A stretch of 53,690 nucleotides of DNA, filler included, from Sluysia triapertura (lineage: Eukaryota), in assembly GCA_046118255.1 (NCBI GenBank). It is 4 parts of 4 records of this genome, joined end to end, with 100 filler letters (N's around TTAATTAATTAA, not from the genome) between each part and the next. Parts side by side here need not be neighbours in the genome. Positions count along the whole stretch, not along the records: positions 41,748 to 53,690 come from JBJNIA010154382.1; 3 more parts are not named here. One strand, written 5' to 3'. The notes under the pieces are model-generated. The model made no database searches. It was not told where the DNA came from and worked only from the letters and a program-made list of their open reading frames with translations. This document shows, one piece after another, positions 1 through 53,690 of the stretch; within the stretch, counting starts at the first letter, position 1, and each line of letters begins with the position of its first letter. The position numbers were made by a program, and so were the translations under genes.

Positions 1-435
1 AGTGTTTGAGCTTTCACAATTTTCCCATTTCTCTTTATTTTTCAAAATTTCTGATAACGTAGAAATTCCTAGGTCCATGTTAAATTCCCTTCTGATAATT
101 TGAGACAATTCACTCAGCGACATTTTCTTCGACTCCTTTATTGCATAAATTTTTGCCTTTGATGAATTGTAATTTCTGTTTTTTTTCTATCCACATGGAT
201 ATTTAATTTAAATAAATTAAAATTGTAAACAAGCTTAATATTTAAACAACATAATCCGAAACTTTTAAAAATTATTAGAAATTTAATTCGAAAAAGGGCT
301 TTCCGATTGCGGATCATGAAGTTTCGGGTTGACGAAATAATTACTTTTTTTGGATTATTGAAGTGCGGATTAATGAGGGTTAAATTCCTTCTCCTTTTAG
401 TTAATTTAAAGGATGAGTTCATTGATGTTTAACTG
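1..435 (-). mobile_element. Tigger/pogo (CENP-B/jerky-like) DNA transposon, 5' part with frameshifted HTH; runs off the window start
   Basis: Minus-strand translation across one frameshift gives RKKTEITIHQRQK/YAIKESKKMSLSELSQIIRREFNMDLGISTLSEILKNKEKWE, a CENP-B N-terminal HTH pattern (STLSEILKNKEKW). A candidate terminus CAGTTAAAAC lies near 435. Confidence 0.7.
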
Positions 436-3400
436 AAAGTAAAATGTGTACTTATAATTTAGGCACAAATAAAAAGAATTGTATATTTACATACATCATA
501 GAAAACCTAGAAATACAGCAATTATTAATTACTAAGTACCCACAGATCGAGGCCAGTATTGAAATTTGAAAAATCATATAACGTCTTTCGTAAGGACGTA
601 CATCGTTGATTATCGATAAGATAATTTCATTAGAGAAAACACTTACTGCACTTACTATAAAAATTTGGCTTATTCACTTTCGAGATCATAAATTGACCAA
701 AATCATTTGTCTTGCGAAATGATAATTAAATCACTATGTTCTTGTTTATATACTATTTTCGTCTGTTCCATATATAAAGTCAATAATTATTTAATTGTCA
801 ATGCATAAAGTCATATCTATAGTCAACTTCCATCTACTCAATATTTTTCTCTAATCAATTTAATTCTATGTTATTGATTTTATACTGTGGCTGTTAAACT
901 AAATTACAGTACATAATTTTACTATGTATTATTTTTCATTTTGTCTAATTTGTTATTTGTAACCGTCTGGCCAGTTATTTGTGCCTGTTTTATTGACGTT
1001 TATATTTGAACCGTAATACTTTCTACTCTTTTGGTAGGGGTTTTTTAATATTTTTAGTGTTTGTAAGTTTTTAAGTTGTAAAATGAATATTCGTGGATAT
1101 TTAGATATTATAAAATAAGTGTAATATTATTTTGTTCTTTTTTCATAATATCCACGATCCATTTAATAAGGTTTTCATTTTTTAATTTATTTTCTAACAT
1201 TTTTTTATTATTTATTTATTATTTACAATTAATTTAATATTTCTTAAAAAATTTATTTAGTATTTATCAATCTTATGGTTTTTTGTACCATAAGTAGTTT
1301 TAATTAAAAAAAATCTGAAAAATCAACATGAGTAATTGATTATAGCAGTTATGTTATTGGTTGAAATACTTATTTAACAGATTGAAAAATCCTAAATTTT
1401 AACTTTTGAATTGCAATTTGTATTTTATAAATTTTGTTTTAATAAAGATTTGTTAGAAAATGATGTTATGTTTCTGAAAATGCAAAAAATATTACTACAG
1501 GTTTGGCAAAATATTAAACAAAGAATATCTAATGGGAGGGGTATAAAATGAAAGATTTAATATGAAAATGTGATTTTATATTTGCATTTAAAGTAAATTT
1601 GAAGAGTTAAGAAAATTACAAGCAAAAATTACAAAATACAGAATATCCTCTTTGAGGCACATGACAAAAATTGAAAAAATATCTAATGATTTTATGATTG
1701 ATCTTAATGACCTACCGAAAATTAGGTATGTTAAGTATAGATTTTAACTCTAGCGAGTTTTCACTTTATGTAAAACAAATTTACTAATTTAATTAATAAA
1801 TTAATATTCGAAATCAGGAAATGTTTTTCTTGCGCGGTTTGATTGATCGGCTTGCAGAGAATTTGGAATTGAGATCCCTCTAATCGAATACGCGGGATTT
1901 AATTCTACTTGATAATTGATAACTTCTTCAGCACTGAGGATAACCAGTTATTGCTGCGTTTGATTCAATAATGGTAAATTAACAAATGGGATCTACTCTT
2001 GTAATTTTTAAATTAATGGCGAGTTAATTATGGCTTAAGTTATCCTTTGTTTATCTTTATATACTTATACGTATAAAGAAACGTATTTTTACAATTAATT
2101 TAGTAAAACAATTTCCTGTTCTTGAATATTCTTTTTAGATTACTTTTAAAATAATTAATTATTAATTTTAATTAAATTATTATTAGAATTTTTTAAATAA
2201 TAGTAATTTTAATAATTTTTATAATTCTTTTTAAATATAAAATATAAATATTTTTTACACCTTTATAATAATAATAAACATCTAAAATCCATAAAACGAT
2301 TCACTTCACCACAATTTCTTTCGAAATGGAATTGTACATTGCTTAAACCAAAAATAAAACAAAATCATCATCATAAATATCAAATATTCATTAAATAAAC
2401 ATTTCAAAAACGATTTATTGGAATACAAAATCCTAAGTCATTTTTGACATAAAAAGAACTTCATAGTAAAGTGAGAACTAGTTCTAAACTTAAAGTATAA
2501 ACAAAATTGAAAAAGAAACTTTAAATTTATTAGAGTTATACAATATTTATTTACGTTTCATTCAGAAAGCACACCTTTTTATAATTTTAAAAAATCTTAT
2601 TTCATTCAGTATCTGTCAATAAACAACGAAACTGTTTGATATATTATTATCGTTATATCGTTAAACAAAATACAACTGATTGTTTTGGCTTCTACAGTCA
2701 ATCATTAAATCTAATAATGCTAAAAGTAATTATTAAACTAATTATGATTTTTGTTACAAAAACTTGAATAATTTGAGTAATTCGGCATTTTATTAAATTA
2801 AAAATAAAAACAAAAGTTTCCTTAATTTTTGAATTACAAATTTATTAAAGGTTATAATATTTAAATTAAAATTCAAAAGTACATTTGACATAAATATTTT
2901 CGTTTTGTATGCTTGATGTACTATATTTGAAAATTACTTAATTAATAATAACTTAATTAGTAAATTAATAATTGAAAAAAAAGATCACGTCAAATGAACC
3001 ACGTATCATTATTATCATAACACAATAGTAAAACACATTGTGACAGATGGCATAAATTCAAATTTTTTATTTTGACAATGGTGACGTTATATGCACTCAT
3101 AAATTTTAATAACGTACTATACTTAATAAATGTTACACTATGTTTTCGAAATTGTCACTTAATTTATATAATTTCAACAAAATATGCGGCAATTCAGGCT
3201 ACATGCTTTTCATCATATACCGTCTTCAATGAGTTAATGTTTTCAATAAGACAGTAGGTAGAAATATCTTCGCGTTTAATATGTATTGCTACAGACCAGT
3301 CTGATTGGTTAAGTGCTTCATTCTTCAGAGTGAATATTGTGTTAAATTCGGATATGGTATTATTTAAGTGGGAAAATGTTTTATTACTTGATTTATGTAA

Positions 3401-4109
3401 TGTTTACTGCATTTGCACGTGTATAGAGCTTATAGTAATTGCAGGGATTTTATTTTAAATAATCAAAGTCGATTTTAATGGTTAGTTAATCAGAAAAGCG
3501 AGTCGCCTGCCACCACAATATCTGTTGTGATCTACAATCATTAATCTGACAACCAACCATACTTATAAAAGAGTGTGATATATAATATTATGCATTACAT
3601 ATCCATAATAGTTCTTTTTATGGCATTGTTATTGAATTTTACATACTCTAATACAAATCAAATCTTGTAGTGATAACGATTAGACTGTTTAAGAATTGTA
3701 TGAACTATATAAATAGTTTAAATAAATCTCCATTTCTTTAATCAGTATTCGTCCTGATCACACAAAACTATTTATGTAAGAAAAAATGGATATCATCCGT
3801 GCGAAGAAATCTCAATTTCCAAATAATACCAATTAATTCTGTAATGATGATGTTGCTAGCCGTTATTAAATATTACTAATAATAGAAAATCGTCAACATC
3901 ACGAAACATTTTAAGTATAATAGACGATTGTCTTCATATCCTTAATGCATAATCACAAATCTAAACGCTTGTAAAAGCTATAATATTAGTAATAATATTG
4001 TATTAATATAGAAAGTTACTAATATTAAAAAATTAAACGGCAAGAAAGAAAACAAATAAATACATTTATTAAAATTTGTCATCAAAATCATCATCATTCT
4101 CATTATTAA

Positions 4110-6730
4110 GAAAATACTTTCCATAGGCTACATTTTAATTCTTCTCCAGCCAGTACCTCTTATCGTCGTTGTTGGATCGTGCAATTTTCCTTGACTGGAT
4201 TGTGTATAATTGATGGCTTTTGAAGTCAAGTCTGGTTTGTTCTACATAATAAATAATACCATTTTAAAAACATTCTTTATATTCTATATGACTCATACTG
4301 GTGTCTTTCAGAGTGACTCCTTTGACCTTATTGTATTCAGTAGTACTAGATAATCAACAATAGAATTGAGCCTAAAAAATATAAAAGTGACTTTAGTTTT
4401 AGTCCATAAATGTTTCATTTACTTAAATCTAAAATACTTCTTTTGCTAGTCAAACAGCAATCAAATCGTCAGAATTGAATTTTTAAAACTGGCTTTAATT
4501 GTGCACTTAATTAAGTTTTTAGCAATGAGACAAAATCTGTAGTCTTACCATAAAGAGAATTGTTATAAACTTACAAAAATGTTTTTGGAATTTTGTAATA
4601 CTGCTGGTAAAAGCCCAACAAATTTTTATTACATTTATTAAATATGTATCTAAATGCTTAACACTGATACAGATATAAAATCTACATAAATAACAAATGG
4701 TGATGATACTGATTTACTGTGGAAGTAATTCCTTCAGGATCTTTACTACATAATGTAATATGATTATTAAATGAGATATTTGTCCTAAATTCTCTTAATC
4801 ACTTTTTAAATCGCGTATACCTTATTCTTAAAAAATTTCTTCATGTCTAAATTAAGAAATTTAAGTTCTTTCTTGTTAAATAATGGTAAGTATTTTGGTC
4901 CTCCAATAATGATAATAAATTAATAATTGTTTCACTATTCTACTTATTTCTATGTAATATACAAATAAATGCATTTTTAAAAACACCGTTTTTATCATGG
5001 ATATCACATTCATCAGCATCATTACAATTTAAAAATATTTATTAATATATTTAATCGTTCAAATTTAGATATATTAAATATAGTCATTGTTAATTTAAAA
5101 TCTTTATAAATGAATTTATCCAAATGTTTTGTGTAACCTATTTCAAAATTTATATCATAAAAACATAAATTATCACTCTTTTGAACATTAATAACACTAT
5201 GAACATATAATAACCTATCTGGCGTTTTAATATATGATCTACCATTTAAAAATGTTAAATCTCAAAATTTTGTTTAATAACTCTAATATTTGGTCTACAA
5301 CCTAACCACTATCTAACTCTGGGCATGCTTTTATTTTTCACTTATTGAATCTGTTACGAAAATTATAAAATCATTATTATACACCTTAGCTGGTTCACTT
5401 ACGTACAATTCTTTAATTTCACCATCCTTACTAAACTTGACCTTAGATATTAATACTTCTTAATTGATTTTAATTTCTCTAAACTTAACTGTTATTTATT
5501 TAGGAAAAAGTACTGATTTTATAATTCAATCACTTAAATTGCAAATTAAAATTTGGTTAAATCACTTTTTAAGTGGATATTTTTAGAGATTAAAAGCTTC
5601 TTCCAAACCTATACACTATTAAATTACCTTTTCCATCATTTTCACCATTAATTCCATATTGCACGACATTTAATGCATCGTCATTCATGAGATATAAACC
5701 TAATAATATAATTTAATAAAATGAACAATTACTTTTGACATCTTCTTCCTTATATTTCCATTTTGGACCTTGTTCGCCATTTGCAAATAATCTAAAAATT
5801 ACTTTAATAAAAATTACTTTTATATATTTTTCATTTATAAAATATCTTCTTCTTCGATGTTTTTCCAAAAATTAAATTTATTTCTATAAATTATATTTAT
5901 TTCTAAATAGTACATAATTAATAAAATTGATTCTAAAATACTTTTGATAATGAAAATTATTGAATCTTAATTACAAACTTTAACATTAATTTTGCTAAAT
6001 ATAAATGACAAATTACACACATACTTATTAAAATAACGTTTTTATAAATTACATACAAATTATTTTGGTGTTGCGGTGATATTTATTGCTACTGTTTTAA
6101 GTTTGTTGTACATACAAAACTACTTTCAATTCTAGAAATAAATTTCCACATGCATATACCTTTCTGTAACAAATATGTAAAATACTGTCTGTTTAATATC
6201 ATATTTGAATTTGACTCTGGTATTTTGCACTCCATAAAAAGTTTTATTTCTTTAATAACTGATGTTTATGTTTCATTAAATACTTGTTTGTTGTTTCAGT
6301 TTTTCATTCAAGCCATTCCATTTAATTGATAGTAAGTATATCATTAATTGGATCAAACCAGTCTTCAACATTCATTATACATAGTTCTTTAATTAATAGT
6401 TTCTTTTCATTATTAACAAAACTTTCTATATCAATGAAGACAAAATTCAATTTATATTATTTTGTTCTATAAACTATTGTTTTACATCAAAAAAAGCAAT
6501 TAACAAACTAAGATATATTTATTTACAACTGGAATCAAATATTTTGGTGATTGAAAAAATCCAATAATAATTAACTACCCATTGCAAACTCTTTTGAATT
6601 AATTATTTTTCATTTATTTAAATTGTATACAGTATCGTTATTGTTATAATTTCAGTATCACGACTGAAATTTAGAATATGTTCTAATATTGTATTTTGTG
6701 CACAATAACAATTTTTACCTTAGATTTGAG
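4110..6730 (-). mobile_element. Decayed Maverick/Polinton element: protein-primed DNA polymerase B fragments plus an accessory ORF
   Basis: Minus-strand fragments occur in collinear order: ELDSG*VVDQILEL and GRSYIKTPDRLLYVHSVINVQK..DNLCF (~5330-5165), SPFVIYVDF (~4700), NKVKGVTLKDTSMSHIEYKECF (~4330-4265), FKSHQLYTIQSRKIARSNNDDKRYWLEKN*NVAYG (~4230-4120). These match Maverick pPolB N- and C-terminal motifs. Upstream FVFIDIESFVNNEKKLLIKELCI...TNKYLMKHKHQL (~6445-6255) resembles a Maverick accessory protein. Many stops and frameshifts; boundaries approximate. Confidence 0.75.
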
Positions 6731-9452
6731 TATTGCGAGATTATTACTTGTTTTCTTACGCAGAATAGAAGTATAAGCGTGTGAGTTCACCAACATATCT
6801 AGTCTTACCGGTTAGAGCTAGTCGTTGGATTTAAAAGTAAAAGAAAACTTCTGGAGGTTAATCTGATGTAAGATTTTAACTTTCCTCTATTAATACTGTG
6901 GTTCTCTATTAACAGAACCTGGAAAAGTCAAATTGGTTAATTTTAAAATGCATATTAATTTACACATGTTCTTTGTTTAAACGGAATCTTTAAAAAATTG
7001 ATTAGATTTTACTTTGGTAACTAGATTGGACTGAACTAAATATTAGCGAAAAGATTTTGATGGCGATTTTTCATAGATTCTTTAAAATGAACGTAGTGTC
7101 TCAAATATTCTTAATTTAAATAAAAATAAAAAAAAATAATAAACAAAACAATATATTAATATGACTGAAAAGATTTAATCGGTATGGAAAATGAATTTAC
7201 AATAATAATAATAAAAATAATAATAATAATAAAATTATTATTATTATTATTAATTTAGAAAGGATTATCTTTGACTAATAATCATATATGAATAAGAATT
7301 TAAGTAAATTTTACTCTGCAATAATAAATAATTGAGTGATACTTGTATAAATAAAACTAACGAAATATTAAATAATGTTTTGTTTTTCCAGTGATAAATT
7401 TTTTCGCCAATATAAGCCTTCGACAAGGATCTTAAATCTTGTGAACAATTTTAGTATAAAAACTTTGTATGTTACCACTTGTGATTATTGTAAAAATTTC
7501 GGGTTTTTATATTAAAATTCAACTTAAGCTTTAATAATTTAAACAAATCCATTTAATATTCTAATAATTTAATATTTCGTTAGTTTAGTAATTTGTTTCA
7601 ATTTTTATAAAATAACTTACATTAATCAAATAAATCAAATATTCCAAAATAATAATTATAATCTTAATAAAACTGATCATAAATAAACATAAAACATTGT
7701 ACTTTATAAATTTACACATAATAATCGATAAAGCAAATCAATAAACACACATTGACAGTATTATTAAATGATAAAATCACATTTTTCCATAATACATGAA
7801 ACATATAATTAGTTATTCTTTATCTGTGCCATCTGTTTTGTAAGTTTACTAAGTTGTTGTTTGACGAGTTTAATATATTAGTGTTATGAAATATATTCTT
7901 ATTATTGTATTATTGTAAAAAAACTTAATTACCAACCATTACCATTAAAGATGTTAAAATAATTACATAACTTTACATTGTTAACATAGGACTTAAGATC
8001 CTCAAATAAAGTTATTAAAACATTAAGATAGAACATACATTCTTAGAACATATAGCATTAATTTGCTGACACCAAGAAAAAAAGTCTCCGGGCACATAAA
8101 ACCAATAAAACTGGGGACTTCAATGGTTTTAAATTAATCTTAAATTTAATTATTAACACAAGAGAAACTTCAGAATTTAAATTCATTATAACTTTTGGCA
8201 GAATAACAGAAATTTAATTTAATAGAAAAATTAAATAATTTAAAAATACATCAGCTGTTTCTCTTATATCATTTTGATAAACTAAATTTATCAGATGACT
8301 CTCAGATGAATACTTGAAATTAATGCTTAAATCTTTTATATACTTAGCCAAGATAAAATAACCTTGAACTAATAATAAATTCTTAACTTCATAACTATTT
8401 AAATCATTAATTTTAATTAGAAAAAATAATTTTAAAAAATTAAAAGATTATCAACTGCATCAGTGAGTTTCTCCAAAACTTGGCCTTTATGAGAGTTAGG
8501 GCATCATTTTGTTACTGTTAAAGCAGCATTGAGTAAAATAACTCCTTGTTTGTCCCAGCCAGTTAAATTACCACGATTAAGAATTCGTCAATGTTAGTCA
8601 ATAATTCCTTAAACTCGGTGGTGGTTGACAATGTTATAAAAAATAAAAAGCTACCACATGAGCTTTTCCATACCCATAATACGGATCTTGACCAATAATT
8701 ACAACTTTAACATTATTTAGTGCAGTTAATTCAGTCCATGAAAATATTAGTTTTTCTGGCGGATTTCGAAGATTTTTCTTTGTTTAAAAATAACAGCTAT
8801 TTATTTATATAATGGTTTAATAATTCTTCTCTTAGAAAAGGATACTCTCAAAAAGGCTTTGACTAGAATTCAATACAGACATTTAATTAATAATAATTTA
8901 TAGATTCTTTGAATTAAGAAATAATAAGATGAATCGTGAAGATGATCATGAGACTAAATTTACGATTCTGAAATAATTACGATTAATATTAACATAATTG
9001 GTTATTATCATTTTAATATAAGTGATTTTATTGTGGAATCTTGTAGCGTTTTGTGTGTGATTTGTAATTTATGTTAAATGTTGTAAGATGATAATAATTA
9101 AAATAGATGTAATATAAAGTTTTATTTATGTGAATGGTAAAAATTTTTGTACATGACAGGGGCACCATAATAAGTTTCATGTCAACAAATAATAATGTAT
9201 CATTAAGGTAATCAGTTTCTGATGCTTGTATTTTAAATTCTATATTTTCGTCACTATTTATTATATTTATACTATATTTATACTATATTTATACATATTT
9301 CTTCCAAAGCTGCATTGATAATAAGGACGATCAAAAATACATAACTCAGTTTTTGCATAACTCATTATTTACCATTAAATATATTTACACTTATGTTTTA
9401 TTTATTTTTATTATTAATTTAATTTTCATTATTAAATTAATTTTTAATCCAG

Positions 9453-9473
9453 ATCTGACAGATGATTTCATGC
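9453..9473 (+). CDS. Candidate 21-nt microexon or start-codon exon of the FBXL7-like gene
   Basis: tttttaatccAG|ATCTGACAGATGATTTCATGC|GTAAGT. It ends in phase 1 and joins in frame to exon 11811 (..DDFM H SNQS). Confidence 0.4.
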
Positions 9474-9959
9474 GTAAGTCCTGAATAGGTTTAAAGCAAA
9501 TAATTTTATATACCCAAACTCATATGAACACTAGCATTGTTATTCTTATTATTGTTATTAGTATCATTTGGTTGAATTAATAATTATTAATATATTATTA
9601 TTAATGCACAATTATTATTTTTAGAAACAATAATAATAAAAGCACAGCCTAATAATTTCATTTGATTAAAGTAAATAAAATAAATAAAGCAAGCAAAATA
9701 TTTCATAAAATCATTTAAAAATTAAATAAAAATTATTTATTACTAGGTCTCTTTTAGATGCCTAAACGTCGGATTAAATTGATTTTTATTAATTAAGTGT
9801 TCGAATTATATTTTAAATATAGAAGTACAAAATCTGTAACTTTACCCTCGGAGACAAATTCAAAACTAACCTTCATGCTATAGAGACCAATTTATTTATT
9901 TATTGTGAAATAAACATTAACGATGATTTGAGTAAGAGTAGTAAAACAATAGTTGAATT

Positions 9960-9963
<4 letters not shown>

Positions 9964-10019
<56 letters not shown>
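9964..10019. repeat. (TAT)n microsatellite; similar tracts at ~15960, 18035, 22937, 30021, 33357, 39256, 44084, 45018 and 51338
   Basis: Directly visible. Confidence 0.95.
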
Positions 10020-11810
10020 GTCACACATATTAATACATAATTTTATTATGCCGATTAAAATCACAATTAAATTATAAAGTCATTTGTTTAATGGCACCTT
10101 ATCTTAGTTTAAACTAAAATCAAGTGCTGGTGTGAAATTTCAGATGATTTTCAAGCATTATTATTATGATTATTATTATAATTAATGTTACAATAATAAT
10201 TATAATCTTTATTATACTTATACTTATAAATAATAAAATAATTATACAATAATGTTGCTGAAATTACAAGTACTTCATATAAAAGTTGACTACTATTCTT
10301 AAATTGTAACCAAAAAAGATCTTGTGAATATTTAAGCAAATTTTATTCAAAATACTAATTGGTACCTATAAATATATATGATATTTGTCATGTGAATTTT
10401 TTTAATTTTTTTTAAACTAATTTAAGTTTTCAAGTTAAATCTATATTCATTTTATTAATTATAACTTGTTTTAATTTTGACTTTTTTATTTGTTTAGTTA
10501 TTTTCAAAATTAATTAATAACATAATTAACGGTAGTGTTTGAATATCAAAATAATTAAAATAACAGATTAGCCATGGAAACGCTATCACATCTATAATTT
10601 AAATAACCATTGAACCATTATAGAGGGATATATTATTAAGTCACTATTATTAAGTCACTATAAAATATAGGAGAATTATTGGCAATAATAAGAAATATAA
10701 TATGGAAATTTTATATTAAAAAAGGCACAACTAGTGGAAGTAGAAATATCTAAGAAATGAGTTCCATTGATTATGGAAACAACGAAGAAAATTCAGTATA
10801 ATTAGGTTGATTGTAGTAATGAAATTAAATTACTTACAAATTGTAATTCTACACTTCAGTAGAATTTAAAACAATATTTTGTTGAATTTTAATCTTAACA
10901 TTTCATCGATTAAAAATTGTTTCGATGCGATATGTTTAATTTAATTGTTTATGCATATTTTATCATTATGTTACAATAATATAATTTATTATTGTAAGCA
11001 TTTTAGCTCTTACTTTCAGGATAAGTGGTTCAAAATTAAATATATAACGAGGTAGACAAACACGAAACAGCTAATATTTAAAGTTTAATTTAATTTGAAA
11101 AACACAATATTTATAAACTTTTTGACTCACGAAAAGTTTTTAATAACGAAAATCAATAAAAAAAATTAAATTTAAACAATGGTTTATTATAAGAAAACAT
11201 GTTTGAAAAATTTGAAAATATGAAAATATGAGAAATTAAATAAATAAATGAAACTTATTGCATATAAAGAGACATTAAATAATATGCAATAATAAATCGA
11301 AAACCAATGTAAAATTCAGCAGAATTGTAAAAATTTGATTAATTATTTATTGTTTGAAGTGAAATGTTCAAAGTAAGGAGTAATGCATAATCGAATTTTT
11401 CAATTCTTCCTCTTGAACAATGTGAATAATACTTTTGCGAATTATATTCAGAAAACTTCACATATGCTAGAACTGTGTATGTGTTTGTTTTAAAAAGTTC
11501 TTTAGATTAATATATGGTTTGACTGAGTTCATGCAAAGAAAGCTTTAATATCGGGCAAAGTCAAATTTTAATTAATTCTCAATTCTGGAATGTTGAATTT
11601 TTCATATTTAGTAAGATGGAAAGATAATGAATTGAATATGAGATGATTTTGTAACGAAAAATGAGAATCTATACATGAATTTGAAATAATTATAGAATGA
11701 TCTGTTTAAGAATGAGAGCACTTTTCCATTAGAAAACTGAGAATCCAGTGGATTCTAAAAATGTAAAAAATAAAATTAAACTTATTAAATATTGAATTAT
11801 TGCATTACAG

Positions 11811-12032
11811 ATAGTAACCAAAGCAATAATCTGGAATTTCTAACTGCTGATTCTGGCATTGTCAGTGATAATTCTAGTGGTACTACTCAAGATCTATATC
11901 GACATCGTCATCATGTAATGCCATTTAATAGTAATTTAAACAATAACCATTTATGTCACTATGGTTGCGAAGTGACCAGTCAGATTCCACATAATTCGCA
12001 TTTGATCATGTCATCAAGATATTCACACGATG
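11811..12032 (+). CDS. FBXL7: FBXL7-like gene, N-terminal low-complexity exon
   Basis: ttacAG acceptor and open frame SNQSNNLEFLTADSGIVSDNSSG...YSHD. The phase-1 donor G|GTTGGT is in frame with exon 13703. Confidence 0.6.
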
Positions 12033-13702
12033 GTTGGTTTTGAAATATCAAAAAATGCAAATATAAATCTGTAAATTAATAATTTATTTAAATAAATAAG
12101 TTTCATTGAATATTCAAACTTTCGATGCGTTTAAGTGATCCATATCGTTATTTTAAAATAAATGAAATTAAAATGTTTCAAAAATATTAAGTTCTTAATT
12201 ACTTTATCCGCAAAATGACGCCAAACTAGCAGTAAAAAAAACAAAACATAATAGATATCACTCACAAAAAAGATCGTAAAATCAAAGATATTTAATTTGA
12301 TATATCTGGAATAATTTTTGATTATATATTTACAATCTGTATATTGGTAAAAATTATATTTGTTAAATTTGGACATTCGTGGTTTCTTGTGTTTCTAGTG
12401 ACTCTATAATTAACAGATTTACATTTAGGAATTTCGGTATCCACATACTTGACATACTCCACAGCTCCAGCAAAATTATTCTTTATCCAAAATAAGAAGT
12501 CGTCAGTTAATAATTGTTTAAGTTATTCCCTTTTAACTAGAATCTTAACTAGAATCAATTTAATTAAGGACGAAAGCCTTAATTTTAACATTATATTGTC
12601 ATATTATTATTTTATATGCAAAAATGTAATTCACTTTTTGGTACATTTGGTGAAATATATTTTTGTGTATTTAATATTTGTTATTTATTGAATTAACTTT
12701 GCATAAGATATCAGAAGAATAAAAAGTTCATTAAGTGATTATTTGGGAATATTCGTTAGTGTAATATTAAAACAATTTTGTAGCAAGATATTACTAAGGA
12801 ATAATTATTGTTTGTTGAAGTATTAAAATAACCTTTTAGTATTTATTAAGTATTAAATTAAAAAAGGTTTATTAAGTTTCGAATTATTATTGAAGTGTTA
12901 AAATAACATTATATCAAGATATTAAGTGTTAAATTAAAATAGTAAAAGACTTATTAGAAGAATAAAAGCTTATAAGTGATGAATTATATTTGTAAAAGTT
13001 TGAATCCTTTGAATTCATTGATATCTTAGGAAATTGCACAAGTATCTATTTAAGTTTAATCTTTAACTAGCTATTCGATTCTAATCGTACACCCATAGTA
13101 TTTATAAAAGAAATCATGTGATCTCGTCTTCCTTTAGGATCACAGTTGAATTCGACAATATTTGCCGTGAAGTTTATTTTAGATTAGATAAAAATAATAA
13201 ATAAAGTAAATTTATAATAAATGAAAGCAAAATAATAAGTACAGAAGATTAATCGAAATAAGAAAATTTATTAGTCCTATAACATTGATCGTGACAATTT
13301 TTGTAAAGTTTGGTTATTACACATTTTACGTAGGTGTGGAAGTATTTAAAGACAAATATGGACAATTAAAATTTTTTAAATAAATGTTTTGTTGAATAAT
13401 AAGCAAACAATAAAGCATAAAAAAGATTAGAATGTTTCCCATTAAGATATTGCTAGATTAATGTTTCAAGAATTGAATTTTTTGCCTCTTAATGCAACAA
13501 ATTATTTATTGTTATAAATTATAAATTATAAATTAAATTATAAATTATCTATAAATTATCTGTTATTAGTTGTACTACAAAATTATAACTTAATTCACGA
13601 TTCAATTATATTAGTTAAATTAATTTTAAAAGAATTTCGTCATAATATTTCAATTTAATTCTTAAACTTATTTCACTTATAATATGAACTAATTCAATTT
13701 AG

Positions 13703-14535
13703 ATCCTGCTCCTACTCCAAATTCTTTATTCTCTCCTACTAATACTTCATGTAGGCCTATAACGTCGTCCGAAATAAATTCTACCTCATCGACCCAATCC
13801 CTCATACACATAGCTTCTCATCAACCATCACTTCTTAGTTCTATATCCGAATCTCGTCTCACTACACCCTCATTATCCCCAGCTTCTTCAATTCACACTC
13901 CGATATTTCCATACCATCATCAAATACCTTCATCCATTACTTATCCTATAGACTACGGCCCTGTCCACCCTTATATGCATCATCAGCCTTACTATAAACC
14001 TGTTGAACATCCTAGTGATGCATATACCTCAGTAGCGTCGTCATCAACCTCCTCAGATACCGAAAGTTCATCGTGCGAATCTTTTAAAACAAAACCAGTT
14101 TCAGCATCATCCAGCGATATTTTATTTGTTCCACAATCAACGAGAAAACAACGTCGAAAAATGATTCGGCAAAGAATGTTGACAAAATTTCACGAATCAA
14201 ATGGTCCTTGCATTTATGTTCATAATAAAACTAATAAATATAATCAGAATTACAAATGTCACGCATGTGACCAAATCAATTCAATTAATTCTGATTCGTC
14301 ACATCCTAATTCGATTATTAATTCTAATAATACAATATCATCAATTTCTAGATGGGATCGATTACCATATCGTGTATTAGCTTCGGTGGTCAGTCATTTA
14401 TCGATCAAAGATGTAGTCAGATGTGCACAGGTTTGTCGCAATTGGTACTTCATAATATGGCAACCGGGATTGTGGAGATCAATTAATTTCGCAAAATGGA
14501 AACGAGAAAATAACATTAATGACATTACTGAAACG
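13703..14535 (+). CDS. FBXL7: FBXL7-like gene, exon with Ser/Pro-rich region and F-box
   Basis: tttAG acceptor and an open frame through the F-box WDRLPYRVLASVVSHLSIKDVVRCAQVCRNWYFIIWQPGLWRSI; donor ACG|GTAAAT. Confidence 0.85.
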
Positions 14536-15179
14536 GTAAATTATTAATAATATTTTATTTACACTTATAAGTATAATATTTAATATTACAATAAAAGACG
14601 TACAAATAATTAATACTGATAATATTATTCTTATCAATTTTATTTAAATGTAAATACTTTACGACCTTCTTATTTTATTATTAACTTAATATTAATAAGT
14701 TGAATCTTAGTATTTTTTGAGTTTTCCTATTAAAAATATTATTATTGATCAATTATTTTTCTTCACAACTCTATAATATGTATATATTTCAGTATATTTT
14801 CAGTACATTTTCACACATAAATGTTACCTTTTATAAAATATATTTGACTAATATTCTCTCAAAGAGTTTCAGAGGAAACCACAGTTAAGAATGATGAATT
14901 TGAATATAACACACTAATCTAAAAATAAAATTATAAACAATTTGTATTACAGAAAGAAGTGTTTCAACTATTGAGTTAATTTGGATGAAAACTTTAATAT
15001 TATAGAAAATGTAGGTGTGCTTCAGACCACTGATTTTTACTGAAACACATTTCATATTTTTAAGAATATATTAAATATTTTTTTGAGGTTTACATTGTTA
15101 AATATTCCATTATTTACATAAAATATTTTTTATTTTTCTTACATTTATTTATTTTTTAAGTAATTATTTATTTATTCAG

Positions 15180-15411
15180 ATAAAAAAAGTACTACAGTTA
15201 CTAGGTGGTCATTCGAATACATTTTGTCCATTAATCCAAAATATAAATATTGATTATTGTTCAGAAATATTAGACTCGACTCTGATTTTTATCAGTAATA
15301 GTTGTCCTAATCTTATATCAATTTCAATGGTCAAATGTACTCAAATATCAAATATTACAATATTTAATTTAATAACTAAATGTAACTCTCTAGCACAACT
15401 AAATATTGAAG
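15180..15411 (+). CDS. FBXL7: FBXL7-like gene, LRR exon
   Basis: ttcAG|IKKVLQLLGGHSNTFCPLIQNINIDYCSEILDSTLIFISNSCPNLISISMVKCTQISNITIFNLITKCNSLAQLNIE G|GTTAAT. It parallels the FBXL7 segment after the F-box and is absent from the supplied ORF track. Confidence 0.85.
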
Positions 15412-15500
15412 GTTAATATTAAATTTTATTAAGATCCAAATTATTTTCATTTGTCAATAGCTAGAATTTATTAAATTAATTGTTTATTAAAATAATTTAG

Positions 15501-15805
15501 GATGTAAAATGATCTCATCAATTAATGTCTTGCCAGATATTGACATGATTAAAAAGCCCGGTTTTGAATTAGAAATGAATTTAACTGAACTTAATCTTTC
15601 ATCTTGTAGTCTTATAGATGATAGCAGTATTTGTATAATGGCATCTAGATTTCGAAATCTTGAAAAGTTATATTTGAGAAATTTAGTACGAGTAACTAAT
15701 ACCGGCATAAAATACTTAGCTCGATATTCGACAAGGTTACGAGAATTAAGTTTAAATCATCTCAGAAAAGTAACTGATGAAGCATTGATTGAATTATGTG
15801 AAAGG
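15501..15805 (+). CDS. FBXL7: FBXL7-like gene, LRR exon
   Basis: tttAG|(G)CKMISSIN...LTELNLSSCSLIDDSSICIMASRFRNLEKLYLRNLVRVTNTGIKYLARYSTRLRELSL...ER|GTTAGC; cysteine-containing LRRs. Confidence 0.88.
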
Positions 15806-15953
15806 GTTAGCATTTATTGATTTTAAATATGTTTAAAATTATATTTTTCGGAATAAAAATTTAATACAAAATGATAAACTGGCTGATGTTTCTAAAAAAA
15901 GTGGTTAGGCAAGATCAGCTTCTACATTTGTGAATAAGAAAATAAAAGTAGAA

Positions 15954-16002
<49 letters not shown>

Positions 16003-16412
16003 TTAAATTCAAAGTTTTTGTTGAACTAATAAGTAATACATGATCATATAAAGCGCAAGATGAGCAGAATAAATCAAAAAAATCAGGAAAATAAGAAAAA
16101 CATTAAAAATACGTATTATCAATAAGCAAAACTTTGAAATGAAAAGAAAGTCGTGTTGATTTAAAACTAACGAAAATCAACTAATCTTTCACTAATCTTT
16201 TTGCTGTTGGCAATAGAAACATTTATTACATTAAAAATGTACAAATTTTATGTACAATAAAAGCAAGAATAAATGAGTTATAGAAAAAAAGGAAATTACA
16301 TCTAAAAAAGTTATTGTTAAAATGAAATTTCTTTAAAATTAAAGATTATTTAATGCCCCCAACACAACGATTTTTACTGAACATTTTAATAATAACTGTA
16401 TTCTATATTTAG

Positions 16413-17039
16413 AATCACGAAATTCACCTACAATATTTAAGTTTAGCAAGTTGTGTAGAATTAACAGATCGATCTTTAACAGCAATTTCAAAACATTGTA
16501 TTAATTATCAAAAATTTGTTGCTAAGCAACACAGGCATAGTAATGCATCAATTGGTAATAATCGTTTTACAAATAAAAAAATTGTCTCAAATATGCCAAT
16601 TTATTATTTAAATTTACACAAGTGTTCAAAAATAACGGACAATGGCCTGATAACATTAGCTATAGGTCTTCAACAAACATTATCCATGACAACTGCTACA
16701 AGAAGTGATTTGTCGAATTTCTTGTCATTAAATTTTAGTTGTTGTCTATTAATAGCCGATGAAGGTTTATATAGAATGATAAGCAGTATTGGTTGGATAA
16801 TTCAACAAACAGATTCGACCATTTGTCAACCGATAACTGGAATAAAAACATTAGCTAATTCTAGCAAATCAACAACAGAACCTATAATAACCATAGCAGA
16901 TGTCATTTTTGTCAATGTGCCGAATTTGAGATTGATCAAGTTAATGAATACATCAGTCGCACTTTCTACCACTAATTTATTAAGTAAATATATGCCTCAT
17001 TGTCAAATAATTTATAATGTCAATGTAACTGAATGTTGA
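16413..17039 (+). CDS. FBXL7: FBXL7-like gene, terminal LRR exon
   Basis: tttAG|NHEIHLQYLSLASCVELTDRSLTAISKHC...YYLNLHKCSKITDNGLITLA...TEC*. Phase 0 matches the previous donor; AATAAA near 17246. Confidence 0.85.
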   Translation, partial: NHEIHLQYLSLASCVELTDRSLTAISKHCINYQKFVAKQHRHSNASIGNNRFTNKKIVSNMPIYYLNLHKCSKITDNGLITLAIGLQQTLSMTTATRSDLSNFLSLNFSCCLLIADEGLYRMISSIGWIIQQTDSTICQPITGIKTLANSSKSTTEPIITIADVIFVNVPNLRLIKLMNTSVALSTTNLLSKYMPHCQIIYNVNVTEC

Positions 17040-17357
17040 TTTTCACATTATTGTTATTGTTATTATTACTATTATTATCATTATTATTATTGAGCGTATT
17101 AATAGTGAAAAATGAGAATAACTGTGTTATCAATTTTCAGACATTCATTATTATTTTTACTATTATTTTATCTTGTTACAATTATTATTTTATTATTGTT
17201 ATTATTATTATTTATTTTATGTATTAATTTTTTTGTTTAGCTGAAATAAATAAAAACTATATATCAAATTCAGAGTGACCTATCATTAAACGAATATTAA
17301 CTAAAAAGTAGTTTTTAAAAAAAGGTACATTTCAAAACATTTCAAAAATTTTTCAAA

Positions 17358-17790
17358 ATGAATAATTTTAAGCATAAAGTTGCTGATATTGTTCTTGCTG
17401 ATTGGGGTCGTAAAATTACATCCACAGGTGAAAATGAAATGCCAGTACTAATGATGATGAGAAGAGTCTATGGTCCTAAGAAACCGTTGAAAGGTGCCAG
17501 AATTGCTGGCTGTCTTCATATGACAATTCAAATTGCAGTTTTAATCGAGACACTGATAGAACTAGGTGCTGAAGTACACTGGTCATTATGTAATATCTTC
17601 AGTACACAAGATCACGCAGCAGCTACGATCGCTAAAAGAGGTGTACCGGTTTTTGCCTGGAAAGGAGACATGGACGAAGAATAAGTATGGTGTATTAATG
17701 TTTTATAACGGAGCACGGCTAAACGACGAAGGAGATTTGACCAACTTAGTTCATAACCTGTACGAAATGTTAGATGCTGATCTTTTGAGA
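17358..17790 (+). pseudogene. AHCY: Adenosylhomocysteinase (SAH hydrolase) pseudogene, intronless N-terminal fragment
   Basis: [13 protein letters not shown]...EMPVLM...[24 protein letters not shown]...[12 protein letters not shown]...FAWKG. An in-frame TAA replaces the Tyr of EEYxWCI, followed by a frameshift to DEGDLTNLVH. Normally conserved sites are substituted (EMPG>EMPV, WSS>WSL). Homology ends at a satellite. Confidence 0.9.
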
Positions 17791-17796
17791 CGTCCG

Positions 17797-17934
17797 GTTA
17801 TTAGTATTGTAAAGTGTTCAGCTATTAGTATTTTAAAGTGTTCAGCTATTAGTATTTTAAAGTGTTCAGCTATTAGTATTTTAAAGTGTTCAGCTATTAG
17901 TATTTTAAAGTGTTCAGCTATTAGTATTTTAAAG
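17797..17934 (+). repeat. 24-bp tandem repeat (GCTATTAGTATTTTAAAGTGTTCA)n, about 5.7 copies, running into the contig end
   Basis: Directly visible near-perfect tandem units. Confidence 0.95.
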
Positions 17935-18034
17935 NNNNNNNNNNNNNNNNNNNNNNNNNNNNNNNNNNNNNNNNNNNNTTAATTAATTAANNNNNNNNNN
18001 NNNNNNNNNNNNNNNNNNNNNNNNNNNNNNNNNN
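17935..18034. other. Artificial contig-joining spacer (N44-TTAATTAATTAA-N44)
   Basis: Exactly 100 nt with a palindromic 12-mer giving stops in all six frames; repeated identically three times. Confidence 0.97.
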
Positions 18035-18071
<37 letters not shown>

Positions 18072-18763
18072 TAATAATAATGATAATAATAATGATAATA
18101 ATAATAATAAAAATAATGATAATAATAATATTGAACAATTAATTAGAAATTTTGTTACATTAATTATTTTCTGTTGTAAAATTATATAATTATTTTCAGC
18201 AGAAAGAGGCATAATTAGACAGAAACATATTAATCGAAGCGATAAAATGCTAAACAACAAACTTTTTGAGTTTGATAAAAATAGATCATGCAATAGAAAT
18301 GTTTTGGCAGTTTTTAAGAATATAGATTATACAATTTATGTAGCAAATTAAATGATGTTTTGTCCAAAATTCAATATTCAATTCCACTTGAAGATGTTTA
18401 AAAAGATTCATACTTAACTCTGAAAACTTGTCAAAAAAGGCTTCATTGCTTTACTTGTAACTCAATACAAGATCAAGCGATACTAACGCAATCTACTGTC
18501 ACTATTCATTAATTAAGACTAATAATTTAAGATTTATTTAATGACAAATGTACAATTTTTGTATTTTGAATTCATTTAAAAAGTTTTATAAAATTTCTTA
18601 AAAATTATGCATAATTCATCAACTTCTACTTTCAAATAAAAGTAGCCTGACAATTGTAAATAAAACAAAACCAATCGCTTTTTTTCTTTTTTTAAATTTT
18701 GATGCCAATTCCTTTTTATTAATTATTGCGTTTCTTTTGTTTTCCGCATTTTTTATCCTTTAT

Positions 18764-19640
18764 TTATTCACTGGTGACGTAATTTCGACTGACGAGGTAG
18801 AGCATTTGCTTTGGTTTATTATTTAATTGGAGTTTTATATGTTCTATATTCGTGCCCATTTCTGCCTCATGAATTTCTTTACTTTCTTGTGTAATCGCTT
18901 CAGAAAGCTCTTCTTGATTATTGATGTCCAATGGAGCGCAAAGCTCATCTTCAAATTTATGTCTGTTACATGGCCAATTACCGGTAGATTTGAAACCATT
19001 CAAAGCAATATCCATACGAACTGATTTTGAATATGCAATTCCAAATAGTTCTGACACAGTAGTTTGTTTAATTGTGTTTCCAGGATTTGTTCTTAACCAG
19101 GAAGATGAGACTTCGTTATAATTTGTTTTTAAAGATTTTAAAAAAATCTGTCCACCGCCTCGTCCATATATTCCTGTTTCCATGCATTATAAATTCGCTT
19201 TGACTGCCTTGACATAATTATAGGCTAAAATATGAAATATAAATAACGTCAGCTGAGAGTAGGTAAAAACAATAAATAATTTCCTAAATCGTACGACTTA
19301 AGACACTAAAACTTCAAACGAAACATCACTTAATATTGAATAAAATTAATAGGATTTCATTTCGACCAAATGATTAGGTAAATTCTACTAAACTTATGTT
19401 TAATATGAAGCATAATTTTATCAATAATTTACTTGCAAACATATCCAGAAAATTATAAGAAAATTGAAATAAACTTACTTGATGAGAAAATTTACAACGT
19501 GGTAAATAGTAGTATGTCACACAACTTAGCTCACTCAGATGTATATTTAATTGCAGACATCTTGCTGTTGTCGCCGTAGTTTCTGGAAAATGCATGTGAT
19601 ACAACTTAAGCAGTGGTACGACTTGATCAACCTTACCCTA
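18764..19640 (-). mobile_element. Internally deleted pogo/DDE_1-family transposon remnant
   Basis: WLRTNPGNTIKQTTVSELFGIAYSKSVRMDIALNGFKSTGNWPCNRHKFED matches the C-terminal GF..TG.WP.N motif of DDE_1 transposases. A candidate terminus TA|GGGTAAGGTTGATCAAGTCGTACCAC lies at ~19640. Confidence 0.7.
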
Positions 19641-20682
19641 ATCAAAAATTAATAACATATTCGATAAAAATTAAATTAAAATAAAGATTGGGCAGAACAG
19701 GAAAAATTTCACAAATAATTAAATATTAAATAACTAAAATATTAATTACTATATCATAAGTTAACTATTATTAAGCAAAATAGTTAAAATTATAAATTAA
19801 ATTCTTACTACAAATTGACTATTATATTAATTATTTTGAATCATTATTACAAACCAACTATTTTATTATTAATTGTATATATTGTTACTTATATTCAGAC
19901 AAAAATTAACTACTACTGGATATATTACAAATAAAAAATTAATTGCTATTGCATATATTATAATTTAATATTAAAAACATTTTGGATGACAGTAAAATTC
20001 TACTATCATTTGATAAACAACAAAGAAAAAAAGTGGTTTTATAAAATGTAGTTCACGTTTTAAAAGGAGTTATGCGTTGAACATTACAGACGTTTATCTA
20101 TTGTTGATAATTGAATATTTTATTTAAACACCAAGATAATTCTATTTTTACTTGAACACAAGTTTTTAAAGTAGTACTTGATTTTGGTCTGAGTATAAAA
20201 ATTAATAAGATAAAGTTTCAATAAAAATAAAAATTACATATTATTATTTTCTTATAGTTACAGCAGTTGTAAACTATTATTTTTTAAAAAATAAACTTTG
20301 TGTTTTAAAAAAATAATAGTTTAATAATTTTGATCGAATTTTATGATCTTAAAGTTTGATTTAATATTATTTTTATTACTTCGTATTTTAATATGATAAT
20401 AGTAAGGTTTGATGTTTATAATTTTTAATTTCATATTGTCTTTATTGGATCTCACTTTAGAATGATTATTTATACAATTGAAATTTAAAATTTTGAATTT
20501 ATATTAACTCTATGTAATCTCATTTTAAATTAATACAAAAGCATTATAATCATAGTAATAATGATTTTAAATTTATTTTGAAAATGAAAATAAATTATTT
20601 TATATTTATGAAAATTAAAAATGAATTTAAAACTGGAAATTTGAAAATTTAATTTAAAGTCAAAATGAGCATTTATACAATA

Positions 20683-21730
20683 CAGTAAACTCCCGATTAT
20701 TCGGGCTAATGATGGAGAGGGTCGCACGGATAATCCTCAAAATAATAATACAAAAATAATTTAAAAAATACTAGTACAATACAAAACAATGAAAATACAT
20801 TCAATACTTTATTAAAAAATCGGTAATTTTGGTTTGTTTAAATGAATTTCTCAATGACGTCAGTGCCTTGTGACTAATGCGAATGGTAATATATTCTACC
20901 TCACTTTCTATCTCACTTTCATTTTCATGTGGATTTGAAATTAAATTTAACTAATATCGGTGTCATTCTGGATCAGATGAATCAAATCCCATCAATTTTT
21001 CAATATTTTGATCATCGACAATTTCAAAGCCATTTAAATTTTTCATTAGTTCACATAATTCTGAAATGTTACATATCTCAGGTTCGATAGAGTCCAAAAC
21101 ATTACTCTATACATTTCACAAAATTTTCAACAGCGATCGTACTGATGTTATTAGCTTAATTTTGCTCCCAGATTTAACAGCTCCATGTATTGCGTCCAGC
21201 ATTGTCAGTTTTTTCCATAAATTCATTAAATCGTCATTCTCGCCGCGATAATGGCGTTTCATTAAAGAGATAACTCCTTGGATCCATAGATTGAATTAAA
21301 GATGTTACATTAAGTGGTAAAAAATTTGCAGCTATAAGGGCGTTGTCTGTTTTCAGTATGCTTTCATTTTGATGACAAGGGGCATTATCTAATAACAGTA
21401 CTGCCTTCTGTGGCAATCCTTTTGAGGTACCCTCGCGGGAACTCTCAAGACTGGTTTGAGAATTTATTGAGGTAGGTGTACGGTGCTTTGTCCTAATATT
21501 AATTTCTTTGACATTGGTTGACATATTCATTGGGTAAAAATTTTACAAAAAAATTTTTCAAGAAATTCTTTGATGAAGTCAGTATTAAAAAAAAACTTGA
21601 CTTTAAAAAAAACTTGAATTTATAGGACCCATTTATTTTTATACTAATGTTCAAAGAGCCTTCTGTCCATTCATGCTCCTTTTTGATCGTGGTAGTCAAC
21701 AGGAAGATTCTTTATTTCTGTTACTTTTTG
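20683..21730 (-). mobile_element. Tigger/jerky-like (DDE_1) transposon remnant
   Basis: KNLPVDYHDQKGA*MDRRLFEH*YKNKWV and [47 protein letters not shown] (DDE_1 motifs). The terminus TA|CAGTAAACTCCCGATTAT at 20683 is Tigger-like. Confidence 0.85.
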
Positions 21731-22935
21731 CATTTTCTAAATATTATCCACTGATAATCCGCATACGCATCACTAGAAGATTGTGTAATATTTAAAAAAT
21801 ATTTCAGAAGTATAATGAGCGCTTTTCGCAGTAGATATTAAGCATGTATTGATTGTTTATTTATATTTATTTGTTTTACTTATTCAGGATTTATCGAAAG
21901 TATTTCATTTTTAAATATTCTTTCATATAGTTTTATTATACAAATTCATTTGAAAGTTTATTCAATTTTAATTGTAATACAAATGAAACCGAATCAAATT
22001 TCGTCTTACAAGTTCTATTAAATGTTTAGTCAACATTTTTGTATGTTGAGATTGAATTTGTTCATCAATATGTTTTGAATTTAAATTTATTATTTGATTT
22101 TTATAAAACATAAATATATAAAAATAATTATTTGTAAAATGAAAAAATTTCAGTGATCGATTCATACGTATTTTGGATTTGAATAATTAAATCTAAAAGA
22201 ACAATTACTTTAATAATTTTGACTTTAATAAAAGGTCTTTTAGTAAATGTTTTGAGAAATCGAAACATTCGTCACATAAAAATGAAATTAATCAATTTAT
22301 ATTTAGGGTGTAATTTGTATTACCCCTTCACATTAAATGAATTATTAGGGGATTTAAAATGTTTCAAATTAAGTTGTAAATAAAATAAAAAGTTTTGGAT
22401 TTTTGTAAAAATATGAATTGTAAACTAAAGTTACAAATATAGAAAATAGTTGTTTTATATTAGAAACAATAATATATTTAATTTTTTAAAGGCGAAATGT
22501 ATGATGCAAAAATAATGAATTATTTTTTAAGAAATTGTGCAAATTATAAATGTTACCATATTTTAAATTATTTGATTTCTTTTCGATCAGAAAATAAATG
22601 TAAGCATTTGTTAGATTGTTCTAAAAAAGAAGTTAAGATTATACTTTATAAAGATGCTTACTAGAATGTAATAAATATTATAAAGGTAATGTTCCACTTA
22701 TTTTGGACGCTGATTTGGATTGTTGAATAAAATTTAAACTTCAAAGAAACAATTTATCATCACTTACCTGTTTTAAGGCTTATTCATTTGATCTAAATAA
22801 TATGATTAAATTTGAATTTTGAGTATTGTAGTCAAAATTGTCTATGTTTTTGTGAATTTGTTAGTATAATTGAACATAACATTTTGTACATGATTGACGA
22901 CAAACAAAATATCGTGACATACAGTTTCGATGTAC

Positions 22936-23006
<71 letters not shown>

Positions 23007-24553
23007 CAGTAAATATTGGTAGAGTTAGAAATTATAGTTATTGTGATGGAAAATATCGTGGAACAGCTCATAATTTGTTTAATAAAAATTGTGATAAATT
23101 TGTTCCATTACATTTTTATTGATGTAACTTTAAAATGATTTAGTTTAAAATGTATTGATATTACTTCATCTAAATTTAAATAAATCTGACGCCGGAGGAT
23201 AGTATCTAAAATTAATTTAAATAAAATTGTAATGAAAATAAAAGTAAATCTATCACTACTAGACTTTAAGGTCGTCTAATAATGGTAGAATTTTAGTAAG
23301 ACTCATTTGCGAAGTGAAATTAAAGATTAATGAGGTTTTGTCTTACAACTTTAGCACGTACGTTTCCAGCTTAAGGCACTTATTCTTCGTTTTGCACGGT
23401 ATTTTTTACGCGTTTTCGCTTTTAGATGGTTCAGAAAAAGTTAAAATTAAATATTGAAAATGTGTTCCTTTTGATCATAGACAGTTTATTTTCAATATTT
23501 AACGGTGTAAAACGAGTGTTAGGTGTATAAAATGTTTCATTTTATCATTGAAATTACATTTCTGTAGTCTGCAGTGTAATTGGTTTTGAGTACATAGTCG
23601 AAATTTTTATACAATTTAAAAACTTTGAAGTTTTGTACCTAACAAGAAAATTAAAAATTCACCTCCGAGATAAAGCAGATCAATTTAGCGTGATTTAAAA
23701 AAAGTTTATAAAATTTAAATTATTCAATATTATTTGATTATTGCAATTTGATTTAATCGATAAAAAATTTTATAATCACTTTTGATAAACATTCGTAGTT
23801 ATCAAAGTATTAATAAGTAAAGATAAAATTAATAAAGTATTCTAGATAAATTAAATTATTTTATTTAAAATAATATTTGTGTCATAAATTTTAAAAAGGA
23901 ACTCTAAAATGATAAGCTGTTTATTTTCAAATGGAATAATTAATGTAATAATTTAAAAATAGAATTAATACGTCCCACAAGTAACTGAAAGGTAAATCAA
24001 TAAAGTAAATAAACAAAGTGAATATAGCAGCACCAAAACGTGAGTAAAGCAATTAATCTTAAGTTTTCTATTTTTGTAATTTTAGTAATATTGATAGAAA
24101 ATCAAATAAGTGCTACGAAATTACTTCATCAGATGTTTGTGGAGCACGTCAAGTTATGATTCCCTTGTTTTGTATCCGATTTCACAGAAATAAATATAAT
24201 ACTTAGTCTCATATTTTGTCTTATTTGAAATCACTGCGTGAAAGTTAACGATTTTCCAACAAGATTATATTACTTAGTTTATTTTTTTATTTTAAAATCA
24301 CTTTTCTTGAATAGTTTCCCAATTTTTAGCATTTTATTTTTAGCAGATGATTTTAGCAAAGTCAAGGAATATTTTCGAGAAAGAATTATTAATTACGTAA
24401 AATAACTAAGGATAAATTTAATAAATATTGCCAATCATTTCTGGAGTTTATTTTAATTTAAATGGAAAGCATTTAGAATACTTATTAACAATTCATTTGC
24501 TAGGTGTGTTGTTGCATTCATTTTGTTTCATAAATAAATAAATGAATAAATTT

Positions 24554-24555
<2 letters not shown>

Positions 24556-24600
<45 letters not shown>
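24556..24600. repeat. (AT)n microsatellite
   Basis: Directly visible. Confidence 0.95.
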
Positions 24601-24603
<3 letters not shown>

Positions 24604-25078
24604 ACAAAAAACATGAAAACACTCACACACCACAAAGTAAAAACAAAGAAAGAAAACAGGATAAGTTCAAGAAGAAAACTATCACAACGAAAAGACAATC
24701 AATAGGTAATCACCACGAGAATAGACAATTTTGGTATCAGGATAAGCAGTACTGAGACTCACGAATAATTCAGAAGACAAAAGGACTAACACAATTATCA
24801 TTGAAAATTCAAGGTTAAATTGTAAATTTTCTTTTTTTTGGATAACTTGAATTTTATATAATTTTGTAATTAAACTCTTATACTAAAACATTCTAACATT
24901 CGTCGTTATATTATTCATTTATCTCTACGTTCATTTAACTACAATTTTGTTTGTGAATAAATAGTGTTCTTAGTTTATTTAATTTGAATTAAGTGAGGTA
25001 GAACCCCAAAGAATTAAACTTTTCTTTAAAATAATTACTGAAGTAAATTTTGTTATTATTAATAGCCACTTTGTTAGA

Positions 25079-25310
25079 ACTTGCGTTTCCATTCCCTACC
25101 ATCGGAACGAGTATCCGAACTCAGACTTCTAGGAAAAATAAGTAAACGTTAATTAAATAACAAGACGATAAAGAGTTTAAATCGTTACTGATAGTGACTT
25201 AAAGATATTGAGGAATATTAGCATTTTACAGAATTTCTATCAAAAGTCTAATTATTTAATTTATTGAAAGTGTATATCAATTTATTGACATAGAAAGTAT
25301 CCAGAGAGAC
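25079..25310. repeat. Dispersed repeat, copy 1 (homologous to 35294-35570)
   Basis: Shared ACTTGCGTTTCCATTCC..CATCGGAACGAGTATC.GAACT..ACTTCTAG...ACGATAAAGAGTTTAA...ACTTAAAGATATT...CAGAATTT.TAT. Confidence 0.85.
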
Positions 25311-26187
25311 ATTTGGTTATTGAACATATTGAATTTCATTGATTTAAGTTTTTGAACACTTTTTATAAATCTAACAATATTTAAATATTTAAATTATTAT
25401 CAATCCTTTTGATACGTGTAACGAGTGATCATTATCAGTTTATGGTAATTGTTAGTACCAGATCGTGCCATACACAAAAACATCTAACAAAAACTAATTA
25501 TATAATATTTAAATAAGAAAAGATCTGAGCTGTGGTGATAGTTTTTCACTATTACAAGTATTTTCAATATCACAAATTTAAATTATACAAACATTTTAAA
25601 AATTATTAAAATATTTTTATTTTATTTTTCGATTAAAATATTTTTCCATATTCATATGTATTAAAAAACAAAATAAATTCCCATGTTATAACTATCAATT
25701 TTAAACATATTTAAATAATATCAAATTATTATTGAAATATTTAAATATGTTTTGCACTTGTGAAAAATTATATGATTTATAATTTATTTCTATTTTTAAT
25801 AAATATAGTAATAATAATAATAATAATAATGAATCATTAAATTGGTTAAATTTATATAAAAACTAATTATTAATTAAATTATTTCATTTTTATTTTATTA
25901 ATAAAATATTTTTCAAATAATTCTTAAAACGAAAGAAAATTAACATATCGTGATAAACAAAAGATTACGTAACCATTTGCTGTCCGGTATTCAGTACCAT
26001 TGGGCATATTTCATTGACATACATTCATTACAATTGCGTTTCTTTTCCATTTCTGGCTACCAGCACTCTAATAAAGAAGGATTAATAAGACAATATAATT
26101 GAATGTACTTTTTTAATTACTTGAATTAATTTTGATTTTAATTTTTTTATCAACTTTTTCTTTATTATATAAGATACAAATAAGATA

Positions 26188-26342
26188 TCAATAATAACGT
26201 TCTTTGGAACCAATTGATGCAGCATATGTGTTATGAAGTTTAATACTATCCGATTCGGATTGAAACGTTAATATGTATAACCGTACTTCACCTTGTTCAT
26301 TACGAACTGGAGCCACTATTATGTTACACATAAATTTGAGAC
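26188..26342 (-). CDS. KCNH (EAG/ERG/ELK) potassium channel PAS-domain PAC exon
   Basis: atttAG|(G)LKFMCNIIVAPVRNEQGEVRLYILTFQ resembles the ERG PAC segment [28 protein letters not shown], including a phase-1 intron at the Gly. The frame ends in TGA at 26188 unless an internal donor is used. Confidence 0.7.
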
Positions 26343-26418
26343 CTAAATTAAAATTTATTTAAATAATTATCATAATAAATGTTAAAATGATAATAATCAT
26401 AATAATAAAATGATTTTT

Positions 26419-26541
26419 ATCGAACTCAGGATTTCTTTTCACAGCTGTGCAGTTTTATGCTCTTACCACTGAGCTATCAGCCTCATCTAATAATTTTCTT
26501 TTATCCCTATTCTATGGCACTTTAAGCCTATACCTCAACAT
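26419..26541 (-). mobile_element. tRNA-derived repeat (SINE-like), copy 1
   Basis: GGCTGATAGCTCAGTGGTAAGAGCA (A box) ... CCTGAGTTCGAT (B box); shares a 5' flank with the copy at 39611-39740. Confidence 0.75.
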
Positions 26542-26639
26542 AGAATAATGATAGTATCATTGACTATAATAAAAGAAAATTATTAGAATATATATATATA
26601 TATATTTACCAGTAATTTCATGAAACTTAATATTAATAA

Positions 26640-27060
26640 TTGACCTCATTTCACCTTCGTTTTAGCACCTCCTCGCATCACCAGAAAAGGTATTCTCAAT
26701 TGGATTTACAAAAGGCAAATATGGAGGCAAGTAGCAAATATTGAAGTTACATAAAGTTGAATCATTCTGAAGTCCTTTGCAATGGTGAATTAGAGCATTA
26801 TCCTTAATGGAAGCAAGACTCAAAATCTGCAAGCTTCTCATTTAGTTCTATTAAAAACTCGCTGCCAGCTCATTAACCTTAAACAACACCAGACCATACT
26901 TACTCATTGCTGCCATAACTCAAATATTACGACTTCTGGCCGCAGGTACACTTATGCGTGTAAATGTGTCTTTAACACTGCGACCTTTTCTCGCTTTATA
27001 CCTAAACTTCACCGAATATATCATCCTCTGTTCTATTGTTTCTTCTTTCTGAAACTATTG
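26640..27060 (-). mobile_element. Tc1/IS630-like (DDE_3) transposase remnant
   Basis: KGRSVKDTFTRISVPAARSRNI*VMAAMSKYG and IKDNALIHH...ICYLPPYLPFVNPIENTFS (DNA..H and LPPYSP.LNPIE motifs); stops and deletions. Confidence 0.88.
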
Positions 27061-30018
27061 TTATTTTTAAATTATTATGAAAATCTTTAATTATTCAATT
27101 TATTGTGTTCAAGACATAAACTAAGTAAAGTTAGAGATTTTGTTTATGCTTTAAACGTTTTATTTGTTTTGTATCTTGATAAAATGATTGTTATTTTCCT
27201 AAATTAAATGTTAATGAAATTTTGTTTTTTACAATGTGGAATATACGATTCTTTATTTACTTATTCAAAAGGAAAAATGTAATTAACTTTGTAAACTTAC
27301 TAAATTAGAAATTAAATGATATTAAACATTTTTTTAAAATCTAATGTCAAAATTTAAGCGTTTTGTAAATCTGTTCAAGCTCTAATGATTTTGTTTAATG
27401 ATAATTTAATGGACTCGTTCATTATTACAGGAAAGTTCACCATATGTACTTTTAATAATATGTAAACTGAATAGCGTAACGAACATAACTCAAAATCTTT
27501 ATTATTATTAGTATTATTATATTTGTAGTTAACATTCATTTTGTATAGATAATTTTTTAAAAGTTTGTTTTATGTAGATAATACATCTTGGCATATTGTA
27601 TTATTTAATTACTTATAAGTTAATTGTTGGAAATAAATTAAAATTTTAATAGGTATATCAGACCGTAACTGACTGATTTAATTTCTAAAATTTTTATTCG
27701 ATTTGTCAGACCTTAAAAAAAGGGTGAATCAACATTTAAAATCTTAACGCATTTGTCAGACCGTAACAGGCTGACATAACGTTTTGATAAATTTATAAGT
27801 TGGTGAAACATCTATTTTGCATAGAGTTTAATTCATATATATCGTTTTATTCATATTCAGTAACAAACTAATAAAGCATCATTTCAATTTATACGATTTT
27901 ATAGCACCTGTTTATCACATAACGATTACATTGAGTTCCTGTAAGTAAGTCTCATAACTCCGTTGAAATTTATTATTAAAATTCTAATTAGGACGTCTTT
28001 GTCCAGATTTAAATCGTGTCTAATTAGGCGAACTAACCTCCGGAGGCATTTTGTAAGGATAAGTCAATCTTTTCTTAGATAAAATACTTGGAAATATATT
28101 TTAGTTATATACATATTCAACATTCTTAAATCATTACAATCAATGTAAACCCATAAAAATATCGTAGAATGTCTTACATTCGTGGAATGTTTTTAATATT
28201 CGTGAGAACCTTACTTAAAACTGCGGTGAAAATCAAACTTTCAGTTCCATGTAAATAGAAGTTAAATTATTTTAAAGTTTTCACTATAGATCCAACCTAA
28301 ATCTCACTACAATTTTATATTTTTAATTATAATAATGCTAAATTAAATTATTATCTATTGTTTCCAAAAAATCATCAAATTACATTCTGATCTTAATGAA
28401 AAAGATGATGAAATTGACAACATTCAAAGTTTGAAATCAAAGTTTTATTTTGTGTTACATTTATAAAAGTTTCTAGATGTTATATTGTTTTTGTTCATGT
28501 GTTAGGGCCCACGCCTAACTACATAAATGCACCATTTATTTGAAATGTGGTAAATAATCGTAAGACAAGCAGATCTTAATTATTATGTATTATATTAAGT
28601 ATTAAATTTTTTGAATAAAAATTTAAGAGCTTTAAGTTCACTTTGAATTTTGTTAATTTAATTAAAGACTTTATTCAATAAAATAATTATTTTATTAAAT
28701 GTAAAAGCCTTAATTTGAATTTTAAAAATAACACCATCGGTAAATTACCATATTTAGTACAAGGAGAACGTATTCAATGAGTTTTCTACTTTATATTTTC
28801 CTTAACAATAAAGTTGTAAAGCTTCTACTATTGTATTTTCTTATACATTTCTGTCTTTAATAGGTTTATTTTGGAAAATTAAATTGCAAAAGTTGTTAAA
28901 AGTTTTATTAACATTTAATTTGTCGTAAATTAAGAATTAGTTTATCTTTATTGTACCAAAAATAATAAGTTAATATCATGATAAAATAGTATTTTATGAT
29001 ACTATTATTAATGACAAGCAATGATTTTTGATGTTCACATTTTGTTATCGTTGACAAAGGAAAATTAAATAAGGTTTGTACATCACCACTTAATTGTATA
29101 ATTGAAACACCTCAGAGTTTAATAGTATATTTTCTGTTAGATTGACTGTATTTACCACATTAATTATGTAGATCAAGTGGATGCTCATTTAAGATATACA
29201 CATTCATTTGACTACAATTTTAAAATTAATTTTCTCATGTAAATGACGCTTAACAGATACATTTGTCTGATCACTGAGTTATTTATTTTCATTATAGTCA
29301 AGGATTATGCAATTGTTTAATTGGCGCATTTCAAGCCTATTCCTCAACAATGCACATAAGTACACATATTACCACGACCGTTGTTAGTTTTTATTTTTTT
29401 AAAAATACTATAAAATTGTATTGTTTTTATCATTTTATAATGACTTTTAATTTTATGTACAAACAAATAAAGTTACATTATTAAAAAATTATATAATAAT
29501 AAATCTGATGTATACACAATATATCCTTTACATACCAAGACTGGTCATTTATTACACTTTTACATGCCAGAGGCACATATGAAGCCAACAACAATAAAGT
29601 TACTACAATAAAGTTAATTTGTTAATATGTCCTTACTACAGTAAATTTATATAGAATTAATAAAAAATGAGGTATTTTCAAGTATCGGTCAAATGACCGG
29701 TGATGGTTTGAATACACCAAACTTTGGTACATTTAGTGTTAAATCAAATATAGATAAAATAATTAGAAATATTTTAAAAACGAATATATTTTATGTGTAA
29801 CGCATTAACCCATGACTCACGCGGCAATTCAAAAGTACAAAGAAAATTAAATTAAGTGTTATTAACTTCAATCTGAAGTTTAGAAAATGGCGAGGATTTT
29901 TAATACTTTCGCCGAGCATCTGATATGATTTCATCATTTTAACGGCAATATTTTATTTATAAATTGTAGTTAATAAAAGAAAAAAATTTGAAAATGTGTC
30001 CAAAAAATGGACATTGGC

Positions 30019-30084
<66 letters not shown>

Positions 30085-30107
30085 TATTATTACTACTACT
30101 ACTATTA

Positions 30108-30207
30108 NNNNNNNNNNNNNNNNNNNNNNNNNNNNNNNNNNNNNNNNNNNNTTAATTAATTAANNNNNNNNNNNNNNNNNNNNNNNNNNNNNNNNNNNNN
30201 NNNNNNN
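30108..30207. other. Artificial contig-joining spacer
   Basis: N44-TTAATTAATTAA-N44. Confidence 0.97.
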
Positions 30208-31299
30208 CGTTCCACGATTACTTGATTTATTATTTTAATTATTCTAATAATAATCACTAACAAAAGCATAAAAGAAAGAATAATATAAATGAGTAATGTC
30301 GTTTAAAATTATTTTTAAATAATAGATAAATATAATAACATTTAATAAAATTTTGCAAAATAAAATTTTATAAAATAATTTGTGCTTATTTAGAACTCCG
30401 AAGCTTCTATAAGTATTATAAATACTAATGCACTTATAAATGGAAGTCTAATGACAAGATTATTATTGTATTAATCATAATTTAGATTTAAAAACGATAT
30501 TTCGATTACTAAGTATAACTAGAAAAATACAATAAAATTTAGGAACTAAATTCTGCAAGTATTAGAATAAATAGTAAATTCAAATGTATTTTTAAAAGTT
30601 TAAATAATCAAAGAAACTTAAGTTGAAATAAAAGATGAAGAATTCCGGAAGTTTATTGTGAATTTTTAATAAATATTTCTTTCAGTATTCTTGTTTTTTA
30701 ATGTTATGTGACATAATTTTAGATTTATTTATTTATATTATATTAATATAATATAATAATAATAATGCATATATATAATAAATTGTTTTATTTATTAATT
30801 ATTTATTATGATGACTCGGAGAAAATTTAAGTTTTACTTTCGATTATGTTTTAAATTTTAATAAAGTTGTTATCTTTTATTTTTATACTACGACGACTTG
30901 TGTTGTTGGTAATATTATGAACTTTTAACTTTAAATTTTGATAGATAATTTTCTACATAGTATGAATTCTATTAAACTGTATATAAATTTACTTTTTAGC
31001 AATGAATATCTTTAGTAAGAAAAACATCTTATTAAAACCATTCAACATTAAAAATTTAATAAAATAAATGAAGTTTAATATATTAAAATATACTTTTATA
31101 TAAGTTTTACAACATCCTAAACATTTTGGAATATCATAGTTTATATATACCAAAGGAAAAAATAATAGAAGACGTAGATACAATAAGGAAGATTAGAAAA
31201 ACATACTTTGTGTGAGCCAGTGATCACCTTATATTCATATTACTTAGTTTCAGTTGATCAACTAGAACTCATATTGATTCATTAAACAGTTTTGATGTA

Positions 31300-32990
31300 A
31301 CAGATGTTCTAGCTCATTTGTCCAAAACCTCACTTCTGAAATCATTGTTGAGAAACTCATCATCAACATCGATCATCGGTGCAAAACAGATATAAGAATG
31401 TAAAACTCCTGATACAAGTAAACAAATAGTTGTAACACAGCGAAATGAGTTGATTGCCGTAATCGATCTGAAACTGAATTGACGTTAGCATCATTATTCA
31501 TCAACCACTTTATGAGATCCCTACATACTAAGGACTTATATTCAACATACATAATTGTAGTGCATTTATTCAAAATTCCAGGATTAGTCTTCAATAACGT
31601 GCTTATTTGTAATAACAGTAGTAGTAGTAGAAGAAGTAGTACTTATATTAGTAGTAGCTATATCAGTAATATCTGTTAAGGATGAAATGTCATTGTTACT
31701 ATTGATGTTAATACGGTTATTTCTATTCTGATCTGTGGACTCGGAAGTAGATGGATTTGATGATGGTGTCAATGTCTCATCTTTTGTATCTAGAGCATAA
31801 TCTCGATACATGTGGGTCTGACGATGAGTAGAATTCATAAGCTCTAGTTTTTGAAATTATCTAAAAACAGTTCACATAAAGATTCAGACACAGTTTTAAT
31901 AATTCATCTAAATCATACGCTGAATGATTAATTGTAGGTCATCGTCATTGCTTAGAATATTTGTGTTCGTAATAACTTCTTCATGTCTCCTTCATTTCCT
32001 TCATTGATATAGTTTTAGAGTTACGAGCTTCAATTTCTCTGACCACTTCCAATACTTCATCAACAGATGATTCATCTTGCCGATAAGATAGTTTAATCCT
32101 CTTAATTTATCATGTTCCACCTTTTCAACTTTCATCATATCAGTCATATTATCTTCGATTACTGCCATATTTACTAATGAACAGCTATCCATATTGGAAT
32201 TTTTACTGCTTTCAAGAACTATATTTGGTATTCCAACTTCAACTTCTTCAATACTATCATGCGTATTAAGTATCAGTGTACCACCATGTCCACTGTTACT
32301 ATTAAATTTATTTATCTTTTTCGCATGCTTAGTAAGTTTTGTGCGATCATGATCTGTAGATCCAGAATTCTTTTTAGACATTTTTTTCGAATGTTTAATG
32401 GTAAAATTCGGTAGACTTTTGTAGGACTTGCTGGTGGTGTTTTTTCTATTGATTTCCATCTGTTTATCGCAAAATCATCACATAGTGAATAGGGAATGTC
32501 AGATAATTTAGAAACCAAGCTCGAATTAACAACTGGTGGCATTTTAAAATTTTGAAATTTATTGACAGGAGTTTCTACACTTCTTAAAAGTTTAATACTT
32601 GTAAAAATAGTGTTTTCCTAAATTAAATGAACGAGTCTGTATAAAAAATATTTCATTTTCTTGATTGTCAAAAATTTATCTGTTTCATTACATCATCATT
32701 GGAATACTTGATTTATTTCGATAAATCCATCGAAGACTGATTAGTTAATTGAGAATTTCTTTTCGTTGTTTAACTTGCTCATTTGGACTATTAAAGGCTT
32801 CACATCTTTGAACATGATCTCAAAGAATAGTAGTAACTGGTACTATTAACACTGATGTTATTTGAAATTGACTTCCAGAAATTGGCAATGATTATGATGA
32901 TGTATCATTGTCATGATGTATCATTATGATGATGCATTGTCGTTTTGAAACGTGCTTTTGACAGAAAATGGATTATGAATTAAAATTCAC
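31300..32990 (-). pseudogene. Frameshifted intronless coding remnant, tentatively DEPDC5/IML1 (GATOR1)-like
   Basis: Overlapping broken ORFs carry collinear short motifs reminiscent of DEPDC5: LIHNPFS, LPISGSQFQI, RWKSIEKTPP, HDKLRGLNYL...SEKLK, and a DEP-like RDLIKWLMNNDANV...LYQEFYIL. Similarity is weak and from memory. Confidence 0.4.
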
Positions 32991-33354
32991 GAGCTAGAAA
33001 AGTACCTTTAATTTTTATTAAACAAAATCTTTGTCATCAAGGTGGTAATAACTGAAACTAAATTCAAAAGATATTTTTCCGTATCTACCTTCATGTAACT
33101 ACCTTCAATTTCTGCAATGACTAACAGTAAGTCAAAGTTGGATAATTGATATACCAAAAAATAACTAATGACGAATATGACATGATTACACGATGTTATA
33201 TTTGAAATTAGATGTTTACTTACTAGCTGACTTTTTCGAACAATATTGATTAAGCCTAATTAAGTTAGGCTTCGGTCTTAAAATTTTAGAGGCACAAATT
33301 ACTTCAAGACCCAGAAGCGTTCATTTTTTTGACACAAAGATTAGAATGGAATGA

Positions 33355-33403
<49 letters not shown>

Positions 33404-34589
33404 GATCGTATCAATAACTTATAAGGGTAGATGTGTAAAATAACTTTGAATTGATTGAATTACTGAATAATTAACTTGTAACTTGTCGCAAGCATGGGTG
33501 TAGTATAAGAATTTGGAAAAATATTGTCGGCAATTTCATTTTGATGTTAAAATAATGCGGTTAGTGATACTGACGCGCTTTTACTAAATGTTAAAATATT
33601 GATCAAAATAAACCTATTTAAAAATGAATATCGATAATATTATCTTAGAATTCGTGTCATAAGTTCACAATAAGAAAATAAAATCATACAAAAGTATGTC
33701 CTCAAAAATACATGAATACGCACAAATAACTAATAAAATAAACCTGTGAACTTCTTTAAACTGGATGGAAGAGACGTGGTAAACTACATTATTAATATTA
33801 ATGTTGATAATTTTATTTTTTATTGCTATTGTTGTTGCTTTTATTGTGAAAAAATAATTTAAATAATCAATATTATTGTTATTTGGACACCATGGAATTG
33901 GGTTTGTATTAAAAAAGCTTACTCTCTTCTCTTTGGTAATATATAATGTTGATACGTATAATAATGGTAATTTTAATTTATTATTTACATCGCTCAGTCG
34001 ATCTATTCGTAAAAACGATAAATAAATTTTTACTTTTTATAAGATCGACACTACTGCTTTAAATTGATATTCGACGGATATTATTAAACATTTTATTAGA
34101 GAAAATCATTAAGTATATTCTACCAATTATAAATGCTTGTTGGGTCTATAACGACATTTATAATTGTCACAACGAATTCATTATAAGCGTATAAATCATT
34201 ACAAATAATATCCATTATTTATCATATAAATTATTTCCAGAAAATTGCATACTTGAATGCATACATTTTTCTACACAAGATAAAAGTTGTATCATCGAAT
34301 GACACTTGGGAAAGTAATGAAAGTGTAACTGCTACGCTACGAAAAATTGGGTAGAAAAAAAATCAAATTGCTATTTTCTACATATAGAGAAATTTACTGT
34401 TTGATGTTTGCTGTCCATTTTTCGATGAAGCCGTGAAAGAATAACGTTATTTTGCCATCATTCCAGAACTAAAATTTATCAACAATTTTAGATAAAAACA
34501 ATGATTAGTATGTGTCACTTATACATTACTATTTATTATTTATAAATTACTTATTAATTTACATAAAGTACTCATTTACTTACAAAATT

Positions 34590-34750
34590 TCAGACAGAAA
34601 ACAATAATTATTGTGTTATTACTTATAAATTATTTATTATTATTGAAAAATTGTATACAAAACAATAATTATTACGTTTTATTACTTGTAAATTATTTAG
34701 TATTATTATTTCAGACAAAGAACAATAATTACTGTGTATTATTATTAGTT
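34590..34750. repeat. Degenerate ~60-bp minisatellite (about 3 units)
   Basis: Recurring AACAATAATTA.TGTG.TATTACTT.TAAATTATTTA and TTCAGACA units. Confidence 0.65.
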
Positions 34751-35293
34751 ACTTACTACTAAATGTTACATTGTAGATTATTATTACTAATTTTATTATT
34801 CCTACATATAGAATTTAATAAATAATCGTCATATAAAAATAGTATAAATAGACAATCTGATTTTTCAACCCACACAATTTTTTCACAATTTTTAAAATAA
34901 AGTTGACAGAGTATTTAACAAATCTGATATAGAATTTGATTTTGAATAGTACAAATTATTCGTTCGAGTATTCTGGATCAAACATTGAACGTAACGGTAA
35001 TTATTATTGATTTTTTGTCTGAAAAATTAAAATATTATATTTTATTAACATTAAAATTTACTATAGTTAAACTGTTTTCCACTTTATATTTTGTTATGAA
35101 GTGTTTAAATATTTGTTGATTTATTAATAATGTGTTAAGTAGAAAGAGTGAACCTCAAAGATAAGATAAAGATAAAACATAATAGAATAAAATAAAATAA
35201 AGTGAAACAAAATAATATTTATTCATATAACGATCAAAGTCAAAGTCGAGTATCCTCGCAAATAAAACAAATTAAAATAAAACAAAAAACTTA

Positions 35294-35570
35294 CTTGCGT
35301 TTCCATTCCTGGTCATCGGAACGAGTATCAGAACTTAAACTTCTAGATAGAATAAGCAAGCATTAACTGAATATTAAAACGATAAAGAGTTTAAGTTGCT
35401 GCTGACTAACAATTTACAAAAGTGAAGATATTTAAAGCATTGTTGAGAACTAAAGTGCGTAGTGGTTATTATAAAGTAACTTAAAGATATTTAGACATAT
35501 TAAGGTTTCACAGAATTTGTATAGAAAGCTTAATTGTTTAATTTATTAATTTGACATAAGTATTCAGAAT
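35294..35570. repeat. Dispersed repeat, copy 2 (homologous to 25079-25310)
   Basis: Same blocks as copy 1, with an extra internal segment around 35410-35475. Confidence 0.85.
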
Positions 35571-35719
35571 CGTTTGAAGAAATTTAATTACTGAATTTTA
35601 TTACATAAATATACATAAATTCAACATTATAAATATGAAAACAGAAATATACATAATCGATAAAAGACATAATAGTTATTAGGAATTATAACATTTAATA
35701 TTACGAAATAATTACTCAC

Positions 35720-35906
35720 CTATTACATTATCATTTACTCCTACCACTATAGCATCATCGACTTCTTCTACATTTCTGCAAAGAAATTCCAGATGATTAG
35801 CATTGATTTTAACTGTTGCAACCTTCAATATATTATTTGCTCTTCCAGTAAGACGAATTAGACCTGTATTCGTTTTATAACCAAAATCTTGAGTATCATA
35901 ATATCC
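35720..35906 (-). CDS. Internal exon of an AMP-binding (ANL superfamily) acyl-CoA synthetase-like enzyme
   Basis: ttacAG|GYYDTQDFGYKTNTGLIRLTGRANNILKVATVKINANHLEFLCRNVEEVDDAIVVGVNDNVIG|GTGAGT. It contains the Y.TGD-like A7 and GR..D.IK-like A8 motifs and A.VVGV.D...G, with an intact frame and strong splice sites. Confidence 0.85.
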
Positions 35907-38900
35907 CTGTAAATTAATTTTTTAACTGTTGACTTATTTCGAAACAAAATTAAAATTAATTTGAGAAGTTATACATTTTGATTTATGAAGTATTGAAATG
36001 TTTGAATAAAAAACTTTTTAAAATACAAAAAGTAAAATTGATCAAATAAATAGTAGAATTTTAAAAACTTAAGTTATAGTGGCAATACTCTTTAAATGTA
36101 TTTATTATTATTTTGGATTTAATATGTTTTATATAACTGTAAATAATGTAAGTATACTGAAAGAAATTTTTGTTAATAATAAAAATTGTTGATTTAATAA
36201 AAGATTTAATAAAAAATTTGTATAAAAAATTGTTAATTAAAATATATTATTGTGAATAATATTAATTAATTTTAAATTAAGATTACAGTTCGAAATATAA
36301 TAAAAGGAAATCAAAAAATTAAATATTCACGTTACTTGATGAGAGTTAAAAAATTGTTTATTTATTTGGTGGTCAAAGATTAAAATCATGAAATGTTTAT
36401 TTTCTATTGTAATTAGTTAAAATGTAATATAAATAAATATTGGCATTATTCATTGAAAAGTGGAAGAAATAAATCATTTATATCTCATTGGCGAAAAGGA
36501 TAGTATATAAATCTCGACATTGTAACAAACGAGACACAACAATCATACCTTAAATACGCACAAGGATTATTCTTCGTGAGCTTTCAAGTAATTCAGTATA
36601 GATTCTTTTGAAATTGGCAACACGTTATTCGAGTGGGCAATATTTAACTATTTTTTATCACCACCAGATTGATTGGTAAAAGTTCTTCGGTGAAATCGCC
36701 AGTGATTTGCAACTCTAAGATACCAAAAACCATTCGTCTTTTGAAGAATTATTACATCTGAAGATCAATGAATAAGTATGATATTTCTTTTAAGATCTTG
36801 GCATAGATACTTTGCCTTAAAATCCACATAAAATAACCATTTTTCGAAACTCAAGCATTAGCTTGAGTCAAAATCCTAATTAAAATACCAATTTTATTTT
36901 ATCCAGGAGAAATCCTGAGTTTACTATATTTGTTTATATATTTTTATCATTCGTCATATATATTTTATCCTCATATTTTTGTTGCAAGAATTAATAATCA
37001 TTGTTTAGTCTTTACGTTTTAAATTTGAATTTAGTAATAGTAACTTTTGTAATTAATTTTAGATTTACTAGTTGTTAAATACTTTATAAAGTCGTTTTAA
37101 AATTAAAATTTCTAAAGAAGTAATTTATAAAAGAATAAATGTATCTAAAAGTAGCTAGGGTATTAAAATAATTTGACTAGATTAACCATTAAGAAGTTAT
37201 TAAGAAATTATTACAAGTATTGCGTCCAAGTCATAAGGAATTCGTTGTGTAGTATCTTTTACCGCAAAAAATCCTGTGAGTACGTCTTTTGCGCAATATA
37301 AAACTTAGTTTTGCTAATTTTTATATTTGTTTCAAGCTTAGAAAAGTTGAACAATAGTTTTTTGTTCTTGTATTTTGTTGAAAAATTTATATGATAATCG
37401 TGAATAAAAGTTAATATTTTTCTTAGTGTTGTGTCACCTCTGGTTCCTTTTGATAGATTGTTATATCCTTGAGACTCTTATAAACGTTATTGTTAATCTC
37501 GTTATTTTAATAATTTTTAGTACTTCTTAATAGAGATTTATAATAATACTAATTTGTAACTGATTTTTATTTAACCAGTAAATTGTTGCATTGTTGTTAT
37601 TGATTTGATTTCCAAAAGCTTAATTTTGGGGTGAATAATTATTGATATTAAATAAGAGAATTATTGAAAATTTGTATGTGATCTAGTCAATACTTAAATA
37701 ATTGAGAATATTTGAACCCTAATTAAATTAATATTTATTTTAAATAATTTTATAATTTTCAAAGACGCAACATTCCGACAAACCCTAATTATATATTGTT
37801 TAGTTACTTTAATTGAAGTTAATTGATGATATTAGAAGTTTTATTAATAAATTTTGAAGGAATAATTAAGAATAAACCGTTCTGTGGCGTATTTTGACAT
37901 CCGATAGTTTGGACAATTACCTCATACTCACACCTTCAGTTTATTCAAATAATGCAGCGCTGTCTTCATTAAGGATATAAATCATCGAATTGAGTCGAAC
38001 CCAAAAGTAAAGAGTTATATTTGATGCAATATAAAGTATACGTGCATTTATTAATTGATTTAATTAAAATTGTTTGAAAATACACAATCAATTTGCGTAT
38101 AACCTGGAATCACATATGAAATTTATCAGTGTCACGAACACCGTGATAGTGCGATACATCAGTTTTAATTAATTTTAAGTTAAATTTCTATGTATTATAA
38201 TGAGCGTACGCAGGATGAGTATATATCAAATTAATGCTAATTAAGAAATCATTCCATAAATATTATTGAAATTGACGAGTGAAATAGCGTTAATGTGTTG
38301 TACGCTGCATCAAAAGTAATTTTTGAAAATAAGCTTTATATTTGATAAAATTTATATTCAATTTAAGTTGAGGTAGTGTTGTATCAATAAGTATAAGCAA
38401 TTATCTAAATGCCATATTTTGCTATCATTTAAAACTTTTGCTCTAAGATTGATTAAATAAAATAGTCTATAGTCTTTAATAATCGAATTAAATTTAATTT
38501 TAACTAACTTATTCTTGGTTATTTAAGACAAGTTATTTTATATTTGAGTACTAAATTTTATAAACCCTTGAAATTAAGTATTAAAGTTGATTTATATTTT
38601 ATTGAATTATATTGAATAACTTTACTTGATTTGTATTGTAATATAGTTAGAATATAATTCGATTCGCACTCAATTAAGTGTACTGCATAATTATTAATTT
38701 AAAAAAACACACAGACTGAATTACTGATTTTGATGTGCTTAGACACATCAAGCCATACTGCAATCAACCACGAAATGTACCGAAAAAATGATTGGAATAT
38801 CATTTCTCATGTAAAATTGTCATTCTTAGTCGACACAAAAATTTCACATGTAATTAGAAAATTTAGACATTTCCATATGTATAAAATTAAAATATGTTGC

Positions 38901-39252
38901 ATTAAAAGTTAAAACCGTTTTCCGTTACATTTTTCAATTATTATGAAATATTGATTTCACCAAAATTTATTTATTGTACCACTTATTAAAATATTTTTAA
39001 AAAATTAAAAACAAGACTAAATATAAAAATACCTTAAAAAAGTACGTTGTTTTTGAATATTAGATGAATTGTACAATATTTTATTTCTAAAATAAAAAAC
39101 ATATTTAATGCAAAATATCCCCATACAATTTTATTATTAAATGTTATTTAAATTTTAAAAAAATATAATTCATTATTTTATTAAATTTTCTGTAAGAAAC
39201 TTTGAATTTGTGCTACTAATTTAAAAATATCAAGACTTATCAAAATTTAAAT

Positions 39253-39301
<49 letters not shown>

Positions 39302-39353
39302 TTAATAATAAAGATAAGATGACTAAAAACACTCAAATCACTTAAGTTGATTA

Positions 39354-39557
39354 TCACTTATACTCCTCCATGAATTTCATATGGTAATCAGCAATCTTTT
39401 TAGCAACCATTTCTATTTGTTCTACTGGTGGTAAAATGGTTATACGAAAATGATAAGTTCCTTCTTCTTGTCCAAATCCACTACCAGGAATCACACAGAC
39501 ACCAGTTTCTTCTAAAAGATTCCAGCAATAAAAGAAATCTGGTTTTTGGTTTTTATT
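39354..39557 (-). CDS. GPT: Alanine aminotransferase, last coding exon
   Basis: ttcAG|[44 protein letters not shown]...[10 protein letters not shown], the diagnostic ALT C-terminus. Confidence 0.93.
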
Positions 39558-39610
39558 CTGAATTATAATTCTAGAATCAAATTCAAATGATATTGTTAGA
39601 CTTCTTAAAA

Positions 39611-39740
39611 TGGACTGACCGGGGATCGAACCCGGAACCATCGATTGCTCTACCACTGAGATATCAGCCCCGTCTAACGATTTTATTTTATTATAGTCAA
39701 TTTTACCAAATGGTACTTTAGGCCTTTTTACCCCAACAAT
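39611..39740 (-). mobile_element. tRNA-derived repeat (SINE-like), copy 2; tRNA-like core at 39611-39670 lacks an anticodon arm
   Basis: GGGCTGA-TATCTCAGTGGTAGAGCA-ATCGATGGTT-CCGGGTTCGATCCCCGG-TCAGTCC-A: 7-bp acceptor stem, D arm and perfect T arm, but no anticodon stem-loop. Confidence 0.8.
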
Positions 39741-41647
39741 ATGACTTAGAATCCATATTTTAAATTTAACTGTAACCTAAAGTATAAATAATCATTAAAT
39801 AAAAAATATTTTTTATTATTTTTATTATTTTATTTTAATGCATTTTGGATTACTAAATTTTAATAAATATAACAAACCTTATACAATTTAAATATTAGAA
39901 AATAAATTTAAATGCAAAATTTCATATTTCCATGTCTGTTTAAGATAGGATTTATACTTTATAGTTTTAATGCAATTTGACATTTGAATATCTTTACTCA
40001 CTTTGTTTTAATTAATAAGATTTTGGTCGATGTTCTAAATTTTATAGTTGCAACTCTATGTTACCATAGAGTTACTTTTGACTTATCTTTGGTTATTTAT
40101 TAATTTTAGTTTAAAATTTTCAATGTTTATCTTTATTATAAACTGACTATAGGTTATCGTGAGTATTTTAACTTGTCTCTTGATTGTCAGAAATATAAGT
40201 ATTAAATTCAGTATTTAAAATTCCCGGAAATTTTAAATCATGCTTTTGTAGTGCTTACGTATTACTCAAATGAAAACGTATTGTCCGCTACTCTAAGTTT
40301 AAATTAGGCTTTGACTCTTTAAACTTATTCTTTACTAAAGATTAATAACTCTTACTTTAAAATTATTAACTTCAAACAAATAAAACTTTTGTTTTTAATT
40401 CTCTTATAATCAATCCCATTTATTTCTACAATTAATAACTTTTAACTACTCAAATTGTCTCAATATTTTGTATAATATTTAATGATTTTAAAACTTTAAT
40501 ATAAAAAGCCTATCAGAAAAATTGCAGTTCTAACTCGTCTCTGATATAAGAGATGGAAATGTTATAAGTATGAATCTAAATTCAAAAACCTTTTTAATGA
40601 AGAATTAAGGTATTTATTATTATAAAAGAAAATAGAAAATCTTTGCTCACAGTTTAAAAGAAACATACATTTTGTTCAATTTTAAATCAACTTTTTTAAT
40701 TTACAAAATTTTATAAGAAAATAATTTACTGTACTCAGTTTCAGTACTCGAGTTAAAAATTAGTTTCCAACAATGTCTATGATTTAAAAACAAATATTGT
40801 GTTTTGAAAGCGGATTTCTTATGCTCTTATACTATTTTTTGTGTTGAACTTTTGTAACCAATAAAATCTTAATTTTCATCGCGTAAGATCTTTTTTCACA
40901 AGTATTCTGCCTTTATATGATATTTCGCTCTCTGATGAATCTAATTCTATAATATCTTATATATATATATATATATAAATAGCTAAATAGCCCATTTCTG
41001 CTTACATGTTAGTTAATTACAGTGCATAATATTACATTAGTTATATATTATTGCTATATTATGTGCTATATTTATTTATATTCACCTGGCTAGCTCGGTA
41101 TTTGTTTTGACCGCTAGTATTCACTTTTAGTGGATTTTTCACGTTTAATTGACTTGTTCGTTTGATTAGTGAAAGCTAATTAAATGTGACGATTCCTGCC
41201 TTCTTTTTCGCGTTAATTTGTTAAAAGTGTGAAACTTGTATTTATCATATAAATACGTATAGTATATATAAATATATAGAGGGATAAAATACACAGTTAC
41301 GCAAATAGTAAAAACAGAAACTTATATCAGTGCAATAAAATAGTAAATAATAGTAATTATGTTGTTATTGAGTTTTAGAAAAGAATTTTTCTTATTTTAT
41401 CTAAGCATAAGTCATTTAAATTCATGAAGATATAGTTTAACTATAAGTTCTGTAATAACTGCAATGCTAAATTTTCAGAACCCGTGTTACATATAAAAAC
41501 TTCAGGTGCTGAAATTTCTATGTAATATAAAAACATATAATACTAAATCCTTTACAATACACTTACATTTGTAAATTTGTAGTAAATTACTTTGTAGGTA
41601 CTTCCGTAACCTGCAGTATGAGTTGTGATGCAGTTATTCATGTAGTG

Positions 41648-41747
41648 NNNNNNNNNNNNNNNNNNNNNNNNNNNNNNNNNNNNNNNNNNNNTTAATTAAT
41701 TAANNNNNNNNNNNNNNNNNNNNNNNNNNNNNNNNNNNNNNNNNNNN
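41648..41747. other. Artificial contig-joining spacer
   Basis: N44-TTAATTAATTAA-N44. Confidence 0.97.
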
Positions 41748-43269
41748 ATATATATATATCCCAAAGCGACTTTTTGGTGGCGCAATATCTACTGTACAAA
41801 GTAGATTAAAGTTTTTGTTTTAATGAATAAAAAGGAAAACAATAGATAATTATTAATTAATTAATTTGAATAAAACATTATGTTTAAAGCTTTATCGTCT
41901 ATAATTATTAATTGTATTTGTTATTATTTGTTTTGTTACAGTTTATTTATAATAAATTTTGTAAATTATTTTGTTTTGGGGGACAATTACCATTGGTAAC
42001 ATGTTCGCTTGAGAAGAAAATCTTGCACTAGAGCCCATGAAATTTTTTCTTATGAAATGACTTTAAATAGCATTGGATTTTTTAACTGCGCAAAAATAGT
42101 CTAACACCTTATCGAAAACTGATAGGATGAACACATCGAGTAAGACCAGATACGTCGCTTATATGATTAACTAATGTATCATTTTTCTTTTAGGTCAAAA
42201 AGCGTACCATGGAGAATACAATCAGTTCTGTCGTCGATGTCAAGCAGAAAGTGGTGTGTGTTTTATTTTTGATAAGTACGACAGAAAAGAAAAATTTATC
42301 AAGTAATATTCTTTTTCTATAAATTTTTATGATACTAGAAATTTGATTGGTTAATATTAAAAATGTTTGAAATACTTCTTTTAAAATTATTTGCTGCCTT
42401 AAGCAAACAAACATAATTTGCTTGTCTAAAAACTAAAATTATCACACATTTTCAAAATGTTTTGAGGAAAACTATTGACGGCTATAATCATAATTTGTTT
42501 ATCATAACATCATGTTCTGACTTGTTCAAGACATTAATATTCGTACAAAAAATGTTCTGAGCTGTTAAGTACAGTGTTATGTTCATTAATGGAAATATTT
42601 TTGTTGGCTATAGCCATCATTTACTTTCAAGTTGACAAAAATTGGCGTATTTTGGGATAAGGTGTTAATTTAAAGCGCTGATAAGTCTTTGCAAATATTA
42701 TGAAAGTTTGTTTTATACATAAGCACAATTGAACTAATTTGATGTTATCTTTACTTGTCTGTGTTTTTCGCGTTTTAAAACTCAATTAAAATCTTAACTA
42801 TATTATCCAAATTTCCACAATGATATTAAATAACTGAAGTAACTGAAAGTCTATTTGGTAAAAAACAACCCAGTAAATTAAATAATATAATGTATAACTG
42901 GTTTCTTTATAGTAAAAATACGCCAAATATAGTTATCGAGAATGAATAAGAGCGATTATTATTATGTGCCTGTACTTGTAATACTTTTGTTTTCCAAATG
43001 TCTGATTTCTCTTAGATCCATAGATAAACTTAAGTGATATTTCGATTTATGTATATTACGTATGCATAAGTTTATACAGTTATATTTGGAATTTTGTTTT
43101 GTTAAGACGATGAAACAAGGGGACATAAAGTACTGTGTACTTTAATTTTCTTCAATACATGCTTACATCTTTACTCTGAAGTTAAATGACAACGGTAATT
43201 ATTCAAGGATTATTGATTGATTCTTTATTGAATTTTTTAATATAGACATTGTTTATTATTTTCGTTAAG

Positions 43270-43538
43270 TTATCATCATTATTTGTTACCAAACCTGGTG
43301 AATTGTGTGGTGTCGAATCGATCATAACAACAGAACCAAGTTTTTATTCTATTCGAACCAATGAAATCACTCAAGTGATCATATTGGCGCGTGATTTTGT
43401 TTATTCATTAATTAAAGAAAATAAGAACGTTTTGTTAAAATTAGGCAGTTTAGTTGTTCGACGTATGTCACCATTTCTGCGACAAATTGATTTCGCATTA
43501 GAATGGACGAATATCAGAGCTGGCCAAGCACTTTATAT
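43270..43538 (+). CDS. PNPLA6: PNPLA6/7 (neuropathy target esterase/swiss cheese) exon 'e': second half of cNMP-binding domain 2 and start of domain 3
   Basis: ttaAG|LSSLFVTKPGELCGVESIITTEPSFYSIRT...VVRRMSPFLRQIDFALEWTNIRAGQALY|GTTAGT. RMSPF.RQ.DFA..W....AG.ALY is the NTE signature. Starts in phase 0, ends in phase 2. Confidence 0.92.
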
Positions 43539-43573
43539 GTTAGTTTATATATTACTATTTATACAAGTTTTAA

Positions 43574-43955
43574 CCCTTTGCGGTCCTATTTAATTCCAAC
43601 GAAAACACCAAAAAACATACTCAAATCGAATTTAAATTATTTATTAATTTAATACGTTATGTTATATTTATGTATTCTAAATTCTAGCTTACCAATATAA
43701 TGACACTAATATTCCTATTTGTTTACGATATTACACTTGCATAACTCCGATAAAACTAATCTGTATACTTCGCACATAGTACAGTGGTAGTATAGTGGTC
43801 CGAACTTGACGATAATAACGTGTGGGTGCAAATAAAAATACAAAATGTAAACATTTTCTTATCGGACCATCTTCACCATGTAACAGATTACATAAACGTT
43901 TCAATGTTTATGTTAAATTAGCCTCGGGGCTGCCTCGACAGTGAAGCGCAAAGGG
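43574..43955. mobile_element. piggyBac-like non-autonomous element (MITE), 382 bp
   Basis: TTAA|CCCTTTGCG ... CGCAAAGGG|TTAA. Confidence 0.85.
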
Positions 43956-44081
43956 TTAATATATGCTAATTTTATTACATTAGAAATATAAATGTGTTTT
44001 ATAATACGTGTTTCGCGATTTTAAAATTAATACATTTTTTAGTATGTTTAGTTTCTAACATTGGCATTTATTTTTTATATT

Positions 44082-44122
<41 letters not shown>

Positions 44123-44125
44123 CAG

Positions 44126-44255
44126 GAGAGTTTAGCTTTACCAGATTGTCAAGTACTTCTTTTAGCAAATAAATATCCTAATACCAGTGATCATATTCTT
44201 CTTAGAAGTTTATCTACAACTTCTATTGGTGGAAGTGCTGGTCAAGATTTTAAAG
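44126..44255 (+). CDS. PNPLA6: PNPLA6/7 exon 'a' (linker after cNMP domain 1)
   Basis: tacAG|ESLALPDCQVLLLANKYP...GQDFK G|GTTATT. ESLALP resembles PNPLA7 ESQAIP; phase chains with the next three exons. Confidence 0.6.
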
Positions 44256-45076
44256 GTTATTGAGTTTTTCAAGATTTATTTGAAATATATTTAATGAATT
44301 GTTTTTCTAGAGATTTTCTAAGGAATTTTTTTACATATAAAAATTTAATAATTTAATAATACAATTTAATAATAAAGATTATGGGTGACTTTGGAAATTA
44401 TGGTTTCGAATTTAATTATTTCTAGTACTTTGATTCCACTATATGCTGAATTTAACATCATTTACCACTAAAAGAGTGCTAAGATCTAAAAACGAATATA
44501 TGTTCGAGTTCAACAATGCGTTATTGTTCTTTATATCTTCTTCATAAAGCATAATCTTTACGAGTTTACATAGCACTTTTAAACTACCATCAATATGAGT
44601 ATTTGATTTTCAATTTCAAGAAAGTTACTATGGCATTTTAACATTGCTTTTAGATAAGTATATTTAAAAGATCCAAGTACTTTTCTATCATCACCTTTAT
44701 CACTGAACTTATTGTTAATTTCTCTACCTTGAGTAGTTCGTATGTATCTGTCTAAGCGTTACTATTCCATTTTGCTTATATAATTGTGTCTATATTTAAT
44801 CGTTAACATTATCAGCGGAGAATAGATTCTGCTTTAAAATGTATCTGATACTCAAAAATATGTAAATGATAAAGCAAAATCCATAGTAATGGTATACAAC
44901 ATTTACTATGTTTAGATTCAAAGGTAAGGAACTTACATACCATTACATACAAAAACGATTACATACATCCAATGAAAATTAAAGATTCTATTTAATTTTT
45001 GAATTTATTTCAGAACTTTATTATTATTATTATATTATTATTATTATTATTATTAATTATTATTATTATTATTAAG

Positions 45077-45214
45077 AAATCAATTTCATTAATGTTCATT
45101 CATCTTCAAGTTCTCAGACAAATTCTTCCAGTGGGAGCAATTTGAATCGTCTCCAAGATTTGGAACTCGGTGAAGCCAAAAATTCTACTGTTGTCAGATC
45201 TACATCTATACATC
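45077..45214 (+). CDS. PNPLA6: PNPLA6/7 exon 'b' (Ser-rich linker)
   Basis: ttaAG|(E)INFINVHSSSSSQTNSSSGSNLNRLQDLELGEAKNSTVVRSTSIH C|GTAAGT; phase 1 at both ends. Confidence 0.6.
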
Positions 45215-45625
45215 GTAAGTGTCAACTATTGATTTATTCTACTCATTATTTCAATTTATTTCAATAATTGTGAACTTTTATCAAAAATTTCAATTAACTT
45301 CAATTAAAATATTTTAAAGTTAATTCTATGTAATTCTATTTTGAGGATTTACAACACTAAATGAATTATTACAATACTACATTCATATCAAAGTACGCCT
45401 ACTATAAAAACAAATAAAACATGAACTGATTACCGGATAACCTTTTTATAAATAAAATAAAATACGAATATTATTATATTCGTCTTCTTTCAATTAGTAT
45501 TTTTACTGTCTACGATCATTGTCTTACATTCATTACACAGATTACACGATTTTATTTCTAAGTTAAATGTCGTTGCCTGTTTGGTCTGTTGAATATTATT
45601 TGCCTTCTAAATATTTACATTTTAA

Positions 45626-45697
45626 TCCTTTCGATACGGTAGGTACACACATTTGTACCACATACAACCGCGATATTTGAATACCGTGCCGAAAGGG
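45626..45697. mobile_element. 72-bp piggyBac-like mini-element
   Basis: TTAA|TCCTTTCGATACGGTA ... TACCGTGCCGAAAGGG|TTGA; imperfect 16-bp TIRs. Confidence 0.7.
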
Positions 45698-46654
45698 TTG
45701 AATAAGGCTCTAAATATTGTTAATTAAGCAAGAAAGTATTTTCAACTATTAAGATCATAATTGAACAACAATTGGGTAATTTTATTTGTAAAATATTTAT
45801 ATAATTATTCTTGGAGTACAGGCCTCTAAAGTGCCATTTAGAATGACTTTAATAAAACAAAATGGAAATGAAAGAAAGTTCAAAAATTATAAATTGTAAA
45901 CCATGTTTTTAAAATATTTTAGTAATATTTTACATGCTTTAATTTGAGTGTGGATTATAAAATTTTTTCACTCAAGTTAAACATTATGTATTTTTAATTA
46001 TGTATTATAGTTGTGTGCCTTTAGTAATGACGATCATTCAAGTGATATATCTGTTATTACTATTATTATCATTATATTATTTTTAATTTAAAATAATTGC
46101 AAAATTGATTCCAAAAAGAGCTTGAAAAACCGAAAAATGGAATATTAAATGAAAATAGAAGGATAGGAGTGAAAAGAAGCAAATATTGAAACATGCAGTT
46201 AACTTATATTTACGATTTTTCTGTTTGGATTTATGAGAAATTCGAATGTTGGATAACAGTTGTAGATTCTAATCATTTAAGTAATTCATTAAATCCTTGT
46301 GGCCTACTGATTTTATTTGAATGCTGGTACCCAAAACCTTGGACTAAATAATTAAAATAAAAAGATCTATTTATAACAAATACTGAACTAATTTACTAAG
46401 TATTTCCTCTGTTCCCCGAAATATGGTATACATTTCAAAAAAATCGTAGATTATCGAGAGTATCGGAAATGTTCCTTATATTAGTATTGTATATATTGAA
46501 TGTCACTAACATAATTGACAGGTGTTGCGTTCGTGTAAAGTAAGAGAACTTGACGATCAAAGATAAGCTTTTTTAAGATTTAAAGAAAAGGCACTCTGAT
46601 GTATATAATATATTTTTTATGTTAAATTTTAGTTTTTATTTTTTTCGTCAATGT

Positions 46655-47153
46655 ATACTACCCTATTTTCGGACAAGAAATTAATAATTAATCAATATAA
46701 TGATTCATGGAATAATTATATTCCACTTAGGAATTGCTGCTTTTACAGTCATTTTCTACCAATATTATCTATATTGTTTAGTTAATATTTTTATCAACTA
46801 CTGCAGATGCCGTGCTTCCCCGAAAATAAAGCAGGGTAGAAAAAAATCATTTGCAAAACATCTTTAAATATTCAATTTTCATATCGATTAATTACAAGAA
46901 TATACTTTCGGAAGAAACTAAGCTTCTCCCGACTCCAGATTGTTATTTTATCGATCATCGGAACAAATTTTCTGCTATCACTTTCCATTTTATACATCAT
47001 AAAAGTTTGATGTTAAAAATAAAATCTGCTAATAACAAATAGATACCGTGTTTTCCTGAAACACGATACGACTATTGTTTTCTATTTTCTGGATTATAAG
47101 GTATGCCTTCTCAAATTTAACTAAAAAAACCTTATAATCCGTAAAATATGGTA
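46655..47153. mobile_element. Cluster of pogo/Tigger-type MITE termini
   Basis: TACCCTATTTTCGG...CCGAAAATAAAGCAGGGTA (~46658-46839) and TATTTTCTGGATTATAAGG...CCTTATAATCCGTAAAATATGGTA (~47083-47153). Confidence 0.55.
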
Positions 47154-47205
47154 ATTATAAACAGTTTATTTTAAACTTATATAGATAAAGATATACATTT
47201 TTAAG

Positions 47206-47378
47206 CTACTGTTAAAGAATTGAATCGTCTAACCCCAGTTTCAAAAGCTGGTAAAAATCGTATTCGTAGAAGTTCTTATACTTCGACATTAAAAGGTCGT
47301 TCCAGTAATTTTAAAGAACAATTTTATGAATACTTGAATGCTGCCAAGAATGATATTGCTAATATACTTGGTTTGAAA
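47206..47378 (+). CDS. PNPLA6: PNPLA6/7 exon 'c'
   Basis: ttaAG|(P)TVKELNRLTPVSK...FYEYLNAAKNDIANILGLK|GTATGT; resembles the NTE AAK..LA.L helix before cNMP domain 2. Confidence 0.75.
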
Positions 47379-48185
47379 GTATGTTGTTTTTTAATTATAT
47401 TTTCGTTATTAAATTGTTGTAGAATTTTACCTTTGTCATTTTATTGAATAAGTTAGTGTTTAGTGAAACTTACAAACTTAATCTGCTTTTACAATCTTTA
47501 ACCAGTCTTTCTAATGTTTCGTATTTTTCCATAAAGTAACTATCAGTTCAAGTCAATTTTATTAAAAATTTTCCTCCAATTGCAATCCATTCTGTTATAT
47601 ATCTTCCACAAAACACACCTTCCTAAAACGATTAATATTTCTCTTATCCTTCTTTTAATTGGCTCTTATTTTCTTTAATAACATTGGAGTTTTCTTCTCC
47701 AAGGGTTATTAACTCCTTGAGTCCTGATTTAATATATTGAACATATTTAATTTTACTCTAATATCTTGATGAATGAATACATTTATTTTATAAACATAAC
47801 CACAATATAATTTTATTCAGAAAACAAGTAAATGAATTTGGCGAATGAGACTCGTCATAGTAATCTATTACCAAGTCTAAAATGTATCGCAGTATTTCTT
47901 CATAAATGTTCTAAATGTTTATTTAATTTCATAAAACAAAATTTTATTAATTTTTAATTATGAAAATTAAATGTTACCTCGACATTTTTAAAGCGATTTT
48001 GACTGGTTTTCTATAAATAAACTTCTTTAAATAAACACAGGATGTTTTATAAGTTGGATCCAATTGAATAATAAATTTAGTAACAATTTTTTTAAATATT
48101 ATATAAGTTTTAAAAGTGTATCAATTTCATATGATTATGTATTAAAGCATTTAAATATCAAATTTAATATTATTGATTTATTCAG

Positions 48186-48335
48186 AATCAAACTGTACTA
48201 TCTAAATTGAAAATTACTATTGTTCAACCTAGTGTTACGTTAGTGCGAGAAAATGAGGAAGATACTGACATTTATTTTGTTGTTTCTGGAGAACTGATTG
48301 CACTCCAACATTCAATAGGAAAAGATACTTCTAAA
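48186..48335 (+). CDS. PNPLA6: PNPLA6/7 exon 'd' (first half of cNMP-binding domain 2)
   Basis: ttcAG|NQTVLSKLKITIVQPSVTLVRENEEDTDIYFVVSGELIALQHSIGKDTSK|GTACGT; cNMP-domain YFVVSGEL motif; ends in phase 0. Confidence 0.85.
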
Positions 48336-48500
48336 GTACGTATTTATTAATTGTTTTTATTTGTATAATAATTTAACTATTTCGAAAACTAATTATATAT
48401 TTACATGTGACGTAAATTTTAATAATAATTATTCTAATTAAATCTAAAATCTAGTAGATATAATTAACACCTTATCTTGCCCAAAAACGCACTTTTTAAA

Positions 48501-48980
48501 CCCTTTAACCGCCGCTGAGCGCATTTTTGCGAACTTAAATTTATTTGAGAGATTATATGAAATATATGTTAGCAAAACCATTAAAAAGCTGGCGCCACTT
48601 GTGCTAGTGTTAATTTCAAAATTAATAAAAAATGTATAATTTTTCATGAATTTTCAATAAAATAGTATAAAATGTGAAAATTGGTAAATTTAGCATTCTC
48701 TATCAAAGTGTTATATAGTGTGGAATGTTCTAATGTAATCTGCCATCTTCTAACAAAAGTAATAATAACTTTAGACTTATAACATTTTCACTTATTTTAT
48801 TTGATTCAATTATTTTTCTCAAAAAATGGTGGTATATTATTGAAATTACTTTGTGCACACACTATTATGCACATTATCCTTACTTAATCCTGTAAAACAA
48901 TACGTAACATGATCTGTTTGAGCCTGAGAAACTTGCAGAAATACGAGTGGGACCAATCGGTCCCATCGGCGGCGAAAGGG
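48501..48980. mobile_element. piggyBac-like non-autonomous element (MITE), 480 bp
   Basis: TAAA|CCCTTTAACCGCCG ... CGGCGGCGAAAGGG|TTAA, with a subterminal palindrome TGGGACC..GGTCCCA. Confidence 0.8.
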
Positions 48981-49278
48981 TTAATTGACAACTAATGATA
49001 CTAATACTTATTATAATGATATCTTTTTCTTTAAATGTATTAGTAACTATATAATTTAAGTTTAGTATTTTTTTAGCATATTTAGATACGTTATATATAA
49101 ATTCTTATTTTAACGTAACTTTCTGTTAAATATACTTATTAAATAATTATTGCGCGTTTTTTTAATTTCATATTAAAACTATGCATTTAAATCTATAAAA
49201 GCAATAAAATAAAATGAATAAAGATATTAGTGACTGTGATGGTAAATTTTAATTCTTAATAATAATTATAATGCATAG

Positions 49279-49599
49279 ATGATCTGGAATTAGAACCTTG
49301 TCCTCATTGCTTTAGAACATTTAATGTGGATTCCTTAGTAAGTTTTATCTTTATTATTTTTATGTAGAAAAGACATAAAGCAATTTGCTACAAATTTCAA
49401 AAAAGTGAAAAATTGCGACAACGCAATTTAAAAACTAAAAGTTATTTGAAACTTCAAAATAAAGATGTTAATATGGCACAAATTGAAGAAATATTAGAGA
49501 GAAAGCAAATACGAAGAAATAAGTGGAGAAAAGATCATGAACGGTTTATTAACAAAATATTAACACTTTTGAAGTTAAAGAATGAGACCCTTTATGAAG
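49279..49599 (+). CDS. ZC2HC1-family zinc-finger protein, two exons (49279-49337 and 49368-49599) split by a 30-nt intron
   Basis: DLELEPCPHCFRTFNVDSL|KRHKAICYK forms a C-x2-C-x11-H-x3-C finger only after splicing; downstream NKWRKDHERFIN matches the ZC2HC1 WR..HE.FI motif. Confidence 0.8.
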
Positions 49600-51334
49600 G
49601 TTATAAGTATACATTTAGTAAACTGAATTTATTTCATTAAAACGCTTAAATTAATTTTAATAATTTTAAAACTGTAAATTAATTTTTACTGTAAATTAAC
49701 ATTACTTATGCAAATTACTAATTTTTATTTAATTGCTTTAAGTCTGAGACAAATATGTCTTAACGTAATACAAATTCAGACATTTTAAAATTATAGCCGA
49801 TTAAGTATAAACATTTTTGGTTTTTTATGTTTTCATCTATTTTTGATTGTATTATTTGACACATTGGGTCAAATTATCCCAAAATAAATTCAACAAAATA
49901 ATTAAGCTTAAGAAAATCCATTAAAACAATTGTTACATGCTGGAAATATAGTTTTATTTCAATTTTTTTGCCTTTAGACTCACATTGACATTTTCTCGCC
50001 TTTTAGTCTTTAATTCATTAAGAATTTCAATTAAGAAATTCTTTGAATAAAAAATACTCATTTCTAAAGAAAATTATTTTGTATATTATCTTGTCTTGTG
50101 ATTGAATTTTTGAGGACAGTCTGGATATTTTGTTGAAAATAAATGCTTGTTGTGCATTGCTAAATCAAGAATATTACTGGAACTAAATGATATTTTTATA
50201 CATTAAATATAAATAATCGTAAAGTGTTTTTTGGTTACCATAAAATGTTAATATCTAATAAATTCAATTAAAATATATAATGCTAAATTTTTTGCTCAAC
50301 TTTATTGATTGTATAAATGATTTGGAGATTTGAAGATAACTAATTTGCTTTGATTAACTAATATAGTAATACCTGAGAGCTTATACAGTAATTTGTATAA
50401 ATTTGATGTTATGGAATTCAAAAGGTTATAATCAGTGTGCAATGAATGTATTGAATATGAATATTGAAATAACAAAGAGAAGGTTCAAATAAATTAACAT
50501 TATGAAAATATGTCTTAAAAGACTCAAATAAAACAATTGATTACAAAGATACTATATACAAATAATAACAATGTGTTGGTTCAATTTTTACTTAAAAAAT
50601 TATTAATAATTTCAACAAAATATCACAGTTATAACAGCTTAAACTGTAAATCAAATGCACAAACAATTAAACAGTTCAACATATAAAATCTTTAAACTTT
50701 AAAATAACTATTAACGAATAAATATTAATGTGATAATGGAAAAATTATATGATTCATTTTTCAATGATGATTGATTTCAATTAACAAATCTTTTCGCAGT
50801 TATTTGGACCCGATTAAATAAATTAGACAAAAAATTAAATTTTGCTTTAACTCATTTTCCAATTATAGAAGATAGTTTAACAAGAAAGTGAAATACCACA
50901 GAAAGAAAAGAACTGTTAGTGGATGAGTATTTTGTATGTGAACAAAGTCATGCTTATAAAAAAGTAAAGAGCAAGGAACTAGAAGTGTTTGACAATAATG
51001 AAAATGGAACGTAATGCATTACGCGAAGAACATGATAAATTATGCTCTTTAATTGAAGAATATTCTAAAACACTTCATAAAAGAACTTATAATATCAAGA
51101 ATTTTAAATAATATTAAAAATATCTTTAGATTATTAAAACTTAATTTAGGCTTAAGGCCTTGAAAATAGCTAGTTAATTCATGAATTATTTTCATGATAA
51201 TAGTTTTAATTATAATAATTATAAATTATTACGACTGTGTTTATGTTTTGTATGTATTGAGTAATTTGTTTATGTAAGAAGTGTTGATTTGTGTTGGTGT
51301 TTGTTTGTGATTTTCATGATCTGGAGTTCTCTAC

Positions 51335-51378
<44 letters not shown>

Positions 51379-53587
51379 TAATAATAATAATACTAAGAAT
51401 AGTAATAATAATAGTAATAATAATGTAAAATAAACACAATATTCATATAAACATAATACTCAAAATATTGTATAAAATACTTATAAAATTTCTCAAAATA
51501 AAATTCTCATGTAAATAGAATTCTCTCAAAATTTCTCATAAACATGTTGTAAATATAATTGCATGTAAATGTTTGATAATGTCTGAATACTCTGTGGTGC
51601 TCTAATCAGGTACGAATGTTGATATTATTACTTTTAATGGAGATAGTACAAAATTAAAATCTAGAAACATCAACAATAACATTAATAAATTTCTGAATGT
51701 TTCAATAGTGGAATCATCTTAAATTGAAATTGTGTAGAAATAATATAAAATCATAATTTATAATCGCTAAATATTATGATTGATTAACTAAATAAAATCA
51801 TTTAAAAATTTAATTTAGATTGAATAATTTTAAAGAATTGTAAAACTTTAAACAGAATCGCCTTAAATTATAATAAATAACTTGTAACCAGGATATTAAT
51901 TAGATGTAGAATTATAATTCATTTGTGTAATTCATTTTAATCTTTTAATAAATATGATTTAAATTTTTAGTTATAGTTTAACAGCTGTAGTTCAATTTTT
52001 ACAGTGGATAAATGTGTAGTAATAATTTAAATTTTTAATAGTAGTCTAATAGTAATTGTGATTTTCAATTTCTTAGTGATTATTTGCATAAATTTAATAT
52101 AAAAAAAACTAATAATAAGAATTAAAATAGTAACGATAGTCAGAGTTGTCAGATAAGATTTGCAGAATCGAATATCATTGGACTTTTCATTGAAGTTTGG
52201 CGATCGCGGTAAAAATACAATTGTAGTGGACATTCGGTGGAACTTTAATACCAAATTTTGTAGTAAGTTATTCTTCATATGACTAAAATTCATTTTTTCA
52301 TTACTATCACGTAATTAAATACTTTGCTAATATTTTTTTTATAAATTTTTGGCTGATTTAATTTTAACACTTTATTATAAGCTTTTAAGTTTGATCGTAT
52401 TTTATAATAAATCTATTTAATTAAATTTATTTTGTTTTATCTTTTGTGTTTTGTTTAAAGTATTTACGCGCTTTTCTTGTATAGGCAACTGTCAAAAAGG
52501 AAACCATTGAATCTTAAACTACAATAAACAAAGCACTAAAAAGATGTGAAAATAAATGCTAACGAAAACAATTTTCATGACTTTAAGCTAATAAACGACT
52601 TGCTAAAAACTTAAATATACAAAATAATTTTAAAATCAACAATAAATTTAAATTAGTGAAGTTATAAGGAATGTGATAACCCGTTAAACAACCTTCATTG
52701 AAGCAGAAATACATATTGATACTTGTAATATATATAACAAATACCTAAAGAGTAAATTATTTTACTATGTATCAGTGTTTGTTCGACTGTTGTAGTTATT
52801 ATGAAGCAATATTTTTATATTCTTAAACTTGACATTGCAGCATATAATCAGTATTATTTTCAACAAAATATCCAGAATATTCTCAAAAAAGCAATCACAA
52901 GACAAGATGTTTTTCTTTTAAAAGGAGTACATTTTCAAAGAATTCCAAATTGAAATTTTAAATGAATTAAAGAAAACATGTAGTAATGTAATCATTAAAT
53001 TACAAATTAGTGTTTGTGATTTACAATTATATAATTTCGAATAAATCTATAAGTTCTAAATATCGTTTTATTTTTCAGTTTTATACTTTTATTTTTGTTC
53101 TAGTAAGAAAAGTTACCGTTCCTCACTAATAGGTTAATGTACCCTCTATTTGAATAAAATGTAAATACAATTATTAACATAATATAAATTGTTAATACGT
53201 GAGCTTTTATTATCAATAATTTAGTTTCGGACTTGCAGTTATTTTGGATGAAGAAAAATATTGTTACAATAATTAAATTTACTATTGCGAATGTTTAATT
53301 CACTTGGTAATAGGTTTTTGTTATCAGTTAGATATTGTTATTTTCAATTTTTTTATATGAATTAAATTCAGATGATTATGATGAATAAACTTAAATACTG
53401 ATAGTACTTTTTAGGTCTTCTGGATAATATAAATTTAAAAATATAAGAACCTAATAATAACTGAGGTGCTTTAACGATTCAATTTATATAAATAAGAGGG
53501 TAAGGTTTCTTAATTTTCTGTTGAGATAAATTTATTGTCATAAATTTAAAGTCTGTATGTATAAAAGGGGTAATTATGTTATATTAA

Positions 53588-53677
53588 CACGTTCGCTAAC
53601 ATTATGAAAAAGTGCACTTGTGATATATTTTTGCCATTGCTATCGTCCCAAATACGAGCCGTGTGGTAACGAACGTG
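53588..53677. mobile_element. 90-bp TTAA-flanked mini-element (piggyBac-like)
   Basis: TTAA|CACGTTCGCTA ... TAACGAACGTG|TTAA. Confidence 0.8.
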
Positions 53678-53690
53678 TTAAGGTGGCAGA

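What the first reader, a model, noticed from the sequence alone, without database searches (positions are those of the whole stretch)
43270..48335. Circularly permuted (scrambled) exon order in the PNPLA6/7 (NTE/swiss cheese) gene
Seen in sequence: five intact same-strand exons with GT-AG ends lie in genomic order e,a,b,c,d. Exons a-b-c-d chain in frame (phases 1, 1, 0). Exon d ends in phase 0 at ...SIGKDTSK and exon e starts in phase 0 at LSSLFVTKPGE. Exon e ends in phase 2, so splicing e to a gives ATG AGA GTT TAG, an immediate stop. Established: in NTE proteins the segment encoded by d is directly followed by the LFV..PGE segment encoded by e, forming the two halves of cNMP domain 2. The exon that must follow d therefore lies about 5 kb upstream of it, and I saw no second copy of e in the 5.3 kb after d. 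Inference: the options are a tandem intragenic duplication with its junction at 43539-44125 (which holds a piggyBac MITE and a TAT microsatellite), a contig derived from circular DNA, a misassembly, or a locus that needs trans- or back-splicing or DNA unscrambling to make NTE.
Basis: partly seen in the sequence, partly recalled or inferred. Interest (0 to 1): 0.8.

Follow-up and report, generated by a model that had tools for sequence, protein, structure and literature searches.

The report
Permuted NTE exons on short contig
On this 11.9 kb contig the exon that must follow exon d of the neuropathy-target-esterase (PNPLA6/7) gene really does lie 4.6 kb upstream of it, but this is most likely the junction of a duplicated block (real or made by the assembler), and no reads could be examined to settle it.

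Summary
Five + strand exons with AG/GT ends lie in genomic order e, a, b, c, d. Joined a-b-c-d-e they give 286 codons with no stop. Joined e-a they stop after three codons.

A profile built from 40 full-length NTE/PNPLA6-7 proteins places d at positions 418-469 (E 2.8e-7) and e at 467-554 (E 2e-30). So e is the direct continuation of d, yet it sits upstream. No other NTE exon, neither the one before a nor the one after e, is found anywhere in the piece on either strand. Six related loci from other organisms are all collinear.

The cause could not be decided.

The contig (11.9 kb) is shorter than one period of the implied repeat. The e-a spacer consists of 35 nt, a 382-nt TTAA-flanked MITE and 170 nt. 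My best reading (0.55) is that the contig spans the junction of a direct duplication of the a-to-e block. That duplication may be real (for example recombination between MITE copies) or a false duplication. A plain mis-join is the main rival (0.25). True scrambling that needs trans-splicing is not excluded but unlikely (about 0.04).

The parts
41748..43269 (+). Sequence upstream of exon e, presumably the 3' part of the d-e intron. It holds no NTE exon.
   Evidence: NTE profile search of all six-frame ORFs of 12 codons or more, and tblastn with 40 homologs, found nothing here. GC is 0.264.
43270..43538 (+). Exon e: the C-terminal half of cNMP-binding domain 2 of NTE/PNPLA6-7. It starts in phase 0 and ends in phase 2.
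   Evidence: Profile positions 467-554, E 2e-30. phmmer against 1.84 billion representatives gave 269 hits, the full-length ones being NTE. Pfam cNMP_binding positions 44-89. The intron positions on both sides match those in L001.
43539..44125 (+). The e-to-a spacer, which must hold the junction of the permutation: 35 nt, then the MITE, then 170 nt including the (ATT)n run.
   Evidence: Sequence read directly. Splicing e to a gives a stop after 3 codons. There is no N in the piece.
43574..43955 (.). 382-nt MITE-like element with TTAA on both sides (43570-43573 and 43956-43959) and 9-nt terminal inverted repeats.
   Evidence: Read. Alignment with two other CCCTTT...AAAGGG elements of the piece shows only the termini are shared.
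44084..44121 (.). (ATT)n microsatellite lying directly before the acceptor of exon a.
   Evidence: I17: 37 nt perfect.
44126..44255 (+). Exon a: poorly conserved linker between cNMP domains 1 and 2. Phase 0 in, phase 1 out.
   Evidence: Open frame, splice sites, chains to b. No significant homology.
45077..45214 (+). Exon b: Ser-rich linker. Phase 1 in, phase 1 out.
   Evidence: No significant homology.
47206..47378 (+). Exon c: end of the linker and start of cNMP domain 2. Phase 1 in, phase 0 out.
   Evidence: The profile hit 390-414 is collinear with d but not significant. The ...AKNDIANILGLK end resembles ...AKEDLLRILGL in L001, where c and d form one exon.
48186..48335 (+). Exon d: the N-terminal half of cNMP-binding domain 2. 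Phase 0 in, phase 0 out.
   Evidence: Profile positions 418-469, E 2.8e-7. P0013 residues 467-523. Pfam cNMP_binding positions 6-30.
48336..53690 (+). 5.36 kb downstream of d with no NTE exon. It holds another MITE-like element, a small same-strand gene-like unit and a pair of 55-nt inverted repeats.

Best explanation
The contig spans the junction between two direct copies of an internal block of the NTE/PNPLA6-7 gene. The block is exons a, b, c, d, a long d-e intron, and exon e. The gene is not scrambled.

The contig is 11.9 kb. One period of the implied repeat is at least 11.9 kb: a-to-d 4.2 kb, plus at least 6.9 kb of d-e intron, plus e 0.27 kb, plus the 0.59 kb spacer. So only 'end of copy 1 (e) / junction / start of copy 2 (a-d)' is visible. 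The collinear d-e-f path lies off the contig, and NTE mRNA would be made by ordinary cis-splicing.

The second copy may be real. Unequal recombination between MITE copies in the intron before a and the intron after e would leave exactly e - MITE - a, possibly on one haplotype only. Or it may be assembly-made: an uncollapsed haplotype or a traversal of a cycle in the repeat graph.

Shown here: the exon order, the phases, the homology, and the absence of other NTE exons. Inferred: that a second copy exists, and how it arose.
For: - e continues d in the protein but lies 4.65 kb upstream of it, on the same strand. All five exons are intact and have good splice sites. A circular permutation of intact collinear exons is what a direct repeat looks like through a window shorter than its period.
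- Neither the exon before a nor the exon after e is on the contig. So the simple model 'e moved in front of a' has no support: exon f is not within 5.3 kb after d.
- The junction interval is a MITE with short unique flanks. That is the layout expected from recombination, or from a graph turn, at a repeated element.
- The contig ends in an (AT)n run at one end and just past a small TTAA-flanked inverted-repeat element at the other, as when an assembly breaks at repeats.
- Relatives are strictly collinear and compact, and the d|e and e|f intron positions are conserved. The ancestral order is therefore d-e-f.
- PMC9516828 documents false exon gains inside genes. It also reports that small unplaced scaffolds are often wholly false duplications.
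Against:
- There is no N gap in the piece, whereas false duplications on one scaffold are typically separated by gaps.
- The model needs a d-e intron of at least 6.9 kb. That is more than 3 times the largest other intron here (1991 nt), and it would hold what looks like a same-strand gene. In relatives this intron is about 70 nt.
- A real duplication of this kind would be expected to damage an essential gene, because e of copy 1 would splice to a of copy 2 and give a stop.
Confidence: 0.55

Rival explanations
1. Plain mis-join or mis-ordering of single-copy blocks. The genome is collinear (a b c d ... e f). The assembler, scaffolder or gap filler put the 1.8 kb e-bearing block in front of the a-d block, joining them through the MITE or the (ATT)n run.
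For: - The join interval consists almost entirely of a repeat element and a microsatellite.
- The contig is short and ends in repeats.
- Mis-assemblies and unsupported gap fills at such sites are documented.
- Only one public run holds the stretch, with 0.82 of the sampled words.
Against: - There is no N anywhere in the piece.
- The three MITE-like elements on the contig are different families, so they cannot be confused with one another.
- A wrong turn from e to a needs a second copy of the same MITE exactly in the intron before a, and no read pairs would support that turn.
Confidence: 0.25
2. A real single-copy rearrangement. This allele, or this gene copy, is broken at the e-a junction and is a null allele or a young pseudogene fragment. 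An intact NTE may or may not exist elsewhere.
For: - The e-to-a splice gives an immediate stop.
- A different same-strand gene-like unit starts 880 nt after d. This could mean the NTE block ends there.
Against: - All five exons keep open frames and consensus splice sites over 286 codons in a genome of about 25% GC, where stops are frequent. Any inactivation would have to be very recent.
- NTE is conserved and single or low copy across animals (and established knowledge).
Confidence: 0.08
3. True scrambling that is repaired at the RNA or DNA level. The exons are single copy in the order e, a-d. NTE mRNA is made by trans-splicing of two pre-mRNAs, by splicing of a read-through or rolling transcript, or after programmed DNA rearrangement.
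For: - Intact exons and splice sites, with matching phases: d ends in phase 0 and e starts in phase 0.
- The 30-37 nt introns in the neighbouring gene-like unit, and nearest homologs from flatworms and rotifers, point loosely to a lineage in which spliced-leader trans-splicing is known. That last link is from my own knowledge, and the organism was not identified.
Against: - There is no RNA evidence at all.
- To my knowledge no metazoan gene is known to need unscrambling of internal exons.
- Back-splicing of d to e would give a circular RNA, not an mRNA (PMC3270023 and PMC4238349).
- Every relative examined is collinear.
Confidence: 0.04
4. Circular DNA origin. The contig derives from an extrachromosomal circle, or from a self-ligated fragment, of the a-to-e region. 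Alternatively such a circle was reopened inside the d-e intron and re-inserted elsewhere.
For: A circular permutation is the formal signature of a circle. Non-NTE, gene-like sequence follows d.
Against: The two contig ends share no overlap and no direct repeat of 18 nt or more. Nothing marks a ligation point. Such molecules are rare in assemblies.
Confidence: 0.03

Closest known systems
False exon gains / false duplications in draft assemblies (Ko et al. 2022, PMC9516828)
   Same: Exons of one gene appear out of place or repeated on a short contig. Repeats lie at the seam, and small unplaced scaffolds are the usual carriers.
   Different: No duplicate copy is visible on this contig, and there is no N gap between the blocks. 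Depth and k-mer tests could not be run.
Intragenic tandem duplication by unequal recombination between dispersed repeats (established knowledge, for example Alu-mediated exon duplications in human disease genes)
   Same: The junction has the form last duplicated exon - one repeat element - first duplicated exon, on the same strand, and splicing across it gives a frameshift.
   Different: The second MITE copies, the second exon copies and doubled depth were not observed.
Scrambled micronuclear genes of spirotrich ciliates (Oxytricha, Stylonychia; established knowledge)
   Same: Coding segments lie in permuted order in AT-rich DNA.
   Different: Here the segments are spliceosomal exons with GT-AG ends at positions shared with other eukaryotes. 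No pointer repeats were looked for, the introns are 0.6-2 kb, and the homologs are metazoan.
Back-splicing / exon-scrambled circular RNAs (PMC3270023, PMC4238349)
   Same: A d-donor to e-acceptor join across this contig would be a back-splice.
   Different: That process gives circular RNA from collinear genes. It does not rescue a permuted gene into a linear mRNA.
Genic trans-splicing (mod(mdg4) and lola in Drosophila; own knowledge)
   Same: Exons that cannot be joined in cis are joined from separate transcripts.
   Different: In those genes the alternative 3' exons are trans-spliced to a common 5' part. Here an internal constitutive domain half would have to be supplied, and there is no RNA evidence.

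Membership tests
NTE / PNPLA6-7 (swiss cheese) family | Cyclic-nucleotide-binding domains in the N-terminal regulatory region | tested here: met
   Exons d and e match the two halves of Pfam cNMP_binding (positions 6-30 and 44-89; E 0.022 and 9e-4, below the cut-off taken singly). An NTE-specific profile gives E 2.8e-7 and 2e-30 at adjacent positions.
NTE / PNPLA6-7 (swiss cheese) family | NTE P-loop-like domain and patatin esterase domain | not testable with these tools
   Both are present in the homologs. The contig holds no exon beyond profile position 554, and the rest of the gene lies off the contig.
NTE / PNPLA6-7 (swiss cheese) family | Best full-length matches are named NTE/PNPLA6/7 | tested here: met
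   Mactra NTE, Stegodyphus PNPLA7/NTE, Athene PNPLA6, Euroglyphus patatin-like phospholipase. Identity to exon e is 38-43%.
Tandem (direct) intragenic duplication | A second copy of the block, doubled read depth, and reads crossing the novel junction | not testable with these tools
The contig is shorter than one repeat period. No second copy is on it.
False duplication / mis-assembly | Gap or unsupported fill between the copies; half or very low depth; discordant pairs (PMC9516828) | tested here: inconclusive
   There is no N in the piece, so the gap criterion is not met. Depth and read pairs could not be examined.
Programmed unscrambling (ciliate type) | Segments bounded by pointer repeats and eliminated sequences, with no need of splice sites | tested here: not met
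   All five segments are bounded by AG...GT with matching phases. Both boundaries of e are conserved intron positions in L001. Pointers were not searched for.
piggyBac-type MITE | TTAA target duplication, CCC...GGG terminal inverted repeats, many copies in the genome | tested here: inconclusive
   The TTAA flanks and 9-nt terminal repeats are present. Copy number in the genome could not be tested, and the other two elements on the contig share only the termini.

The most novel reading that the evidence does not exclude
Exons a-e are each single copy and the e-a adjacency is real in the germline. An essential, otherwise collinear metazoan gene would then be permuted in the genome, and functional NTE mRNA would be made by joining d to an upstream e. 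This could happen by trans-splicing between two pre-mRNAs or by programmed DNA rearrangement.
Probability: 0.04. Interest if true: 0.85.

Novelty: already known. Interest (0 to 1): 0.25.

Why it matters
If the e-a adjacency is an assembly product or a duplication junction, its only consequence is practical. Gene predictors will truncate or split NTE in this assembly, and the contig should be flagged.

If the duplication is real and fixed, it would be a natural case of an essential neurodegeneration gene tolerating an internal exon-block duplication.

Only the unlikely single-copy reading would be of wide interest. It would be the first internal-exon permutation of a conserved animal gene rescued at the RNA or DNA level.

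Tried and rejected
- **Looking for this species in another assembly.** All came back empty:
  - exact look-up of three ORF products;
  - word search with the exon-e ORF, which returned only P0001, a 50% relative;
  - a 26-nt exon-e pattern in the metagenome contigs.
- **PDB.** The sequence search with exon e gave no NTE structure, only weak unrelated hits.
- **Exons a and b.** Homology tests found nothing significant.
- **Neighbouring ORFs.** Pfam on them found nothing usable. The C2HC zinc-finger reading of 49281-49400 is my own pattern recognition.
- **Joined exon model.** I did not fold or search a joined exon model. Joining was done only inside scripts, to count stops.
- **Rejected: 'e moved in front of a' or 'a-d moved behind e', with the rest of the gene in place.** Exon f is not within 5.3 kb after d, and no cNMP-1 exon lies within 1.5 kb before e.
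- **Rejected: retro-copy of a circular RNA.** The introns are present.
Full report
**What is there**

The piece 41748-53690 is 11,943 bases, about 25% GC, and contains no N. On the + strand it carries five exon-like blocks with AG acceptors and GT donors:

| Exon | Coordinates | Phase in | Phase out |
|---|---|---|---|
| e | 43270-43538 | 0 | 2 |
| a | 44126-44255 | 0 | 1 |
| b | 45077-45214 | 1 | 1 |
| c | 47206-47378 | 1 | 0 |
| d | 48186-48335 | 0 | 0 |

- Exon GC is 31-36%, against 22-26% in the sequence between them.
- Joined in the order a-b-c-d-e they give 860 nt with 286 open codons. The two other frames have 19 and 26 stops.
- Joined in genomic order, e to a reads ...QALYMRV-stop.
- By phase, e cannot be joined in frame to any of a, b, c or d, so on this contig e is a dead end.
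For b, the acceptor has to be the AG at 45075-45076, directly after a (TTA)n run.

**What the exons encode**

- Exon e, searched against 1.84 billion representative proteins, gave 269 hits at E up to 1e-3.
- The full-length hits carry NTE_Ploop, two or three cNMP_binding domains and Patatin. Their sources name them neuropathy target esterase, PNPLA6 or PNPLA7, in a bivalve, spiders, a mite, a bird and a bdelloid rotifer.
- Pfam places d on positions 6-30 and e on positions 44-89 of the cNMP_binding model. Each is weak alone.
- tblastn of Mactra NTE puts residues 467-523 on d and 522-607 on e.
- A profile I built from 40 full-length homologs puts c at 390-414 (not significant, but collinear), d at 418-469 (E 2.8e-7) and e at 467-554 (E 2e-30).

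So e is the immediate continuation of d within one domain, and it lies 4.65 kb upstream of d.

Exons a and b have no detectable homology. They fall in the linker, which is poorly conserved in the family. They rest on the open chained frame, the splice sites and composition.

**What is not there**

The same profile search over every six-frame ORF of 12 codons or more, and tblastn with all 40 homologs, found no further NTE exon in the piece on either strand. There is no cNMP-1 exon upstream, no exon f, and no second e in the 5.36 kb after d. Exon f is the next exon; in the relative L001 it begins QGDLSD and follows e after about 70 nt.

**Relatives**

- A Logan contig of another organism (L001) has the c+d exon, a 72-nt intron, e, a roughly 70-nt intron and f in that order. 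Its intron positions and phases on both sides of e are the same as here.
- Five metagenomic loci (L002-L006) are also strictly collinear along the profile.
- The ancestral order is therefore d-e-f, and the permutation is peculiar to this contig.

**The junction**

- Between e and a lie 587 nt: 35 nt (which includes the TTAA), a 382-nt element (43574-43955), and 170 nt.
- The element has TTAA on both sides and 9-nt terminal inverted repeats. The 170 nt ends in an (ATT)n run and the acceptor of a.
- Two other elements with CCCTTT...AAAGGG termini are on the contig, at about 45630-45705 and 48505-48975. They share only the termini with this one.
- The contig starts in an (AT)n run and ends just past a small TTAA-flanked inverted-repeat element. 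Its two ends share no overlap.

**What could not be done**

- Only one run holds the stretch, kept as contigs, with 0.82 of the sampled words. No RNA run is listed.
- No other assembly of this species turned up by exact-product look-up, word search or DNA pattern.

The cause of the permutation is therefore an inference.

**Reasoning on the cause**

A same-strand circular permutation of intact, otherwise collinear exons is what a direct repeat looks like through a window shorter than its period. Here the period would be at least 4.2 + 6.9 + 0.27 + 0.59 = 11.9 kb, which is the contig's own length.

Three-breakpoint models (e moved before a, or a-d moved behind e) predict f shortly after d and the exon before a shortly before e. 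Neither is seen.

The layout e - one MITE - a has two natural sources:
- unequal recombination between two copies of the element, one in the intron before a and one after e;
- an assembler turning from e back to a through a collapsed repeat.

False exon gains inside genes are documented, as are small unplaced scaffolds that are wholly false duplications (PMC9516828).

Against the duplication reading:
- No second copy was seen.
- There is no gap in the piece.
- It needs a d-e intron of at least 6.9 kb, although the other introns here are 0.8-2 kb and the same intron is about 70 nt in relatives.
- That intron would hold what looks like an independent same-strand gene beginning 880 nt after d.

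I therefore assign:

| Explanation | Probability |
|---|---|
| Duplication junction, real or assembly-made | 0.55 |
| Plain mis-join of single-copy blocks | 0.25 |
| Real single-copy break (null allele or young pseudogene fragment) | 0.08 |
| RNA- or DNA-level rescue of a truly permuted gene | 0.04 |
| Circular-DNA origin | 0.03 |

The remainder is unassigned.

**Comparison with known things**

In kind, this is either a false exon gain or mis-join, or an intragenic duplication junction. Both are well known.

It does not meet the definition of ciliate-type scrambling. The segments are spliceosomal exons at conserved intron positions.

Back-splicing of d to e would give a circular RNA, not an mRNA (PMC3270023 and PMC4238349).

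**Verdict**

- The family assignment is confirmed for c (weakly), d and e.
- A scrambled gene is not shown.
- Interest is low to moderate until reads are examined.

The decisive tests are copy number and read depth of the five exons, long reads across 43539-44125 and downstream of d, and RNA junction counts for d|e, e|a and e|f.

Noticed in passing
window 49214-49640 (+): A small gene-like unit starts 880 nt after exon d. It has an ATG at 49214, then two very short introns with GT-AG ends (49242-49278, 37 nt; 49338-49367, 30 nt), then an open frame to about 49610. Across the second intron it reads CPHCFRTFNVDSL|KRHKAIC, which I recognise from memory as a C2HC zinc finger of the ZC2HC1 type. 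Pfam on the single exons found nothing. The joined model was not searched. Introns of 30-37 nt beside NTE introns of 0.8-2 kb suggest a bimodal intron length distribution.
   Followed up: partly
window 50088-50142 and 52854-52908: A pair of 55-nt inverted repeats, 91% complementary and 2.7 kb apart (I4). It probably marks the ends of a DNA transposon of about 2.8 kb. Short coiled-coil-like ORFs (50919-51111) lie inside it.
   Followed up: no
window 45630-45705, 48505-48975 and 53586-53681: Three more TTAA-associated elements. Two have CCCTTT...AAAGGG termini and belong to families different from the junction MITE. The third is a roughly 95-nt TTAACACGTTCG...CGAACGTGTTAA inverted repeat at the contig end. 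TTAA-targeting elements seem abundant in this genome's introns.
   Followed up: partly
window 42209-42253 (+): A GC-richer exon-like block 1 kb upstream of e: ag|...ACCATGG start context, MENTISSVVDVKQK, then GT donors in phase 0. That phase is compatible with the phase-0 acceptors of both e and a. No homology was found. It could be an alternative first exon or could be chance.
   Followed up: partly
window 44084-44121 and 45016-45075: The acceptors of exons a and b are each directly preceded by a long (ATT)n/(TTA)n microsatellite, which seems to stand in for the polypyrimidine tract.
   Followed up: no
L004 8493-9317, L005 12017-12841, L003 2080-2905: In these related metagenomic NTE loci, profile positions of about 998-1046 (patatin region) are matched twice in tandem by neighbouring small exons. 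This could be a pair of mutually exclusive alternative exons or a local exon duplication.
   Followed up: no
They lie in the a-b intron, in AT-rich low-complexity sequence.
   Followed up: no
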